Shown here: positions 1 through 64,000 of the stretch, in pieces | Position numbering within the stretch: position 1 is the stretch's first letter | Layout: the number at the start of each line of letters is the position of its first letter | Assembly (NCBI RefSeq): GCF_017996735.1 | Contig: NZ_JAGOGJ010000006.1 | Coordinates: 46,295-110,294 of the forward strand | From: Niveispirillum sp. | Lineage (GTDB): Bacteria; Pseudomonadota; Alphaproteobacteria; Azospirillales; Azospirillaceae | DNA: 64,000 nt | Reading direction: 5' to 3' | Notes under the pieces: generated by a model | What the model was told of the DNA's origin: nothing | The model's input: only the letters and a program-made list of their open reading frames with translations | Databases searched by the model: none | Translations under genes and position numbers: made by a program

Positions 1-2
1 GC

Positions 3-482
3 CGGAACGGACCGCATGATCTGGACCTGTTCGCCCGTGTCATCCAGGTGAACCTGATCGGCAGCTTCAATCTGCTGCGTCTGGCCGCCGCCGGCATGGC
101 CGGGCTGGAGCCGGTAAATGCCGATGGGGAGCGCGGGGTGATCATCAACACGGCGTCGGTCGCCGCCTTCGACGGGCAGATCGGCCAGGCCGCCTATGCC
201 GCGTCCAAGGGCGGCGTGCATTCCATGACCCTGCCCATCGCCCGCGAACTGGCGCGCAGCGGTATCCGCGTCGTCACCATCGCGCCCGGCATCTTTCTGA
301 CCCCCATGATGCTGGGTCTGCCGCAGGAGGCGCAGGACAGTCTGGGCCAGCAGGTCCCCTTCCCCTCCCGCCTGGGTCATCCCGACGAATATGCGGCCCT
401 GGCCCGCCACATCGTGGAAAACGCCATGCTGAACGGGGAGACGATCCGCCTGGACGGCGCCCTGCGCATGCCGCCGAAATGA
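3..482 (+). CDS. SDR family 3-hydroxyacyl-CoA dehydrogenase (HSD17B10-like), 5' truncated by window edge
   Basis: Frame is open from the window start; YAASKGG catalytic Yxxx[16 protein letters not shown]-terminal [13 protein letters not shown]. Confidence 0.9.
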
Positions 483-508
483 ACGGGAACGGTAGGGGGG
501 AAACAGTC

Positions 509-1294
509 ATGTCGGACCCGGCAACCGATCCCATCATCCTGGAACAGCATGGCGCCATCGCCCTGGTCCGCCTGAACCTGCCGGCAAAGCGGAACGCCCT
601 GGTGCCGGCACTGGTCGCCGCGCTGACGTCTATCCTGGACAGGATCGCCGCCGACCGCACCATCCGGGCCGTGGTCCTGACCGGTGCCGGCGGCGCCTTC
701 TGTGCCGGTGGCGATCTGGGCGGGATGGAGGCATCCGATCCGCTGGGCGGCACGGCGATGATGCGGTCCTGTCAGGGCATCGTGCGCCGTATCGCCACCC
801 TGCCGCAGCCCGTGGTGGCGGCGGTGGAGGGGGCGGCCTTCGGCGCCGGCTTCTCCATCGCGCTGGCCTGCGATCTGGTGGTGGTGGGACCCGGCAGCCG
901 CTTCTGCGCGGCGTTCGGCAAGGTGGGGCTGATGCCCGACCTGGGCCTGCTCTGGTCGCTGCCACAGCGTGTCCCCCTGGGCCGGGCGCGGGAATTGCTA
1001 ATGCTGTGCGACGTGGTGGGCGGAGAGGCGGCGGTCGCCGAACATATCGCCGATGTGCTGGTCCCCGACGCCGAGATACTGGCCACGGCCCTGACGCGCG
1101 CACGGCGGCTGGCCGATGCCGCGCCGGGTGCGGTGACGGCGATCAAGCGGGTACTGGCCGCCTGGCCGCAGGGGCTGGACGATGTGCTGCGGGCGGAGGA
1201 GGTGGGCCAATCCCTGCTGATCGCCACCGCCGACCATGGCGCCGCCCGGACGGCCTTCTTCGAGAAGCGGCCCGTGGATTTCGAGGGCCGGTGA
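509..1294 (+). CDS. Enoyl-CoA hydratase/isomerase family protein
   Basis: AFCAGGDL and AVEGAAFGAGFSIALACD crotonase motifs; ATG at 509 follows a G-rich SD. Confidence 0.9.
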   Translation: MSDPATDPIILEQHGAIALVRLNLPAKRNALVPALVAALTSILDRIAADRTIRAVVLTGAGGAFCAGGDLGGMEASDPLGGTAMMRSCQGIVRRIATLPQPVVAAVEGAAFGAGFSIALACDLVVVGPGSRFCAAFGKVGLMPDLGLLWSLPQRVPLGRARELLMLCDVVGGEAAVAEHIADVLVPDAEILATALTRARRLADAAPGAVTAIKRVLAAWPQGLDDVLRAEEVGQSLLIATADHGAARTAFFEKRPVDFEGR

Positions 1295-1302
1295 CCGGCG
1301 GT

Positions 1303-1755
1303 TCAAACCGGGGGAGCGGCGACCTGCCCGGCGACGGTGGAGAACGCTGCGCGCAGGACCTGCTTCAGCGGCTCCCACGTCACCAGCGCCTCACAATCGG
1401 CCTGGGTGGCCCAGCGGGCGTCCAGCGCATCATCACCCGGCACCGGCTCCCCCGACAGCCAGTCGGCCGTGACATCCACGATGGTGTAGTGGAAGCGCAG
1501 CGTGCCGTCCCTGTCGCGGACGATATTGTCCACGGCGGTCAGGATGGATCGCGCATGGGCGACCACGCCCGTCTCCTCCCGCACTTCCCTTACCGCCGCC
1601 TCGAACAGCGTCTCGCCCAGTTCCTGCGACCCGCCGGGCAGGGACCATTCACCATAGCCGGGCGGCTTTCCGCGCCGGATCAACAGGACCTGCCCGTCCT
1701 TCCAGACCAGACAGCCGACGCCGACGCGGGGATGGGTGGGGGGAAGGTCAGACAT
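1303..1755 (-). CDS. NUDIX hydrolase (ADP-ribose pyrophosphatase-like)
   Basis: Nudix box [24 protein letters not shown]. Confidence 0.9.
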
Positions 1756-1776
1756 GGTTAATTTTCAGCCCCTGGA

Positions 1777-1790
1777 TTGACCAGCGTCAA
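1777..1790. promoter_or_regulatory. Perfect palindrome TTGAC-N4-GTCAA between divergent genes (candidate operator, FNR/CRP-like geometry)
   Basis: TTGACCAGCGTCAA read directly; lies in the divergent intergenic region. Confidence 0.35.
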
Positions 1791-1851
1791 GGCACGAACG
1801 CCGACGCGATCCTATCCTGCAGGCGAGAACGGGCGAGAAGGGATTTGTGTC

Positions 1852-2436
1852 ATGGCGACCATCACCCTGATCCATGGTCATCCCGATGCCGGGAATGGCC
1901 ACCTGCTGGATTTGCTGGCCGATGCCTATCTGGACGGCGCCCTGTCCGCCGGGCACAGCGTGGAGATGCTGCGGCTGAACGCGCTGGATTTCCCGCTGAT
2001 CCGGTCGAAAAAGGAATGGGAGGAAGGGTCCGTCCCGCCCGATATCCAGGCGGCCCAGGGCGCCATTCTGACCGCCGACCATCTGGTCTTCCTGTTCCCG
2101 CTCTGGCTGGGCGATGTACCGGCCTTAATGAAGGCCTTTCTGGAACAGGTGGCGCGGCCGTCCTTCCTGCTGACCGACCCGGAAAAGGGCTTTGCCAGCG
2201 CCCGCCGGCTGGCCGGATGCAGCACACGCAGCATCGTGACCATGGGCATGCCGGCCCTGCTCTACCGGCTCTATTTCCTGTCACACGGGGTGCGCAGCTT
2301 CAAACGCAATGTCCTGGGCTTTGCCGGTCTTGGCCCCAACAGTGACACGCTGATCGGCATGGTGGAGAACATGCCGGCGGAGCGGCGCGACCGGCTGATC
2401 AAGCGCATGGAGGCGCTGGGGAAGGCAGGGGCGTAG
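1852..2436 (+). CDS. NAD(P)H-dependent oxidoreductase, flavodoxin-like fold (NQO/KefF/MdaB type)
   Basis: LIHGHPD, ADHLVFLFPLWLGDVPALMKAFLEQV, VTMGMP motifs. Confidence 0.85.
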   Translation: MATITLIHGHPDAGNGHLLDLLADAYLDGALSAGHSVEMLRLNALDFPLIRSKKEWEEGSVPPDIQAAQGAILTADHLVFLFPLWLGDVPALMKAFLEQVARPSFLLTDPEKGFASARRLAGCSTRSIVTMGMPALLYRLYFLSHGVRSFKRNVLGFAGLGPNSDTLIGMVENMPAERRDRLIKRMEALGKAGA

Positions 2437-2463
2437 GGCAGGCGCCGCAAACAGCGCCTGCCC
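2436..2463. terminator. Hairpin between convergent genes
   Basis: GGGCAGGCGC...GCGCCTGCCC inverted repeat. Confidence 0.6.
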
Positions 2464-2472
2464 CCACACGTA

Positions 2473-3195
2473 TCAATACATGTGCTGACCGCCATTGATG
2501 GACAGGGTGGAGCCGGTAATGAACCCGCCCTCGTCCGCCACCAGGAACAGCACGCCACGGGCGATTTCCGACGCCTGACCCAGGCGGCCCACCGGCACCT
2601 TGGCGACAATCTTCTTCAGAACGTCGGCCGGCACGGCGCGGACCATGTCAGTGTCGATATAGCCGGGCGCGATGGCGTTCACGGTGATGCCCTTGGCGGC
2701 GCCTTCCTGGGCCAGGGCCTTGGTGAAGCCATGGATGCCCGACTTGGCGGCGGCATAGTTCACCTGGCCATACTGGCCGGCCTGGCCGTTGATGGAACCG
2801 ATATTGACGATGCGGCCGAAATTACGCTCGCGCATGCCGTCGATCACGGCGCGGCAGGTGTTGAAGCAGCTTGTCAGGTTCGTCTGGATGACGGCGTTCC
2901 ACTGCTCGAAGCTCATGCGGTGCATGGTGCCGTCGCGCGTGATGCCGGCATTGTTGACCAGGACGTCAACCGGCCCCAGTTCAGCCTCGATCTGCGCCAC
3001 CGACGCCTTCACGGCCTCGAAATCCGAAACGTCGAACTTATAGGCCTTGATGCCCGTGCGTTCGGTGAATTCCGCGGCCGCCGCGTCATTGCCGGCGTAA
3101 TTCGCGGCGACGATGTAGCCGGCATCCTTCAGCGCGACGGAAATCGCCTCGCCGATGCCGCGCGTACCACCCGTCACCAATGCCACTCGTGCCAT
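2473..3195 (-). CDS. phbB: Acetoacetyl-CoA reductase
   Basis: MARVALVTGGTRGIG, NNAGITRD, GQYGQVNYAAAKSG; downstream of a thiolase. Confidence 0.95.
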   Translation of the reverse strand: MARVALVTGGTRGIGEAISVALKDAGYIVAANYAGNDAAAAEFTERTGIKAYKFDVSDFEAVKASVAQIEAELGPVDVLVNNAGITRDGTMHRMSFEQWNAVIQTNLTSCFNTCRAVIDGMRERNFGRIVNIGSINGQAGQYGQVNYAAAKSGIHGFTKALAQEGAAKGITVNAIAPGYIDTDMVRAVPADVLKKIVAKVPVGRLGQASEIARGVLFLVADEGGFITGSTLSINGGQHMY

Positions 3196-3306
3196 TTGTT
3201 TCCCCCGTTGCTGTGGCCTTAAGGCCGGCTGAAAATAACTGAATGATATACTGACGGCAGCGTGCCGCCTTGATGTGCCTCAGGTGTCCGAATCCCTGAA
3301 AGCGAA

Positions 3307-3329
3307 CGGGGGTGCTTTTGGCACCCCCG
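3307..3329 (-). terminator. Hairpin downstream of phbA
   Basis: CGGGGGTGC-5nt-GCACCCCCG just past the phbA stop. Confidence 0.55.
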
Positions 3330-3342
3330 CTTAAACCTGGCC

Positions 3343-4518
3343 TCAGTCGCGTTCGACGCAGAGGGCGACGCCCATGCCGCCGCCGATGCACAGGGTCGCC
3401 AGACCCTTCTTGGCATCGCGTCGGATCATCTCATGCAGCAGGGTGACCAGCACGCGCGCGCCCGACGCGCCGATCGGATGGCCCAGCGCAATGGCGCCGC
3501 CATTGACATTGACCTTGGCCGGATCAAAGCCCAGATCGCGGTTGACAGCGATGGCCTGGGCCGCGAAGGCCTCGTTCGCCTCGATCAGGTCCAACTGGTC
3601 GATGGACCAGCCGGCCTTGCGCAGCGCCTCGCGGCTGGCCGGGATGGGGCCGGTGCCCATGATGGTGGGATCGACGCCGGCGGTGGCCCAGGACGCGATA
3701 CGGGCCAGCGGAGCGACGCCACGCTTGGCGGCATTGTCGGCACGCATCAGGACCAGGGCGGCGGCGCCGTCATTGATGCCAGAGGCATTGCCGGCGGTGA
3801 CGCTGCCCGTCTTGGAAAAGGCGGGGCGCAGCTTGGCCAGTGTTTCGATGGTGGTGCCGTGCTTGGGATATTCGTCGGTATCGACGATCACGTCGCCCTT
3901 GCGGCCCGCGACCGTCACGGCGGCGATTTCATCCTTGAAGCGGCCTTCCTTCTGGGCGGCCTCGGCCTTGTTCTGGGAGGCCACGGCAAACGCGTCCTGC
4001 TCCTCCCGCGTGATGCCGTACTTGGCGGCCACATTCTCGGCCGTCTGGCCCATGTGGTAGTTGTTGAAGGCGTCCCAGAGGCCGTCCTTGATCATGGTAT
4101 CGACCAGGGCCGTATCACCCATCTTGGTGCCGCCACGCATATACATGGCGTGGGGCGACAGGCTCATGCTTTCCTGACCGCCGGCCACCACGATGTCGGT
4201 ATCGCCCAGCAGCAGCGACTGGTACCCCAGCGCGACGGCGCGCAGGCCGGAACCGCAGATCTGGTTGATGGCATAGGCGGTGCGGCCGGACGGGATGCCG
4301 GCGGCAATGGCGGCCTGACGGGCCGGGTTCTGGCCCAGGGCTGCCGTCAGCACATGGCCCAGCACCACCTCGTTCACTTCCGCCGCGTCGGTCTTGGCGC
4401 GTTCCAGGGCGGCGCGGATGGCCACTTCGCCCAGCTTGTGCGCGGGCACCGACCCGAGCGCGCCGTTGAACGCGCCGATCGGGGTGCGGGCCGCACCGGC
4501 AATTACCACTTCGACCAT
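3343..4518 (-). CDS. phbA: Acetyl-CoA C-acetyltransferase (beta-ketothiolase)
   Basis: [38 protein letters not shown]; SD AGGAGAGG upstream of ATG 4518. Confidence 0.95.
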
Positions 4519-4644
4519 GGTTCCTCTCCTCACACGTGCGGGGTCCGGATCCGGCCCCTGCTTGTCGCCATCACCCCGGAAGCTTAGGCGGAAGGGACCC
4601 GGCCACGCAAGCGACGGGTCCACGACAGCCCTGACACAACCGCA

Positions 4645-6144
4645 TTATTGCACTGCAACATGGTCGATGGACAGGCTGGTTTCCGGCGGCTCCGCTTGTT
4701 TTCCGGGGCTTATCCGGGGGAAGGTCAGGGTAAAAAGCGCCCCGCCCTGGGGGGCTGCCCCCACCCGCACGGTACCGCCCATACGCACCGTGACGATATT
4801 GTAAAGAAGGTGGAGACCCAGGCCCGATCCGCCCATGCCGCGTTTCGTGGTGAAGAACGGTTCGAAGATGCGGGGCCAGAGGTCGCGGGGAATGCCCTTG
4901 CCGTCATCGCTGTAGGCCAGTTCGACCATGTCCCCGTCCAGCCGGCGCGCCGCCAGCCGCAAGGTGCCGCCGCGCCGCCCGTCGGGATAGGCATGGACGA
5001 TGGAATTGATCACCAGATTGGTGACCACCTGCGCCATGGCACCGGGATAGCCATCCATCTCGATCCCCTCGGGCAGGGCCATCTCCACCTTGTGCCCGGC
5101 ATGGCGGATGCGGGGCGACAGGCTGGCCAGCACCTCACCCACATAGCTGCGCAGGTCGAACGGGCGGCGGGCGTCGGACGACTGGTCCACCGCCACCTCC
5201 TTGAAGGACTGGATCAGTTCCGCCGCCCGCGCGGCGTTTTTTTCGATCAGGGTGGCCAGTTCGTCCACCAGCTTCAGATATTCGTCGAAGGTCGACCGCC
5301 GCAACTGCCCCTGCGCCGCCAGCGCCAGGATCTGCGCCGTCTCCGTGCGCAGTTGCGAGGCGCCGGTGACGGCCAGTCCCACCGGCGTGTTCACCTCATG
5401 CGCTACCCCGGCCACCATGGAACCCAGGCTGGCCATCTTTTCCTGCAGGATCATCTGCGCCTGGGCGTCACGCAGGTCAACCAGGGTCTTTTCCGCCCGG
5501 CGGCGACCTTCGATGGCGGCGTCGCGTGCCTGGGCCAGCATGCGCCGCGTCTTGGTCCGGGCCGATTGCGACGACAGGTTGGCCAGCACCAGCAGCAGCA
5601 GCGCCGTCAGCAGGAAGGCGAATCGGCTATGGATGTCCGGCGGCGCCTCGCCACTGTAAAGCTGCCACACATAGGTGCCGGTGATCACGGTCAGGAAGCC
5701 GCCGAAAAAATAGAGGATGGCGCGGTTGCCGCCGAAATTGCCCGTGGTGGCCAGGGCCGTCAGGAACAGCGGCACCAGCGGCGATGCCACCCCGTTCGTG
5801 TAATGCAGCAGGATGGCGATCAGGCTCAGCCCGGCCAGGTTGTTGGCGATGGTGATTTCATGGAAACGGCCCGTCATGCGGACCAGCACCAGATTGCACG
5901 CCACCAGCACCGCATAGGCCGCCCAGGTCAGGCTGACCGGATCGAACGGCCCCTCGTTCACGGCCCAGATGGCATAGAGCACCAGGATGCCGACCAGGAT
6001 CAGCAGGGTGATGCGGATGAAGGCGCGGGCACGCAGCAGCGCCTTCTCGTCAACGCCGGCCTGACGCATCGCGACGGGAAGGAACGTGTCCGTCAGCGCG
6101 CGCAACGTCTTTCCAGGCCAGGACCGCCAGCCACCAGCGCCCAT
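4645..6144 (-). CDS. Membrane-bound sensor histidine kinase (start uncertain; ATG at 6069 is an alternative)
   Basis: Hydrophobic N-terminal helices, H-box AGVAHEVNTP, N-box NLVINSIVHA, DDGKG, FFTTK, GSGLGL. Confidence 0.9.
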   Translation of the reverse strand: MGAGGWRSWPGKTLRALTDTFLPVAMRQAGVDEKALLRARAFIRITLLILVGILVLYAIWAVNEGPFDPVSLTWAAYAVLVACNLVLVRMTGRFHEITIANNLAGLSLIAILLHYTNGVASPLVPLFLTALATTGNFGGNRAILYFFGGFLTVITGTYVWQLYSGEAPPDIHSRFAFLLTALLLLVLANLSSQSARTKTRRMLAQARDAAIEGRRRAEKTLVDLRDAQAQMILQEKMASLGSMVAGVAHEVNTPVGLAVTGASQLRTETAQILALAAQGQLRRSTFDEYLKLVDELATLIEKNAARAAELIQSFKEVAVDQSSDARRPFDLRSYVGEVLASLSPRIRHAGHKVEMALPEGIEMDGYPGAMAQVVTNLVINSIVHAYPDGRRGGTLRLAARRLDGDMVELAYSDDGKGIPRDLWPRIFEPFFTTKRGMGGSGLGLHLLYNIVTVRMGGTVRVGAAPQGGALFTLTFPRISPGKQAEPPETSLSIDHVAVQ

Positions 6145-6252
6145 GCGAAAGCCCTCCGACAGCCGGTTGCCCCGCCATGATGCTGGCGGAACTCCACCGA
6201 AAGCTCAATGGGGTACGCGACGGTTCGCCGGCTGGTCCCTGCCCGTCCGGGC

Positions 6253-7374
6253 CTATCCCGCCAGGGATGCCGCCAGAACCGTTTTCACATCCTCCAGCGT
6301 CACATCGGCGCAGCGGAACGCCTTGCCGATGCCGCGCGCCAGAATGAAGGTGACGCGCCCGTCCTTGACCTTCTTGTCCTTGGCCATGTGGGCCGCCAGC
6401 TTGTCCGCCGTCCAGGTCCCGCCGCCCAGATGGGCCGCCGATACGGGCAGGCCGACCGATGACAGATGCGCCCTGGCCCGCGCCAGATCCCCGGCCGGGC
6501 ACAGGCCCATGCGCACCGACAGGTCAAAGGCCATGACCATGCCGATCGCCACCGATTCCCCATGCAGCAACGCGGTGCCGTACCCGGCCTCCGCCTCCAG
6601 CGCGTGGCCGAACGTATGGCCCAGATTAAGAAGCTCGCGCAGGCCCGATTCCTTTTCGTCCTGGCCCACGATATCGGCCTTGGCGGCGCAGGAGACGCGG
6701 ATCGCCTCCGTCAGCAGGGCGTCATCGCCATCGACCAGCGCCTTGCCATTGGCTTCCAGCCAGGTGAAAAAATCCGGCCGGTCGATCAGGCCGTATTTCA
6801 CCACCTCGGCATACCCGGCCAGAACCTCGCGCCTGGGCAGGGTCTTCAGGCTGTCCGTGTCGGCCAGGACCAGGCGCGGCTGATGAAAGGCGCCGATCAG
6901 GTTCTTGCCATGGCGGCTGTTGATGCCGGTCTTGCCACCCACGGAACTGTCCACCTGGGACAGCAACGTGGTCGGCACCTGGATGAAGTCGATGCCGCGC
7001 AGGGCGATGGCCGCCGCGAAGCCACCCAGATCGCCCACGACGCCGCCGCCCAAAGCCACCAGCACGGTCTTGCGCTCGATCCCGCGCGACAGCAGGGCGT
7101 CCATCACCTCGCCCAGCTTTTCCATATCCTTGCTGGCCTCTCCCGACGGGACCACGATCGGGTCCAGCACCCGCGACCCGGCGGCACGCAGGCTGTCCAG
7201 CAGCGGGGAGAGATGCAACTCGGCCACGGCACTGTCGGTCAGCACCACCAGCGGGCGGTTGCCCACGGCATCACGGATCAGGGTGCCTGCATTGCGGATC
7301 AGGCCCGGCCCGATATGGATGTCATAGGAACGGTCACCCAGGGCGACGGGGACGATGGTGCTCGGGCTGGTCAT
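6253..7374 (-). CDS. aroB: 3-dehydroquinate synthase
   Basis: GGGVVGDLGGF, PTTLLSQVDSSVGGKTGIN, LNLGHTFGHALE. Confidence 0.97.
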   Translation of the reverse strand: MTSPSTIVPVALGDRSYDIHIGPGLIRNAGTLIRDAVGNRPLVVLTDSAVAELHLSPLLDSLRAAGSRVLDPIVVPSGEASKDMEKLGEVMDALLSRGIERKTVLVALGGGVVGDLGGFAAAIALRGIDFIQVPTTLLSQVDSSVGGKTGINSRHGKNLIGAFHQPRLVLADTDSLKTLPRREVLAGYAEVVKYGLIDRPDFFTWLEANGKALVDGDDALLTEAIRVSCAAKADIVGQDEKESGLRELLNLGHTFGHALEAEAGYGTALLHGESVAIGMVMAFDLSVRMGLCPAGDLARARAHLSSVGLPVSAAHLGGGTWTADKLAAHMAKDKKVKDGRVTFILARGIGKAFRCADVTLEDVKTVLAASLAG

Positions 7375-7404
7375 GATCGGTTCCGGCAATCCTTGAAACG
7401 GCAG

Positions 7405-7962
7405 TCAGGCGGCACTGCTGTCGGTATCACCCAGCCATTGGCGAAGGGCGACGACGACGCGGTCGGTGGTCACATCGGGCGGGCTGTCATCGCTGTCCAC
7501 GGTAAGGTCGGCCTGGGCATAGACGGGGTAGCGCACCTCCATCAGCCGGGCCAGAACCGCGCGCGGGTCACCATGGCGCAGCAGCGGCCGATGGTCGCGC
7601 CGGGCGGTACGGTGGACCAGAAGGTCCAGGTCGGCACGCAGCCAGATGGAGATGCCGCGTTCCCGGATCACATCGCGGGTGGCTTCGTCCATAAAGGCGC
7701 CGCCGCCCGTGGACAGGACCTGCACCGGCTGGTCCAGCAGCCGGGCGATCACCCGGCGCTCCCCATCGCGGAAGCCCGCTTCCCCGAACCGGTCGAAGAT
7801 TTCCTGAATGGTACAGCCGGCGGCCCGTTCGATCTCATGGTCGGCATCGACGAAGGGCAGGCCCAGTTTGGCCGCCAGCCGCTTGCCGATGCTGGTCTTG
7901 CCGGCCCCCATCAGGCCGATCAGCACCAGTGTCTTGGGGATGGGCAGCACCGTCACGGACAT
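7405..7962 (-). CDS. aroK: Shikimate kinase
   Basis: GLMGAGKT P-loop, [18 protein letters not shown]; upstream of aroB. Confidence 0.95.
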
Positions 7963-8221
7963 GGGCTCCAACGTCCAGCTTGCCGGCCCCACAATGGGCG
8001 TAGCCGGGATGGCGGATGGTGGCGCGATTGCCAGCCCCTGGCATGGGCGCTATGGTGCGGGCAAGGCCACCGGAACGGACGTTTCCATAGCACGAGGGGG
8101 TGGGTCCACCCAACCCTGGGAGCCAAGGGAAAAGCGGAACCGGAACCGGTCGCCGACGCATGGCTGGACCCTCCATCCATGCGGCACACCTGTCACCTTC
8201 GCGTTCGGGAAGCCTTTTTCC

Positions 8222-8359
8222 ATGAGCATGCTGTTGAAGATTCTGCTGCTGGTCGTTGTTCTTGTCGGTGTCGGCGGTGTCGCCGTGCTGGCCAGCGTCG
8301 ACCTGCCCGCCCCTACGCAGCCGGTGGAACGGGTGATCCCGAATGACCGCTTCAAGTAA
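8222..8359 (+). CDS. 45-aa single-TM small protein (MSMLLKILLLVVVLVGVGGVAVLASVDLPAPTQPVERVIPNDRFK)
   Basis: C-terminal part of ORF 7808..8359; clean hydrophobic helix; overlaps the start of the next gene. Confidence 0.7.
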   Translation: MSMLLKILLLVVVLVGVGGVAVLASVDLPAPTQPVERVIPNDRFK

Positions 8360-10082
8360 CCGCCACCGCCTGGGCGGGCTGACGGCACTGGCCCTGGTCC
8401 TGCTGGCACCGGCCGTTCTGGCCCAGCAGAGCCCCGCGCCCACCGGCGCGCCCCTGTCGCTGTTCCCGCCGCCGCAGGCCACGCAGCCCATGGCGGAACC
8501 GGCCCCCGATCAGCCGGTCGGGGAAGAGCTGGCGGCTCCGCCCGCCACCGGTGATGCCCGTTCCCCGCGCGGCGTGATGGTGGAGGAACTGAAGGCGCAG
8601 GACCCGGAACTGGCCGGCACGCTGGGCCCCGACAATGGCGGCCTGCCGGCCGACCTGTGGCACGGCCTGCCCCGCGCCGATGTGGAGGCGCTGGTCGCCG
8701 GCATTCCCGCCGGTCTGACCAGCCCCGCCCTGCGCGCGGCCGCCAGCAGCCTGCTGCTGACCTCCGCCGACGGATTGGGCAGCGGGGAAAAGACCCGCAA
8801 TTTCGCCGCCCTGCGGGCAGAGGCGCTGCTGCGCATCGGCAATGCCGATGGGGCCGACGCCCTGCGCAATGTGGCGCCCGCCGTGCTGGAGGATGAGGGG
8901 GCGGCCCTGGCCTGGCTGGAGATGCAGTTCTTCGCCGGCAACCGCCAGGCGGCCTGTGATCAGGCGCCGGGCCTGCTGTCGCGGTTCCAGCATCCGGTCT
9001 GGCAGAAATGGCAGATCGTCTGCCAGGTCGCCAATGGCCAGACCGATGCCGTCTATCTCTCTCTCGACCTGATGCGCGAACAGGGCGACAAGGACGACCT
9101 GTTCGCCCGGCTGGCCGAAGGGGTGGTGGCCGGCAACAAGACGCCGGTCAAGGGCGTGCTGGAACCGACCGCCACGCAACTGGCCCTGATCCTGGTCTCC
9201 GGCCGGCCCTTCCCGCCGGAAACCAAGCTGGCAGGTCCGGGCCCGCTGGCCGCGCTGGCGCGGCTGACCAGCCTGCCGCTGCCGCAGCGTCTGGCCGCTG
9301 CCGAGCGTGCCCTGGCGCTGGGTGGGCTGGACGGGGCCGGGCTGCTGTCCATCTATGAAAGCGTGCCTGACGCGGATGCCAAGCTGCTGACCGTGGCGAC
9401 CGCCAAGAAGCCGACAGCGCTGCTGCGCGCCCAGGTGTTGAAGGCGCTGCGGGCGGAGCCGACGCCAGCGGCCAAGGCCGGCCTGTTCAAGGTCGCCATG
9501 CTGGCCAGTTCCACCGAACAGCAGGCAGGCGCCTATGGCGCCCTGCTGCTGGAGGAGGCGCGGCAATTCCGCCTGACAGTGGGCTTTGCCTCCATCGCCC
9601 CGCTGGTCGCCCGCCTGCATCTGCTGCAGGGGGAAAAGACAGCGGCCCTGCCCTGGATCAATTTGGCCCGCGACGATTTCAACGCTTCCAAGGATGAGGG
9701 TGCTTTTGCCCGGCTGTGGCCCCTGGCAGCCGCCCATGATCTGGTTCGGGAAACGGATTTCGACCGCGCCCGCTGGATCAGGGATCTGGGGGGCGAGAGC
9801 GCCCGCGACACGGCCGATGGGGTGCTGATCCTGCTGACCGCCCTGCATGGCGGCAAGGATGCGCCCCTGCCGCCGCTGGCTGACGGGTCGGCCCCGGCGG
9901 GGCAGGTGAAGGGGGCGGTGCTGCTGGATGCCGTCAATGCCATGGGCAAGGATGGACCCATCGGCACGCCGGCCCTGGATCTGTCTGAAATCCTGATCAA
10001 TCTCAGCCGTGCCGGCCTGCCCGAGCAGGCCCGCCGCATCGGCGCGGAGGCGATTGCCGGCCTGTTGCGGCCGGGGGCGTAA
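8343..10082 (+). CDS. Exported/periplasmic hypothetical protein, predicted helical
   Basis: 579 aa; signal-peptide-like N-terminus with AVLA-QQ site; GLPADLWHG motif; 3 nt before xerD. Confidence 0.75.
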   Translation: MTASSNRHRLGGLTALALVLLAPAVLAQQSPAPTGAPLSLFPPPQATQPMAEPAPDQPVGEELAAPPATGDARSPRGVMVEELKAQDPELAGTLGPDNGGLPADLWHGLPRADVEALVAGIPAGLTSPALRAAASSLLLTSADGLGSGEKTRNFAALRAEALLRIGNADGADALRNVAPAVLEDEGAALAWLEMQFFAGNRQAACDQAPGLLSRFQHPVWQKWQIVCQVANGQTDAVYLSLDLMREQGDKDDLFARLAEGVVAGNKTPVKGVLEPTATQLALILVSGRPFPPETKLAGPGPLAALARLTSLPLPQRLAAAERALALGGLDGAGLLSIYESVPDADAKLLTVATAKKPTALLRAQVLKALRAEPTPAAKAGLFKVAMLASSTEQQAGAYGALLLEEARQFRLTVGFASIAPLVARLHLLQGEKTAALPWINLARDDFNASKDEGAFARLWPLAAAHDLVRETDFDRARWIRDLGGESARDTADGVLILLTALHGGKDAPLPPLADGSAPAGQVKGAVLLDAVNAMGKDGPIGTPALDLSEILINLSRAGLPEQARRIGAEAIAGLLRPGA

Positions 10083-10085
10083 ACC

Positions 10086-11084
10086 ATGGCGGATGCGGGC
10101 ACAAAACCGGCAAAGGCGCGGCCCGGGCGGCCGCGCAAGGCCGCGGCCCCACCGCCGCCCTGGGTCGATGCCTTCCTGGACATGATGGTGGCGGAACGGG
10201 CCGCCTCGCCCAATACGCGCGATGCCTATCGCCGAGATCTGGTGGATGCGGCCCATTTCCTGGCCCAGGCCGGGCTGTCCCCGCTGGACCGGGCGTCCAG
10301 CGATGATCTGCGCGCCTACCTGGCGCATCTGTCGGCCGACCGGATCAAGGAGAAATCGGCCGTCAAGACGGTGGCCCGCCGCCTGTCCTCCCTGCGCCAA
10401 TATTACAAGTTCCTGGTATCGGAAGGACAAAGGGCGGAGGACCCGGCCAGCGTGCTGGACACGCCCAAGCAGGGCCGGTCGCTGCCCAAGATCCTGACGG
10501 AGGCGGATGTGGCCGCCCTGCTGGCAGCGGCGGCCCGGCTGGGCGCGCCGGAAGGGCGGCGGCTGAACGCCCTGCTGGAGGTGCTGTACGCCACGGGTCT
10601 GCGCGTATCGGAACTGGTGGGCCTGCCCATGAACGCGCTGGGCCGCGACGGACGCGCCCTGATCGTGCGCGGCAAGGGCGGCAAGGAACGGCTGGTGCCG
10701 CTCTCCGCCCCCGCCCGCGACGCCATCGCCGCCTATCTGCCCGACCGGCCGTTCTTCATGACCAAGGGGCGGGAGGCCAAACAGCAGGTCTTCCTGTTCC
10801 CGTCCCGCGCCACCTCCGGCGCGCTCACACGGCAACGGTTCGGGCAGTTGCTGAAGGATCTGGCCATCATGGCGGGCCTGGACCCGGCCAAGGTCAGCCC
10901 GCACGTCCTGCGCCACTGCTTCGCCACCCATCTACTGGACCATGGCGCCGATCTGCGGTCGGTGCAGAAGATGCTGGGCCATGCCGATATCGGCACCACC
11001 CAGATCTATACCCATGTGGTCAGCGAACGCCTGCGCCAGACCGTGGAACAGCATCATCCGCTGTCCGCGGCCAAGCGGCGCTGA
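10086..11084 (+). CDS. xerD: Site-specific tyrosine recombinase XerD
   Basis: LYATGLRVSEL, GKGGKERLVP, SPHVLRHCFATHLL, LGHADIGTTQIYTHV. Confidence 0.9.
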   Translation: MADAGTKPAKARPGRPRKAAAPPPPWVDAFLDMMVAERAASPNTRDAYRRDLVDAAHFLAQAGLSPLDRASSDDLRAYLAHLSADRIKEKSAVKTVARRLSSLRQYYKFLVSEGQRAEDPASVLDTPKQGRSLPKILTEADVAALLAAAARLGAPEGRRLNALLEVLYATGLRVSELVGLPMNALGRDGRALIVRGKGGKERLVPLSAPARDAIAAYLPDRPFFMTKGREAKQQVFLFPSRATSGALTRQRFGQLLKDLAIMAGLDPAKVSPHVLRHCFATHLLDHGADLRSVQKMLGHADIGTTQIYTHVVSERLRQTVEQHHPLSAAKRR

Positions 11085-11090
11085 TCCGTC

Positions 11091-13172
11091 CTATCCCCGC
11101 CCCTCGCGCCGCCAGGCCAGGACCAGCATGCCCAGGGCCAGCAGCAGCACGGGCAAGCCGGGCAGCAGCGGGGTCTGCGTCACGCCCGTGACCACATGGT
11201 CGCCATTGCCGCGCAGGCCCAGCCAGCCGGAACCGGCGGCATCGCGGTCGGGACGCACGCGGCGGATGCCGGGCACCTGTGATCCGTCACCTCCCAGCCA
11301 GTAGAAGCCGCCACCCGTGGCCTTCAGCGCCGGGGTCAGCGGTTCGGGGGTGGAGCGCACATCGGCCAGTTCCGGCGGGTTCACGGCCCCCACAACAGCA
11401 ACGGCCGATTTCTCCCCATCCGTGACGCGCCAGATGCCGGGTTCGGACGCGATCAGCGTGCCCACGGCCTGACCATTGCCCCCGTCGCGCATCTCCACCT
11501 GCTGGGCCAGATCGGCGGGAGAGGTGACGGTGAGGGGCCTTGTATCGGGTTCCAGCGACCGGCGGGTGATGGTGATGCGGCTGCCATCCACGGCGGTGCG
11601 CAGGTCGTTTTCCTCCAGCTCCGGTTCCTTCATCAGCCAGTGGGCCAGACGGCGCAGCAGTTCCGCCTGCGGTCCCCCGCCCTCAAACCCACGCGACCAG
11701 AGCCAGAAATGGTCCGACGCCAGTTGCGCCACCCGCCCCTGGCCCACCCGGTCCAGGATCAGCAGCGGGCGGCCTTCGGCACCGGACATGACCACGCTGC
11801 CCTTGTCCGCCGTCACGTCGATCTGCCGCATCCAGCGGCCCCAGGGGCCCACCCCGTCGGCGGCATCGGTCAGGCCCGCCGTCACGGGATGGCGTTTGCC
11901 CAGATCGGTCACGGTGGGCTTGAACGGTTCCTCCATCACCCGCCCCGTGGGCTCGGCCGGCAGGACAGTGCCGATGGGGGAACGGTAGAGCGACATCGGC
12001 GTGGCGAAGGTGGGGCCGCTGGCCTCCAGAAAGGCGCCGCCCTTCTCCACATACTCGGCGATATTGGCCAGGTACATGTTGTTGATGACGCCGCGTTTTT
12101 TATAGCGGTCGAAGATGATCAGGTCGAATTCCGACAGCTTCATCTCGAACAGTTCGCGGATCGGGAAGGCGATCAGCGACAGCTCACGGATGGGGGTGCC
12201 ATCATTCTTTTCCGGCGGTCGCAGGATGGTGAAATGCACCAGATCGACGGCGGGATCGGCCTTCAGCAGGTTGCGCCAGGTGCGCTCACCCGCATGCGGC
12301 TCGCCCGAGACCAGCAGCACGCGCAGCCGGTCGCGCACGCCATTGACCACCACGGCAGCCCGGTTGTTGGCCAGCGTCAGCTCGCGCCGTCCCGCCTCGG
12401 CCGTCAGTTCCACGATGTTCAGACCGCCATGGGACAGCGGCAGGGTGATCGGCACCTCCTGCCCCACAGGCACCGACATCATCATCGGGTCCTGCCCGTC
12501 CTGGCGCAGGGTGACACCGGCCAGATCATCACCTCCGCCGCCGGGCAGATCATCGACGCGGATGGTGAAGGTGATGTCCTTGCCCACGATGCCGAAGCTG
12601 GGCGCCTGCACGATGGTCAGGCGGCGGTCACCCTCATCCTTCTCCCCCGTCAGCAGGGCGTGGACGGGGCCGAAATCAGCCAGTGACGGCAGGGACGCCG
12701 CCACATCATGCACCTGCCCGTCGGTGATCAGGATGGCCCCGGCCAGGCGCCCGCGCGGCACGTCGGAAACGGCGCGGGTCATGGCCTCCATCAGGCGGGT
12801 TTCCTCCACCTCCGTGCCATCCGCGCCGCCACCGGCACGCACCACCCGCACATCCAGGTCGGAAAAGCGGGACAGTTTTTCGCGCACAGCGGATGCTGCC
12901 TTTTCGGTGCGGGCGGTACGGTCGCCGATCTTCTGACTGGGTGACTGGTCGATGACGACGACCGCCACATCCTTGATCGGCTCCCGCTTCTCCGTCACCA
13001 GCGACGGATTGGACAGGGCCAGCAGCAGGACCGTCAGCCCGGCCAGCCGCCACCAGCCGCCCCGCGCCCGGCGGTACAGCCCGTATCCCGCGATCAGCGC
13101 CGCCAGCACCGCCAGCGGCAGCAGCGCCGAAAGCGGGATCAGCGGAGCAAAGGCGATATCCTGGCCGATCAT
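11091..13172 (-). CDS. Membrane-anchored protein with vWA-like and class I glutamine-amidotransferase-like domains (MoxR cluster)
   Basis: N- and C-terminal TM helices; VIDQSPSQ and ITDGQVHD MIDAS-like motifs; last gene of the MoxR operon. Confidence 0.75.
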   Translation of the reverse strand: MIGQDIAFAPLIPLSALLPLAVLAALIAGYGLYRRARGGWWRLAGLTVLLLALSNPSLVTEKREPIKDVAVVVIDQSPSQKIGDRTARTEKAASAVREKLSRFSDLDVRVVRAGGGADGTEVEETRLMEAMTRAVSDVPRGRLAGAILITDGQVHDVAASLPSLADFGPVHALLTGEKDEGDRRLTIVQAPSFGIVGKDITFTIRVDDLPGGGGDDLAGVTLRQDGQDPMMMSVPVGQEVPITLPLSHGGLNIVELTAEAGRRELTLANNRAAVVVNGVRDRLRVLLVSGEPHAGERTWRNLLKADPAVDLVHFTILRPPEKNDGTPIRELSLIAFPIRELFEMKLSEFDLIIFDRYKKRGVINNMYLANIAEYVEKGGAFLEASGPTFATPMSLYRSPIGTVLPAEPTGRVMEEPFKPTVTDLGKRHPVTAGLTDAADGVGPWGRWMRQIDVTADKGSVVMSGAEGRPLLILDRVGQGRVAQLASDHFWLWSRGFEGGGPQAELLRRLAHWLMKEPELEENDLRTAVDGSRITITRRSLEPDTRPLTVTSPADLAQQVEMRDGGNGQAVGTLIASEPGIWRVTDGEKSAVAVVGAVNPPELADVRSTPEPLTPALKATGGGFYWLGGDGSQVPGIRRVRPDRDAAGSGWLGLRGNGDHVVTGVTQTPLLPGLPVLLLALGMLVLAWRREGRG

Positions 13173-15901
13173 TGGCCCAGCCTTTCCAGGATGGCGGGCA
13201 CATGCACCTGATCGGCCTTGTAGTTACCCGTCAGGGCATACATGACAATATTGATACCGACACGATAGGCAATTTCCCTCTGCCGTTCCGGACCCGGAAC
13301 GACGGGATAGAGGGGGCGGCCGCGTTCATCCATGGCCCAGGCGGCGGCCCAGTCGTTCGATCCGATCAGGACGGAGGACACACCGTCATTGGACGCATTA
13401 TCCTCCCGCGCCTCGGCCCACAATTCCCCCCCGCTGTAGCGGCCGGGAAAGTCGCCCAGCAGGTAGAAGGCCTTGGTCAGCACATGTTCGGCCCCGACCG
13501 GGGCCAGCGGCGGGATGTCCAGCCCGCGCAGCAGCGCCTCCAGCGCCGGGCCGCCCGGCCCGTCGCCGGCGGACGGGGTGCGCGTGTCGATCAGCACCAT
13601 GCCGCCCTGGCGCATATAGGCGTTCAGGTGGGTACGCGCCGCCTCCGACAGGCTGGTCTGCCCCTCCGTCACCGGCCAGTAGATCAGGGGGAAGAAGGAC
13701 AGGTCGTCATTCTCCAGATCCACGGGCATGGCGCCCGCCATGTCCACGGCCGTGCGGTCGGCCAGCACCCGGCCCAGCCCTTCCAACCCCGCCTTGCTGA
13801 CATTGTCCACCGCCCCGTCGCCGGTGCGCACATAGGCCAGCCAGTTCTGGGCCGTCGCCTCGATCGCGCGGGCATCGTCGGCGTGCGCATCGCCAAAGCA
13901 GAGGCCCGCCGCCAGCAGCAGCGCCAGACCGGCAGCCGTCCCCCGGCCCAGGCCTGGCAGGCGCGGCAGCAGCCCGCGCAGCGACAGCGCGATCAGCAGA
14001 TCGATCAGGCCCAGGATCAGCGCCATGGTCAGCAAGGTCGGCTTCAACTCGGTTTCGGTGCCGCCAGCGTACAACCCCTTGGGCACGCCCGCCAGCAGCG
14101 CATCGGGCGTGGTCATGGCGGGAACCGAAGGGGACAAGTTCAGGGCGCGGGGCGATTCGGCCGGCCCGTAATAGCCCGGCGGGTGGCGCGGCCCCACGGC
14201 CCCGCCCAGATCGCCTGCGGCCAGCGGAAAGGCGGTGCCCGGCGGGTCGGTCAGGTGGCCATAGCCGTCCAGGATGGCGCGCGGGGCCAGCACGCCCGCG
14301 GCCTCCCCCCCCTCCACCCCGGCGGAAAGGGCGACGACCCGGCGCAGCATGTCGACATAAAGGCCCGACAGGGCCAGATTGGACCAGTCTGGCCCGGCAC
14401 TGGTATGGACCAGCACCAGGGCGCCGCGCCCCCGCCGTTCGGCGGTGACCAGCGGCGTGCCATCGGCCAGCCTTGCCCAGGTGCGGGGCGCAAGGTCGAT
14501 GCCGGGTTCGGCCAGCACCTGCCGCTTCACCGTCACATCGGCAGGAACCGTCAGGCCGTGGAAGGGGCTGTCATCGGCAAAGGGTGCCAGTCCGGCCGGA
14601 TTGTCCCAGGACAGCGCCCCGCCCAGTGCCCGCCCGCCAGCCCGCAGGGGCACGGGGATCAGGGCATCGGCATTCTGGGCCAGACGCGGCCCGGCAAAGC
14701 GCAGCAGCACCCCGCCGCCATCAATCCAGGTCTGAAGCCGCGCGATTTCCACATCGGCCAGCGACCCGACATCGGCCAGGATCAGGACCGACAGGCTGCG
14801 GTCCAGCAACTCCCCGATCTCCCCCTTGCGCAGTTCGGCATAGGGGGCGAGCGCGCGTTCCAGGTAATAAAGGTCGGACAGAAGCGGCTGTTCACCATTG
14901 GCCCGGCCCGACACCAGGCCCACGGGCCGGCGGCGCCAGCGTTCATCGGTCAGCAGGACGCTGCCCGCGGTATCCTGGCCTTCCAGCCGCAGGGTCGCCA
15001 ACTCGTTGCGCAATTCGGTGGGAAGGTCCAGCGCCACCTCAACCCGCCCCTCTCCCGCCGCCAGCGTGGCGGTGGCGGCCCCCAGCAGGCGGCCGTCGGC
15101 CCCCTGGGCCCGCAAGGTCACGGGCAGCGGCAGACCGGTATCGGACCGTTCGACCGGCACACGCAGGCCGGTGCCTTCCAGCACGGGTTGCCGGATCAGC
15201 AGGGCCGGACGCTCCGCCCCGTCGCCCCGCACCTCCATGGCGCCCAGGCGGCGCAGAAGGGTGACCATCTCCGCCGCCGCCGGATCGGCGATGCCGGTCG
15301 GACCGGCCGTCACGACCCCATCGGTCAGCCAGACGATGTAGGGAGAGCCTTCCGGTTTGAAACTTTGCAGCGCCCTGACGGCCCCGGCCCGGTCCACGGC
15401 CCAGGGCAGCGGCGCCAGGGTCTGGGCCACCCGTTTGGCGGCACTGGCCGGCATCGGCCCCGTCAGGGCGGGCGCGTCGCCATTGGCCGATGGCGCGGTG
15501 GCCAGCAGGCTGACATGGCGCCCCTGCCGGTCGGCCTGATCAATCAGATTGTCCATGGCGGCCAGCCGCGCCGGCCAGTCCCGCGCCGCCGCCCAGCCAT
15601 TATCGACGACCAGCAGCAGCGGCCCGCCACCGGGCAAGGTGGCCGCCGGGTTCAGCAACGGGCGCGACAAGGCCAGGATGACCAGCGCCGCCAGCAGGAT
15701 ACGCAGGATCAATATCCAGAGCGGCGTTCGGTTGGGCGTCTCCTCCCGCTGCACCAGATCGGCCAGCAGGCGGATGGCGGGGAAACTGACGGTGCGCGGA
15801 TTGGGTGGCGTGACCTTCAGCAGCCAGTAGAGCAGCGGCAGCGCCACCAGCCCCAGCAGCAGCCAGGGGGCGGCAAAGGCGATGGGACCCAGGTTCAGCA
15901 T
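13169..15901 (-). CDS. BatA N-terminal / DUF4159 domain membrane protein
   Basis: BatA-like PWLLLGLVALPLLYWLLKVTPP...FPAIRLL; C-terminal FFPLIYWP, GGMVLIDTR, RVGINIVMYALTGNYKADQVH. Confidence 0.8.
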   Translation of the reverse strand: MLNLGPIAFAAPWLLLGLVALPLLYWLLKVTPPNPRTVSFPAIRLLADLVQREETPNRTPLWILILRILLAALVILALSRPLLNPAATLPGGGPLLLVVDNGWAAARDWPARLAAMDNLIDQADRQGRHVSLLATAPSANGDAPALTGPMPASAAKRVAQTLAPLPWAVDRAGAVRALQSFKPEGSPYIVWLTDGVVTAGPTGIADPAAAEMVTLLRRLGAMEVRGDGAERPALLIRQPVLEGTGLRVPVERSDTGLPLPVTLRAQGADGRLLGAATATLAAGEGRVEVALDLPTELRNELATLRLEGQDTAGSVLLTDERWRRRPVGLVSGRANGEQPLLSDLYYLERALAPYAELRKGEIGELLDRSLSVLILADVGSLADVEIARLQTWIDGGGVLLRFAGPRLAQNADALIPVPLRAGGRALGGALSWDNPAGLAPFADDSPFHGLTVPADVTVKRQVLAEPGIDLAPRTWARLADGTPLVTAERRGRGALVLVHTSAGPDWSNLALSGLYVDMLRRVVALSAGVEGGEAAGVLAPRAILDGYGHLTDPPGTAFPLAAGDLGGAVGPRHPPGYYGPAESPRALNLSPSVPAMTTPDALLAGVPKGLYAGGTETELKPTLLTMALILGLIDLLIALSLRGLLPRLPGLGRGTAAGLALLLAAGLCFGDAHADDARAIEATAQNWLAYVRTGDGAVDNVSKAGLEGLGRVLADRTAVDMAGAMPVDLENDDLSFFPLIYWPVTEGQTSLSEAARTHLNAYMRQGGMVLIDTRTPSAGDGPGGPALEALLRGLDIPPLAPVGAEHVLTKAFYLLGDFPGRYSGGELWAEAREDNASNDGVSSVLIGSNDWAAAWAMDERGRPLYPVVPGPERQREIAYRVGINIVMYALTGNYKADQVHVPAILERLGQ

Positions 15902-15905
15902 GGCC

Positions 15906-16802
15906 TCACCCCTCACCCGACAGGGTGGCCCACAGCGACAGCAGCGCTGTCTGCGGCGGCTTGTCGGTGCGGTGCAGGGTCAGGGTCCAGCCGGCGGCGC
16001 GCGCAATGGCGGCCAGCCCGTCACGCTGAGCGGCCAGCCGGTCCAGATAGGCATCGCGCACGCCATCCACACGCGGGACCAGCAGCGATCCCTCCCCCTC
16101 CAGCCCCTTGAAGCGCACGCGCCCCGCATAGGGCAAGGTCTCCTCACCCGGGTCCAGCACCTGCACCAGATGGCCGCGCGCACCGCGTGCCGACAGGGCC
16201 GCCACCGAGGCCTGGATATCGTCCAGCGGCGACAGCAGATCACCGATCAGCACGGCCTGCGCATGGCGGGGCAGTTGCACAGTGGTGGGCGGCAGGCCCG
16301 GCCCGTCATGATTGTATATCTGCCCCGTCAGCCAGTCGGCCAGACGCGGCAGGATGGAGCGGGCCGAGGACGGGGGCACATCGCTGCCCGCCAGATGCAC
16401 CCGCTCCCCCCCGCGCAGCAGCAGCGCGGACAGGGCCAGGGCCAGCAGATCGGCGCGGTCACGCTTGGTGGCCAGATCGCGGCCCGACCGCCAGTTCATG
16501 GACGGGCTGTCATCACGCCAGATCCAGACGGTCTGCGCCGCCTCCCACTCATTCTCCCGCACAAAGACATGGGAAGACTTGCCCGTCTGACGCCAGTCGA
16601 TGCGGTTATGGGCGTCGCCCTGCTGATAGCGGCGGAACTGCCAGAAGGTCTCACCCGTGCCCACGCGGCGCCGTCCATGCGCACCCTGCGCCACCGTCGC
16701 GGCGATACGCTCCGCCGCCACCAGCAGCGGCGGCAGCCGGCGGGCCAGATCCTCCGCCCGGTGCTGGGCGCGAAGGGCGGCGGGCGCGTGACGTGTGTCC
16801 AT
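15906..16802 (-). CDS. DUF58 domain protein
   Basis: GETFWQFRRYQQGD, RIDWRQTGKS, FVRENEWE; directly after MoxR. Confidence 0.9.
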   Translation of the reverse strand: MDTRHAPAALRAQHRAEDLARRLPPLLVAAERIAATVAQGAHGRRRVGTGETFWQFRRYQQGDAHNRIDWRQTGKSSHVFVRENEWEAAQTVWIWRDDSPSMNWRSGRDLATKRDRADLLALALSALLLRGGERVHLAGSDVPPSSARSILPRLADWLTGQIYNHDGPGLPPTTVQLPRHAQAVLIGDLLSPLDDIQASVAALSARGARGHLVQVLDPGEETLPYAGRVRFKGLEGEGSLLVPRVDGVRDAYLDRLAAQRDGLAAIARAAGWTLTLHRTDKPPQTALLSLWATLSGEG

Positions 16803-16807
16803 CGCGA

Positions 16808-17827
16808 TCAGGCCAGCGGGGCGCAAAGCTGGTCGATCAGAACGTCCAGCGTAATGCCATCGGCCCGCGCCGCAAAATTCAGGGCCATGCGGTGGCGCAG
16901 CACGGGCTTGGCCAGAGCCACGACATCATCCAGCGACGGGGTCAGGCGGCCATCCAGCAAGGCCCGGGCGCGGGCGGCCAGCATCAAAGCCTGGGACGCG
17001 CGGGGGCCGGGACCCCAGGCGACGTGACGGCGCACAATGTCCAGCGGGCTGCTGTCCGGCCGCGCGTTGCGTACAAGGTCCAGAATACCATCGACGACAA
17101 GGTCGCCCACCGGCACGCGGCGGACCAGGGCCTGGGCCGCCATCAGGTCCTGCGGCGTCAGCACCGCCGTCACGGTCCCGGCATCGGCCCCGGTGGTGGC
17201 GATCATCATGCGGCGTTCGCTGTCGCGGTCGGGATAATCCACATCCACCTGCAGCAGGAACCGGTCCAGCTGCGCCTCGGGCAGCGGATAGGTGCCTTCC
17301 TGTTCCAGCGGGTTCTGGGTGGCCAGCACATGGAAGGGCCGGGGCAGCGGGTGGTAATGGCCGGCCACCGACACCCGGCCTTCCTGCATGGCCTGTAAAA
17401 GCGCCGACTGGGTGCGGGGGCTGGCGCGGTTGATCTCGTCCGCCATCAGAAGCTGGGCGAAGACGGGGCCAGGGATGAAGCGGAAGGCGCGGCGGCCATC
17501 CTCACGCTCCTCCAGCACCTCCGACCCCAGGATATCGGCAGGCATCAGGTCGGGCGTACACTGGACCCGGCGGTCATCCAGGCCCATGACGGTGCCCAGC
17601 GTTTCCACCAGCCGCGTCTTGGCCAGACCGGGCACCCCGATCAGCAGCAGATGCCCGCCCGCCAGCAGGGTGACCAGCGACAGGTCGATCACCTCCTGCT
17701 GGCCAAAGATGACGCGGCCGATGGCCTGACGCGCGGCGGTCAGCTTGGTCCCCAGCGCCTCCACCTCGCGCAGCAGGGCCTGCGGGTCGCCGCCACGAAC
17801 GGCATCCGATGAATTCAGCACCATCAT
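16808..17827 (-). CDS. MoxR family AAA+ ATPase
   Basis: GVPGLAKT Walker A, LMADEINRASPRTQSALLQAMQE, ATQNPLEQEGTYPLPEAQLDRF. Confidence 0.95.
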   Translation of the reverse strand: MMVLNSSDAVRGGDPQALLREVEALGTKLTAARQAIGRVIFGQQEVIDLSLVTLLAGGHLLLIGVPGLAKTRLVETLGTVMGLDDRRVQCTPDLMPADILGSEVLEEREDGRRAFRFIPGPVFAQLLMADEINRASPRTQSALLQAMQEGRVSVAGHYHPLPRPFHVLATQNPLEQEGTYPLPEAQLDRFLLQVDVDYPDRDSERRMMIATTGADAGTVTAVLTPQDLMAAQALVRRVPVGDLVVDGILDLVRNARPDSSPLDIVRRHVAWGPGPRASQALMLAARARALLDGRLTPSLDDVVALAKPVLRHRMALNFAARADGITLDVLIDQLCAPLA

Positions 17828-17955
17828 CTTCCCTTCAACTGGGTGTCATCCGCTCAACGGTGACACGCCCTGGGTACCAGAAGCTAAGCACGACGACTAT
17901 GTTATCAATGCGGCATCCCGACCGCGACCGACAGAGCTGGATGGTTCCTGCCACG

Positions 17956-18555
17956 ATGATGGAAAGCAAGCAGAATGGGCATACCAATGCGCCGCAGGCC
18001 GATGGGGCCACCGGCGCCGATGCCGCATTGAAGGCCCTGGCCGGCAGCGGCCCCCGCGCGCCCAGTGCCGAGGACGAGGCCTATCCGATCACCATCCGCA
18101 CCGATGGCACCTGGACCTATCACGGCAGCCCCATCGGCCGGCTGCCGATGGTGAAGCTGTTTTCCACGGTGCTGCGCCGGGATGAGGGCGGCGATTACTG
18201 GCTGATCACCCCGGCGGAACGCGGCCGCATCCATGTGGAGGACGCGCCCTTCGTGGCCGTCGGCCTGTCGGTGACGGGGGAAGGGCGCGACCAGGCCCTG
18301 AGCTTCACCACCAATCTGGAGGCCGAGGTGACGGCCGGACCGGATCACCCGATCCGTGTGGTCACCGATCCCGCCACGGGCGAGCCACGCCCCTATATCC
18401 GCGTCAAAGGGCCCGCCGAGACACCATTGGAAGCGCGGATAAACCGTGCGATCTTTTATGATCTTGTCGAACGGGCGGAACCGGGGGATGCCGGGGAGAT
18501 CGGCGTCTGGAGCCGGGGGGTGTTCTTCCCCCTGGGCCGGGTGGATGGGGATTGA
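17956..18555 (+). CDS. DUF1285 domain protein (start approximate)
   Basis: IRTDGTWTYHGSPIGR, LITPAERGRIHVEDAPFVAV, RPYIRV. Confidence 0.85.
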   Translation: MMESKQNGHTNAPQADGATGADAALKALAGSGPRAPSAEDEAYPITIRTDGTWTYHGSPIGRLPMVKLFSTVLRRDEGGDYWLITPAERGRIHVEDAPFVAVGLSVTGEGRDQALSFTTNLEAEVTAGPDHPIRVVTDPATGEPRPYIRVKGPAETPLEARINRAIFYDLVERAEPGDAGEIGVWSRGVFFPLGRVDGD

Positions 18556-19191
18556 GTGACGGTGTCTGACACTGAGGTGATGGCGGCCAGCCCCCTGATG
18601 CAGGGCATCCGGGACCTGTTCGGGCGGATGGAACCGCCGGTGGGGCGGCGCGGCGACCTGGACGGCAATCCGGGGCTGGAGATGGCGCCTGTCCTGCGCG
18701 ATGCAGCCGTGCTGGTCCCCCTGATCGACCGGGTGGAGGGGCCGACCCTGTTGCTGACCCAGCGCACGGCGCATCTGGCCGCCCATGCCGGACAGGTCAG
18801 CTTTCCCGGCGGCGGGGTGGAACCGCACGATACCGACGCCATCGCCACCGCCCTGCGTGAGACGGAGGAGGAAATCGGCCTGTCACGGTCGCAGATCGAC
18901 GTGCTGGGCCGGCTGGACACCTATATCACCCGCACCGGGTTCCGGGTGGTGCCCGTGGTGGCGCGGGTGCGCCCGCCCTTCATCCTGACCCCCGATCCTT
19001 ACGAGGTGGATGCCGTTTTCGAGGTGCCGCTGTCCTTCATCCTGAACCCCGCCAGCCGGGTGCGGGAGGCGCGGGACTATAATGGCGCGCTGCGCCATTT
19101 CTGGGCTTTCCCGTATGGCGACCGCTATATCTGGGGCGCCACGGCCGGCATGCTGGTCAATCTGTGCGACGTGCTGGGGGACCTGGGATGA
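18556..19191 (+). CDS. CoA pyrophosphatase (NudL-like Nudix)
   Basis: AAVLVPL, LLTQRTAHLAAHAGQVSFPGG, ALRETEEEIGL, IWGATAGML. Confidence 0.9.
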   Translation: MTVSDTEVMAASPLMQGIRDLFGRMEPPVGRRGDLDGNPGLEMAPVLRDAAVLVPLIDRVEGPTLLLTQRTAHLAAHAGQVSFPGGGVEPHDTDAIATALRETEEEIGLSRSQIDVLGRLDTYITRTGFRVVPVVARVRPPFILTPDPYEVDAVFEVPLSFILNPASRVREARDYNGALRHFWAFPYGDRYIWGATAGMLVNLCDVLGDLG

Positions 19192-19697
19192 CATTGCGCG
19201 CAGCGCTGACCGCCTTGCTGCTGCTGACGGCCCTGCCGGCCGTGGCGCAGGAAATCATCCTGGTCCGCCATGCCGAGAAGGGCAGCGAGCCCGATCCCGG
19301 CCTGACAGCGGACGGACAGGCCCGCGCCCAGGCCCTGGCCGATCTGCTGAAATCCACCCCGCCGGTGATGGTCCTGACCAGCCCGGCCCGACGCGCCCAG
19401 GAAACGGCCGCCCCGGTGGCGGCACAGGCGGGTGTTGCGGCGGAGGTGGTGCCCATCCCGCCCGGCGATATCGCGGCCCATGTGCGGCTGGTGGCCGACA
19501 GGCTGCGGACATTGAAGGCTGGTCAGGTGGCCCTGGTCGTGGGCCATGGCAACACGGTCCCCGCCATCATCCGCGAATTGGGTGGCCCCCTGGTGCCCGA
19601 CCTGCCCGACTGCGCCTATGACCATCTGTTCCGTTGGGACGCGGCGGAAAAGACGCTGCGGGAGGAATGGTATGGGGAGGAAAGTGCGTGTGATTGA
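19188..19697 (+). CDS. Exported histidine phosphatase superfamily protein
   Basis: Signal peptide; LVRHAEK motif; VVGHGNT. Confidence 0.8.
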   Translation: MTLRAALTALLLLTALPAVAQEIILVRHAEKGSEPDPGLTADGQARAQALADLLKSTPPVMVLTSPARRAQETAAPVAAQAGVAAEVVPIPPGDIAAHVRLVADRLRTLKAGQVALVVGHGNTVPAIIRELGGPLVPDLPDCAYDHLFRWDAAEKTLREEWYGEESACD

Positions 19698-19706
19698 CGC
19701 GACGGC

Positions 19707-19744
19707 TTCCGGCGGAAGGGGGAATGTCCCCCTTTCCGCCGGAA
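19707..19744. terminator. Bidirectional hairpin between convergent genes
   Basis: TTCCGGCGGAAGGGGG / CCCCCTTTCCGCCGGAA arms with one bulge. Confidence 0.65.
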
Positions 19745-19756
19745 TGACCGACCGCG

Positions 19757-20428
19757 TCAGGCGACCACGGCCTCGGCCACGTCGAACGCCGCTTCCGTCT
19801 TCGACTTGATCTCCTCCAGCGTGACGCCGGGGGCCAGTTCGATCAGGGTCAGCGGGGCGCTGCCATGCTTATCCACCTGGAACACGCCCAGGTCGGTGAC
19901 CACCAGATCGACGACGCGGGTGCCGGTCAGCGGCAGGGAGCAGGCGTTCAGCAGCTTGGGTTCGATGGCGCCCGTCTTCTTGTCGACGGCGCAATGTTCC
20001 ATCACCACCACGACCTTCTTGACGCCGGCGACAAGGTCCATGGCCCCGCCCATGCCCTTGACCATCTTGCCGGGGATCATCCAGTTGGCCAGATCGCCAT
20101 TGGCGGCCACCTGCATGGCACCCAGCACCGACAGGTCGATATGCCCGCCACGGATCATGGCGAAGCTGTCGGCGCTGCTGAAATAGCTGCTATAGGGCAG
20201 TTCGGTGATGGTCTGCTTGCCGGCATTGATCAGGTCGGCATCCTCTTCCCCCTCGAACGGGAAGGGGCCCATGCCCAGCATGCCATTTTCCGACTGCAAG
20301 GTGACATGCATCCCCTCGGGGATGAAGTTTGCCACCAGGGTCGGGATGCCGATGCCCAGGTTCACATAGAAGCCGTCGCGCAACTCCTTGGCGGCGCGGG
20401 CGGCCATTTCCTCACGGGTCCAAGCCAT
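19757..20428 (-). CDS. scoB: 3-oxoacid CoA-transferase subunit B
   Basis: [17 protein letters not shown] (catalytic Glu), GMGGAMDLV. Confidence 0.93.
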
Positions 20429-20463
20429 ATTGTTGGTCTCCCAAATGTTTCGTGCCCCCTCAA

Positions 20464-20562
20464 GCGCCGGGCGCCGCCATCCGGCGGCTTGGCTTACGGC
20501 ACCACCGGGTGCCGGGCCGCCGGTCGGCGGCCTACCCGCCGCTCGCGGGAGCGAGCGGCGGG
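20464..20562. repeat. Mosaic palindromic element (four tetraloop hairpins) between scoA and scoB; partial second copy at 41103-41152
   Basis: Stems 20473-20488, 20497-20514, 20515-20532, 20535-20562; first 41 alignment columns match 41103-41142 at 36 positions. Confidence 0.7.
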
Positions 20563-21264
20563 TTAATCGCGCTTACGGGTAGTGCGCTGTTCGATGCGCT
20601 TTTCATGCTCGCCCATGATGATGCGCTGCACGAAAATGCCCGGCGTGTGGACATGATCGGGGTCGATCGTGCCGACATTCACCAGTTGCTCCACCTCCGC
20701 GACGGTGACCCTGCCGGCCATGGCCATCATCGGGTTGAAGTTGCGCGCCGTCTTCCGATAGATCAGGTTGCCTTCCGTGTCGCCCTTCCAGGCCTTCACG
20801 ATGGCCAGATCGGCGCGCAGGCCCCGCTCCATGACATAGGTTTCGCCGTCGAACTCGCGCAGTTCCTTGCCCTCGGCCACCAGCGTGCCCACGCCCGTCT
20901 TCGTGAAGAAGGCCGGGATGCCGGCGCCGCCGGCGCGGATACGCTCGGCCAGGGTGCCCTGCGGGTTGAATTCAAGCTCCAGCTCACCGGACAGGAACTG
21001 CTGCGCGAACAGCTTGTTCTCACCCACATAGGAGCTGATCATCTTCTTGATCTGCTTGGTCTCCAGAAGCTGGCCCAGGCCGAAGCCATCCACGCCCGCA
21101 TTGTTGGAGATGACCGTCAGGCCCTTCACGCCCGACAGCTTGATCGCAGCGATCAGATTTTCGGGAATGCCGCAAAGACCGAACCCGCCGGCCATCACGG
21201 TCATGTCATCGCGCAGCAGCCCTGCCAGGGCCGATACGGCGTCGGTATAGACTTTCTTGCTCAT
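20563..21264 (-). CDS. scoA: 3-oxoacid CoA-transferase subunit A
   Basis: [47 protein letters not shown]. Confidence 0.93.
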
Positions 21265-21351
21265 GAGCGTGCCCGCGGCCTCCTCCATTATGTGGGCTTT
21301 TCCCCAGAGGTGTACGGCGGTGCAGCATGGGAGTCAATGCGCCACCCCACA

Positions 21352-21382
21352 CAATATGAAACATGATTCAATTTTCATATTG
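21352..21382. promoter_or_regulatory. AT-rich inverted repeat CAATATGAAA-N11-TTTCATATTG (candidate operator)
   Basis: Perfect 10-bp arms in the divergent scoA / cytochrome c intergenic region. Confidence 0.5.
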
Positions 21383-21540
21383 ATTATATCCACCTGATGA
21401 CAGGTGGCGGCGGCGGCGCACGCCATGTTGCTATTGTTACGCCTGTGGCGGCCGGGCGCGGGCTGCGGCATGATCGGTGGCGATGGGTTGGTTAACGGGC
21501 CTGGGGGCAGGCCCCGTCATCGAAGGTTTCCGAAAAAATC

Positions 21541-22056
21541 ATGCGCATGTCTTCTATCATCCGGCGGGCCGCGCGTCCTGCACTGATATCCTGCGTCCTG
21601 CTGTGCGCGACGGGGGTGGCCATGGCCCAGGACAAGGTGGCACGCGGCGCCTATCTGGTCGGCATCCTGGGCTGTGGTGACTGCCATACGGCGGGCGCGA
21701 TGGCGGGCAAACCCGACATGACGCGCCGGCTGGGCGGCAGTGATGTCGGCTGGCAGGTACCGGGCCTGGGCGTCTTTGTCGGGTCCAACCTGACACCCGA
21801 CCGGCAGACGGGCCTGGGCGGCTGGACCGACACCGAAATCGTCACGGCCCTGCGCACCGGTGTGCGCCCCGACGGGCGGCAGCTTGCCCCCGTGATGCCA
21901 TATATGGGTTATAGCCAGATGAATGACGCGGATGCCGCCGCCATCGTCGCCTATCTGCGTTCGCTGACGCCTGTGTCGGCCGGTGTCCCCGGCCCGTTCG
22001 GCCCGGGCGAGAAGCCGACCCTGCCCTATTTCGCCCTGACAATGCCGGGCACGTGA
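21541..22056 (+). CDS. Monoheme c-type cytochrome
   Basis: Signal peptide; CGDCHT heme motif; SNLTPD...TGLGGW; VMPY. Confidence 0.88.
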   Translation: MRMSSIIRRAARPALISCVLLCATGVAMAQDKVARGAYLVGILGCGDCHTAGAMAGKPDMTRRLGGSDVGWQVPGLGVFVGSNLTPDRQTGLGGWTDTEIVTALRTGVRPDGRQLAPVMPYMGYSQMNDADAAAIVAYLRSLTPVSAGVPGPFGPGEKPTLPYFALTMPGT

Positions 22057-22068
22057 CGGAGAGAAAAG

Positions 22069-22455
22069 GTGCGCATCGCCCATGTCGCCCTGTGGACCAC
22101 CGATCTGGACGAAGCCGCACGCTTCTGGGTGACGCATTTCGGGGCGGAGGTCGGTGATCTTTATGAAAGCCGCCGCCGCCCCGGCTTCACCTCCCGCTTT
22201 GTGCGCCTGAAGGAAGGGGCCGTCATCGAATTGATGAGCGCGCCCTGGCTGTCGGGTGAAGGCGAACAGGGCTGGGAACGCTGTGGCTGGGCACATATCG
22301 CCCTGTCGCTGGGCTCCCAGGCGGCCGTCAACGACCTGGCCGCCCGACTGTCGGCCCTGGACCTGCTGGACAGCGGCCCGCGCTGGACCGGCGACGGCTA
22401 TTACGAGGCAGTGGTGAAGGACCCGGATGGCAACCTGATCGAGATTACGGTTTAA
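22069..22455 (+). CDS. VOC/glyoxalase family protein
   Basis: IAHVALWTTDL, IELM, GWAHIALSLGS, DPDGNLIEI. Confidence 0.88.
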   Translation: MRIAHVALWTTDLDEAARFWVTHFGAEVGDLYESRRRPGFTSRFVRLKEGAVIELMSAPWLSGEGEQGWERCGWAHIALSLGSQAAVNDLAARLSALDLLDSGPRWTGDGYYEAVVKDPDGNLIEITV

Positions 22456-22456
22456 A

Positions 22457-22485
22457 ACCGACAGTCAGAATTCATGACCGTCGGT
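22457..22485. repeat. 29-bp imperfect palindrome, copy 1 (ACCGACAGTCA-N7-TGACCGTCGGT)
   Basis: 24/29 identical to the copy at 23306; reverse complement 22/29 identical to the copy at 58276. Confidence 0.65.
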
Positions 22486-22596
22486 AAGGCGTAGGCCAAG
22501 GACGCGCCCGACCGGCGCCTGAGGCAGCGCGAATGCGCCCGCCATGGCAGCCTTGCCGGCCCGGCATTTTACTGTAACCGTCGGTTGGGGTAGAGG

Positions 22597-23271
22597 ATGT
22601 CCATTCCCGACATCCCCTGTTCCCGCCCGGTGGCCGTGATGACCGACCTGGTCCTTTCCACTTTTATCGCCTTTTTCGTGACCATCGATCCCATCGGCCT
22701 TGGCCCCATGTTCGCAGGGCTGACGGCCGGCATGGATGCGCGCCATCGCCGCCGCACCGCCGTGAAGGGCGTGGTGATCGGCACCGGCCTGCTGTTCGGC
22801 TTCGCCTTCATCGGTGAATTGCTGCTGACCTCGCTGGGCATCGGGGTCGGGGCCTTCCGCATCGCCGGCGGCATCCTGTTGCTGCTGGTCGCCATCGACA
22901 TGGTGTTTGCCCGCGAAAGCGGCCTGCGCACCGCCACGGCGGAGGAGAAGGAGGAGGCGACGCACAAGGCCGACATCTCCGTCTTCCCGCTGGCCATACC
23001 CCTGATCGCGGGACCGGGCGCCATGACCTCCGTCGTGCTGCTGATGGGCCGCGCCGATGGCGACCTGCTGATGCAGGCCACCGTCCTGGCGGTTCTGTCG
23101 GGCGTGCTGCTGGCCACCCTGTTCGTGCTGGTCTTCGCGGGCGAGGTGTCGAAGTTGCTGGGCGTCACCGGCATCAATGTGATCAACCGTGTGCTGGGCA
23201 TCCTGCTGACGGCGCTGGCCTGTCAGTTCATCATCGACGGCGTCATCGAAAGCGGCATTCTGGGGCATTAA
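22597..23271 (+). CDS. MarC family membrane protein
   Basis: FFVTIDPIG, FRIAGGILLL, FPLAIPLIAGPGAMTSV, RVLGILLTALACQFI. Confidence 0.93.
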   Translation: MSIPDIPCSRPVAVMTDLVLSTFIAFFVTIDPIGLGPMFAGLTAGMDARHRRRTAVKGVVIGTGLLFGFAFIGELLLTSLGIGVGAFRIAGGILLLLVAIDMVFARESGLRTATAEEKEEATHKADISVFPLAIPLIAGPGAMTSVVLLMGRADGDLLMQATVLAVLSGVLLATLFVLVFAGEVSKLLGVTGINVINRVLGILLTALACQFIIDGVIESGILGH

Positions 23272-23305
23272 ATGCCCACCCTCAATCGCCGGCGGTCGCC
23301 GCCGT

Positions 23306-23334
23306 ACCGACAGTCAGGCTTGCTGGCCGTCGGT
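23306..23334. repeat. 29-bp imperfect palindrome, copy 2
   Basis: ACCGACAGTCA-GGCTTGC-TGGCCGTCGGT between convergent marC-like and ada-like genes. Confidence 0.65.
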
Positions 23335-23345
23335 TTGATAACCCC

Positions 23346-24290
23346 TCACTCCCCCGCCAGCCGCGCGCCTTCCCAGGCCAGCAGGGTGCGTTTCTGCACC
23401 GGGCCCCAGCGGTAATTGTCCAGCACGCCCGTGCCCCGGATGACGCGGTGGCAGGGGATCAGCCAGGCGAGCTTGTTGGCGCCCACGGCATTGCCCACGG
23501 CGCGGGCCGCACCGGGCTGGCCGATGCGGTCGGCGATGCCGGCATAGGTGGTGACCCCGCCATAGGGAATGTCCAGCAGGGCGCGCCAGACCCGCATCTG
23601 GAAGTTCGTGCCCTTCAGATGCAGCGTCACCGGCCCCTGCCCCTGGGCCGCCGGGTCCAGGGAGGATGCGGCCGACCGCGTGGGTTCGGGGTCTTCCACG
23701 AATGTCGCCTGCGGCCAGTCGCGCTGCAATTCCTGCATCTGCCCCGCCGGATCACCATCGGCCCCGATGAAACCGAACCAGCACACGCCCCGGTCGGTGG
23801 CGGCCAGCAAGGCGGCGCCCAATGCGGTCTGATGCACGGCCCAGCGGATGACCATGCCCTTGCCGGCGGCCTTGTATTCGCCGGGCGTCACGCCTTCGGC
23901 CACCACGAAAAGGTCATGCAGCCGCGACGGGCCGGACAGGCCCAGATCCAGGCTGGCGCCCAGCAGGTCGTTGCCGCCCTCCCCGCGCAACAGGGCACGC
24001 GCATGCCCCAGCGTGGCGAACTGCGCGAAGCGTTTCGGGCTGATCCCGGCCCAGCGCTTGAACAGGCGCTGGAAATGCCACTGGGTCAGCCCCGCCTCTG
24101 CTGCCAGTTGCTCCAGCGCGGGCGGTTCCTGCCAGTCGCGCGCCAGCCGGTGAAGCGCCCCCGCCACCAGCCGCGCCCCGCCATCGGCCAGCACGGGATC
24201 GCGGGGGTCGTCGGGCAGGGGGCCGGTCTGGTCATTCATGACGGTCAGGGCGCGCAACGGGGTGAAGGGGGGCCGGGTCGCGGTCAGCAT
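23346..24290 (-). CDS. Bifunctional AraC-HTH / methylated-DNA-protein-cysteine methyltransferase (Ada/Ogt-like)
   Basis: HFQRLFKRWAGISPKRF HTH; GTNFQMRVW; IPCHRVI active site. Confidence 0.92.
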   Translation of the reverse strand: MLTATRPPFTPLRALTVMNDQTGPLPDDPRDPVLADGGARLVAGALHRLARDWQEPPALEQLAAEAGLTQWHFQRLFKRWAGISPKRFAQFATLGHARALLRGEGGNDLLGASLDLGLSGPSRLHDLFVVAEGVTPGEYKAAGKGMVIRWAVHQTALGAALLAATDRGVCWFGFIGADGDPAGQMQELQRDWPQATFVEDPEPTRSAASSLDPAAQGQGPVTLHLKGTNFQMRVWRALLDIPYGGVTTYAGIADRIGQPGAARAVGNAVGANKLAWLIPCHRVIRGTGVLDNYRWGPVQKRTLLAWEGARLAGE

Positions 24291-24510
24291 GATGGGTCCT
24301 TTCCTCTGATCTGACCAGAGGATGGCGCAGCCCCATGCCCCGCCCCACCCGATTGTTGCTGTGACCCGCCGGACGCGCCGTCTTCATGGGTGTTGTGCGA
24401 AGGAAGGGGGGGCGGCTGCCTTGCGAAGGCTGGACGAGCGGGTTATGGATAGCCCGCTCCGGCACCGGAGCCTTTGCGAAAATTACCCTGACCCTTGATG
24501 GAATGGCGTT

Positions 24511-25746
24511 ATGGCGCGGCTTGTCCTGAAATTCGGTGGCACCTCGGTCGGCGATATCGAGCGGATCAAGAATGTCGCTAAAAAGGTGAAACAGGAGGTC
24601 GATGCCGGGCATGAGGTGGCCGTCGTCGTCTCCGCCATGTCGGGCGTGACCAACCAGTTGGTCGATTACTGCCGCCAAATCGCGAAGGTCCATGATCAGG
24701 CCGAATATGACGCCGTCGTCGCCTCGGGCGAGCAGGTGACGTCCGGTCTGCTGGCCATCGCGCTGCAGGAAATCGGCATTCCCGCCCGCTCCTGGCAGGG
24801 CTGGCAGATCCCGCTGATCGCGGACGAGACGCATGGCAAGTCGCGGATCGAGCGGATCGACACCACCAAGCTGTCGGAAAACATGTCCCAGGGCGTGGTC
24901 GGCGTCGTCGCCGGCTTCCAGGGCGTGACCGAGAAGGGCCGCATCGCGACCCTGGGTCGTGGCGGTTCCGACACCTCGGCGGTGGCGCTGGCTGCGGCCT
25001 TGAAAGCCGACCGCTGCGACATTTATACGGATGTCGACGGCGTCTATACGACCGACCCCCGCATCGTGAAGTCGGCGCGCAAGCTGCACCGCGTCACGTA
25101 TGAGGAAATGCTGGAAATGGCGTCGCTGGGCGCCAAGGTCCTGCAGACGCGGTCGGTCGAGATGGCCATGAAGCACCATGTGCGGGTGCAGGTTTTGTCA
25201 ACTTTTGAACAGGCGGCTGGCTCGGATCTGCCCGGCACCCTGGTCGTGGACGAGGATGAGATCGTGGAACAGGAACTGGTCAGCGGCATCGCCTATAGCC
25301 GGGACGAGGCGAAGATCACCCTGATTGGCGTGGAAGACCAGCCGGGCGTGGCCGCCCGTATCTTCGGGCCTCTGACGGATGCCGCCATCAATGTCGACAT
25401 GATCGTGCAGAACGTGTCCGAAGATGGCCGCACCACCGACATGACCTTCACCGTGGGCAAGGCCGATCTGGACCGCGCGGTCCAGGTGCTGGAAAAGTCC
25501 AAGGACACGCTGAACTATCGCCGCCTCGTCTCCGACGCCAATGTCGTGAAGGTGTCGGTGATCGGTGTCGGCATGCGTTCCCATGCCGGTGTCGCTCAGC
25601 GCATGTTCAAGGCCCTGGCCGATCGCGGCATCAATATCCAGGTCATCAGCACCAGTGAGATCAAGGTCTCCGTCCTGATCGCCGAGGAATATACCGAGCT
25701 GGCGCTCCGCTCCCTGCACACGGCCTACGGCCTGGACAAGGCGTGA
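24511..25746 (+). CDS. lysC: Aspartate kinase
   Basis: KFGGTSV, TLGRGGSDTSAV, DVDGVYTTDPR, two ACT domains ending ISTSEIKVS. Confidence 0.97.
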   Translation: MARLVLKFGGTSVGDIERIKNVAKKVKQEVDAGHEVAVVVSAMSGVTNQLVDYCRQIAKVHDQAEYDAVVASGEQVTSGLLAIALQEIGIPARSWQGWQIPLIADETHGKSRIERIDTTKLSENMSQGVVGVVAGFQGVTEKGRIATLGRGGSDTSAVALAAALKADRCDIYTDVDGVYTTDPRIVKSARKLHRVTYEEMLEMASLGAKVLQTRSVEMAMKHHVRVQVLSTFEQAAGSDLPGTLVVDEDEIVEQELVSGIAYSRDEAKITLIGVEDQPGVAARIFGPLTDAAINVDMIVQNVSEDGRTTDMTFTVGKADLDRAVQVLEKSKDTLNYRRLVSDANVVKVSVIGVGMRSHAGVAQRMFKALADRGINIQVISTSEIKVSVLIAEEYTELALRSLHTAYGLDKA

Positions 25747-25756
25747 TTTTCTGCTT

Positions 25757-25789
25757 CCCCCACCCGTCCGTTACGGGCACGGGTGGGGG
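25757..25789 (+). terminator. Hairpin after lysC
   Basis: CCCCCACCCGT / ACGGGTGGGGG 11-bp arms. Confidence 0.6.
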
Positions 25790-25999
25790 TATTGCGGCTG
25801 CCCGTTGACGGCAGCGCCGATGCGGCCTGAAACCGGCCCCTCCGCCATCCGCCATAGGCCCGTACAGACGGGCCTATCCTTTCGCCTAGTTTCCCGAACT
25901 GTGCCTTACAGGTCACTATCGTTGCGAAATGGCCATGGGCCATCGCGGCAGGACCTATAGTGGGCAGGTGGGCGATGCCGACGCGGAAAAGGGGCGGAT

Positions 26000-27811
26000 G
26001 TGGAAGCCATCAATGAGATGATCTTCCTGGCGGGGCTGCTGCTGTTGCTGGCCATTCTGGCCGGCCGCATCTCCTCACGCCTGGGCGCCCCGCTGCTGCT
26101 GGTCTTTCTGGGCCTGGGCATGCTGGCGGGGGAGGACGGGCCCGGCCGCATCCATTTCAGCGACTTCAAGCTGGCCTATCTGATGGGCTCCACGGCGCTG
26201 GCTGTCATCCTGTTCGATGGCGGGTTGCGCACCCATGCCGATACGTTCCGTCTGGCCCGCTGGCCGGCGCTCAGCCTGGCGACGGCAGGTGTGCTGATCA
26301 CCGCCGTGGTCACGGGGGCAATGGTCTGCCTGGTGATGGATGTCGGCTGGATGGAAGGGTTCCTGGTCGGATCGATCATCGCATCGACCGACGCGGCGGC
26401 CGTATTTTTCCTGTTGAACCTGCGTGGTCTGGCGCTGCGCGGCCGCATCTCCGCCACGCTGGAGGTGGAATCGGGCCTGAACGACCCGATGGCCGTGTTG
26501 CTGACCCTGCTGGCCGTCACCACCCTGACCACAGCCGGCAGCGTCGAACCGCTGCATCTGCTGCTGGAACTGCTACAGCAACTGCTGGGCGGCGTGGTGT
26601 TCGGCGTCGCCGCCGGCTATTCACTGGTCTGGCTGGTCAACCGGCTGGATCTGGCCGACGGGCTGTACCCGATCCTGGCCCTGTCCTTCTCCCTGTTCGT
26701 CTTCGGCGGGGCGCAGGCGGCGGGGGCATCGGGATTCATGGCCGTCTATCTGGCCGGTCTGATCCTGGGCAACCGCCCGCACAAGGCCGACCGCCTGATC
26801 CGCCGCTTCCATGACGGGCTGGCCTGGTTGGCGCAGATCGGGCTGTTCGTGATGCTGGGTCTGCTGGTCACGCCCTCGACCCTGGGTCCCTATCTGCTGT
26901 CCGGCACGCTGGTGGCGCTGGGCCTGATGCTGGTGGCGCGTCCGCTGGCCGTCTTCGCCTGCCTGCTGCCCTTCCGCTTCACCCTGACCGAACTGACCTA
27001 TATCTCCTGGGTGGGGCTGCGCGGGGCCGTGCCCATCGTGCTGGCCGCCATGCCGGTGCTGGCCGGCGTGCCCAATGCCCAGGCCTATTTCGCCGTGGCC
27101 TTCGTCGTCGTGCTGCTGTCGCTGCTGATCCAGGGCTGGACCGTGGGGCCGTCGGCGCGGCTGCTGGGCCTGCTGGCCCCGCCACAGCCGGAGCCGCCAA
27201 GCCGCGCCGATGTCGACCTGCCGGATGGGTCGGGGCAACTGGCCGTGTTCACCGTCGCCCGCGACAGCGAGGCTGCGCGGCGGGGGCGCGGCAAGCTGAT
27301 CATCCCCGAGTCGGTGCAGCTTCTGGCCCTGATCCAGAATGGCCGGCCGGTGCGGCCGGAGGATGCCAACCGTCTGCAGCCCGGCGATACCGTGTTGGCC
27401 ATGGGCGACGGATCGGCGCTGGCCGTCATGGACCGGCTGTTCGGTCGCAAGATCGAAGCCTTTGACGAGGACCGGCCCGCCGGCGACTTCCAGATCCAGG
27501 GCGACATGCCCGCCATGGCCGTGGGCGGCCTCTACGGGTTTGACGCGGGCGACGACCCGACCCAGACCCTGTCCGGCCTGATCCGCCGCCGCCTGGGCCA
27601 CGACCCCTCGCTGGGCGACCGGGTGCGGGTGGGGGAGATGGAACTGATCGTGGTCAGCCTGAACGGCAGCGCGGTGGAGGTGGTGGGTATCGACCTGACC
27701 CCGCCCGCCACGGGCTGGGCCGGATTTCGCGACCAGTTGCGGGCCTATGGCGCCCGCATCCGCCGCCGCCTGTCCCTCCCCCTGCGCCGGCAGGCCGCGG
27801 GCAGCGATTGA
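26000..27811 (+). CDS. cvrA: K+/H+ antiporter (CvrA/NhaP2) with RCK-C and CorC-like C-terminal domains
   Basis: ILFDGGLRT, STDAAAVF, LEVESGLNDPMAV, WVGLRGAVPI. Confidence 0.9.
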   Translation: MEAINEMIFLAGLLLLLAILAGRISSRLGAPLLLVFLGLGMLAGEDGPGRIHFSDFKLAYLMGSTALAVILFDGGLRTHADTFRLARWPALSLATAGVLITAVVTGAMVCLVMDVGWMEGFLVGSIIASTDAAAVFFLLNLRGLALRGRISATLEVESGLNDPMAVLLTLLAVTTLTTAGSVEPLHLLLELLQQLLGGVVFGVAAGYSLVWLVNRLDLADGLYPILALSFSLFVFGGAQAAGASGFMAVYLAGLILGNRPHKADRLIRRFHDGLAWLAQIGLFVMLGLLVTPSTLGPYLLSGTLVALGLMLVARPLAVFACLLPFRFTLTELTYISWVGLRGAVPIVLAAMPVLAGVPNAQAYFAVAFVVVLLSLLIQGWTVGPSARLLGLLAPPQPEPPSRADVDLPDGSGQLAVFTVARDSEAARRGRGKLIIPESVQLLALIQNGRPVRPEDANRLQPGDTVLAMGDGSALAVMDRLFGRKIEAFDEDRPAGDFQIQGDMPAMAVGGLYGFDAGDDPTQTLSGLIRRRLGHDPSLGDRVRVGEMELIVVSLNGSAVEVVGIDLTPPATGWAGFRDQLRAYGARIRRRLSLPLRRQAAGSD

Positions 27812-27845
27812 TCATCACGGCGACGTCATCGGTGGCGGAAAGACC

Positions 27846-29288
27846 TTAAACCGCGCCGACGCTGACATAGCTGGACACGCCCCTTATATGTTCGTCCACG
27901 GCCAACCGGTGCGACAGGGGCGGGAAGGCACGCTGGGTACAGTCCAGGCGCGGGCAGATGCGGCAATTCACGCCGATGGGCGTAGCCGCCTCCACATTCG
28001 CCAGGTCCAGGCCGTCGGCATAGACCAATTGTCCCGCATGGGCCAGATCGCAGCCGATGGCCACCGCGAACTGCCGCGCCGGCTGTTTCCAGCCGCCCCC
28101 CGGCTTTGCCACGGTCCGCACGATGGAGAAGAAGGTGGTGCCATCGGGCATGCGGGCCAATTGTGTCTGGATCTCGCCCGGACGGCGGAAGGCGTCATGC
28201 ACATGCCAGCGCGGGCAGGCCCCGCCAAAGCGGGCGAAATGGAAACCGGGGGCGGCGCTGAACCGTTTCGACATGTTGCCGGCCGGATCGACACGGGCAA
28301 AGAAGAAGGGCACACCCTTCGCCCCCGGCCGTTGCAGCGCCGTCAGCCGGTGGCAGACCTGTTCGTAACTGGCCACGAAGCGGCGCGACAGGATTTCGAT
28401 ATCGTAGCGCACCTCCTTCGCCGCCGTCAGGAACCGGCCATAGGGCATCATGATGCAAGAGGCGAAATAATTGGCCAGCCCCACCCGCGCCAGCCGGCGC
28501 GATTCCTCATGGCTGAAGGACCCGCGCGTCACGGCGGCATCCAGCAGCGCCGCCTGACCCAGCAGGGCCGCCTGGCTGGCCAGTTGGAAGGTGCGGCCCG
28601 CCGGGTCCAGCATTTCGGAGATCAGCACCCGCTTGGAATGCCGGTCATAGCGGCAGATGGCGCCGCCCATGACATCGGTCGGCATCAGCCGCACCCGCAC
28701 CCCGTGCTTTTTCAGAAGATGCGCCGCCAGAGTCCCGTAAAGATTGCCACTGTCCAGATCGCCATCGATCCACAGCGTCTCCGCCGCGATCTCCAGATCG
28801 GGGAAATGGTTCTGTTCGGCCTGGAAAAACTCCGACACCTCCTCCTGCGGGAAGGCATGGGCGCCCATGACCTGCAATTTGTCGCGGTCGGCCACCTTTT
28901 CGGCCAACCCCCCCAGATCCTCCCGCGCCTCACGATAGGCACGGTACATGGAGACGATGGCATGGCCCAGATTGGGGGCGGCGGCGGCCACCTCCTTCAT
29001 GTCCTGGGCCTTGATGTCGCCCGCCTCGAACAGCGGATCGGCAAACACCTCACGCAAGGACGCCACCAGCCTCGTCTCGTCATCCTCGGCGAAACTGGCC
29101 ATGTCGATGCCATAGACCGACGCGATCTTCAGCAGCAGCGGGACGGTCAGCGGGCGCTGGTTGGCCTCGATCAGGTTCAGGTAGCTGGGGGAGACGCCGA
29201 TCTCCTCCGCCATCTGTGCCTGGGTCATCTTCAGGTCACGGCGCAGGCGGCGGACCTTGTGGCCCAGCATGGCCTTCTTTTCCGACAT
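27846..29288 (-). CDS. Short-chain fatty acyl-CoA regulator (ScfR family; RamB-like given aceA nearby)
   Basis: N-terminal XRE HTH (SPSYLNLIEANQRPLT), YEQVCHRLTALQRPG, C-terminal CRICPRLDCTQRA. Confidence 0.9.
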   Translation of the reverse strand: MSEKKAMLGHKVRRLRRDLKMTQAQMAEEIGVSPSYLNLIEANQRPLTVPLLLKIASVYGIDMASFAEDDETRLVASLREVFADPLFEAGDIKAQDMKEVAAAAPNLGHAIVSMYRAYREAREDLGGLAEKVADRDKLQVMGAHAFPQEEVSEFFQAEQNHFPDLEIAAETLWIDGDLDSGNLYGTLAAHLLKKHGVRVRLMPTDVMGGAICRYDRHSKRVLISEMLDPAGRTFQLASQAALLGQAALLDAAVTRGSFSHEESRRLARVGLANYFASCIMMPYGRFLTAAKEVRYDIEILSRRFVASYEQVCHRLTALQRPGAKGVPFFFARVDPAGNMSKRFSAAPGFHFARFGGACPRWHVHDAFRRPGEIQTQLARMPDGTTFFSIVRTVAKPGGGWKQPARQFAVAIGCDLAHAGQLVYADGLDLANVEAATPIGVNCRICPRLDCTQRAFPPLSHRLAVDEHIRGVSSYVSVGAV

Positions 29289-29408
29289 GGATCAGCCTTC
29301 CTTGCGCGCTCAGGGTCTGGGCCTGCCATCGGGCCTGATGGTGCCGCGCGACCGCGATGCAAGCTGCCCTGGCATGGCGCGGACTCTCACGAATTTCAAG
29401 CACTTAAG

Positions 29409-29427
29409 TTGCTATGCACCATAGCAA
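29409..29427. promoter_or_regulatory. Inverted repeat TTGCTATG-N3-CATAGCAA in the regulator / TonB receptor divergent region
   Basis: Perfect 8-bp arms; a second IR, ATTTTCTG-N11-CAGAAAAT, lies at 29576-29602. Confidence 0.4.
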
Positions 29428-29681
29428 TCGCTCCAGGCCGGCGCAAGCCGACCACCAGACGCCTGCCGCCAGGCAATTCCCCGCTCTCCATCGGGATCAG
29501 GGTCCCGCACAGTCTCCTTGTTGGTACCATTATGCAATTTTGGGAACGCACGTTCCGGTACTCGTTGTTTCCTATATTTTCTGCGGTTTATAGACAGAAA
29601 ATTTTACCGACAACGTCACTTGCATTCCAATCATTAACTTGTATAATCATACTCACAAATAACAAATACAGGGAGGGAACG

Positions 29682-31925
29682 ATGCATACCCGGCTTTTGG
29701 GCGGGAGCGCGCTGGCTGTCTGCATGCTGATGCAGGGGACCCCGGCACTGGCACAGAACTCCACCGGTATCGACACGCTGGAAGAGATCATCGTCACAGC
29801 ACAGAAGCGCAAGCAGGGGCTGGCGGAAGTGCCCATCTCCATCAGCGTTGTCGGCGGGGAGGAGCTGGAGCGGGTCGGCGTCAACAAGGTTGAAGATCTC
29901 TACGCCATCGCGCCGTCGCTCTCCTTCTCACCGGCCCAGTCTTCGTCCGGGGCCGGCCTGCGTATCCGTGGCGTCGGCAGTGCCGCCTTCGGGTCGGCGA
30001 CGGAGCCCAGCGTTTCCACCATCGTCGACGGTATTGTGTCGGGCCCCGGCGGTTCCGCCCTGGTGGATTTTTTCGATGTGGAACGGATTGAAGTGCTGCG
30101 TGGCCCGCAAGGCACGCTGTTCGGCAAGAACGCCTCCGCCGGTGCGGTCAATATCGTCAGCCGTACACCGACCGATGAATTTTCCGGTTACATGAACCTG
30201 CGCTACGGCGACACGCTGGAGGCAACCCGCATCGAAGGCGCGGTCAGCGGTCCCGTCGCCGACGGGGTGAAGGCCCGGCTGTCCGGCTATCGCCTGGATC
30301 AGGGCAAGGGGCAGGTCTACAACCCCGTGCGGAAAACGGACGAGAACAAGCGCGAGCGCTGGGGTCTGCGGCTGCGCACCGATTACGAGGTGGAGGCGAC
30401 CAGCATCCAACTGATCGCGCAATATGAGGAGCAGGACAATGCCTGCTGCCGCACCAGCTTCTACGGGCTGGACCCGCGCGCCTACGGCACGCTGACACGG
30501 CTTTACCTGCTGCCCCGTCAGGCGGCCAACGGTGTCGTGCCCGGCCCGGATAACCGCCTGTCCATCGCCGACGGTCCCTTGCGGGAAGAAACGGAGACGA
30601 TGCAACTGACCGCCACGGTCAGCCACGAATTCGACAGCGGCGTCACCCTGCGCTCCATCACCGGCTATCGCACCTGGGATGAGTTGGACACGATCGATGT
30701 CGATGGCGTTGATGTGAATGTCGGCAATGATCCGCGCCAGCAGCGTGACCTGAACCTGTTCAGCGAAGAATTGCAGTTGCTGTCACCCGATGAGGGCGCC
30801 TTCCGCTGGGTTCTGGGCGCCTATTATTACCAGCATGTGCTGAAGGGCAACACGATCACGGCGGGCGGCCGGGGCACCATCCTGGGCCAGACCTCCACCA
30901 CCGGCATCGGCAAGACCACGACCCACAATTACGCCCTGTTCGCCGACGGCACCTATGATCTGGCCGAACAGTGGCAGGCCTTTGCCGGCATCCGGGGGCT
31001 TTACGAGGATCTGAGCGTCCGCTCCTACCGCAGCGGTAACTACTTCGCCTTCACGCCCGGCACGTTCCAGGGCGCCATCAAGACCGATGATACAAACTGG
31101 GTCGGCCGCGCCGGCATCCGCTTCACCCCGGAGACGCGACAGAGCTATTACCTGTCGGTGTCGCGCGGCTACAAGGGCCGGGCCATCGACAATAATACCG
31201 GCAACGTGTTTTTCCTGAACCCGGATCGGGCCGTCCTGGACCCCGAAACGGTGGTGTCCTACGAACTGGGCGCGCGCACCACCTGGCTGGATAACCGGGT
31301 GCAGTTGAATATCACCCTGTTCTACAGCGATTTCAGCGATTATCAGGCGTCCTCGTTCGATAATGTCACCTCGTCACAGATCCTCCGCAATGCCGGCAAG
31401 CTGCGCAGCAAGGGGTTCGAGGCGGATTTCGCCGTCAAGCCCTGGCAAGGCGCGACCCTGTCGGGCGGTGGGGCCTATGTCGATGCCGTGTTTGTCGACT
31501 ACAAGGGCGCGCCCTGCACATCCGTCCAGACGGCGCTACGCACCTGCCCCGTCGGCGGGCAGGACCTGTCGGGCCAGGATCTCAGCAATAATCCGCGCTG
31601 GCAGTTCAGCGTCCGTGGCCAGCAGGATTTCGACCTGACAGCCGATGCCGGCGCCTATGTCCGGGCCGAATATAACTGGCGAGACGCCGTGACCTATGGC
31701 GGTGACCTGAACCCGGCAACCCGCCAGCCCGCCTTCGGTGTGACCAATTTCCGGGCCGGTGTCAGTTTTGCGGAAGGGCAATATGAACTGTCCGCGTTTG
31801 TCGAGAATGCCTTCGACAAAAGTTATGCCCTGCGCATCTACGATTCGCCGGGCTTCACCGGTTCCTATTCGGCCTTCTTCGGTCCGTCACGGACCTGGGG
31901 CGCCGAACTGCGGGCCCGGTTCTGA
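29682..31925 (+). CDS. TonB-dependent outer membrane receptor
   Basis: SD GGGAGG before ATG 29682; signal peptide; TonB box LEEIIVTAQKR; ERIEVLRGPQGTLFGKN plug motif; terminal Phe. Confidence 0.93.
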   Translation: MHTRLLGGSALAVCMLMQGTPALAQNSTGIDTLEEIIVTAQKRKQGLAEVPISISVVGGEELERVGVNKVEDLYAIAPSLSFSPAQSSSGAGLRIRGVGSAAFGSATEPSVSTIVDGIVSGPGGSALVDFFDVERIEVLRGPQGTLFGKNASAGAVNIVSRTPTDEFSGYMNLRYGDTLEATRIEGAVSGPVADGVKARLSGYRLDQGKGQVYNPVRKTDENKRERWGLRLRTDYEVEATSIQLIAQYEEQDNACCRTSFYGLDPRAYGTLTRLYLLPRQAANGVVPGPDNRLSIADGPLREETETMQLTATVSHEFDSGVTLRSITGYRTWDELDTIDVDGVDVNVGNDPRQQRDLNLFSEELQLLSPDEGAFRWVLGAYYYQHVLKGNTITAGGRGTILGQTSTTGIGKTTTHNYALFADGTYDLAEQWQAFAGIRGLYEDLSVRSYRSGNYFAFTPGTFQGAIKTDDTNWVGRAGIRFTPETRQSYYLSVSRGYKGRAIDNNTGNVFFLNPDRAVLDPETVVSYELGARTTWLDNRVQLNITLFYSDFSDYQASSFDNVTSSQILRNAGKLRSKGFEADFAVKPWQGATLSGGGAYVDAVFVDYKGAPCTSVQTALRTCPVGGQDLSGQDLSNNPRWQFSVRGQQDFDLTADAGAYVRAEYNWRDAVTYGGDLNPATRQPAFGVTNFRAGVSFAEGQYELSAFVENAFDKSYALRIYDSPGFTGSYSAFFGPSRTWGAELRARF

Positions 31926-31940
31926 GAAAGGGGACGGACG

Positions 31941-32741
31941 ATGAACGCGAAAGGCACGATCATGACACGCCGCACCATGCTGGGCACCGCCACCGCCGCC
32001 GGCCTGTCCGCCTTGGCACCGGCCGCAATCGCCGGCGAACGGCCCATCCGGATACGGCACTATGTGCTGGCCACCCATGACATGAATTTTGTCTGCGACC
32101 AGATTTATGAAGTGCTGGGCCTGCCCGCAACGCCGAAGAAGGAGGGGCCCGGGGTCACCGAACAATATGGCTTCTACAGCACCATGATGCGGGTCGGCAC
32201 GACCATGATCGAGGTGGTGCAACCTATCAAGCCTGACCACCTGCTGAACCGCTGGTTCGAGGAGCGCGGCGGCGATGGCGGCTTCATGGTGGTCATGCAG
32301 ACCTTCGATGCCGATGCCCTGAAGGCGCGGGCGGCGGCCGAAAACCTGAAGCTGACCCGCGACATGATGTTCAAGGGCCAGCATATGCTGCAATTCGACT
32401 ACAAACATTTCGGCACGCATTTCGAACTCTACAAATACACGCCGGAGGAGGATTGGTGGGGCAATCCCCGCACCGGCCCCTATAGCGACGCCCGCGTCGC
32501 CTCCGATGTGGTGGGGGGCGAGGTGGCGGTGGAGAATCCGGAAGCCATCGCGGCCCAGACGGCGCGCCTGTTCCAGGCCCGACAGGATGGCACCAAGGTG
32601 CATTTCGAGGATCGGACCCTCAGCTTCGTGGAGGCAAAGGGCCAGTGGCGGGGTCTGGTCGCCCTGAACCTGAAGGCGCGGGAGCCCGCGCGTGTCGGCG
32701 ATTGGGCCCGCATCTGTGGCGTCAAATTCCGGTTCGTGTAA
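31941..32741 (+). CDS. Tat-exported VOC/glyoxalase-like protein of unknown function
   Basis: TRRTMLG twin-arginine signal; IRHYVLA...IEVVQP...RGGDGGFMVVMQT. Confidence 0.65.
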   Translation: MNAKGTIMTRRTMLGTATAAGLSALAPAAIAGERPIRIRHYVLATHDMNFVCDQIYEVLGLPATPKKEGPGVTEQYGFYSTMMRVGTTMIEVVQPIKPDHLLNRWFEERGGDGGFMVVMQTFDADALKARAAAENLKLTRDMMFKGQHMLQFDYKHFGTHFELYKYTPEEDWWGNPRTGPYSDARVASDVVGGEVAVENPEAIAAQTARLFQARQDGTKVHFEDRTLSFVEAKGQWRGLVALNLKAREPARVGDWARICGVKFRFV

Positions 32742-32754
32742 GGGAGCGCCGACG

Positions 32755-33462
32755 ATGAGCGAGCAGAAACCCCACCTGATCCGCCACTTTGTGCTGGCCA
32801 GCCCCGACATTGATGCCATATCGGCGCGTATCCAGTCGTTTCTGAAGGTGCCGCAGGGTCACCGCCACGACATGGGCGCCATTCTGGGCTTCCGCAATGA
32901 AATGATGATGATCGGCGAGACCATGTTCGAACTGGTCCAGCCGGTGAAGCCGGACCACCGCCTGCATCGCTGGTTCCAGGAACAGGGCGGCGAAGGCGGT
33001 TACATGATCGTCTTCCAGACCTTTGATGCCGATGCCTTCCGCGACCGCGCGGCGGCGGAGAAGCTGCGCCTGACCCGTGACATGCTGTTCCGGGGCCAGG
33101 ACATGATCCAGTTCGATCCCAAACGTTTCGGAACCCATCTGGAGACCTATCGCTATACGCTGCCCAATGGCTGGTGGGGTGACCCGGTGGGCCGCAAATA
33201 TGGGCGCAGCGAAGCAGCGTCGGAGATCGTGGCGGCCGATGTCGCCGTGAACGCCGCCCCGCCGGCGGAAATCGCCGCGCAGGTGGGGCGCCTGTTCCTG
33301 TCGCCCGTGGAAGGCGACCGGGTTCGGTTCCCCGGCAAGCAGGTACGTTTCGTACCTGCCGCCGGTCGGGCCGGGCTGGTGGCCCTGGATTTCAAGGCCA
33401 CCGATCCCTCCGCCGTTGGTCGGGTGGAGCGTATCTGCAACATGGAGTTCCGGCTGGTCTGA
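32755..33462 (+). CDS. VOC/glyoxalase-like paralogue lacking a signal peptide
   Basis: IRHFVLA...FELVQP...QGGEGGYMIVFQT; collinear with the upstream gene through the C-terminal RICxxxFRxV. Confidence 0.65.
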   Translation: MSEQKPHLIRHFVLASPDIDAISARIQSFLKVPQGHRHDMGAILGFRNEMMMIGETMFELVQPVKPDHRLHRWFQEQGGEGGYMIVFQTFDADAFRDRAAAEKLRLTRDMLFRGQDMIQFDPKRFGTHLETYRYTLPNGWWGDPVGRKYGRSEAASEIVAADVAVNAAPPAEIAAQVGRLFLSPVEGDRVRFPGKQVRFVPAAGRAGLVALDFKATDPSAVGRVERICNMEFRLV

Positions 33463-33488
33463 CCGTGTCCAGCCATCCCTTGATCACC

Positions 33489-33522
33489 TGGCCCCACCGG
33501 CACCACCGGTGGGGCCATTTTT
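33489..33522. terminator. Rho-independent terminator
   Basis: TGGCCCCACCGG-5nt-CCGGTGGGGCCA followed by TTTTT. Confidence 0.75.
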
Positions 33523-33523
33523 A

Positions 33524-33916
33524 TCAGCCCTGCTTGCGCGTGATCTTCGGCACTTCGTCGCGGTAGCGGAAGCGCAGGGCCGACCAGTCATCATCCAGCG
33601 CGATCTGGGTCACAGGGATCAGCCCCTCCCGCGTCAGCCCTTCCCATCCCGCATCGCGGGAAAGATCGCTTTTGATCGTGCCGCTTTTCTTGGGATGTGC
33701 AACCCACAAGGCCCCACCGCGTTTGTAAATCGGCAGCATGCGGTCGGCGAGCCCTGCCAGGGCGGCGACATCTATCGCGAAGCCCAGCAGCAGGTCGATA
33801 TCACCGATAGGCCGTTCGACCGGTAAGTCGATGATTTTCCACATATTTTCTGGGGAATCCAACATCCAGGCCTGCTTGCCCGGCTTAAAACCCAGCTTGT
33901 CCGTGATGGTCTTCAT
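33524..33916 (-). CDS. DUF3052-like hypothetical protein
   Basis: KLGFKPG, GALWVAHPKK, SDLSRD, IALDDDWSALRFR. Confidence 0.7.
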   Translation of the reverse strand: MKTITDKLGFKPGKQAWMLDSPENMWKIIDLPVERPIGDIDLLLGFAIDVAALAGLADRMLPIYKRGGALWVAHPKKSGTIKSDLSRDAGWEGLTREGLIPVTQIALDDDWSALRFRYRDEVPKITRKQG

Positions 33917-33946
33917 AGCAAGATTCCCCGCTGTTCCGCCCGTCGA

Positions 33947-33995
33947 TTTACAAACTTTACAACATGACAGCTTTTGACATTACAGACTGTGACAG
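33947..33995 (+). promoter_or_regulatory. Candidate RamB/ScfR operator array upstream of aceA
   Basis: TTTACAAACTTTACAAC followed by further TGACA/TTACA units; 33951-33963 matches the corynebacterial RamB consensus AA/GAACTTTGCAAA at 10/13. Confidence 0.5.
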
Positions 33996-34147
33996 CAATA
34001 CTATTTTACGATAACAACCGTATTGATCATTTTATGTCTCGGGTCCATGTTCATCTCAACGGCGCTGCACTGCACACCAAACGGTGCAGAAACAAGAAGC
34101 GGCCCGCACGAGACACCAGAGAGCCCCACCAGGCCAGGAGTTGAGAG

Positions 34148-35434
34148 ATGTCCCCGTTGGACCAGACCCAGAGCATCGACCTCGCCGCCATCCACGCCAA
34201 GCGCTTTGACGGCATCAAGCGCGATTTCACGGCCGAGGATGTGCGCCGTCTGTCCGGGTCGGTGAAGATCGAGTACACGCTGGCCGAAATGGGCGCGCGC
34301 CGCCTGTGGGAACTGCTGCACACCCGGCCCTATGTCCACACGCTGGGCGCCTTCACCGGCAATCAGGCCCTGCAGCACGTCAAGGCCGGCCTGGAAGCCA
34401 TCTACCTGTCGGGCTGGCAGGTCGCGGCTGACGCCAATCTGGCCGGTCAGATGTATCCCGACCAGTCGCTGTATCCCGCCAACTCCGTCCCGGCCGTCGT
34501 GAAGCGCATCAACAATGCCTTCCAGCGCGCCGACCAGATCCAGACGGCCGAAGGCAAAGGCGACACCTACTGGTTCGCGCCGATCATCGCCGACGCCGAG
34601 GCCGGCTTCGGTGGCCCGCTGAACGCCTTCGAACTGATGAAGGGCATGATCGAGGCCGGTGCCGCCGCCGTTCACTTCGAAGACCAGCTGGCCTCTGAAA
34701 AGAAGTGCGGCCATCTGGGCGGCAAGGTGCTGATCCCGATCCAGCAGTTCATCCGCACCCTGAACGCTGGCCGTCTGGCCGCCGATGTCTGCGGCACCTC
34801 CACCCTGGTGGTCGCCCGTACCGACGCCGAGTCGGCGCAGCTGATCACCAGCGACGTGGATGAGCGCGACCATCCGTTCATCGACCGCAATGACCGCACG
34901 CCGGAAGGCTTCTTCCGCATCAAGAAGGGTGTCGGCGTCGATTACTGCATCGCCCGTGCCCTGGAATATGCCCCCTATTCCGACCTGATGTGGTGGGAAA
35001 CCTCCAAGCCGAACCTGGACGATGCCCGCCGCTTCGCCGAGGCCGTGCATAAGAAGTTCCCGGGCAAGATGCTGGCCTATAACTGCTCGCCCTCCTTCAA
35101 CTGGAAGGCCAACCTGGACGACGCGACCATCGCCAAGTACCAGGCCGAGCTGGGCGCCATGGGCTACAAGTATCAGTTCGTGACCCTGGCGGGCTTCCAC
35201 AGCCTGAACCTGGCGACCTTCGAACTGGCCAAGGGCTACAAGGAACGCGGCATGGCCGCCTATTCCGAGATGCAGCAGCGTGAATTCGCCGCCGCCGATC
35301 AGGGCTTCACCGCCGTGAAGCACCAGCGCGAAGTGGGTACCGGTTATTTCGACGCGGTGGCCGTGGCCATCTCTGGCGGTACGTCCTCGACGACGGCCAT
35401 GAAGGACAGCACCGAGACCGATCAGTTCCATTGA
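34148..35434 (+). CDS. aceA: Isocitrate lyase
   Basis: [29 protein letters not shown] signature, [22 protein letters not shown]. Confidence 0.98.
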
Positions 35435-35459
35435 TCGACATCTCAGTTACCTCAGCTTC

Positions 35460-35776
35460 GATCCGCCCTTCTTCCTGAACGGAAGGGCGGGTCCGCCGGG
35501 GGAAGGGGCTGCATCCTTTCCCCGGCTCTTGGCCCCCCAGGCTGGGACCTTTCCGCCTCCCTCCGCGCTGGATGGGAGGGGGCGGCGGAAAGCCGGCGGA
35601 CGGCGCGATGGATCGCCGACACCACCGGATCGTACCGGCCACGGGGCCCTTTCAGAACCAGATGATGGCGGGCGCTCTCCGCCATCGTCTCCGGGGTCCG
35701 GCCCGCAACCGGGCCCCGGTCTCCGATCCCAGGATGATGATCGCACCGTCTGCCCGGCGACAAGGGTGGGCGGTGC
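35460..35776 (+). ncRNA. Candidate structured RNA: tandem array of 7-8 hairpins in the aceA 3' region
   Basis: Stems at 35460-35493, 35495-35526, 35549-35592, 35593-35628, 35660-35690, 35691-35719, 35743-35776; stem mismatches in four of them are G-U on the + strand. Confidence 0.45.
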
Positions 35777-35865
35777 GTCTTCATGTCCCGCCCCCTTTAA
35801 AAAGGTTCCGTGACCCGCCACGTCCCGATCTTCCACCCTGAACCCCGACCGGAGGAGAATAGCAG

Positions 35866-36006
35866 ATGGATGGTTTTACACCCCTTGCCCTGGAAGAGGA
35901 TCAGATGCTGACGGCGGTTCCGCCGTCGCTGGTGGAGGCCGGTGAATGGGTCGCGGTGCGCGCCGGTGACAGCGCGATGATGATCTGGTTCCCCACGGGG
36001 GATTGA
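35866..36006 (+). CDS. 46-aa small protein MDGFTPLALEEDQMLTAVPPSLVEAGEWVAVRAGDSAMMIWFPTGD (below the ORF-track cutoff)
   Basis: SD GGAGGA at 35851-35856; host-like codon usage; terminator-like hairpin follows. Confidence 0.65.
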   Translation: MDGFTPLALEEDQMLTAVPPSLVEAGEWVAVRAGDSAMMIWFPTGD

Positions 36007-36043
36007 CCCTCTCCCGTTCCCCTCCCCTCCATCCCTGTTGGCA

Positions 36044-36081
36044 AACGCCCTGGCGCCCCGTCGCCGGGGCGTTGTCGTTTT
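36044..36081 (+). terminator. Terminator after the small ORF
   Basis: AACGCCCTGGCG / CGCCGGGGCGTT arms followed by GTCGTTTT. Confidence 0.6.
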
Positions 36082-36278
36082 GGCGGCTGCGTCGCCCTGG
36101 TTTATTCCAGCTCACGCCTCTTCTTGTATCTGAGGCTTACAAGTATATGACATATACAATGTTAACGAGTAAATGATTTGCCGGTCATACGACCTATCGT
36201 TAGTCTTCCGTCATTCAGCAGGAACGGGGGCGCCCCAGCGAACCGCCGCCGGTCGCCTGCCACAGGGGAGGCAAGGGA

Positions 36279-37988
36279 ATGACCGACATACTGGATATTG
36301 CGATCGTGGGCGGTGGCGTGACCGGCACCTATTGCGCCTGGCGCCTGACGGGCGAACAGGGGATCACGGGCGCCAAGGTCGCGGTTTTCGAATATAGCGA
36401 CCGTATCGGTGGCCGGCTTTACACCAAGACCATTCCGGGCATGCCCAATATCGCCGCCGAATTGGGCGGCATGCGCTATATCCCGCCCAGCGAAGGGGAC
36501 GACGCCTCCAACCAGCCCATGGTCAGCAACCTGATCGATGCCCTGGACCTGCCCTCGCACATCTTCCTGATGGGCAATCCCAAGCCGGGGCCGGACGGAC
36601 AGCCCATCGGGGAAAAGGACAACATCTTCTACCTGCGCGGCAAGCATCTGAAGATGAAGGAACAGTCCGACCCGGACAAGGTGCCCTACAACCTGTCCTG
36701 GAACGAACGCGGCAAGACGGTCAACGACCTGCAGGTCTTCGCCTTCGATCTGCTGGTACCGAAGAACCGGCGCAACTCGCTGAACGCACTGATGGAAACC
36801 ACGGTGTTCGGGCACCCGCTCTATACCTATGGTTTCTGGAACCTGATGAGTCAGACCCTGTCGTCGGAGGCCTATCAGTTCATGAAGGATGCCGGCGGCT
36901 ATGACGCCAATGTCGCCAACGCCAATGCCGTGGCCCAGTTGCCCGCCACCGAATATGCCAATACCAGCGGCTTCAAGGCCATCACCGGCGGGTATCAGCG
37001 CCTGCCCCTGACGCTGGCCGAACAGGCGGCCGCGCAGGGCGCCGACATCCGCATGAACCGCCGCATCTCCCGGATCGAACGCGACCAGGACGGTCTTTAT
37101 CTGCTGACGGTCGTGGAAACGGAAACCCAGCTTGTCTATGCCGACCTGGGCGGCCTGCGCGAGGTGACTCGGGACAAGGAAGGGGTGGAACCCAGCATCG
37201 TGAAGGCGAGGGACATCATCCTGGCCCTGCCGCGCCGGTCGCTGGAACTGATCGAATGGGTGGAATGGAAAAAGCCCGACGTGAAGGCCATGGTCGATTC
37301 GGTGCTGATCCAGGACGCGTTCAAGCTGCTGCTGGCCTATGATTATCCGTGGTGGGAGGCACAAGGCCTGGTGGCCGGCCGCTCCATCACCGATCTGCCG
37401 GTCCGTCAGATCTATTATTTCGGGACGGAGGAGGATCAGCCGCATGGGGAGAAGGGCAATACCCGTTCCCTGCTGATGGCCTCCTACAATGACATCACCA
37501 CCGTCCCCTTCTGGAAGGGTCTGGAAAAGGGTGCGCCCTTCCTGGGCCGTCTGCCTGAAGGGGTGAAGAGTGTGGCCAGGGAGCGGTCGGGGTCCGGTCA
37601 GGAAGGCACGCCCGTGCCGCTGGCCGAATGCATCGCCACCGACGCCATGGTGGCCAGCGCGCATTCCCAGATCCTGGCCGTCCACGGTCTGGTCGATGTC
37701 GATCAGCCCTATTCCGCCATCTATCACGACTGGTCGGGCGACCCGTATGGCGGCGGCTGGCACGAATGGAAGGCGGGTTTCCGCTACGACAAGCTGATGC
37801 CCGCCATCCGCCAGCCGGTGCCCGACGAACGTGTCTTCATCTGTGGCGAGGCCTATTCCAACAATCAGGGCTGGGTCGAGGGCTGCCTGCAGACCGCCGA
37901 GCATGTGCTGCTGGAGAAGTTCGACCTGCCCTGGCCCGCCTATCTGGCGCACCTGAAGGACAACCAGGCCGAGGTGCTGGGGCCGTAA
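36279..37988 (+). CDS. Flavin monoamine oxidase / L-amino acid oxidase family FAD enzyme
   Basis: IAIVGGGVTG dinucleotide fold, SDRIGGRLYT, ELGGMRY, C-terminal ICGEAYSNNQGWVEG; no signal peptide. Confidence 0.85.
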   Translation: MTDILDIAIVGGGVTGTYCAWRLTGEQGITGAKVAVFEYSDRIGGRLYTKTIPGMPNIAAELGGMRYIPPSEGDDASNQPMVSNLIDALDLPSHIFLMGNPKPGPDGQPIGEKDNIFYLRGKHLKMKEQSDPDKVPYNLSWNERGKTVNDLQVFAFDLLVPKNRRNSLNALMETTVFGHPLYTYGFWNLMSQTLSSEAYQFMKDAGGYDANVANANAVAQLPATEYANTSGFKAITGGYQRLPLTLAEQAAAQGADIRMNRRISRIERDQDGLYLLTVVETETQLVYADLGGLREVTRDKEGVEPSIVKARDIILALPRRSLELIEWVEWKKPDVKAMVDSVLIQDAFKLLLAYDYPWWEAQGLVAGRSITDLPVRQIYYFGTEEDQPHGEKGNTRSLLMASYNDITTVPFWKGLEKGAPFLGRLPEGVKSVARERSGSGQEGTPVPLAECIATDAMVASAHSQILAVHGLVDVDQPYSAIYHDWSGDPYGGGWHEWKAGFRYDKLMPAIRQPVPDERVFICGEAYSNNQGWVEGCLQTAEHVLLEKFDLPWPAYLAHLKDNQAEVLGP

Positions 37989-38048
37989 GCCGCCCCAGCC
38001 CACGCCCGCCCCCATCCTTCACCTGCAATCCTACGGGAGATGGCGTCC

Positions 38049-39773
38049 ATGAAGCCGCTTGAGCCGTTTTTCACCGTTTCCGACTATCTGATCCAGCGCC
38101 TGCATGAAGCGGGCCTGCGCGACGTCTTCACGGTGCCGGGCGATTATGTCGCCCGCTGGTTCGACTATATCGACGATAAGGACCGCAATGACGGCTACCA
38201 GTTGACCCGGCTGGGTTGCCGGTCGGAGCTGGAGGCCGGCTATGCCGCCGATGCCTATGGCCGCATCAACGGCATTTCCTGTGCCGCCGTCACCTATGGC
38301 GTCGGCGCCTTCTCATTGCTGAACCCGGTGGCCGGGTCCTATGTGGAACGTGTGCCGACGGTGGCCATTTCCGGCAGCCCGGGGACCAGCGACACCGACC
38401 GGCCCTTTGCCCGGACCTACAAGATCCTGCTGCACCATGCGACCGGCAATTACGAGGCCGACCGCAACGCCTATGAGGATATCACGGCCGAGGCCATCAT
38501 CATCAGCGACGCCAGGCAGGCGCCCGCCATGATCGATGGTGCCCTGGGCGCCGCCCTGTCGCAAAAGCGCCCTGTCTATATCGAGCTCTGGCGCCAGCTC
38601 TGGGATGCCGAATGCGCCCGGCCGGTCGGGGCGTTGACGATCCCCGCCCTGCCCGTGGATCAGGACGCCGTGAAGGCCGCCGCCGCGCATGTGGCCGGGC
38701 TGATCAAGACCGCCGCCAACCCCCTGTTCTGGGGCGGGATCGAGGTTCAGCGTTATGGTCTGCAAAGCGCCTTCGCCGGCCTGGTGGACCAGACGGGCAT
38801 CCCCTATGTCACCAGCCTGCTGGCCAAAAGCGTGCTGGCCGAAACCCATCCGGGCTTCATCGGCACCTATACGGGACCGTCGTCGGATTATTCCACCTAC
38901 ACTACCGTGGAAAATGCCGACATGGTGGTGGTCACGGGCGACCTGCTGACCGACGATTACGAAGGGTTCGTGTCCAAGGATTTCAGCCAGATGGTTGTGG
39001 CCTATGACGGCACGGTCCGGGTGGGGGAAGCCTATTATTTCCAGGTGCCGCTGGCCGCCTTCATCAGCGCCCTGTCGGACGCGCTGCAAGGTACGGGCAA
39101 GCGGGAACCCTGGGCCGTGAAAGGTCCGGCCGTGATCGACCCGGATTTTAAGCCCTTCCCGCCCGATGCCATCACCTATGCCCGGTTCTTCCAGCGCATG
39201 CTGACCTGGGTCGATGCCGACATGACCCTGGTGCCCGATGAAAGCAGCAGCATGTATGTAAGCTGCAACATCCCCGTGAACCGGGCCAATGGCTTTGTTT
39301 CCGAGGCGGCCTGGGGCAGCATCGGCTATGCCTCGGCCGCGGCGCTGGGCCTGTCGGTGGCGGCACCGGATGCGCGGCCGGTCGTGTTTGCCGGCGATGG
39401 CGGGTTCCAGATGGTGGCGCAGACGGTCAGCACCATGGCGCTGTACCGGCGCAACCCCATCATCTTTGTCATGGTCAACACCATCTATGGCATCGAACAG
39501 GCCCTGACCAATGACAAGGCCTATACCGAGGGCCAGCCCTTCAACGCGTTCAACGTCATTCCCTATTGGGACTATGCCGGACTGGCCGTGGCGCTGGGCG
39601 CCAAGGGGGTACGGGTGACGACCCTGACGGAGTTGGAGAATGCCCTGACGACGGTGAAGGCCGATCTGGATTCCGTCTGGCTGGTGCAGGTCAACCTGCC
39701 GGCCGACGACATCCCGCAGGAAATCCTGCGTCTGGCCACCAACGAACCGCCGTCGCCGCCGGCGGTGGGGTAA
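38049..39773 (+). CDS. TPP-dependent 2-keto acid decarboxylase (pyruvate/indolepyruvate/phenylpyruvate decarboxylase family)
   Basis: VPGDY, SELEAGYAADAYGR, LLHHATG, WGSIGY, GDGGFQM...VN TPP motif; ATG 38049 fits the SD better than 38040. Confidence 0.9.
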   Translation: MKPLEPFFTVSDYLIQRLHEAGLRDVFTVPGDYVARWFDYIDDKDRNDGYQLTRLGCRSELEAGYAADAYGRINGISCAAVTYGVGAFSLLNPVAGSYVERVPTVAISGSPGTSDTDRPFARTYKILLHHATGNYEADRNAYEDITAEAIIISDARQAPAMIDGALGAALSQKRPVYIELWRQLWDAECARPVGALTIPALPVDQDAVKAAAAHVAGLIKTAANPLFWGGIEVQRYGLQSAFAGLVDQTGIPYVTSLLAKSVLAETHPGFIGTYTGPSSDYSTYTTVENADMVVVTGDLLTDDYEGFVSKDFSQMVVAYDGTVRVGEAYYFQVPLAAFISALSDALQGTGKREPWAVKGPAVIDPDFKPFPPDAITYARFFQRMLTWVDADMTLVPDESSSMYVSCNIPVNRANGFVSEAAWGSIGYASAAALGLSVAAPDARPVVFAGDGGFQMVAQTVSTMALYRRNPIIFVMVNTIYGIEQALTNDKAYTEGQPFNAFNVIPYWDYAGLAVALGAKGVRVTTLTELENALTTVKADLDSVWLVQVNLPADDIPQEILRLATNEPPSPPAVG

Positions 39774-39780
39774 GCGGCCG

Positions 39781-39805
39781 GGGGCGGGCGCGAAACGCCC
39801 GCCCC
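39781..39805. terminator. Bidirectional hairpin
   Basis: GGGGCGGGCG-CGAAA-CGCCCGCCCC between convergent genes. Confidence 0.65.
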
Positions 39806-39813
39806 ACCCTTTC

Positions 39814-40236
39814 TCACACAAACAGCATCTGATCGCCGGGCCGCACCTGGCCCAGCAGGGTGACCATGCCCGTCGTCTCCACCTTCAGGTCGGGACGCAG
39901 CGCCGGTTCACGGATGCCCAGCGCGCGCCAGCCCATTTCGCAGGCCAGGAAGGTCACATCCAATTCGGCACAAGCCGTCAGCAGCTCATCGAACCTGCCC
40001 ACGCCGCGCAGGGCCAGGGTGGCGTCGCGCGCTTCCGGGCTGGTGCCATCGTCGGAGAAATCCAGACGTTTCCAGCCTTCCCCGCTCAACAGGGCGGGCA
40101 AGGCCCGGCCCGTGAAGAACAGGGTCACAGGCCGGCCCGTGGCCACGGCCGCGGCGGCCGTGACCAGGGCGTAATGCACCCGGTCATAACCGCCGGACTG
40201 CACCACCAGCACCAGCCCCCATTTACCGTCGGACAT
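39814..40236 (-). CDS. DsrE/DsrF-like family protein
   Basis: YDRVHYALVTAAAAVATGRPVTLFFTG, FLACEMG. Confidence 0.75.
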   Translation of the reverse strand: MSDGKWGLVLVVQSGGYDRVHYALVTAAAAVATGRPVTLFFTGRALPALLSGEGWKRLDFSDDGTSPEARDATLALRGVGRFDELLTACAELDVTFLACEMGWRALGIREPALRPDLKVETTGMVTLLGQVRPGDQMLFV

Positions 40237-40254
40237 TGTATGCTCCAAGCGTCG

Positions 40255-41052
40255 TTAAAACGGGTGGTGGGACAAATCCACATAGGTCGGATGGGGGCCG
40301 CAGACGGGGCATTCCGGATCGCGGCGGATTTTCACCGTCCGGAAGCCCGTCTCCAGCGCCGAATACATCAGCAGCCGGCCCGACAGGCTGTCGCCGATCC
40401 CCAACAGTTCCTTCAACACTTCAACGGCCTGAAGGCTCCCCATGCTGCCCGCCAGCGCCCCCAGAACCCCGCCTTCCGAACAGGACGGGATCATGCCGGG
40501 CGGCGGCGGTTCCCGGAAAATACAGCGGTAACAGGGGTGCGGGTCGCCCAGATGCGCCTTGAAGGTGGAAAGCTGTCCGTCAAAGCGCAGCATGGCAGCA
40601 CTGACCAGCGTCTTGGCCGACAGATAACAGGCATCGTTCAGCAGGAACCGGGTCGCGAAATTGTCCGTCCCGTCGGCCACCACGTCATAATTGCCGATGA
40701 TGTCCAGCACGTTGGACCGGTTCAGGCGGGTCTTGTGAACCTCCACCTTCACGTCGGGATTGATGGCGGCGATTCGGGCCGCGGCACTGTCCACCTTCGG
40801 CACACCAATGCCGGCCGTATCATGGATCACCTGCCGCTGCAGGTTCGACAGATCGACGACATCATCATCGACAATGCCAATGCGCCCCACCCCGGCGGCC
40901 GCGAGATACAGCAACATCGGTGCCCCCAGCCCACCGGCCCCCACGATCAGCGCGGAGGAGGAGAGCAGCTTCGACTGTCCCTCCCCCCCCACCTCGCGCA
41001 GCATGATATGGCGGGCGTAACGGTCGATCTGGCTGTCGGTGAGGTCGAGCAT
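40255..41052 (-). CDS. moeB: Molybdopterin-synthase adenylyltransferase MoeB (ThiF/MoeB family)
   Basis: RYARHIML, VGAGGLG, DDDVVDLSNLQRQ, CYRC, SCSEGG, RDPECPVC. Confidence 0.88.
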   Translation of the reverse strand: MLDLTDSQIDRYARHIMLREVGGEGQSKLLSSSALIVGAGGLGAPMLLYLAAAGVGRIGIVDDDVVDLSNLQRQVIHDTAGIGVPKVDSAAARIAAINPDVKVEVHKTRLNRSNVLDIIGNYDVVADGTDNFATRFLLNDACYLSAKTLVSAAMLRFDGQLSTFKAHLGDPHPCYRCIFREPPPPGMIPSCSEGGVLGALAGSMGSLQAVEVLKELLGIGDSLSGRLLMYSALETGFRTVKIRRDPECPVCGPHPTYVDLSHHPF

Positions 41053-41102
41053 CAGGGGTCCTCATACAATTTCCAGTGATCTTGACGGTCACTGGACTTC
41101 TC

Positions 41103-41152
41103 GCGCCGGCGCCGCCATCCGGCGGTCTGGCTCACGGCGCCATCTGGGGCGC
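41103..41152. repeat. Second, shorter copy of the scoA-scoB palindromic element
   Basis: GCGCCGGCGCCGCCATCCGGCGGTCTGGCTCACGGCGCCA; overlaps the last codons and stop of the TSUP gene. Confidence 0.65.
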
Positions 41153-41950
41153 GGCGGCGAACAGGTCGCGGAGCAGAAGATATAGGGGGTGGTCAGGCTG
41201 CGCCACCAGTCGGATAGTCATACCCAGACAGACGATCACCAGCAGCGGCCGTACCAGTTTCGCCCCGAACCGCAGGGCGGCATGACTGCCGACCCAGGCA
41301 CCGATCACCTGCGCCACCGCCATGATCAGGCCCGCCTTCCACACGATCTGTCCGCCCAGAGCGAACACGCCCAGGCTGACGACATTGCTGGTGAAGTTCA
41401 GCAGCTTGGTATTGGCCGTGGCACGCCGCATGTTCATGCCCAGCAGCGCCACGCAGCCCAGCGCGAAGAAACTGCCCGTGCCCGGCCCGAAGAATCCGTC
41501 ATAGAAACCGACGGCGAACCCCACTGTCAGGCTGAAGGCCGGCAGCGTCATGCGCGCCTTCGCCTCCACATCGCCCACACGCGGGCTGAGCAGGAAATAG
41601 ACGGCGATGGCGACCAGCAGCACGGGGATCACCGCCATCATGAAGCCGGTGCCCGTCATGCGCACCGCCATGGTGCCCGCGGCCGACCCGGCAAAGACGC
41701 AGGCCACCGTGAAGGCCATGGCGCGCAGTTCGATCTGTCCTGCCCGCCAGAAGGTGAAGGTGGCCATGGCGGTGCCGAAACTGCCCTGCAACTTGTTGGT
41801 GGCCAGCGCCGCCGCCGGCGGGATGCCCGTGGACAACAGGGCCGGAATGGTGATCAGCCCGCCCCCGCCTGCGATGGCATCAATGAAGCCGGCCAGCAAG
41901 GCGGCAATGGCCAGGAAGACCAGAAGGTCGGTGGACAGGAGTTCGGTCAA
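41132..41950 (-). CDS. TSUP (TauE/SafE, YfcA-like) membrane transporter
   Basis: AGFIDAIAGGGGLITIPAL, ATNKLQ, GFYDGFFGPGTGSF. Confidence 0.9.
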   Translation of the reverse strand: MTELLSTDLLVFLAIAALLAGFIDAIAGGGGLITIPALLSTGIPPAAALATNKLQGSFGTAMATFTFWRAGQIELRAMAFTVACVFAGSAAGTMAVRMTGTGFMMAVIPVLLVAIAVYFLLSPRVGDVEAKARMTLPAFSLTVGFAVGFYDGFFGPGTGSFFALGCVALLGMNMRRATANTKLLNFTSNVVSLGVFALGGQIVWKAGLIMAVAQVIGAWVGSHAALRFGAKLVRPLLVIVCLGMTIRLVAQPDHPLYLLLRDLFAAAPQMAP

Positions 41951-42034
41951 GATCGGCCTGCGGCGGTGTGGGGACGCGCCGATACTGATAAGGGGTTGAA
42001 CGGCCGGGGGGAAGGGCGAAGGGGAAACGGGACC

Positions 42035-42246
42035 TCAGGCAGCAGCCCCCGCCTGGACATGGATATCAAGGCCAATGGCGGTGGCCATGGTCAGCAAATC
42101 CTTAAAACTGAAACCATCGATCTGTCCGCGTTGGAACGCGCTCCACCGATCCGGGCTGATACCCAGGCGCTCAGTTTGAGGCCGGCCCGCATCGCAGGAT
42201 CATCCTCAATCGCGTCCCAGACGCTGGCAAATACCCTGTCGGTCAT
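42035..42246 (-). pseudogene. XRE-HTH antitoxin (HigA-like) pseudogene with an internal deletion and frameshift
   Basis: Frame 1 gives MTDRVFASVWDAIEDDPAMRAGLKL; a shifted frame from about 42172 gives ERLGISPDRWSAFQRGQIDGFSFKDLLTMATAIGLDIHVQAGAAA-stop. Confidence 0.8.
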
Positions 42247-42338
42247 GACGCCCCCCTGGTCAGTGCGCGAAAGCGGCGGGTGGCGATGTCGATATCCGCC
42301 TGCGCCGTCTTCTGGCTCTTCTTCTCGAAACAATGCAA
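42243..42338 (-). pseudogene. 3' remnant of a RelE/HigB (Gp49-like) toxin
   Basis: LHCFEKKSQKTAQADIDIATRRFRALTRGAS-stop; ATGA overlap with the antitoxin start; in-frame TAA upstream with no start codon in between other than GTG/TTG. Confidence 0.75.
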
Positions 42339-42507
42339 CCCATGCTCACCACATCCACCCACCGATTACCCTCGCTCCCCGCTCCCGCGTTTGCTAAGAA
42401 GGTTGTTCCAGTCGAACTCGGGTGGGATGGCCGGAATGCCGGAACATGGTGCGGACGGGCGGCGGGGCGTTGCCCGTCCTGGTTACTGATCCCCGTTGTT
42501 GGTGATC

Positions 42508-42990
42508 ATGGCCCAGATACATGCAAGCTGTGTCGCGGTTGATGGTCTGGCCCTGCTGCTGCGGGGACCATCGGGGGCGGGCAAATCCGATCTGGCACTG
42601 CGCCTTGTCGATGAAGGGGCGCGTCTGGTGGCCGATGATCGTGTCGATCTGCTTTCCGACGGACAGGGCGGCCTGATGGCCCGCTGTCCGCAGGCGATAT
42701 CCGGATTGATGGAGGTGCGGGGCCTGGGCGTGCTGCCCGTCCCGTCGGTCGACACCGCCCCCGTTGCCCTGATCGTCGATCTGGAAACCGACGACGAAAG
42801 ATTGCCGCAACCGGGGCTGGAGATGCTGGCCGGTGTCGCCCTGCCTCGCATCCGCGTGAACCCGTTCCATGCCAGCACGCCGGCCAAGCTGCGGCTGGCC
42901 ATGGCGGCCCTGTCGCGCGGCTGGCCGCTGGTTCCGGGGGAAGGCGCGTGGCGCCGGATGGTCGCCATCGCCGCCGGGGGGCAGGCATGA
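42508..42990 (+). CDS. hprK: HPr kinase/phosphorylase, short alphaproteobacterial form
   Basis: IHASCVAV, LLLRGPSGAGKSDLALRL, LVADDRV, GLMEVRGLG. Confidence 0.88.
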   Translation: MAQIHASCVAVDGLALLLRGPSGAGKSDLALRLVDEGARLVADDRVDLLSDGQGGLMARCPQAISGLMEVRGLGVLPVPSVDTAPVALIVDLETDDERLPQPGLEMLAGVALPRIRVNPFHASTPAKLRLAMAALSRGWPLVPGEGAWRRMVAIAAGGQA

Positions 42991-43934
42991 GCGGGTCCGC
43001 CGGCCTGGGCCCCGATGGCCGCCTGCCCGTCGTCGTCGCCACCGGCATGTCCGGCAGCGGCCTGTCGACCGCCATGAAATGCCTGGAGGATCTGGGATAC
43101 GAGGCGGTGGACAATCTGCGCCTGTCGCTGCTGCAGCCCCTGGTCAGCCAGCCGCATGACCGGCCGCTGGTCATCGGCATCGACAGCCGGACCCGCGATT
43201 TCAACACCCAGACCCTGCTGGCCCAGATCTCCCTGCTGCGCGACCGGCCCGACCTGCGCGTGCGGCTGCTGTTCATGGATGCCCATGCCGACGCGTTGCA
43301 GCGTCGCTATACCGAAACCCGGCGCCCCCACCCGCTGGCTGCCGACCGCCCCGTGCTGGACGGGATCGCCACCGAACGGGTGTTGATGCAGCCTTTGCGC
43401 GACGCGGCGGACGAGGTGGTGGATACCACCAACTTCTCCGTCCATGACACGCGACGGCACCTGACGGGGCTGTTCCGGTTGGATGGCGGGCCGGTCCTGT
43501 CGATCTTCGTGACCAGCTTCGCCTATCGCCATGGCGTCCCGCGGGAGGCCGATCTGGTCTTCGATGTGCGCTTCCTGGACAATCCGCACTGGGACAAGGC
43601 CCTGCGCCCCCTGACGGGGCTGGACCAGCCCGTGGCCGATTACATCACCCGCGACCCGGACTATGCCGAATTTTTCGGCAACCTGACGCGGCTGCTGGAA
43701 CCCTTGCTGCCCCGCTATGTGCGGGAGGGCAAGCATTACCTGACCATCGCGGTCGGCTGCACGGGCGGCCGGCACCGGTCGGTGTTCATCACCCGCAACC
43801 TGGCCCGGTGGCTGGCGGAGCGGGGATACAAGGTGGGCGAGGCGCACCGCGACCTCGACCGCAAGGAGCAGGCGCCGCCACCCGTTCCCGAAGACCGGGC
43901 GGCGGCCGGCACGAACCTGAGGGAAAGCGCATGA
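42987..43934 (+). CDS. rapZ: RNase adapter RapZ (YvcJ/YhbJ family) with degenerate Walker A
   Basis: LEDLGYEAVDNL, RRYTETRRPHPL, DLVFDVRFLDNPHW, IAVGCTGGRHRSV. Confidence 0.9.
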   Translation: MSGSAGLGPDGRLPVVVATGMSGSGLSTAMKCLEDLGYEAVDNLRLSLLQPLVSQPHDRPLVIGIDSRTRDFNTQTLLAQISLLRDRPDLRVRLLFMDAHADALQRRYTETRRPHPLAADRPVLDGIATERVLMQPLRDAADEVVDTTNFSVHDTRRHLTGLFRLDGGPVLSIFVTSFAYRHGVPREADLVFDVRFLDNPHWDKALRPLTGLDQPVADYITRDPDYAEFFGNLTRLLEPLLPRYVREGKHYLTIAVGCTGGRHRSVFITRNLARWLAERGYKVGEAHRDLDRKEQAPPPVPEDRAAAGTNLRESA

Positions 43935-44335
43935 TTGGCTTGGTCCTGGTCACCCACGGCAATCTTGCCGTGGAGTTCATCGCCGCCATGGAGCATGTGG
44001 TGGGCCCGCAGAAACAGGTCTGCGCGGTCTGTATCGGACCCGAGGACGATATGGAGCAGCGCCGCAACGACATCCTGGCCGACGTCGCCAAGTGCGATAC
44101 CGGCGATGGCGTCGTGGTCCTGACCGACATGTTCGGCGGCACCCCGTCCAACCTGGCCATTTCGATCATGGACCGCGCCAAGGTGGAGGTGATCGCCGGC
44201 ATGAACCTGCCCATGCTGATCAAGCTGGCGTCCGTGCGCAAGACGGGGGCCGACCTGAAGGCCGCCGTGGCCGCCGCCCAGGAGGCGGGCCGCAAATATA
44301 TCAATGTCGCCTCCGCCCTGCTGTCGGACGGCTGA
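43931..44335 (+). CDS. PTS EIIA component, mannose/fructose family
   Basis: MIGLVLVTHG, LTDMFGGTPSNLA, GMNLPMLIK. Confidence 0.92.
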   Translation: MIGLVLVTHGNLAVEFIAAMEHVVGPQKQVCAVCIGPEDDMEQRRNDILADVAKCDTGDGVVVLTDMFGGTPSNLAISIMDRAKVEVIAGMNLPMLIKLASVRKTGADLKAAVAAAQEAGRKYINVASALLSDG

Positions 44336-44372
44336 TCCCCCCTCTTTCCACCCCCTGTTTGCGGTCCCTTGA

Positions 44373-44666
44373 ATGAGCGAAAGCATCCTGCCCCCCGGCG
44401 CCCTGTCGCGCACGGTCACCATCCGCAACCGGCGCGGCCTGCATGCCCGCGCGGCGGCGAAGTTCGTGAAGCTGGCCGGCGACTACGACGCACAGGTGGA
44501 GGTGGAACGCGCCGACAATATCGTGTCGGGCGTATCGATCATGGGATTGATGATGCTGGCCGCCAGCATCGATACGACAATCGACATCAGGGCGGCCGGC
44601 CCCCAGGCCCGCGAGGCGCTGGACGCCCTGACCAGGCTGGTCGACGAGAAGTTCGGCGAAGACTAA
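44373..44666 (+). CDS. HPr family phosphocarrier protein
   Basis: GLHARAAAKFV (phospho-His), SIMGLMML (regulatory Ser). Confidence 0.93.
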   Translation: MSESILPPGALSRTVTIRNRRGLHARAAAKFVKLAGDYDAQVEVERADNIVSGVSIMGLMMLAASIDTTIDIRAAGPQAREALDALTRLVDEKFGED

Positions 44667-44690
44667 GAACAGTTCCGGGAGTGCCCGCCC

Positions 44691-46490
44691 ATGACCACGC
44701 GACAGCACCCGCCCCGCCACGGCGCGGGAGACGCCGCCACGGCTGAACGCCTGTTGCGCGGCCTGGGCGTGTCGCCGGGCATCGCCATCGGCCCCGCCCA
44801 TGTGATGGAAGCCGGCGCCATCCAGGTGCCCGAATATTGCGTGGCCGAAAATGCCGTGGATGAGGAGGTGGCGCGCTTCCATGGGGCCGTGGAAAAGGCA
44901 CGGCGCCAGCTTGGCAAGCTGAAATCCAAGGCCGGCACCCTGCCCGCCGATGCCGCCGCCGACGTCGCCACCCTGCTGGAGGCGCATCAGGCCATGCTGT
45001 CGGGATCGCGCCTGATCCGCGGCGTGGAAAAGCGCATCCGCAGTGAATTCCTGAATGCCGAATCGGCGGTGCAGCAGGAAATCACAGTCCTGGCGCAGAG
45101 TTTTGCCGCCATGGACGATGCCTATCTGGCCGCCCGCGTGGCCGATGTGCGCGAGGTCGGGCGCCGGCTGGTCCGCAACCTGATGGAAACGCCCTATCAG
45201 GCCTTCTCCCGCCTGCCCGACGGCGCCATCATCCTGGCCGAGGAACTGTCCCCCGCCGACACCGCCCTGCTGGACCCCCGCCGCATCGGCGGTTTTGCCA
45301 CCGTGCTGGGCGGGGCGGAGGGGCACACGGCCATCATGGCCCGGTCGCTGGGTCTGCCCGCCGTTCTGGGTGCCGCCGGCCTGTTGCAGGGGGTGGAGAC
45401 GGGCGACCTTGTGGTCGTGGACGGGCGCGCGGGCCGCGTCCTGATCAACCCGTCCGAGGATGTGCTGGCCGATTACCGCCAGCGCCAGACCCTGTGGCGG
45501 GCGGAACGGGAGCAGTTGAAGGCCCTGGCCGGCCTGCCCGCCATCACCCGCGACGGCACCGACGTCACCTTGAATGCCAACCTGGAACTGCCGCGCGAAC
45601 TGGACGGGGCGCGCGATGGCGGCGCGGCCGGCGTCGGCCTGCTGCGCACGGAATTCATGTATATGAACCGTGACGACCTTCCGGGGGAGGAGGAGCAGTA
45701 TCAGGTCCTGCGCGATCTGGTTGTCGCCATGGACGGAAAGCCGGTCACGGCCCGCACCCTGGATGTCGGGGGTGAAAAGCTGGCCGGCGCGCTGGCCGAC
45801 CGATTCGCCACGCCGGCCAATCCCGCCCTGGGCCTGCGCGCCATCCGCCTGGGCCTGAAGGAGCCGAAGCTGCTGGAAACGCAGCTTGCCGCCATGCTGC
45901 GCGCCGGTGCGCACGGGCCGATCCGCATCCTGGTCCCGATGATCAGCAACCCGTCGGAAATGCGCAAGGTGCGGGAACTGATGCGCGCCGTGGCCCGCCG
46001 CCTGCTGCGCCGGGGCCATGCCATCGCCGATCCGCTGCCCCCCCTGGGCGCCATGATCGAGATACCGGGCGCCGCCCTGGCCGCCGACAGCCTGTCATCC
46101 GTTTCCGATTTCTTCGCCATCGGCACCAACGACCTGATCCAGTACACGCTGGCCATCGATCGTGGCGACGAACAGGTGGCCTATCTCTACGATCCGCTGC
46201 ACCCCGCCGTGCTGCGGCTGGTGCAGTTCACCGTGGAGGCGGCGGCCCGGGCCCGCATTCCCGTGTCCATCTGCGGTGAAATGGCGGGCGATCCGCGCTA
46301 TGCCGCGCTGCTGCTGGGCATGGGCGTGCGCGAACTGTCCATGGCGCCGGCCAACCTGCCGCTGGTGAAGCGCCGGGTGCGCGGCATGGATCTGCGGGAA
46401 GCCACCCGCCGCGCCGGCATGATCATGGGTCAGACCGATGGCGGGCGCATCGCCGCGCTGCTGGATGATTTCAACGAAGCGTTGGGGTAA
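44691..46490 (+). CDS. ptsI: PEP-protein phosphotransferase (Enzyme I) without N-terminal GAF domain
   Basis: GVSPGIAIG, GHTAIMARS, GLLRTEF, NPALGLRAIR, IGTNDLIQY, ICGEMAGD. Confidence 0.9.
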   Translation: MTTRQHPPRHGAGDAATAERLLRGLGVSPGIAIGPAHVMEAGAIQVPEYCVAENAVDEEVARFHGAVEKARRQLGKLKSKAGTLPADAAADVATLLEAHQAMLSGSRLIRGVEKRIRSEFLNAESAVQQEITVLAQSFAAMDDAYLAARVADVREVGRRLVRNLMETPYQAFSRLPDGAIILAEELSPADTALLDPRRIGGFATVLGGAEGHTAIMARSLGLPAVLGAAGLLQGVETGDLVVVDGRAGRVLINPSEDVLADYRQRQTLWRAEREQLKALAGLPAITRDGTDVTLNANLELPRELDGARDGGAAGVGLLRTEFMYMNRDDLPGEEEQYQVLRDLVVAMDGKPVTARTLDVGGEKLAGALADRFATPANPALGLRAIRLGLKEPKLLETQLAAMLRAGAHGPIRILVPMISNPSEMRKVRELMRAVARRLLRRGHAIADPLPPLGAMIEIPGAALAADSLSSVSDFFAIGTNDLIQYTLAIDRGDEQVAYLYDPLHPAVLRLVQFTVEAAARARIPVSICGEMAGDPRYAALLLGMGVRELSMAPANLPLVKRRVRGMDLREATRRAGMIMGQTDGGRIAALLDDFNEALG

Positions 46491-46521
46491 TCTCGTCATG
46501 CGCCATCCGCAGGAGGCCCCG

Positions 46522-47331
46522 ATGAGTTGGCATCGCACCCTTTTTGCCCTGTCCGCCCTGTTGCTGGCGGCACCCGTGGCATCCGCCCTGTCACCGCCGG
46601 AGCCGGAAAGCCTGCGCGAGGAACAGCGCCTGACCGTGAATGGGCGGGAAGAGGTATGGCAACTGGTCTGGGTCGGTCCCGTCCGCGATTATTGCGAGGC
46701 GGTGAGCCCGGAAGTGGCCATCACCGCCCCCTGCGCCGGCTTCGCCTATGGGCAGACCGGGCGGCTGTCGCTGCGCCGGCTGCGCGACGGACAGGTGGTC
46801 GACCGGTTCGACCCCGGCACCGCCTTTGCCGACGCGTCGGAACTGCTGCCCGGGCGGGAGGCCGGCTGGTCCGTGCTGCCCCGCCACGCCATGCAGGATG
46901 ATGATTATGGCCGCTGGCTGGAGGATGAGGGCAGGTTCCTGCAGGCCGTGGAGCAGCGCCCCACCATCACCGTGATGCGCTTTGCCGATTATGACCGCGA
47001 CGGGCGCGGCAGCGAATTCCTGCTGCAGACCGATGTCGAACCCGGCGGCAAGCCGCTTTACGCCGCCATCGGCCTGCCGGCGGGGCGGGAGAAGCTGGAT
47101 TTTCTCCGGTCCACCGGGCGTCCCGATCAGGCCCTGGTCCTAACCTCCCGCGCCTGGGCCGCCCTGCGTGACCAGACGGGAACGGCCATCGTGTCGCACT
47201 GGATCTGCGGCGACCATGGGGCGGAAACGAAGTCGGACTATCTGCTGTCGGCCGATGCCGGCCGGATCAGCGTCAGGCTGCGCGAAAGCGCCTGCCCCAA
47301 CGGGCCGGTGATCGACGAAACCGACTGGTAA
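46522..47331 (+). CDS. Exported hypothetical protein
   Basis: Signal peptide ending ASA-LS; SD GGAGG; DYDRDG motif; four Cys. Confidence 0.65.
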   Translation: MSWHRTLFALSALLLAAPVASALSPPEPESLREEQRLTVNGREEVWQLVWVGPVRDYCEAVSPEVAITAPCAGFAYGQTGRLSLRRLRDGQVVDRFDPGTAFADASELLPGREAGWSVLPRHAMQDDDYGRWLEDEGRFLQAVEQRPTITVMRFADYDRDGRGSEFLLQTDVEPGGKPLYAAIGLPAGREKLDFLRSTGRPDQALVLTSRAWAALRDQTGTAIVSHWICGDHGAETKSDYLLSADAGRISVRLRESACPNGPVIDETDW

Positions 47332-47336
47332 ACCGG

Positions 47337-48548
47337 TCAGGACACGGGCGGCGTCACACCCTTGGGCAGCAGCAGCCAGTAACGCCCGCTGCTTTTCATC
47401 AGACCGGCGCGCTGCTCCGCCTCCGCCCCATGGCCCCAGAACACATCGCCGCGCACGGGCCCCCGGATGGCGCCGCCCGTGTCCTGCGCCACCAGCAGGC
47501 GGCGGACGCGGGTCTTGGCCTGCACCGGGTCCTCGGCATCCAGCCAGACGGGCACGCCATAGGCGATGAAGGTGCGGTCCACGGCCAGCGACCGGCCCGG
47601 CGTCAGGGCCACCCCCTGCGCGCCCAGCGGCCCCTCCCCCTCCAGCCGGCGGAAGAACACGAAGGACGGGTTGGTGTTCATCACGTCGGTCGCCTTGGAC
47701 GGGTTGGCTTCCAGCCAGGCGCGGATCGACTGCATCGACACGTCTTCCTTGGCCAGCGCCCCGCGCGCCACCAGTTCCCGCCCGATGGCGAAATAGGGCT
47801 GGCCATTCTGCCCGTCATAGCCGACGCGGATCTGGCTGCCATCGGGCAGGGTGACGCGACCCGATCCCTGTATCTGCAGGAAGAAGGCATCGACCGGATC
47901 GTCGACATAGAGCAGTTCCAGGCCCTTGCCGTTAAGCGCGCCGGCTTCGATGGAGCGGCGGTCGGCATAGGGTTTCAACTGCCCGTCCACCACCCGGCCG
48001 GCAATGCGCTCGCCCTTCAGGTTGGGGCGGAACTCCCCCAGATCGACCATCACCAGATCGGACGGGCGCTTATAGAGCGGGGTCTGGTACTTGCCCTGGC
48101 GCTTCGGCGACCCGCGCAAGGCGCTTTCGTAATAGCCGGTGAACAGCCCTTCCTCATTGCCATTGTCGCCGGCGGCCCAGGGCTGGAACAGTTCCTCCAC
48201 CGCGCGGCGCAGGGCGACATGGTCACCAGCGGGCAGCTTGGCGATGACGGCACAGGGGCCGGTCCAGTCGCCGATGCGCCCCATCGTACCGTTGGGGCCC
48301 AGCGCCCGGTCGGCCGGTTGCTTCACCAGCCGGTCACAGCTTTTCAGCAGCGCCGGCAGCGCGTCGGCCGTGCGATCCACCGACCAGCCCGGCAGGTCGG
48401 CGAAGCGGACGGGGCGAAGGGTCAGGCGGGCCGCGGGTTTTTCCGCCTCCACGGGGGGCACTGACGGGACCGGCGGCTTCGCGGGCTGCTGGGCACAGCC
48501 GGCCAGCAGGCCAAGGGCGAACAGGGCGGCAAGGGGGCTAATGCGCAT
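47337..48548 (-). CDS. mltA: Membrane-bound lytic murein transglycosylase A
   Basis: Lipobox LLAGC, FTGYYE, FFLQIQGSG, NPSFVFF, QDTGGAIRG, DVFWGHG. Confidence 0.93.
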   Translation of the reverse strand: MRISPLAALFALGLLAGCAQQPAKPPVPSVPPVEAEKPAARLTLRPVRFADLPGWSVDRTADALPALLKSCDRLVKQPADRALGPNGTMGRIGDWTGPCAVIAKLPAGDHVALRRAVEELFQPWAAGDNGNEEGLFTGYYESALRGSPKRQGKYQTPLYKRPSDLVMVDLGEFRPNLKGERIAGRVVDGQLKPYADRRSIEAGALNGKGLELLYVDDPVDAFFLQIQGSGRVTLPDGSQIRVGYDGQNGQPYFAIGRELVARGALAKEDVSMQSIRAWLEANPSKATDVMNTNPSFVFFRRLEGEGPLGAQGVALTPGRSLAVDRTFIAYGVPVWLDAEDPVQAKTRVRRLLVAQDTGGAIRGPVRGDVFWGHGAEAEQRAGLMKSSGRYWLLLPKGVTPPVS

Positions 48549-48623
48549 CGGATGATCCATGGAGCAGACATGGAAAGGGCGCCCGGCAAGGGGCGCCCCG
48601 TAAGCATGGGCGGCAGGGCGGCA

Positions 48624-49331
48624 TCAGCCGCTGCGCGTTTCGGACAGGTGCCAGTTGGGATCGCTGGCGCGGGTATTGCGGCTGAAGGTCCAGATATCGA
48701 CCACTTCCTCCGGCCGTCCCTCATCCCCGTCCAGGATATTGCCCTGGGCATCACGGGTGACATGGGTCTGACGCGTCGTGAAGGTGATGGTGCAATGCGC
48801 GGTGCGCCCATCCAGACGGGCAGCCGTCAGATCGACCCCTTCGAAAGCGTGGATACGGCTTTCCAGCGTCTCTCCCGCCGCCTGACGTTCCCGGATGGCG
48901 GCGGCGAAACGGTCATAGACGTCATCGGCCAGCAGCGGGCGCAGGGTCGGGGTGTCGCCCTCGGCAAAGGCCTTCACGATCATCTCGAACGCGGCCTTGG
49001 CGCCCTGCAGGAAGGTACGCTCGTTGAAATTGGGGTCGGCGGCGCGGATCAGGCGCAGGCCGTCTTCCAGGGAGACGGGGCCGGACGGATCGGGCAGGTC
49101 CGGCAACTCACCGGCGGGGCCGCGCGGCGGAAGCTGGATGACATTGTCGCTATCGACCGTGGGTCCGGTGGCACCGGCATTGTCACGCGGGGCGAAGGGG
49201 TTCGGACGCTCCCGTTCCTCCCCGTGCTTGCGGCCGAGGACGTTGCGCAGGCGGTAGATGAAGAACGCCGCCACCATCGCGAAAATCAGGATTTCCAGCC
49301 AGACGGAGCCGCCGCCCATCGCATCACCCAT
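48624..49331 (-). CDS. Tim44/TimA-like domain protein
   Basis: N-terminal TM followed by RLRNVLGRKHG; FLQGAKAAFEMIVKAF; DIWTFSR. Confidence 0.88.
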   Translation of the reverse strand: MGDAMGGGSVWLEILIFAMVAAFFIYRLRNVLGRKHGEERERPNPFAPRDNAGATGPTVDSDNVIQLPPRGPAGELPDLPDPSGPVSLEDGLRLIRAADPNFNERTFLQGAKAAFEMIVKAFAEGDTPTLRPLLADDVYDRFAAAIRERQAAGETLESRIHAFEGVDLTAARLDGRTAHCTITFTTRQTHVTRDAQGNILDGDEGRPEEVVDIWTFSRNTRASDPNWHLSETRSG

Positions 49332-49467
49332 TTCTGCCCTTGCACCCGGCCGTGTATAGACACCATCTGATGCGAATGGCCATCCTCGCCATCCGCCCGC
49401 CGGGGCGTTAATTTATGAAAGCCTATTCGTTAGATAGGCCCTCGATACGTAAAGAGCAAGGACAGCC

Positions 49468-49974
49468 ATGCGTTTCCTTCTTCCGTTGCTGCTTCTGCCC
49501 CTTTTGGAGATCGCCGGATTCGCCTGGGTTGGATCGCAGATCGGGGCGCTGAACACCGTGCTGCTGGTGCTGCTGTCGGGCGTCGTGGGCGTGCTGTTGT
49601 TGCAGCGCACCGGCCTGGAAAGCGTGCGTCGCGCGCAGGTGGGCCTGCGCACGGGCGAGACGGAGCCCATGCGGCAGATGTTCAACGGGCTGTGTACCGC
49701 CTTTTCGGCCATCCTGTTCCTGATACCGGGCTTTATCACCGATATCCTGGCCCTGATCCTGTTTCTGCCGCCGGTGCGCGCGGCCCTGCTGTCCCGCATG
49801 ACCATCTTCATGCAGGTGAACGGCCAGACCGTGCGGTCCCGGCCCGGCCCCACGGGCCGCCCGCCGGTGATCGATGTGGAATATCAGGACGTGTCCCGCC
49901 CCGGCAGCGGCGATCAGGCCGGCGACCTGCCCCCGCCCGACAGCAAATGGCGCCCGCCCGCCGACAATTCCTGA
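49468..49974 (+). CDS. fxsA: FxsA family membrane protein
   Basis: PLLEIAGF, ILFLIPGFITDILALILFLPPVR; divergent from the tim44-like gene. Confidence 0.88.
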   Translation: MRFLLPLLLLPLLEIAGFAWVGSQIGALNTVLLVLLSGVVGVLLLQRTGLESVRRAQVGLRTGETEPMRQMFNGLCTAFSAILFLIPGFITDILALILFLPPVRAALLSRMTIFMQVNGQTVRSRPGPTGRPPVIDVEYQDVSRPGSGDQAGDLPPPDSKWRPPADNS

Positions 49975-50933
49975 CCGGGTAGACAGCCGAGACCGGCCAG
50001 CGTCTCGGCCACAGCCCGGTCCAGGTCGGTATGCGGGACATCCCCCAGAAAGGCGGACAGCCTCTCCCCCGGCATGCGCAGCGGCTGTTGCCACAGATAC
50101 CGCATGCCGGCGATTTCCCGCATCATCGGCATAACCAGCCCGGCCAGCCGGACCAGCGGCCAGTTCAACCGCTTCACCGGCAGGTCGGGCCGCCCCGTCA
50201 CGCGGCGGATGGCCTCGGCCATGCCCATGCCATCCGCATCCCAATGGCCGGCGAAATGGAACCGGGCGAAGGAAGGAAGGTCGGCTTCACGGTCCAGCAG
50301 GGCCATCATGGTTTCGGCCAGATCGGGCAGATAGGCCCATTGATGGCCGATGCCGGGACGGCCCGGCAGGGTGATGGCACGGATCGGCCATTCCGCCTGG
50401 ACCATGCCTTGCGCGAACCAGCTATTGCCGGCGCGCGGCCCGAAAAAATCACCGGCGCGCAGGATCAGTGCCCGGCCGCCCCCATCGGCCAGAAGCCGGA
50501 TACGGTCCTCCAGCGCCACGCGGATGCGCCCCTTCTCCGTCACCGGGTTCTGTGGCGCCTCCTCCATCAGCATCGTGCCGGCATCCGGCCCGAAATTATA
50601 GATGGTGCCGGGCAGTACCAGCCGCGCGCCCGTCGCCCGTGCCGCCGCAACCGACGCGTCGATCATCGGCAGCACCAGTTCGGCCCAGCGCCGGTAACCG
50701 GGCGGGTTCACCCCATGCAGAATGACATCCACCCCGTCCGCAGCGGACAGCACGCTGCCGGCATCCAGGGCGTCGCCCCGGCGCCAGTCCAGGCCCTGCA
50801 GGGTGGACGCCACCTTTTCCGGATGGCGGTGCAGCGCCCGCACCCGCCAGCCGCGCGCCAGCATCAGCCGCGCCGCCTCCCCGCCGATGCCGCCCGTGGC
50901 CCCCAGAACCAGGGCCGTTGCACTACCGCTCAT
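49914..50933 (-). CDS. NAD-dependent epimerase/dehydratase-like atypical SDR
   Basis: VLGATGGIG, HGVNPPGY, PGTIYNFG, KGRIR, HQWAYLPDLA. Confidence 0.85.
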   Translation of the reverse strand: MSGSATALVLGATGGIGGEAARLMLARGWRVRALHRHPEKVASTLQGLDWRRGDALDAGSVLSAADGVDVILHGVNPPGYRRWAELVLPMIDASVAAARATGARLVLPGTIYNFGPDAGTMLMEEAPQNPVTEKGRIRVALEDRIRLLADGGGRALILRAGDFFGPRAGNSWFAQGMVQAEWPIRAITLPGRPGIGHQWAYLPDLAETMMALLDREADLPSFARFHFAGHWDADGMGMAEAIRRVTGRPDLPVKRLNWPLVRLAGLVMPMMREIAGMRYLWQQPLRMPGERLSAFLGDVPHTDLDRAVAETLAGLGCLPGQELSAGGRHLLSGGGRSPA

Positions 50934-51026
50934 CACCGCCTCCATCCTCTTGATGGACGGGACAGTAGGGCTGCCGCCATGCTAAACGGAATTCGACAAA
51001 TAAGTCGTGATGGCATACGGAAATAG

Positions 51027-51929
51027 ATGAATACCGGACCCGATCCCGAATGGGACCTGTATCGCAGTTTTGCGTCCGTGCTGCGCGAAGGGTCGCTGTC
51101 GGCGGCGGCGCGGGCACTGGGCCTGACGCAGCCCACCCTGACCCGCCATATCGACGCGCTGGAACGGGGCCTGGGCCTGACCCTGTTCACCCGGTCGCAG
51201 CGCGGGTTGCTGCCCACGTCGGCGGCGCTGGAACTGGCACCCTATGCCGATCATATCGCGGCGACGGTGGCGGCATTGCGCCGGGCCGCCGGCGGACAGG
51301 GCGGGGCCGTGCGCGGCACGGTGCGCGTAACCGCCAGCGAGGCGGTGGGGGCGGAGGTGCTGCCGCCCATCCTGGCCGACCTGCGACAGCGGCACCCCGA
51401 TCTGGTGGTGGAGCTGCAATTGTCCAACCGGGTGCAGGACCTGTTGCGCCGCGACGCCGATATCGCGGTGCGCATGGTGGAACCGGGGCAGGACAGTCTG
51501 CTGGTCCGCCGGCTGGGCTTCATCCGCCTGGGCCTGTTCGCCCATCGCCGCTATACCAACCGTTGCGGCATCCCGGCGGATGTGGCAGCGCTTCACGGTC
51601 ATGCTTTGATCGGTCCTGACCAGGAAGCGCCCTTCGTGCGGGTGGTGAAACAGGCGCTGCCCTTCCTGACGGAGCTTCGCTTCACCTTGAAGACCGACAG
51701 CGATCTGGCGGCCCTGGCCGCGATCCGCGCGGGCTATGGCATCGGCATCTGTCAGACCGGCATCGCGGCCCGCGATCCGGACCTGATACCGGTCCTGCCC
51801 GGCGTGCTGGACCCGCTGCCCCTGCCGGTCTTCGTCGTGATGCATGAGGATCTGAAGGCCACACCCCGCTGCCGCGCGGCCTTCGACCTGCTGGCATCGG
51901 GGCTGGCGGACTATATCAGGACCTGCTGA
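51027..51929 (+). CDS. LysR family transcriptional regulator
   Basis: GSLSAAARALGLTQPTLTRHIDALERGLGLTLFTR; ADIAVRM. Confidence 0.93.
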   Translation: MNTGPDPEWDLYRSFASVLREGSLSAAARALGLTQPTLTRHIDALERGLGLTLFTRSQRGLLPTSAALELAPYADHIAATVAALRRAAGGQGGAVRGTVRVTASEAVGAEVLPPILADLRQRHPDLVVELQLSNRVQDLLRRDADIAVRMVEPGQDSLLVRRLGFIRLGLFAHRRYTNRCGIPADVAALHGHALIGPDQEAPFVRVVKQALPFLTELRFTLKTDSDLAALAAIRAGYGIGICQTGIAARDPDLIPVLPGVLDPLPLPVFVVMHEDLKATPRCRAAFDLLASGLADYIRTC

Positions 51930-52574
51930 TCACTTGGTCCCGAACAGCCGGTCGCCCGCATCGCCCAGGCCCGGCACGATATAGGCGTTTTCATTCAGGT
52001 GGCTGTCCAGTGCGGCCGTATAGACCGGCACATCGGGATGGGCGGCGTGGAAGGTGCGCACCCCTTCCGGTGCCGAAACCAGGGCCATGAAACGGATCTG
52101 GCTGTCATCCACGCCATGGCGGTTCAGCACATCGACCGCATGGATCGCGGAATGGCCCGTGGCCAGCATCGGGTCGACCAGGATGAAGACGCGGCCCGCC
52201 GCGTCCGGCAGCTTCACCAGATATTCCACCGGCCGCTTGGTGTCATGATCGCGGTAAAGGCCGATATGCCCCTCGCGCGCGGCGGGCACCAGTTCCAGCA
52301 GCCCTTCCGCCATCACCAGCCCGGCACGCAGGATGGGCACCACGGCCAGCTTCTTGCCCTCGATCACCGGGGCATCCATGGGGCAGAGCGGGGTTTCGAT
52401 CCGTTCCACGGTCAATGGCAGATCGCGGGTCAGTTCATACCCCATCAGCAGCGCGATCTCCCGCAGAAGCTGCCGGAACCCCATGGTCGACCGGTTCTTG
52501 TCGCGCATGCAGGACAGCTTGTGCTGGATCAGGGGATGGTCGAGGACGAAAAGATTGGGAAAGTCGCTGGTCAT
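51930..52574 (-). CDS. upp: Uracil phosphoribosyltransferase
   Basis: [44 protein letters not shown]. Confidence 0.97.
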
Positions 52575-52701
52575 GACCCGGTTCCGGCAGGATAGGATAT
52601 GGACGCCACCATAGCGGCATCGGGCCCGTCCAGGCCAGTCCCGCCGATCCTGGCAGTTTTCACCCCCTTGCCTTCCACCCGATCAGGCCAACTTTTATCT
52701 C

Positions 52702-53463
52702 ATGGTCACCCAGCCCTCATCCTTTCCGGCCACGGCCCTGCGCCGATCGGTCGTCGCCCATCTGGCGGCGGCCCTGCCGCTGCTGGTCGCGGCGGGGTGG
52801 ATGCTGGGCCGGGGGCTGGATCTTCCCGCGACCTATCCCTTGTCCGTTCTGGCGGCCTTCCTGCCCGTTCTCTGGTTCGCGCTGACCCGGCTGGGTGCCC
52901 ATAACGGGCCGGGCTGGGGGGATGCCAACCGTGTCACCCTGCTGCGCTCCGGTCTTTTGGCCCTGGTGGGGGGAACCCTTCCCTTCGCCCATGTGTTGGA
53001 CACAAACCAGACCTGGACCGTGGCGGTGATCGCCATCACGGCGCTGGCGCTGGACGGCGCCGATGGTTGGCTGGCGCGGCGTCAGGGATTGTCCAGCCCC
53101 TACGGCGCCCGCTTCGACATGGAGATGGACACGCTCTCCATCCTTTACCTCTGCCTGCTGCTGTGGTTGTCGGGGGAGGTCGGGATGTGGGTGCTGCTGT
53201 CGGCCCTGCTGCGGCCGCTATTCGTGGCGGGGGGCATGCTGCGGCCCTGGTTGAACCGGCCCCTGCCCTATAGCAGGCGTCGGCGGGCCGTCTGCATGGT
53301 TCAGGTGGGGGTGTTGGCCTGTGCCGTCACGCCCATCCTGGGGCCGCCGCTGACCGGGTTTGCGGTGGGCGCAGCCCTTGCGCTTTTGCTTTTCTCTTTC
53401 AGCGCCGATACGGTTTGGCTGATCAGCCACCGCAGCGACGCCGGTGGAACAAAAAATGGATAG
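52702..53463 (+). CDS. CDP-alcohol phosphatidyltransferase family protein
   Basis: ANRVTLLR; DGADGWLARRQGLSSPYGARFDMEMD signature. Confidence 0.88.
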   Translation: MVTQPSSFPATALRRSVVAHLAAALPLLVAAGWMLGRGLDLPATYPLSVLAAFLPVLWFALTRLGAHNGPGWGDANRVTLLRSGLLALVGGTLPFAHVLDTNQTWTVAVIAITALALDGADGWLARRQGLSSPYGARFDMEMDTLSILYLCLLLWLSGEVGMWVLLSALLRPLFVAGGMLRPWLNRPLPYSRRRRAVCMVQVGVLACAVTPILGPPLTGFAVGAALALLLFSFSADTVWLISHRSDAGGTKNG

Positions 53464-54610
53464 CATGGTTCTGGAATACGCCTCTGCCGATCACGCCACC
53501 CCGCCGGACCATGCGGCCCAGCGCGCGGTGGACCGTGCCTTGTCCGACCTGCGTCGGGGAGAGGTGGTGGTGATCACGGCCGAGGATGGCAGCGCCCTTC
53601 TGGCCATGGCGGCCGAGGCGGTGACCACCCAGGCCCTGAACCATCTGGCACAGCTTGCCGGCAGCGCCCCCACCCTGGTGGTGACCGGGCAACGGGGCCG
53701 TTCCCTGGGCCTGGACGTGCCCATCGACCGGCCCGTGCGCATCGCCCCGCCCGCCGGCCTGACCGCCGATCTGGTCCGCGACCTGTCCGACCCCACCCGC
53801 CCGGCCCGCGCCGGACAGGGGACCGGCGCCACCTCCCTGCCCGGCGGGGCGGAGGGGGCGGCCACCATCCTGGCCAAGATCGCCCGTCTGTTGCCCGCCG
53901 CCATCGTGGCGCCGCTGCCGGTGGCGCGCGGCGGTCTGGTGGATGGCAGCGGCTTTGCCCGCCGGCATGATCTTCTGTGCGTGCGCGCCGCCGATATCGT
54001 CGATTATCGCCGCCGGTCGGCCCGCAGCCTGGCCCGCGTGGCAGAGGCGTCGGTCCCGCTGGAGGATGCGGAACGTACCCGCATCGTGGCCTTCCGGCCC
54101 AGCGATGGCGGGCCGGAACATCTGGCCATCGTCGTGGGCGATCCCCCGCCGGGACAGCCGGTGTTGACGCGGCTGCATTCGGAATGTTTCACCGGCGACC
54201 TGCTGGGGTCCCTGCGCTGCGATTGTGGCCCGCAACTGCGCGGCGCCATCAAGGAGATCGCGACGGCCGGTGCCGGCATCGTCCTGTATCTGGCCCAGGA
54301 AGGGCGCGGCATCGGCCTGATGAACAAGCTGCGCGCCTACCGGCTGCAGGATGGCGGGCTGGATACGGTGGATGCCAACACGGTGCTGGGCTTCGACGCG
54401 GACGAACGCGTCTATCTGCCGGCAGCCAGCATGCTGCGCCAGATGGGCTATGCCCAGGTCCGGCTGATGACCAACAATCCCGACAAGATGGCCCAACTGG
54501 CCGCGTCGGGGGTGGAGGTGGTGGAACGTGTCCCCCACATCTTCCCCGCCAATGGCCATAACGAAGCCTATCTGCGCACCAAGGCGGAAAAGTCGGGCCA
54601 TCTGTTCTGA
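53456..54610 (+). CDS. ribA: GTP cyclohydrolase II with degenerate RibB-like N-terminal domain (start approximate)
   Basis: RLHSECFTGDLLGSLRCDCG, QEGRGIGL, LMTNNPDK, NEAYLRTK. Confidence 0.9.
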   Translation: MDSMVLEYASADHATPPDHAAQRAVDRALSDLRRGEVVVITAEDGSALLAMAAEAVTTQALNHLAQLAGSAPTLVVTGQRGRSLGLDVPIDRPVRIAPPAGLTADLVRDLSDPTRPARAGQGTGATSLPGGAEGAATILAKIARLLPAAIVAPLPVARGGLVDGSGFARRHDLLCVRAADIVDYRRRSARSLARVAEASVPLEDAERTRIVAFRPSDGGPEHLAIVVGDPPPGQPVLTRLHSECFTGDLLGSLRCDCGPQLRGAIKEIATAGAGIVLYLAQEGRGIGLMNKLRAYRLQDGGLDTVDANTVLGFDADERVYLPAASMLRQMGYAQVRLMTNNPDKMAQLAASGVEVVERVPHIFPANGHNEAYLRTKAEKSGHLF

Positions 54611-54655
54611 CCACCGCCTGGGGGCGACACCCGGCAGAATCCGCCGCCCCGGACT

Positions 54656-54671
54656 TGGCACGCGACCTGCA
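54656..54671 (+). promoter_or_regulatory. Sigma54 (-24/-12) promoter
   Basis: TGGCACGCGACCTGCA versus consensus TGGCACGNNNNTTGCW, with exact GG-N10-GC spacing; 28 nt before the ATG at 54700. Confidence 0.65.
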
Positions 54672-54699
54672 TTGATCTTCCCGAACCGGGAGGAACGCC

Positions 54700-55995
54700 A
54701 TGCCGCCAAGCGCCATCCATATGGACCATGTCCGTGCCAAGACCCTGCAGGTCCCCGCCGCCTCGCTGGAGCGCCCGGCGGGTGCCGAGCCTGCCAAGGT
54801 CGAGACGGCCGCCAAGGGTGACAAGAGCGACAAGGCCGAAAAGGGCGAGGGCATGTCCTTCTGGGACGTGCTGGACGTGGTGAACCCCCTGCAGCACATT
54901 CCCGGCGTCAACAAGATCTATCAGGCCATCACCGGCGACACGATCCGCACCCCGGCCAAGGTTGCCGGCGCCGCCCTGTTCTTCGGCCCCATCGGCATGG
55001 CCGTGGCCAGCGCCGACGCCATCCTGGAAAATGAGACGGGCAAGGATGCGATGGACCATGTGGCCAGCGCCCTGGGCCTGGAAAAAGACAGCCCCGCCGC
55101 CCCGGCGGAGGATGATCCGTTCACCGTGACGGCCCCCCGTCCGCAACTGGCCGCCGATATAGCGGCGGAGCCGGCCCCCGCCACCCCGGCAACGGTGATC
55201 GCCACGGCGGGGCAGCCCGGTCAGCCGGTCGAACTCTCCGCCGGGCAGGCCGCCCTGCTGGAAAGCCTGATGGGTGGTGGGCAAGCTTTGCCCAGTGCCG
55301 CCCCCACCACGGCAGCCCTTGCCGCCCCGAAGCCCGTCGCCGCCACGCCCGGCATGGCTGCCACCACCACCTCCACCTCCATCAGCGCCCGTGCGCCGGC
55401 CGCGGGCGGCATCGCCACCGCGCAGCAACTGAAGGAACTGGAGACCACGCCCGGTGCGTCCGCCGCCCTGACCGCCGCGCGCGGCATGGGTCAGGCCGCC
55501 ATCGTGGCCAGCCTGCCGGCCCCCGGTGCCGCCGGGGCCGGCGACAACCTGCTGGCCGCCATGGAGCAGGACCAGCAGCGCATGAAGGCCCCCAACGCCG
55601 GCAAGGGTCTGGCTGAATACCGTGCCGCCGCCATTTCCAGCGGGTCGATGCAGGTGAAGCCGGTCGTCGCGTCGCGTGCCAACCAGATGGTGCGGGCCGC
55701 CGGCGCCAATATGCCGGGCGCGGCCATTCCCACCCATTCCGTGAACACCGCCCGCACGGTCCAGCCGCAGACCAATGTCACCGCCCCGGCGCCGGCGACA
55801 GCGATACCCGTGGTTCCGGCACCCGCCACCGCAACGCCGGCCAGCAACCAGACGCAGCAGCAGCCCGAGGCTTGGCCGCCGGGTGGGGCCACGCCCCTGC
55901 CCAAGGAACTGATCGCCGACATGATGACCCGCGCCATGGACAAGTATCAGGCGCAGGGGCGGACCGGCACCAGCGGCGGCAGCACCGTCCACTGA
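54700..55995 (+). CDS. Hypothetical Ala/Pro/Thr-rich protein with a structured block FWDVLDVVNPLQHIPGV
   Basis: SD GGAGG; one ordered-looking block near residues 45-125; low-complexity remainder; C-terminal helix MMTRAMDKY. Confidence 0.7.
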   Translation: MPPSAIHMDHVRAKTLQVPAASLERPAGAEPAKVETAAKGDKSDKAEKGEGMSFWDVLDVVNPLQHIPGVNKIYQAITGDTIRTPAKVAGAALFFGPIGMAVASADAILENETGKDAMDHVASALGLEKDSPAAPAEDDPFTVTAPRPQLAADIAAEPAPATPATVIATAGQPGQPVELSAGQAALLESLMGGGQALPSAAPTTAALAAPKPVAATPGMAATTTSTSISARAPAAGGIATAQQLKELETTPGASAALTAARGMGQAAIVASLPAPGAAGAGDNLLAAMEQDQQRMKAPNAGKGLAEYRAAAISSGSMQVKPVVASRANQMVRAAGANMPGAAIPTHSVNTARTVQPQTNVTAPAPATAIPVVPAPATATPASNQTQQQPEAWPPGGATPLPKELIADMMTRAMDKYQAQGRTGTSGGSTVH

Positions 55996-56470
55996 CCCTT
56001 TGGGTCAACCGCATGACGGTGGCGGACAGTGACGGGACCGGGCCGCCCGGACCCGTGCGGCACATGCAGCCCCCGTGATACTGACAGGCCCGATCGATCT
56101 TCCTTTCTCGATGAGGAATATTGAGAAATCGAACACGTCAATGGCACATATCGACATAACGAACGGATATTATCCCCACCTACAAGACAATTTATAAAAA
56201 TATTTAAAAGAAAAAATCCTAAATAGTTCCATAAATCACAAGGTTTCGTTTTGGGCATTCAACCCGCCTGCCATCCCGCCCCGCCATGACATGGCCCGCG
56301 GCAGATGGATTTCCGCCACGCAACCCCGACATCTTCGGCTTTCAGGGGGGCGTGCACCATGGCTACGCTGACGGTAAAATCCGGCTCGACCGACGACATT
56401 CCCCCGTGTGCAATGGCACCAGATAGGCTATGATTGTTGTCAATCACACACCCCTTGGGATGCACCGCCG

Positions 56471-57568
56471 GTGGCCGCTCGCCTGTCGCGTCGTATGCTG
56501 TTGACGGCCGCCCTGACCGGGTTGGCGCCGATGCCACGTGTGGTGGCAGGTCACGCCCGCCTGCGCGTCGGTTTCGTCAATCCCGGCCGGGCTGGTGACC
56601 GGTTCTGGCAGATGGTCCACCAGGCTCTGCTGACGGCCGCCAGCCATTTCAACATCGAAATAATCACCGAATTCGCAGAACGAGATCGGCACCGGATCAT
56701 TTCCGCTGGTCGGGATATCCTGACCCAGCGGCCCGATTACATGCTGATCGTGAACGAACATCGCACGGCCGTGCCCCTGATGACCGCAGCCCTGGAAGCC
56801 AGTGTGCCCTGCATGCTGGTGTTGAGCGGCCTGACGGCGGAGGACATAGCCGTGCTGGGCCGCCCCCGCGAACGGTCGCCGCTGTTCCTGGGCAGTTTGC
56901 TGGCCGACAATTTCGGGGCTGGAGCCTTCATGGCCCGCGCGCTGCTGGCCGATTGCCGGCACCGGCATGGAACAGAAAGCCCCGTTCCGCTGCTGGCACT
57001 GGGTGGGGTGGCGGCAACACCGGCGGGACGGGAACGGCTGGACGGGCTGCAACAGGTAGTGGCCATGGATGGCGCGGCACATTTGCTGGACAGCGTCACC
57101 TTGAACTGGAGCCGGGATGAGGCACGCGACCGCGCGGCGTCGCTGCTGCGCCGGCAGCCGCAGACACGCGGCATCTGGTGCGCCAACGACGACATGGCGC
57201 TGGGCGCGCTGGATGCCTTGACGTCCCTGGGCATGGAACCGGGGCGCGACGTTTCGGTCGTGGGCCTGAACTGGCAGGAGGAGGCGCTGCACGAGGTGGC
57301 GGCCGGCCGTGTCGTCCTGTCCATGGGCGGGCATTTCCTGCTGGGGGCCTGGGCGCTGGCCATGGTGCGCGATCTGGCCGACGGCAAGGATTTCGCGGAG
57401 GCCGGGGGCACGGAGCAGTATCTGAGCCTGTCCCCCCTGCGCCGGGAACAGGTCGGCCCCTATCTGGCCCGGTTCGGCGGTGACGGCTGGTCACGCATCG
57501 ATTTCAACCGGCTGCGGCAGCACAAGGGACGGTACGATCTGTCGGTCGGTTCGGTGCTGACGGTTTGA
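56471..57568 (+). CDS. Orphan periplasmic sugar-binding-fold protein (start uncertain)
   Basis: SRRMLL Tat-like signal, GFVNPG...FW, IWCANDDMALGA, SMGGHF. Confidence 0.8.
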   Translation: MAARLSRRMLLTAALTGLAPMPRVVAGHARLRVGFVNPGRAGDRFWQMVHQALLTAASHFNIEIITEFAERDRHRIISAGRDILTQRPDYMLIVNEHRTAVPLMTAALEASVPCMLVLSGLTAEDIAVLGRPRERSPLFLGSLLADNFGAGAFMARALLADCRHRHGTESPVPLLALGGVAATPAGRERLDGLQQVVAMDGAAHLLDSVTLNWSRDEARDRAASLLRRQPQTRGIWCANDDMALGALDALTSLGMEPGRDVSVVGLNWQEEALHEVAAGRVVLSMGGHFLLGAWALAMVRDLADGKDFAEAGGTEQYLSLSPLRREQVGPYLARFGGDGWSRIDFNRLRQHKGRYDLSVGSVLTV

Positions 57569-57613
57569 CCGCCACGGGATAGGCTGCACGCCCTTTCCCA
57601 TCACCAAGGTCCG

Positions 57614-58135
57614 TTGCCCGTGCGCCCCGTGTCCGCCATTCTGATCCTGTTCCTGGCCCTGCTGGTGGCCGCGCCGGCACAGGCCGCTCCCGGCAAGGGG
57701 GACGACGTCCAGCGGCTGGAAAAGGCCCGTATCCTGATGGAATTGTCGGGCAGCCAGGCGCTGGCCGACCAGACCCTGCTGGCCGTCACCCGCCAGGCAG
57801 AGGAACTGATGGCCCATGAGAATCCGGGACGGGAGGCGGAGGTGACGGCCCTGGTGCGCGACCATTTCCTGCCCAAGGCGCGCGCCGCCCTGCCGGACCT
57901 GTCGCGCGGCATCACGGGCCTTTACGCCGCCCATTTCACGGCCGCCGAACTGGACCAGATGATCGGCTTCTACCGGTCGCCGGCGGGGCGGAAGCTGGTG
58001 GCCCTGTCCCCCATCATCATTGAACAGAGCATGTCGCTGGGTCAGGCCTGGGCCGAGGGGGTTGCCGACCGGGCCTGGGACAGTTTCACCAGGGCCGCGC
58101 GTGACCGCGGCCTGGCGATCCCAAAACAGCTTTGA
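57614..58135 (+). CDS. DUF2059 domain exported protein
   Basis: Signal peptide; YAAHFTAAELDQMIGFYRSPAGRKL. Confidence 0.85.
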   Translation: MPVRPVSAILILFLALLVAAPAQAAPGKGDDVQRLEKARILMELSGSQALADQTLLAVTRQAEELMAHENPGREAEVTALVRDHFLPKARAALPDLSRGITGLYAAHFTAAELDQMIGFYRSPAGRKLVALSPIIIEQSMSLGQAWAEGVADRAWDSFTRAARDRGLAIPKQL

Positions 58136-58275
58136 GCCTAATACCATGTGTGGACGGCCCGTTGGGAACAAGGGGTAGGCGAGATGATTTGTTCGGGTCG
58201 AATGCGTTCATGTGTCCGGCCTTTTTGAGCGGCCCATGACCGCTGGCCCAGATGGGTTCCGCCAAGCGACTTCCA

Positions 58276-58304
58276 AACAACGGTCAAGAATTTTGACCGT
58301 TAGT
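58276..58304. repeat. 29-bp imperfect palindrome, copy 3
   Basis: AACAACGGTCA-AGAATTT-TGACCGTTAGT between convergent genes. Confidence 0.55.
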
Positions 58305-58305
58305 A

Positions 58306-59208
58306 TTACCCCTTCACCGCCCTTACCGGCGGCATGGCGTTGCAGACATCGGTGTGGCCAGACGCGCGGATGAAGAAATCATCCTGGCGGAAACGGCGGG
58401 CGTCGCGCCATTGGGTATAGGTCGCACTCTGTCCGGACAGGACCTCGATCTTCTCCCGCTCCGCCTCCGGCACATCGGCGGCCAGACGTACGGATGTGAT
58501 GGGCACGCGCTGTTCCACCTTCTCATAGAAGCCCAGCGTGCCCGTGCCGCGCGGCAGCGCCGTCAGCAGTTCCATACCCTTCAGCACGCGGCCCACCAGG
58601 GTGATGATCCGGTCCAGCGGGCGCGGCGAATGGCCGATCACCGTGTACAGTTCGGCCCCGCTGCCACTATCCAGGGCCAAGCCGCGCCCGACGCCGACAA
58701 TGCCATAGCAATGTGTCATCCAGGCCTCCCCCGTCTTGGGATCACGGGCGGCGGGGAAGATGTCGGAGATGCCAACCTCCGGCGCATAGGCATCGGGGTC
58801 GGGCAGCCTGGCAAAGGGCAGGGTCCTGGCCCCGTCCTTGACCGTGAATTCCGGGGCCAGCTTTTCCAGCGCCGTCTTCATCGGTTTGGGCGTTTCTTCG
58901 GGCATGCCCCATTGGGTGACGTAATTATCCTGCACGCGGACGATGAAGGTCCCCTCGTACCAGTTTTCCCGCGCCAGCTTGCGCATGTTCTCCACATGCA
59001 CGGGGGCGAAAGCGGGGGCCAGTTCGATCACCACACGACCGCCGGGCAGGTCCATATAGAAAGTGTTCTCCGGCACCGGCGCCCGCCAATCGCCGGCGGG
59101 CGATGCCGCCAGCACCTCCGCCGGCGTCGGGCGCTTGGGCGCCTCCTGGGCGGCTGTAGGCAGGGACAGGGCCAGCAGGGCGGCCGTGGCAAGCAGGGTC
59201 AGGCGCAT
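58306..59208 (-). CDS. Exported cyclophilin-type peptidyl-prolyl isomerase
   Basis: Signal peptide; [42 protein letters not shown]. Confidence 0.85.
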
Positions 59209-59266
59209 GGGGCTTCTTCTTTATGGATTGCCGAGGGCGGCAGCATCCCAGAAGCCCCCGGTCCCA

Positions 59267-60535
59267 TCAAGGGGCGCTGACCACCTTGCCCGTGAACGGG
59301 TTCCAGCCCTGGGCCGCCAGCACCGCCCAGGCCGTGGCACCCAGATGCGGCTGCCGGTAATAGAAGAAGTCGGCTTCCCGGCTGTCGGGTCCGATGGCGA
59401 AACCAGTGGAAACCTTGTTGCCGCGCGTGGCCCAGAGATAGCCGCCGGGGCTGATATCATAGACCAGCGTGGCCAGAAGCCTTTCCGCCCGATCCTGGTC
59501 GCCAATGGCGGCCCAGGACAGGGCCGCCTGCGCCGTGCCCTCCACCCAGACCCCGTCACGGTCGCCGTTGAAATCATAGCCGCCGGCCACGGCATGCACC
59601 TTGTCGGCCCGGTCCAGTCCCCGGCCCCACTCACGCGGCGACTCGGGCAGCAGCAGCGGCCACAGCAAAGCGTCCAGACCGGAATTGCCGTCATTGACCG
59701 TCAGGCCATCGGGCAGGGTGCCGGTCGGGAAATAGCCGGCATCCGCCCGCCACATCGCCTTCAGAAAGCCCAGTGCCGTCGCCTTGCCGGCCGCCCAGTC
59801 GCCCCCCGGCACACCGGCCCGTTCCAGCCAACCGAACAGGGCAACAAGGTCGGTATTATGCTCCACCGATTTCCAGGTCAGGGCCTGTGCCCCCACCCCG
59901 TCGCCATGCACCCCACCCGTGAAGCCGCCCGGCCCCTTGTTGTCGCTTGTATTGGCCAGGACCCAGGCGCCCAGTTTCGCCGCCCCCGCGCGGTATTTCG
60001 GCTCGTTCAACGCATCGGCCAGCGTCAGCAGCGCCAGCCCCGCCCAGGCGACATTGCCGGTGGCGGTGCCGACCTGATAGGCATCCTCCTCCCAGCGCTG
60101 CGCCTTCTGGTTCCACCAGCCATTGGGCGGGATGGGGAATTCCTGCTGCGGCCCGGCGCGATAGGTGGTGCGCAGCCGACCCTGCGGCCCCGCCCGGTCG
60201 CTGTCGACCGCCGACAGCAGCGCGTCGCCGATACGCCTTGCCTTGCCCGCGCGGCGGCAGGCGACCAGGGCGATGGTGGCCAGCGCATTATCATAGGTGA
60301 AGGCGGCATTCTTCAGTGCATCGTCGGCGGGGGCCCCAGCCCCCGAGGGATGATCGAAACTGCGCAGAAAGGCCGGCCCCTTGCCCGGTAAGGCATCGAT
60401 CGCCACCGTCAACGACCCGCACAGCCGGCTTTCCAGCAGGGCCGCCGGCTTCGGCGCCCCCTCCCCCGGTCCCGCCGCACAGGCGGGCAGGGTCAGGCAG
60501 GCAACCAGCAGGGAGGCGATGCACCGGCGTATCAT
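59267..60535 (-). CDS. Exported hypothetical protein, possibly six-hairpin glycosidase-like
   Basis: Signal peptide; AFTYDNALA, TGNVAWAGLAL, WKSVEHNTD, VWVEGTAQAAL helical-repeat motifs; family not confirmed. Confidence 0.55.
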   Translation of the reverse strand: MIRRCIASLLVACLTLPACAAGPGEGAPKPAALLESRLCGSLTVAIDALPGKGPAFLRSFDHPSGAGAPADDALKNAAFTYDNALATIALVACRRAGKARRIGDALLSAVDSDRAGPQGRLRTTYRAGPQQEFPIPPNGWWNQKAQRWEEDAYQVGTATGNVAWAGLALLTLADALNEPKYRAGAAKLGAWVLANTSDNKGPGGFTGGVHGDGVGAQALTWKSVEHNTDLVALFGWLERAGVPGGDWAAGKATALGFLKAMWRADAGYFPTGTLPDGLTVNDGNSGLDALLWPLLLPESPREWGRGLDRADKVHAVAGGYDFNGDRDGVWVEGTAQAALSWAAIGDQDRAERLLATLVYDISPGGYLWATRGNKVSTGFAIGPDSREADFFYYRQPHLGATAWAVLAAQGWNPFTGKVVSAP

Positions 60536-60924
60536 TCGGCGCGCTTGGGCGGCAGAAGGGAATCGATCGGCAGGCGCAATGCCCCGGCAATGCGGGTAAT
60601 GGCATCAAGGCTTCCTGTCTTGCGACCCGCCTCGATCTCACAGAGGTAAGAGGCTGAGACGCCAGCCGACTGCGCCAGGGCCTGCTGGGTCAAGCCCCGG
60701 TACTGCCGGAAGGCTCGGACCGGCTGCATGCCATCGATAATCTGTTCCACCAGCTCAATGGGGAATGCCTCTTCCTCTCCGCGTTGCAGGCGGGCCAGGG
60801 CTTCCCGGCTTTCCACGAGGTCCTGTGCGTCCTCCAACGCTTCCAGAAGTGCTTCATAGTCGGCTCGGTGAAGGGTCACCGTCTCCGCATCCTGATGCAC
60901 CGGGTGCAATGTGAAGGCATTCAT
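60532..60924 (-). CDS. XRE-family HTH antitoxin
   Basis: YEALLEALEDAQD acidic segment; RAFRQYRGLTQQALAQSAGVSASYLCEIEAGRKTGS. Confidence 0.85.
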   Translation of the reverse strand: MNAFTLHPVHQDAETVTLHRADYEALLEALEDAQDLVESREALARLQRGEEEAFPIELVEQIIDGMQPVRAFRQYRGLTQQALAQSAGVSASYLCEIEAGRKTGSLDAITRIAGALRLPIDSLLPPKRAE

Positions 60925-61171
60925 CGGTAAACCTCCCGACGGTTGCCGACCTGGGTGATCGTGACCGTCATGACACCATTGTCGATCGGGTACAGCGCGC
61001 GCCAATCCCCGTGCCGGATGCGGCCGGCACCATCGCCGAAGGACTTTGCCCAGGGATGCCGGGCATAAGGATCGGCGGCGAATAGGTACAGTTTCTCCAG
61101 CATCGCCTTCGCATCATGCTTGGGCATGCCCAGAAGGTCTTCTGCGCAGCGGACAGGATAATCAGCTTCAT
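60921..61171 (-). pseudogene. RelE/ParE-family toxin with a probable 1-bp deletion near 61139
   Basis: MKLIILSAAQK in one frame, continuing LLGMPKHDAKAMLEKL...RIRHGDWRALY...VGNRREVYR in another; span is 251 nt (one short of a multiple of 3). Confidence 0.75.
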
Positions 61172-61173
61172 CC

Positions 61174-61204
61174 CCATCATCTTCGCCAATAGCGAAGATG
61201 ATGG
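61174..61204. promoter_or_regulatory. Perfect 13-bp inverted repeat directly upstream of the toxin start (candidate TA operator or hairpin)
   Basis: CCATCATCTTCGC-CAATA-GCGAAGATGATGG. Confidence 0.55.
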
Positions 61205-61216
61205 CAAGAGAGGATC

Positions 61217-61825
61217 CTATCCCCGGACCCTCAGCCCCGCCGCCAGTGTCTCCACCAGTTCGGCCATCATCAGTTCGGGGTCGGCGCTGCTGACCGGGGC
61301 CAGGTTGCCGGAGACGATACCTTCCACCAGGCCGTTCACGGCGGCCCAGGTGGTGGCGGCCGCCCGTTCCAGCCGGTCGGGGCTGGCATGGGGGATCAGG
61401 GGGGCCACCGCCATCTCGATCCCCCGCCGCAGCCGCACAATCCGTTCCAGCAGCCAGTCGGGCAGCGGTTCGGTCAGGACGGGCGGGCGGTTGTCGATCA
61501 GGGTCTGGAACAGGTTCAGGTTGGAGCGCGCGAAGGTCAGATAGGCATTGGCCAGCGCCAGCAACCGCGTTTCGACGGCGGCGTCGGGCGGAACGGCATC
61601 ATCCGCCGCCGCCATCACCACCTGCAACCGGTCCAGCAGTTCGGCATTCAGGTGAAGGCGCACCGTATCCAGATTGGGATAAAGGTTGTAGAGTGTTCCA
61701 ACGGAACAACCCACAGCCTGGGCCAAAGTCCTTGCTGTCAGGGCGGCCAATCCGTGGTCGGCGACGAGCTTGCGCGCCTCATGCAGGACGGCTTTGGCGA
61801 GTTCGGCACGCGGCTGACGGCTCAT
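61217..61825 (-). CDS. TetR/AcrR family regulator (WHG-type C-terminal domain)
   Basis: GLAALTARTLAQAVGCSVGTLYNLYPNLD; TWAAVNG. Confidence 0.9.
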   Translation of the reverse strand: MSRQPRAELAKAVLHEARKLVADHGLAALTARTLAQAVGCSVGTLYNLYPNLDTVRLHLNAELLDRLQVVMAAADDAVPPDAAVETRLLALANAYLTFARSNLNLFQTLIDNRPPVLTEPLPDWLLERIVRLRRGIEMAVAPLIPHASPDRLERAAATTWAAVNGLVEGIVSGNLAPVSSADPELMMAELVETLAAGLRVRG

Positions 61826-62070
61826 CGGCGATTTTTCCCTGACTTTCCCTGGATTTGGCCCCGGTCGACACTATGTTTAACACGGATGTCTTGTTTTCAA
61901 TCGACCTTTGTCCGGATAGTCATGTTACCCGTGCTCACGGCAAAAGGCTGCCACGGCAGACCTGCATATTGATGACACCGATGCACTGACGTAAAACCGT
62001 CGCGGATTCTACAAGCCTTTGCACCCGGCCCCGGTGGGAAACACCGCGGCCTTTCCCACCGGAACCCCAA

Positions 62071-64000
62071 ATGGCCCCCTACGATCAAGCCCCGAGCGAG
62101 CGCCTGTCCTTCCTCTTCGGCGCCAACGGCACCTTCATCGCGGAACTCTACGCCCGTTACCGGCAGGACCCGAATTCGGTCGATGCCAGTTGGCAGTCCT
62201 TCTTCGCCGAATTGGGCGATGACGGTCACGCCATCCTGGCCGAACTGAACGGTGCTTCCTGGGCGAAGACGACTGCCAAGGTGATCGGGGCCGCCGATCC
62301 GGACGCCCCGCCGCCGGCCAAGCCCGGCAAGGGTGACAAGGCAGCCCCGACCCCGGCCGCCGCCGCCCCGGTGGTTCAGGGCTTTACGCCCGAACAGGTG
62401 CGCGCCGCCCAGCTTGACAGCCTGCGCGCCCTGATGCTGATCCGTAACTACCGTGTCCGCGGCCATCTGCTGGCCAAGCTGGACCCGCTGGGCATGGACA
62501 AGCGGGCCGAGCATGCGGAGCTGGATTACCGCCATCACGGCTTCACCGACGCCGACCTGGACCGCCCGATCTTCATCAACAATGTGCTGGGGATGGAAAC
62601 CGCCACCCTGCGCCAGATCGTGGACGCGGTGCAGCGCACCTATTGCGGCTCCATCGGTGTGGAGTTCATGCATATCCAGGACCCGGAGCAGAAGGCCTGG
62701 ATCCAGGAGCGCATCGAAGGTATCCGCAATCAGACCGACTTCACCATCAATGGCAAGAAGGCCATCCTGCAGCGCCTGACGGCGGCGGAAGGGTTTGAGC
62801 GCTTCTGCCAGGTGAAGTGGACGGGCACCAAGCGTTTCGGCCTGGAAGGCGGCGAAGTGCTGGTGCCGGCCATCGAGCAGGTGATGAAGCGCGGCGGCCA
62901 GATGGGCCTGAAGGAGATCGTGCTGGGCATGGCCCATCGCGGCCGCCTGAACGTGCTGGCCAATGTCATGGGCAAGCCCTTCAAGGCCATCTTCAGCGAG
63001 TTCCAGGGCAACCCCGCGAACCCCGAGGACGTCCAGGGCTCCGGCGACGTGAAGTACCATATGGGTACCTCCAGCGACCGTGACTTCGACGGCAACACGA
63101 TCCACCTGTCACTGTCGCCCAACCCGTCGCACCTGGAAGTCGTGAACCCGGTCGTCTGCGGCCGCGTGCGCGCCAAGCAGTGCCAGATCTCCGGTCAGGT
63201 GCCGCCGTCGGACGAAAGCCGTTCCAACGTGCTGGGTGTGCTGCTGCATGGCGACGCCGCCTTCGCGGGCCAGGGTCTGGTGCCGGAAACGCTGCTGCTG
63301 TCCGAACTGAAGGGTTACCGCACGGGCGGTATCATCCATTTCATCATCAACAACCAGATCGGTTTCACCACCGCCCCGCAATACAGCCGTTCCGGCCCGT
63401 ATCCGACGGAAGTGGCCAAGTCGATCCAGGCCCCGATCTTCCATGTGAACGGCGACGATCCCGAAGCCGTCATCCATGTCAGCCGCATCGCCATCGAATT
63501 CCGTCAGAAGTTCCTGAAGGATGTCGTGGTCGATATCGTCTGCTATCGCCGCCAGGGCCACAATGAAGGCGACGAGCCGGCATTCACCCAGCCGCTGATG
63601 TACAAGACCATCGCCAAGCAGACCACCACCCGCGCGCTCTATGCGCAGCAGTTGGTGAATGAGGGCGTGATCAGCCAGGCCGAGGGCGACGCCTATGTCG
63701 CCGAATTCACTGCCCAGATGGAGCAGGAATTCCAGGCCGCCACCTCCTACAAGCCCAACAAGGCCGACTGGCTGGAAGGCAAGTGGTCGGGCCTGACCCC
63801 GGCCCCGGCCGATGTGGCGCGCGGCAGCACCGCCGTCGGACTGGATGTGTTGAAGGAAGTGGGTCTGGCGCTCTGCAAGACGCCCGCCGACTTCAACGTC
63901 AATTCCAAGGTTGCGCGTCAGTTGAAGGCCAAGCAGGACGCCATCCTGTCCGGCGAGGGTATTGATTGGGCCACGGCGGAAGCTCTGGCCTTCGGTACCC
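62071..64000 (+). CDS. sucA: 2-oxoglutarate dehydrogenase E1, 3' truncated by the window (absent from the ORF track)
   Basis: SFLFGANGTFIAELYARY, YRVRGHL, TKRFGLEGGE, GMAHRGRLNVL, GDVKYHMG, HGDAAFAGQG, RRQGHNEGDEP. Confidence 0.97.
   Translation, partial: MAPYDQAPSERLSFLFGANGTFIAELYARYRQDPNSVDASWQSFFAELGDDGHAILAELNGASWAKTTAKVIGAADPDAPPPAKPGKGDKAAPTPAAAAPVVQGFTPEQVRAAQLDSLRALMLIRNYRVRGHLLAKLDPLGMDKRAEHAELDYRHHGFTDADLDRPIFINNVLGMETATLRQIVDAVQRTYCGSIGVEFMHIQDPEQKAWIQERIEGIRNQTDFTINGKKAILQRLTAAEGFERFCQVKWTGTKRFGLEGGEVLVPAIEQVMKRGGQMGLKEIVLGMAHRGRLNVLANVMGKPFKAIFSEFQGNPANPEDVQGSGDVKYHMGTSSDRDFDGNTIHLSLSPNPSHLEVVNPVVCGRVRAKQCQISGQVPPSDESRSNVLGVLLHGDAAFAGQGLVPETLLLSELKGYRTGGIIHFIINNQIGFTTAPQYSRSGPYPTEVAKSIQAPIFHVNGDDPEAVIHVSRIAIEFRQKFLKDVVVDIVCYRRQGHNEGDEPAFTQPLMYKTIAKQTTTRALYAQQLVNEGVISQAEGDAYVAEFTAQMEQEFQAATSYKPNKADWLEGKWSGLTPAPADVARGSTAVGLDVLKEVGLALCKTPADFNVNSKVARQLKAKQDAILSGEGIDWATAEALAFGT

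Follow-up and report, generated by a model that had tools for sequence, protein, structure and literature searches.

A structured RNA family attached to the 3' end of aceA in Niveispirillum and related Azospirillaceae

The aceA locus and the anatomy of the RNA

The window analysed here, a 64,000-nt stretch of a Niveispirillum sp. contig, carries on its + strand the isocitrate lyase gene aceA (34148..35434; Pfam PF00463, E = 3.7e-102), and the gap between this gene and the next start codon (35435-35865, 431 nt) contains ten inverted repeats. On the same strand the gap is followed by an ORF of 46 aa (MDGF...EWVAVRAGDSAMMIWF, 35866..36006) that has a Shine-Dalgarno sequence (GGAGGAG) and is probably a second cistron, and then by the first canonical intrinsic terminator after aceA (36044..36083), a 12-bp stem followed by GTCGTTTTGG. 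Further downstream lies a flavin amine-oxidase-like gene (36279-37988, + strand) whose best NCBIfam match is VioA-like (E = 1e-23); an ORF of 617 aa on the opposite strand (36162-38015) matches no family and is a shadow of the + strand gene.

The element itself occupies 35459-35784 of the + strand and folds into ten helices, such that two hairpins lead into a five-helix branched domain, which is followed by two lineage-specific hairpins and a long terminal hairpin. The initial annotation had described a row of back-to-back stems from 35460 to 35776. The middle, however, is a branched domain in which the outer stem P3 surrounds four further helices, and the 3' boundary lies slightly further out at ∼35784. 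When the arms are read, the four stems that it named are found where it placed them, and their non-Watson–Crick positions are all T-G or G-T: one each in 35460-35493, 35495-35526, and 35660-35690, and three in 35742-35777.

A spacer of 24 nt (35435..35458, + strand) with neither a terminator-like nor a promoter-like site separates the aceA stop from the first helix, and it is not conserved. The first hairpin, P1 (35460..35493), has 13 bp and a loop, UCCUGAAC, of what we call type A, which reads GCUGAAY in distant members of the family described below; across 14 genomes 98% of its cells are paired and both sides have changed in 9 of its 13 pairs, as they have in seven of eight pairs in the wide family. 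P2 (35495..35526; 12 bp, loop GCUGCA) shows both-side changes in 10 of its 12 pairs, and an alignment of the loops makes its counterpart in distant members GGCGCG-CAGGAU-CGCC, which is of type B.

The branched domain (35531..35648) is formed by P3 (35531-35536/35643-35648; both-side changes in three of six pairs) and P4 (35540-35548/35632-35640; four of eight pairs), which together enclose P5 and P6/P7. P5 (35549..35592) is a 16-bp hairpin with both-side changes in 10 of 16 pairs, and its loop, GCGCUGGAUG, is homologous in the loop alignment to the GCUGAAKGG loops of distant members; the 12-nt loop block CGCTGGATGGGA (35566-35577) is invariant across 13 aligned Niveispirillum genomes. P6 (35593-35599/35622-35628) and P7 (35601-35605/35614-35618) together span 35593..35628, and P7 carries the loop CGAUGGAU. 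All five P7 pairs are without variation although the neighbouring helices covary, and the 19-nt block that comprises P7 and its loop (CGGCGCGATGGATCGCCGA, 35601-35619) is likewise invariant in 13 aligned Niveispirillum genomes and is also intact in N. irakense.

The loops of the four core hairpins are related to one another, two of them reading GCUGAAY or GCUGGAU and two NNGGAUC, with P1 and P2 standing free and P5 and P7 standing inside P3/P4. Given that the P5 loop of the window (GCUGGAUGG) corresponds to GCUGAAUGG elsewhere, and the AUGGAUC of P7 to CAGGAUC, the core (35459-35652) is an internal duplication of a two-hairpin A-B unit that presents a related loop theme four times.

Beyond the core the element is more variable. 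P8 (35660..35690) is present in 8 of 14 Niveispirillum genomes and conserves the loop GCGCUCU, which in genome G009 is retained while the arms have been replaced; P9 (35691..35719, 11 bp) is found in the same relatives. In two loci only, L039 (G007) and L040 (G014), the two hairpins are separated by the insertion of a long, perfect palindrome, GTGTGATTGACGGT...ACCGTCAATCACAC, that may be a mobile hairpin element. The terminal hairpin P10 (35734..35784; ∼20 bp, loop GGCGACAA) has no U-tract in this genome. It takes the same fold in all 14 Niveispirillum carriers, which have the loop core GCGACA in common and differ in their arms (GCACCG, GGCGCC, GCCGGCC). In this genome and in G006, GGGCGG (35768-35773, within the stretch 35764-35800) can pair either inside P10 or with CCCGCCC (35787-35793), and the latter motif, followed by CCUUUAAAAA, could form an alternative 3' hairpin.

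Structural conservation and distribution

The whole gap (35435-35865) folds on the + strand at -223.5 kcal/mol (z = -4.5; matched by 0 of 100 shuffles) and on the - strand at z = -2.1, while the 194-nt core (35459-35652) reaches z = -4.9 and -3.7 on the two strands, respectively; the comparison with shuffled sequence that the initial annotation had proposed as a check thus comes out in favour of a structure. The minimum-energy fold of the single sequence is identical to the comparative consensus, and each Niveispirillum relative folded alone yields the same architecture. Wobble pairs identify the strand as well: the pair alignment contains 102 G-U cells against 10 A-C cells, which indicates that the strand selected for folding is that of aceA, as the annotation had supposed from a handful of G-U pairs.

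Both strands of the region contain open frames of 89-129 aa, as is expected at 68% G+C. The variable columns are nevertheless spread over the three codon positions as 39/40/45 in the element, compared with 3/3/69 in the last 300 nt of aceA (14 genomes), and the indels that separate relatives within it measure 1, 2, 4, and 5 nt, none a multiple of three. A protein-coding gene is rejected on this showing, there being neither a third-position excess nor frame-preserving indels, and the earlier statement that no convincing ORF is present can be upheld.

A BLAST search with the region finds matches in 15 of 16 genomes of Niveispirillum, the genus of N. irakense, N. lacus, and N. fermenti, and none in the other genera of the family. 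R1, a covariance model of the core with 194 positions and 67 pairs, has exactly one match in each of 14 of the 16 Niveispirillum genomes and none in 114 genomes of 18 other genera. In the resulting alignment 96.3% of 918 pair cells are canonical and both sides have changed in 38 of the 67 pairs, where these covariation counts are cell counts on related sequences and not independent events. None of 500 shuffles reaches any of five measures, and when the 3' partners are slid by one to three columns pairing falls to 44-59%. Because the sequences were aligned to the model, the alignment favours it; the independent single-sequence folds agree with it. The prediction of structural conservation in relatives is therefore borne out within the genus.

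The same plan reappears, with unrelated primary sequence, in two Niveispirillum-level genomes that R1 does not match (G003, G010) and in the genera g4, g30, and g31, where the hairpin arrays sit behind aceA genes of 92-95% identity. In these distant loci H1 has the loop GCUGAAN and H2 the loop GGYGCG..GGAYCGCC, and an outer stem surrounds H3 (GCUGAAKGG) and H4 (GGCRCG..GGAKSGCC). With its filters off, R1 places its best match, weakly, exactly at the array in six of seven distant loci, on the aceA strand. A second model (R2) was built from the seven distant sequences only (G003, G010, G018, G137, G122, G123, G124), and in a whole-genome search it returns the window element as the single match in that genome (35464-35648, C60:81758-81942; 60.9 bits, E = 2e-7, full length). 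The window element thus has the defining features of the family, H1 (A loop), H2 (B loop), and an outer stem around H3 (A) and H4 (B), located 3' of aceA on the same strand. R2 also matches 12 other Niveispirillum elements; N. irakense, missed under stricter filters, scores 64.9 bits with filters off.

In total R2 has one match each in 20 of the 130 Azospirillaceae genomes searched, which belong to 4 of 19 genera, and the family as a whole counts 21 of the 130 genomes and four genera; an order-level search covered the same 130 genomes as the family-level one. No R2 match was found in ∼400 other alphaproteobacterial genomes of 306 genera, a search that doubles as a specificity control and in which stricter filters may lose weak matches. 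The R2-derived structure is 90.3% paired on the alignment of 20 sequences, with both-side changes in 28 of 41 pairs. The first nucleotide of the RNA lies 20-135 nt 3' of the aceA stop, on the same strand, in each of the 21 carriers, so the tie to aceA drawn in the initial annotation holds for position and strand throughout. The aceA proteins of carriers are 92-99% identical; family members with a divergent aceA (77-88% identity) are without the RNA, and several have a different small gene in its place. We conclude that this is a real and previously undescribed family of structured RNAs, confined to one clade of Azospirillaceae and invariably joined to aceA at its 3' end, conserved in structure, and present as one copy per genome in a fixed position on the aceA strand.

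Two observations concern the surroundings of this distribution. In RNA-less Azospirillaceae and a neighbouring family (L056, L094, L096, L058), another conserved small gene, M..NRFWVVGGEYKDTRF...GPF.SYE.A...W, lies 40-70 nt after aceA and presumably resembles DUF4170. In genera g2 and g3 (L053 in G016; L054/L095 in G017 and G127), simpler hairpins stand behind aceA with loops that contain GCUGGA (ACGCGCUGGAUCGUG; GACGCUGGAGCGUC, the latter twice), and to judge by these the theme of the loops may have existed before the complete RNA did.

Comparison with catalogued RNAs gives no identity. At gathering thresholds Rfam 15 has no match in the whole window, the best sub-threshold scores in 35300-36100 being 15-25 bits against cut-offs of 50-80, and nine family members from the four genera have no Rfam match at E ≤ 0.1; a description of an aceA-3' RNA was not found in the open-access literature. 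The proposal that the structured RNA is real and undescribed is accordingly supported from both sides, by covariation and by the lack of an Rfam match. A dispersed repeat of the REP/BIME or MITE kind is rejected, because blastn against the 7.47-Mb assembly returns the element itself and chance matches of ≤21 nt; R1 and R2 each have one match per genome. Nor is the location that of a riboswitch: every carrier has the RNA 3' of aceA, and only 15 of 21 have it 5' of a small ORF, at a variable distance.

Several motif-level leads were also discarded. The family-wide motif GGCGCRMWGGATCGCC is frequent in Azospirillum genomes, but its matches fall within conserved coding genes, and the 16-mer GGCGCGCAGGATCGCC occurs one to seven times per Azospirillum-like genome inside orthologous protein-coding genes; a reversed-pattern control gives no guard against conserved coding sequence. 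Matches to the short loop motifs in the window's own genome are mostly due to chance and lie in coding sequence. The core pattern has five matches outside Azospirillaceae, and of the two examined that in Azonexus is apparently coding and that in Dongiaceae stands in an unrelated context. A pseudoknot between the CUGAA loop and a UUCAG tail after the outer stem can be drawn in close relatives only and is absent in distant ones.

Transcript context and the downstream small gene

A scan of 34000-36300 detects no promoter-like site, and no terminator-like site is found in 35435-35865. An own promoter for the RNA was rejected, since none was found and conservation is lacking upstream of P1, where three relatives have inserts. 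The inserts, found in the spacers of G008, G014, and G011, are unrelated GC-rich stretches of 60-110 nt. Given the missing promoter-like site, the unconserved spacer, and these unrelated inserts, co-transcription with aceA is favoured. In G008 (L038), G014 (L040), and G011 (L041) the inserts share ...GCCCGGCG(C/A)TTGAGGGAA, and a similar stretch (GGCGCGGATGCGCCCGCCCGGCGAC) occurs downstream of the RNA in G006; they look like a small dispersed repeat of Niveispirillum genomes.

The P10 U-tract is present only in N. irakense, G005, G013, and G015, four genomes that are without the small ORF, and in these P10 looks like the aceA terminator. By tblastn the 46-aa ORF is found in 9 of 14 Niveispirillum genomes, and related ORFs lie 3' of the RNA in G003, G010, G018, G137, G122, and G123, so that the ORF or a relative (44-71 aa) follows the RNA in 15 of 21 carriers and in three genera. 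These proteins take the form MD[GR][YF]...W[VMT][AV][VF]..G[DFY][SA] with an invariant MD start, and they match no family in Pfam or NCBIfam; the ORF is a real, conserved small gene. We take it to resemble CsrA in a short motif. A kinship with CsrA is unsupported both by the Pfam scan of the ORF and by a six-frame search of the genome for CsrA.

At least five carriers keep the RNA without the ORF (N. irakense, N. fermenti, G005, G013, and G015). This weakens the earlier suggestion that the RNA is a leader of the 46-aa ORF, while the presence of the ORF 3' of the RNA in most carriers leaves room for an intercistronic role.

The start of the small ORF is always AUGGAY. In genus g4 (L127 in G137; L129 in G018) the start codon lies in a hairpin, GGCGCGAUGGAUCGC, some 66-68 nt after the core, and this hairpin agrees with nt 1-15 of the P7 hairpin of the window, which has 16 nt (GGCGCGAUGGAUCGCC, 35602-35617). 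The resemblance may mean that the loop motif and the ORF start are read by the same factor, or it could be a coincidence that follows from the conserved Met-Asp start.

Possible functions and known systems

The most likely function of the RNA is to control the aceA message after transcription. Our preferred explanation, to which we assign a probability of roughly one half, is that it acts in cis, as a module in the 3' UTR or between the cistrons of the aceA transcript, and serves stability, processing, and the docking of a factor. The RNA domain would be transcribed as an extension of aceA mRNA at its 3' end; in this genome it would form the intercistronic part of an aceA-RNA-small-ORF transcript that probably ends at 36044-36083. 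Stacked GC-rich helices, whether they lie between cistrons or close a message at its 3' end, are known to block 3' exonucleases and to set differing levels of neighbouring cistrons. The GC-rich helices and the terminal hairpin might similarly stop 3'-to-5' exonucleases and so give aceA a stable 3' end or processing product, while the four sequence-invariant loops could dock a putative RNA-binding factor that governs how long the aceA message lasts or how well it is translated, and possibly how much aceA is made relative to the small protein.

A plain exonuclease block needs neither invariant loops nor a branched fold, and stabilisation alone therefore under-explains the anatomy; the invariant 12-nt and 19-nt blocks, the invariant P7 stem, and the branched fold together point to a specific partner. 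The absence of CsrA, the want of a convincing pairing with the aceA 5' region, and the missing U-tract of P10 in this genome have to be counted against the cis-acting module. The absence of CsrA taken together with the absence of extended complementarity nonetheless favours a module acting in cis. For the first of these points, the loops are similar to CsrA sites, but a six-frame search with PF02599 detects no CsrA in the window's own genome, in 19 other carriers (of 21 in all), or in four non-carrier relatives, whereas E. coli, B. subtilis, and T. maritima, as positive controls, are matched. For the second, the conserved loops have only 5-6 nt matches in the aceA 5' region, none of them conserved, and no extended complementarity to that region or elsewhere in the genome was found. 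It is position alone that suggests a link with control of the glyoxylate shunt, as the initial annotation proposed.

Precedents exist for control of this gene at the level of its message. In Caulobacter the stability of aceA mRNA is regulated via CspC, and the aceA transcript extends over a small ORF 3' of the gene (PMC4551563). In C. glutamicum the aceA 3'UTR controls mRNA decay via RNase E/G (PMC7821165, citing Maeda and Wachi 2012).

It is possible, if unlikely, that the domain is instead excised from aceA mRNA, or driven by a promoter of its own, as a stable trans-acting RNA and serves as a multivalent decoy for an RNA-binding protein in the manner of CsrB or RsmZ, its four similar loops titrating a different protein. 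Four hairpins with near-identical loops in a duplicated unit would suit such a role, as would the type B loops (CAGGAUC, AUGGAUC, CUGGAUG), given that the CsrB repeat is CAGGAUG. The fold is moreover compact and very stable and lies between A/U-richer single-stranded spacers that may be RNase E sites, and the start region of the small ORF (AUGGAUGG here, the full hairpin in g4) is like a type B loop and might be a natural target of the same factor. A decoy for CsrA in the strict sense is rejected because no searched carrier has CsrA. GGA is found in two of the four core loops of this genome (CUGGAUG, AUGGAU), and among distant members the loops read CAGGAU or CUGGAU in H2 and H4 but GAA in H1 and H3. 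Against a titrating RNA, the loops number only four, two of them GAA and not GGA in most distant members, and no genome has a second locus with these hairpins. Rather doubtful, in our estimation, is the proposal that the RNA serves mainly the small ORF, as its leader or as a regulator between the cistrons, acting on read-through at the terminal hairpin or on synthesis of the 46-aa protein. Distant genera, too, have the ORF 3' of the RNA, the poor U-tract of P10 in ORF-bearing genomes would make a leaky terminator where four ORF-less genomes have a strong one, and in this genome GGGCGG can alternatively pair with CCCGCCC, which is followed by CUUUAAAAA. Yet at least five carriers keep the full core without the ORF, the distance from core to ORF ranges from 64 to 341 nt and includes unrelated inserts, the fold contains no pairing that sequesters the Shine-Dalgarno sequence, and the alternative pairing is confined to this genome (G000) and G006.

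A more speculative extension, which we consider distinctly improbable, would make the RNA one half of a new post-transcriptional control system in CsrA-less alphaproteobacteria, in which its four GCUGRAY and NNGGAUC loops form a multivalent platform for a small RNA-binding protein; the binder could be the conserved 44-61-aa product encoded downstream, whose start region copies the loop motif. Were this true, expression of the glyoxylate shunt would be coupled to the availability of that protein, and a metabolic mRNA would contain a functional analogue of Csr/Rsm. At the other extreme, the element might have no specific function and consist of GC-rich hairpins or decayed terminators, or be a protein-coding or minus-strand feature, as one might suppose from a genome of 65% G+C with long open frames on both strands and from a - strand core that also beats its shuffles (z = -3.7). 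This reading is already contradicted and carries next to no weight: more than half of the R1 pairs (38 of 67) have compensatory changes, the stems vary while the loops are invariant, the architecture is kept across four genera below BLAST identity such that a model from other genera recovers the element, codon periodicity is absent, and the ratio of G-U to A-C is 10:1.

The aceA-3' RNA is a genetically tractable case, in that it is single-copy, has a fixed partner gene and invariant loops, and counts Niveispirillum irakense among its culturable hosts. From it one could learn by what means a 3' domain sets enzyme output at the isocitrate branch point, and it might reveal a new RNA-binding factor in a bacterial class without CsrA. 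Its immediate reach is limited by a narrow distribution of four genera, and the family alignments are suitable for an Rfam entry.

To our knowledge, few metabolic genes of bacteria carry at their 3' end a large, branched RNA backed by covariation, most of the bacterial 3'UTR elements that we know of being short, AU-rich or simple hairpins with little conservation. GC-rich intercistronic stabilisers are represented by the puf hairpins of Rhodobacter capsulatus and by the REP sequence between aceA and aceK of E. coli, which are co-transcribed, lie 3' of a highly expressed cistron, and are expected to stop 3' exonucleases and to uncouple upstream from downstream levels. These are simple hairpins or dispersed repeats, whereas the aceA-3' RNA is single-copy and has invariant loops, a five-helix junction domain, and covariation. 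The CcsR or 'cuckoo' RNAs of Rhodobacter and other 3'-derived sRNAs of alphaproteobacteria form similar arrays of stem-loops with a conserved loop motif, in the cuckoo RNAs the anti-Shine-Dalgarno CCUCCUCCC, and are co-transcribed 3' of a protein gene. Both groups are alphaproteobacterial, but here the loops are GCUGRAY or NNGGAUC and there is no Rfam match.

The Csr/Rsm decoys (CsrB, CsrC, RsmX/Y/Z) share with the present RNA several hairpins that display the same short GGA loop (here CAGGAU, AUGGAU, CUGGAU), and by analogy this suggests multivalent binding of one protein. They differ in that the carriers searched are without CsrA, no Rfam model of Csr/Rsm matches, only four loops are available, of which half are GAA in most members, and the present RNA has a branched domain and is joined at its 5' side to a coding gene. 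A parallel in context is the aceA 3'UTR of C. glutamicum (Maeda and Wachi 2012), where aceA output is set after transcription through the 3' end (PMC7821165, PMC4551563). That element is a short, single stem-loop targeted by RNase E/G in an actinobacterium, and it is reportedly not conserved in close relatives, whereas the aceA-3' RNA is ∼200-330 nt long, branched, spread over four genera, and unrelated to it in sequence. What the two have in common is a structured 3' element on the isocitrate lyase message, which in C. glutamicum governs its decay (PMC7821165, PMC4551563).

Follow-up and report, generated by a model that had tools for sequence, protein, structure and literature searches.

An oxidase-decarboxylase gene pair in Niveispirillum sp. 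with a predicted role in the arginine oxidase pathway

Organization of the locus

The window, a stretch of 64,000 nucleotides from Niveispirillum sp., contains two co-oriented genes, P0001 and P0002, which belong to the families of the flavin-dependent L-amino-acid oxidases and the ThDP-dependent 2-keto-acid decarboxylases, respectively. The genes and the surrounding elements are listed below in window coordinates.

36007-39813, + strand: whole cassette of 3.8 kb, present here and absent from the pair-less congener G114
36044-36074, + strand: terminator-like hairpin(s) with a T-run (12-pair stem, 9 GC, tail GTCGTTTTGG)
36140-36215, + strand: conserved AT-rich non-coding block of about 75 nt (38-40% GC), candidate promoter and operator
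36279-37988, + strand: P0001, FAD-dependent L-amino-acid oxidase of the L-arginine oxidase family (AROD, EC 1.4.3.25), 569 aa, cytoplasmic
37976-37999, + strand: G+C stem-loop of 8 bp straddling the P0001 stop codon, no T-run
38049-39773, + strand: P0002, ThDP-dependent 2-keto-acid decarboxylase of the PDC/IpdC/KdcA family, oxidase-linked subfamily, 574 aa
39781-39805, + strand: strong G+C hairpin (10 G-C-rich pairs) separating the decarboxylase gene from the convergent DsrE-like gene

P0001 is preceded by a ribosome-binding site (GGGGAGG, 36265-36271). P0002 has an alternative start at ATG 38040, which would yield 577 aa; however, ATG 38049 is the likelier start because the GGGAG sequence at 38035-38039 abuts ATG 38040 and lies 9 nt ahead of ATG 38049, and because the latter is used in public gene calls. 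With this start, the intercistronic gap is 60 nt, and the gap (72% GC) contains neither a promoter-like stretch nor a T-run terminator. The two genes may be co-transcribed, which this spacer and the tight or overlapping gene spacing in other lineages support indirectly. The stem-loop at 37976-37999, which is absent from the list of the terminator scan, may be an attenuating or stabilizing element and is no clear terminator. A stronger hairpin of 10-12 bp is found in the corresponding intercistronic spacer of close relatives, and the intercistronic hairpin is counted against co-transcription. The hairpin at 39781-39805 was omitted by the terminator scan because its T-run is weak; its whole fold reaches -35.6 kcal/mol (z = -4.9; as stable in 0/200 shuffles), and it probably marks the 3' boundary of the unit.

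The hairpin(s) at 36044-36074 close the upstream aceA/small-ORF unit, and the oxidase therefore needs its own promoter. The region 36100-36215 has a GC content of 40%, compared with 67% across the whole window, and includes the block TATG.C...TACAATGTTAACGAGTAAAT.ATTTG..GGTCATACGAC...TTAGTCT, which is near-invariant in six Niveispirillum-type loci, whereas the remaining spacer has diverged. This block may serve as promoter and operator. A sigma-70 consensus scan called no + strand promoter upstream of the oxidase; a possible -35/-10 pair inside the block, TTGCCG-17-TAGTCT, is only a suggestion. No further copies of the block are present across the 7.5-Mb genome, so no regulon can be derived from it. 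A related motif, GTTAACGA...TGATTT, precedes the pair in Nitrospirillum. The upstream palindrome GTATATGACATATAC was dropped as an operator candidate because it is not conserved among relatives, and an Rfam scan of 35400-40300 returned two sub-threshold matches only, both on terminator hairpins, and no riboswitch. The original prediction, which had described the roughly 60-nt spacing of the two co-oriented genes, the AT-rich upstream stretch, the downstream hairpin and an oxidase lacking a signal peptide, thus holds for the layout of the locus.

Co-inheritance of the two genes

The survey of gene neighborhoods that had been proposed for this pair reveals an extremely conserved arrangement: the oxidase and decarboxylase genes are adjacent and co-oriented in 26/26 contexts examined besides the present one, from four phyla (Alpha- and Gammaproteobacteria, Acidobacteriota, Bacteroidota and Myxococcota). 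In several lineages the oxidase stop and the decarboxylase start overlap by 4 nt or lie 3-19 nt apart. Among the Azospirillaceae, the decarboxylase adjoins the oxidase in all 14 oxidase-positive genomes and in 0/116 others. The pairwise identities of both proteins are correlated (r = 0.98; Mantel, 0/5000). The pairing is far beyond chance, and the two genes are a unit inherited together across several bacterial phyla. The pair is common in non-plant bacteria of marine and soil origin. In Oceanobacter kriegii, from which a native AROD is described, the homologue likewise has the partner gene beside it.

Within the genus, the pair is accessory and occurs in 7/16 congeners. A comparison with the pair-less congener G114 reveals that its DNA matches window positions 33901-35993 (87.5%) and then, 28 nt on, 39816-40246 (84.7%), such that a 46-aa ORF after aceA abuts the DsrE-like gene. 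The cassette is therefore a single indel relative to G114, and no flanking direct repeat is seen around it in this comparison. Recent transfer of the pair from a low-GC donor was rejected, as the GC3 of both genes (0.83) matches that of host genes. No third neighbor (aldehyde dehydrogenase, ureohydrolase, transporter, arginine transporter or regulator) is consistently linked in the examined contexts. An FAD_binding_4 protein is encoded near the pair in Marinomonas and Oceanobacter, and SBP_bac_3, BCCT, MFS or TRAP transporters are found nearby in single lineages each.

Specificity and pocket residues of the two enzymes

P0001 has no signal peptide; its N-terminus leads straight into the FAD beta-alpha-beta motif, DIAIVGGGVTGTY, which starts at residue 6, and the protein matches the Pfam domain Amino_oxidase (8e-26). 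It has the same fold and length as PT-AROD of Pseudomonas sp. TPU 7192 (EC 1.4.3.25, PDB 8JT7/8T8A) and can be aligned with it end to end (E 3e-166 across residues 2-557 against 8jt7), with 51% identity; identity to the O. kriegii AROD homologue is 49%. The score is 557 bits to AROD, compared with 294 bits to a broad LAAO. By these comparisons P0001 is a full-length member of the AROD family, in agreement with the assignment of the first enzyme to the LAAO-type flavin oxidases in the original prediction. The Pseudomonas sp. SDI homologue (78% identical to PT-AROD) has the same decarboxylase downstream, as does the O. kriegii genome.

PT-AROD is Arg-specific, and its selectivity is conferred by Glu493 (PMC11694665). 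P0001 retains this residue (GGGWHEWKAG) together with Gln350 (SVLIQDAF), the ATEY lid loop, the carboxylate-binding arginine of GGMR and the glycine of QGW. The positions of Gln350 and Glu493 are occupied by Glu and Ala in AncLLysO and by Arg and Ser in the broad-range HTAncLAAO2. The original prediction had held the substrate to be unreadable from sequence, which was too pessimistic; the sequence points to arginine as the likely substrate of P0001. Two features are counted against arginine. In a loop located 2-3 residues ahead of the QGW glycine, P0001 reads AYSNNQGW instead of AYSYGQGW, and it has no equivalent of the Cys-rich C-terminal tail found in PT-AROD. The position of PT-AROD Cys390 is Ile in P0001, so that the inter-subunit Cys390-Cys579 disulfide of the octamer has no counterpart; we take this disulfide and the tail to be a stability feature, not a catalytic one. 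P0001 lies in a sister clade (Azospirillaceae and Sorangium) with approximately 50% identity to the characterized AROD clade.

P0002 consists of the TPP_enzyme N, M and C domains, and its catalytic residues (Asp, Glu, His-His, Glu) and the GDG...N Mg-ThDP motif are complete, which upholds its earlier assignment as a non-oxidative decarboxylase of the PDC family. The Glu, His-His and catalytic Glu are invariant in 119/119 homologues; the catalytic Asp of GDY was taken from an alignment of 12 intact oxidase-linked sequences and 3 references. P0002 shares domain order, the catalytic Asp, His-His and Glu, and 30-31% identity with IpdC/PpdC (Enterobacter cloacae, Azospirillum brasilense), KdcA/KivD (Lactococcus lactis) and PDC. 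However, two of the ten active-site positions listed for Kp-IpdC (PMC9063327) are acidic: the T290/S286 position is Asp in P0002 and in 108/119 homologues, and the Q383/Q377 position is Glu in P0002 and in 75/119, which fits a cationic side chain. The subfamily also differs from IpdC/KdcA in an 8-residue insertion after the catalytic Glu (12/12 intact oxidase-linked sequences aligned, 0/3 of the references KdcA, IPDC and PPDC) and in its location downstream of an AROD-type oxidase in every context examined. Two motifs mark the homologues, TDD[YF] (107/119) and E-S-x-S-[LM]-Y (64/120, P0002 among them).

P0002 is not an orthologue of IpdC/PpdC, as it is only 31% identical to the enzymes of Azospirillum, a member of the same bacterial family, and scores 269.8 and 269.7 bits against the equivalogs TIGR03393 and TIGR03394, whose cut-offs are 946 and 554.5. 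Orthology with AruI is likewise ruled out by a score of 109.8 bits against NF005712, with a cut-off of 500. P0002 is predicted to be a 2-ketoarginine decarboxylase.

Proposed pathway and alternative readings

In light of the family assignments, the intact catalytic residues, the conserved specificity residues, the strict co-inheritance and the cassette structure, the reading that we favor, with some reservation, is that a self-contained operon of two genes supplies the enzymes for the opening two steps of the arginine oxidase pathway, from L-arginine via 2-ketoarginine to 4-guanidinobutanal. The cytoplasmic FAD oxidase would convert L-arginine, O2 and H2O to 5-guanidino-2-oxopentanoate (2-ketoarginine), NH3 and H2O2, and the ThDP decarboxylase would convert 2-ketoarginine to 4-guanidinobutanal and CO2, with Asp306 and Glu401 of the P0002 pocket serving the guanidinium group. 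Decarboxylation would pull the reaction forward and forestall the non-enzymatic reaction of H2O2 with the keto acid. The aldehyde would then be oxidized to 4-guanidinobutyrate, presumably by a general aldehyde dehydrogenase encoded elsewhere. Arginine as the substrate, joint transcription of the genes, the link between both reactions and the later use of the aldehyde are inferred. The transaminase-independent route from amino acid to aldehyde envisaged in the original prediction is supported.

The arginine oxidase route of Pseudomonas putida P2, which runs from Arg through 2-ketoarginine, 4-guanidinobutyraldehyde and 4-guanidinobutyrate to GABA plus urea, opens with the two reactions predicted here, those of a flavin oxidase and a ThDP-dependent 2-ketoarginine decarboxylase. 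It is established biochemistry (Miller and Rodwell 1971; Vanderbilt et al. 1975, as cited in PMC2242806). The P2 route was delineated by biochemical work, whereas the genes proposed here come from sequence. In the arginine transaminase pathway of P. aeruginosa (AruH/AruI), the first step is a transaminase instead of an oxidase; AruI, a 5-guanidino-2-oxopentanoate decarboxylase, uses the same ThDP cofactor for the same predicted second reaction. AruI belongs to an acetolactate-synthase-like branch and P0002 to the PDC/IpdC branch, so P0002 would be a non-orthologous replacement. No gene of the host reaches the AruI cut-off of 500 (NF005712). The pair looks like a natural, ancient counterpart of the engineered RaiP (L-lysine alpha-oxidase), KivD and PadA combination for 5-aminovalerate (PMC7900509), which applies the same logic of oxidase, PDC-family decarboxylase and aldehyde dehydrogenase to a basic amino acid.

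The canonical last step, catalyzed by guanidinobutyrase (an arginase-fold ureohydrolase), is missing and is counted against the arginine pathway: the single arginase-fold gene of the host is rocF-like and lies beside rocD, pair-positive Azospirillaceae carry 0 or 1 ureohydrolase (none in three complete genomes), and no guanidinobutyrase candidate is found in the host genome or in several other pair-carrying genomes. It also counts against this pathway that no aldehyde dehydrogenase, arginine transporter or regulator is consistently linked to the pair; generic aldehyde dehydrogenases are not assignable by sequence. A different basic or guanidino amino acid handled by the same chemistry, for example L-lysine (yielding 5-aminopentanal), L-ornithine (yielding 4-aminobutanal and from it GABA, without need for a ureohydrolase) or a non-proteinogenic compound like homoarginine or canavanine, is a possible although unlikely alternative. 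A lysine or ornithine route would account for the missing guanidinobutyrase, and the acidic pocket residues suit any cationic side chain. PT-AROD retains 10-18% activity on Lys, and published AROD screens were limited to the 20 standard amino acids (PMC11694665); the kcat/Km of PT-AROD for Arg is modest (1.3e4 M-1 s-1), which leaves room for a better substrate outside those screened. Additionally, the AruI homologue of S. meliloti has a 7-fold preference for the keto acid derived from ornithine (PMC7268258). However, Glu493 and Gln350 are AROD states, not the Ala and Glu of lysine oxidases, and for ornithine the host already possesses an arginase and an ornithine aminotransferase. We regard as rather doubtful a further reading, in which the pair is a widespread self-sufficient module with a product outside the classical guanidinobutyrase route. 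In one version, only the alpha-nitrogen would be taken from arginine, and the end product, 4-guanidinobutanal or 4-guanidinobutyrate, would have a function of its own, for example in excretion, signaling or as an osmolyte, or would feed a novel guanidino-hydrolase. In the other, the substrate would be a non-proteinogenic guanidino amino acid (canavanine, homoarginine) met in plant or cyanobacterial exudates.

The Ehrlich/auxin framing of the original prediction (Trp via indole-3-acetaldehyde to IAA; Phe to phenylacetaldehyde and PAA) does not stand up well and is now very improbable. The best-scoring named models of P0002 are indeed IpdC/PpdC, its best PDB matches are IPDC, PPDC and KdcA, the top NCBIfam match of P0001 is the Trp oxidase VioA, and the host belongs to the plant-associated Azospirillaceae. 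Nevertheless, the VioA match covers the FAD motif only, the IpdC scores of 270 bits lie far under the cut-offs of 946 and 554, and the Azospirillum IpdC/PpdC enzymes are found without the oxidase. The nearest characterized oxidases, which are L-arginine oxidases, have no detectable Trp activity and 2% on Phe (PMC11694665), P0002 has Asp and Glu at pocket positions where IPDC/KdcA carry hydrophobic or neutral residues, and the pair is common among non-plant bacteria. Arginine instead of Trp or Phe is thus the substrate indicated by sequence, and the pair is probably not an auxin route. A broad-specificity LAAO with a promiscuous decarboxylase, serving general nitrogen scavenging or H2O2 production without a single pathway, would agree with the breadth of the wider-family ancestral LAAOs 8jhe and 7c4k, with the unlinked downstream genes and with the accessory distribution, but is improbable: P0001 scores far higher to AROD and shares AROD-specific residues, and the conserved acidic pocket positions among the homologues sampled, together with the correlated divergence of both proteins, argue for one defined intermediate. 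The cytoplasmic location also fits poorly with H2O2 as a weapon.

The biochemistry of the arginine oxidase pathway has been in the textbooks since the 1970s. To our knowledge, its oxidase was cloned for analytical use only, and the unrelated AruI is the only gene known for 2-ketoarginine decarboxylation. In the literature covered, which included few subscription journals, no report of the oxidase-decarboxylase pairing was found, nor one of an operon partner or physiological role for ARODs, which were studied as biosensor enzymes. The missing gene proposed here defines a distinct, easily recognized PDC-family subclade with the TDD[YF] motif. Hundreds of genomes from soil, freshwater and marine bacteria currently list its members as "indolepyruvate decarboxylase" or "alpha-keto acid decarboxylase"; these labels are probably wrong, and so is any auxin role deduced from them. 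The arginine pathway reading would give a physiological context to the ARODs, a family known to date only from its use as a biosensor reagent, and would raise the question of the fate of 4-guanidinobutanal in bacteria without a guanidinobutyrase; the self-sufficient module, if true in either version, would likewise provide a physiological role for the AROD family. The pair may also offer a natural template for the oxidase-decarboxylase cascades that are now assembled artificially.

Organization of the gene pair and its cassette

The two co-oriented genes, P0001 (oxidase) and P0002 (decarboxylase), are borne out by the ORF listing and translation, and a convergent gene set lies next to them.

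Features of the pair and the adjoining segment
36279-37988, + strand: P0001, oxidase gene, 569 aa
38040-39773, + strand: P0002, decarboxylase gene, 577 aa
39814-41950, - strand: convergent set of three genes, DsrE-like (140 aa, no NCBIfam match), ThiF/MoeB-type adenylyltransferase and TauE/SafE permease

The start of P0002 is more likely ATG 38049, giving 574 aa, because GGGAG at 38035-39 directly adjoins ATG 38040, whereas 9 nt separate it from ATG 38049, and because the later start is used in public gene calls; with this start, the gap agrees with the approximately 60 nt of the original prediction. The AT-rich upstream stretch is likewise present at 36100-36215 (40% GC versus 67% for the window), and a block of ~75 nt within it is almost invariant in six Niveispirillum-type loci, the remaining spacer having diverged. 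The consensus scan reveals no canonical + strand promoter upstream of P0001, and places T-run hairpins at 36044-36074, which end the aceA/small-ORF unit upstream of the pair. The expected downstream hairpin occupies 39781-39805 (10 G+C pairs; overall fold -35.6 kcal/mol, z = -4.9). Additionally, a cis-element common to two genera, GTTAACGA(G/A)..(A/T)TGATTT, is found upstream of the pair, at 36140-36215 in the window and ~60-130 nt before the oxidase start at six loci (L005, L007, L008, L009, L011 and L012); in Nitrospirillum, a second half-site, TAACG(A/C)GTAT, follows ~30 nt downstream. The host genome contains this element only once, with no adjacent regulator gene.

Co-transcription of P0001 and P0002 is predicted from several features: the intercistronic gap (72% GC) contains no promoter-like AT-rich stretch and, in the terminator scan, no T-run terminator, and the pair genes of other lineages show translational coupling or a spacing of 3-19 nt. 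A caveat is an 8-bp stem-loop at 37976-37999, across the oxidase stop codon; the corresponding spacer of close relatives contains a stronger hairpin (10-12 bp). Such a structure could attenuate read-through or stabilize the upstream message. The strong G+C spacer hairpins of Niveispirillum and Nitrospirillum (10-12 bp, e.g., GGGGCGCCCG-N6-CGGGCGCCCC) are located between the two genes at L001, L003, L004, L005, L008 and L028. The Hymenobacter spacer (L025:8737-8909), 172 nt in length, includes a near-perfect long inverted repeat (-89.5 kcal/mol) resembling a palindromic element that has been inserted.

The pair is present in 7 of the 16 genomes of the host genus. Congener G114, which has no pair, has ~580 bp between isocitrate lyase and the DsrE-like gene, versus 4.4 kb in the window; its DNA aligns to 33901-35993 and then, after 28 nt, to 39816-40246, and the differing segment is therefore ~36007-39813, which contains the candidate promoter block and the terminal hairpin as well as both genes. 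The ends of this cassette show no target-site repeat. With a GC3 of 0.83, both genes match the host, which rules out recent acquisition from a source of foreign base composition. One or the other flank differs in other congeners, which points to the pair moving as a unit.

Several neighboring features were also noted. A 46-aa ORF 3' of aceA (35866-36006) lies outside the cassette, in a region with 87.5% nucleotide identity in G114, where its stop is 7 nt from that of the convergent DsrE-like gene. The convergent set, possibly a sulfur-carrier and export unit, has no relation to the pair. The 1392-aa ORF at 27747-31925 is an artefact of high GC, the true gene being that of a 747-aa TonB-dependent receptor (~29683-31925; GC3 0.62, much below the 0.80-0.88 of its neighbors). 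Downstream of it lie two paralogous Glyoxalase_3/VOC-like genes (31941-32741 and ~32755-33462).

Predicted substrate-determining residues of the two enzymes

P0001 contains Amino_oxidase/NAD_binding_8 domains (Pfam) and starts directly with the FAD-binding motif, and thus has no signal peptide, as had been proposed. Its best solved relatives, 8JT7 and 8T8A (E 3e-166, residues 2-557), are structures of PT-AROD, the L-arginine oxidase of Pseudomonas sp. TPU 7192 (PMC11694665), to which it is 51% identical; the homologue of Oceanobacter kriegii, a species from which a native AROD has likewise been described, shares 49% identity with P0001. The relative activity of PT-AROD is 100% for Arg, 10-18% for Lys and 2% for Phe, with Trp not detected, and its selectivity is conferred by Glu493, E493A being promiscuous (PMC11694665). 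The PT-AROD contact residues Gln350 (SVLIQDAF) and Glu493 (GGGWHEWKAG) are conserved in P0001, as are the ATEY lid loop, the GGMR arginine, and the glycine and tryptophan of QGW (equivalent to Gly553 of AncLLysO and W550/A551 of AncLLysO2). Positions 350/493 distinguish specificities, being Glu/Ala in the lysine oxidase AncLLysO and Arg/Ser in the broad-range HTAncLAAO2. P0001 has AYSNNQGW where PT-AROD has AYSYGQGW, and lacks both Cys390 and the Cys-rich C-terminal tail. Its clade (Azospirillaceae and Sorangium, 65-78% mutual identity) is sister to that containing the assayed enzymes.

P0002 consists of three TPP domains, and its best structures are IPDC, KdcA, PPDC and PDC (~30% identity, E 1e-66 to 1e-51). 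It scores 270 bits against the NCBIfam IpdC and IpdC/PpdC equivalogs (cut-offs 946 and 554) and 110 bits against the AruI-type model (cut-off 500). The residues needed for catalysis are retained: the cofactor Glu, the His-His pair and the catalytic Glu do not vary among the homologues (119/119), and the alignment shows both the GDY catalytic Asp and the GDG...N motif. Mapping onto the ten active-site positions of Kp-IpdC listed in PMC9063327 reveals that T290 is replaced by Asp306 in 108/119 homologues (oxidase-linked proteins) and Q383 by Glu401 in 75/119, including both clades flanking the assayed or window oxidases; A387 becomes Met/Leu and F388 Tyr in the oxidase-linked enzymes. Each of the 12 intact linked sequences in the alignment has an 8-residue insertion downstream of the catalytic Glu that KdcA, IPDC and PPDC lack. 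Two extra carboxylates in an otherwise conserved pocket would suit a guanidinium or ammonium side chain. The original reading of an amino-acid oxidase plus keto-acid decarboxylase module is right, but its auxin/Ehrlich substrate is not supported, given the PT-AROD activities toward Trp and Phe and the P0002 score far below the IpdC cut-offs.

Linkage of the pair across genomes

The gene-neighborhood survey upholds the pairing in both directions. Where the oxidase is at least 47% identical and enough 3' flank is available, the decarboxylase lies directly downstream on the same strand at 17/17 contig loci (Azospirillaceae, Acidobacteriaceae, Bryobacteraceae, Planctobacterium, Marinomonas and Oceanobacter), as it does in Hymenobacter, Sorangium, Nitrospirillum and two more assemblies, and in Pseudomonas sp. 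SDI, whose oxidase is 78% identical to PT-AROD and whose genes overlap by 4 nt. Conversely, an Amino_oxidase gene immediately precedes each of three decarboxylase homologues (40-41% identity) chosen regardless of neighbors, one from Pseudomonas sp. Marseille-P9899, one from Acidisphaera and one from a 3.6-Mb metagenome contig. No other conserved neighbor is found in the surveyed loci.

Among 130 Azospirillaceae genomes, the oxidase occurs in 14, each with an adjoining decarboxylase (at least 68% identity); the other 116 contain no pair-type decarboxylase, their best match being Azospirillum IpdC/PpdC (31% identical). Pairwise identities of oxidase and decarboxylase are correlated over 16 loci (r = 0.98; Mantel, 0 of 5000). 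Oxidase homologues of ~40% identity in Endozoicomonas-type contigs have no partner gene and mark the edge of the linked family. One of these (L020:7977-9385) is broken into two ORFs (216 and 271 aa) and is therefore probably a pseudogene; its contig is labelled Salinisphaera sp., and its proteins are 93-99% identical to Endozoicomonas acroporae (L021), which suggests mislabelling or contamination. In Marinomonas (L016:11528-14080) and Oceanobacter (L018:5975-7900), a large FAD_binding_4 (vanillyl-alcohol-oxidase-type) protein adjoins the pair, with 43% identity between the two copies; this protein may act on the aldehyde or an alcohol as a lineage-specific enzyme.

Proposed arginine pathway and the fate of its product

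The parsimonious reading of these sequence data is that the pair encodes the enzymes for steps one and two of the arginine oxidase pathway, which references cited by PMC2242806 describe in P. putida P2. The oxidase would convert Arg to 2-ketoarginine, NH3 and H2O2, and the decarboxylase would convert 2-ketoarginine to 4-guanidinobutanal and CO2. P0002 would then take the place of AruI, the 5-guanidino-2-oxopentanoate decarboxylase of P. aeruginosa, without being orthologous to it; the host genome contains no AruI orthologue. The arginase route for arginine is already present in the host, as indicated by a cluster of rocD (ornithine aminotransferase), arginase and an Lrp/AsnC regulator (C232:71390-74214).

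Guanidinobutyrase, the classical last step, is not encoded, because the only arginase-fold gene of the host is rocF-like and adjoins the ornithine aminotransferase gene, and the number of ureohydrolases per pair-positive Azospirillaceae genome is 0 or 1, with none in three complete genomes. 4-Guanidinobutyrate may be the end product of a module that chiefly harvests alpha-amino nitrogen, a hydrolase of a new kind may handle the product, or the window clade may prefer another basic amino acid (ornithine, lysine) or a non-proteinogenic guanidino acid. Ornithine or lysine would not require a ureohydrolase, and the promiscuity of rhizobial enzymes of the same network (PMC7268258) provides a precedent for such a substrate shift. 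For arginine, cyanobacterial blooms, in which Niveispirillum is found according to record titles, would offer arginine-rich cyanophycin as an ecological setting, which is speculation.

Our literature search, incomplete for the original AROD cloning and evolution work, returned no report of an AROD paired with a decarboxylase, or of a 2-ketoarginine decarboxylase of the PDC type. The pair looks like a natural analogue of the artificial oxidase, KivD and aldehyde dehydrogenase cascade for lysine (PMC7900509). With the fate of the aldehyde as the one real loose end of the proposed pathway, the analysis provides a solid, testable gene assignment for the pair and corrects the widespread "indolepyruvate decarboxylase" annotation.
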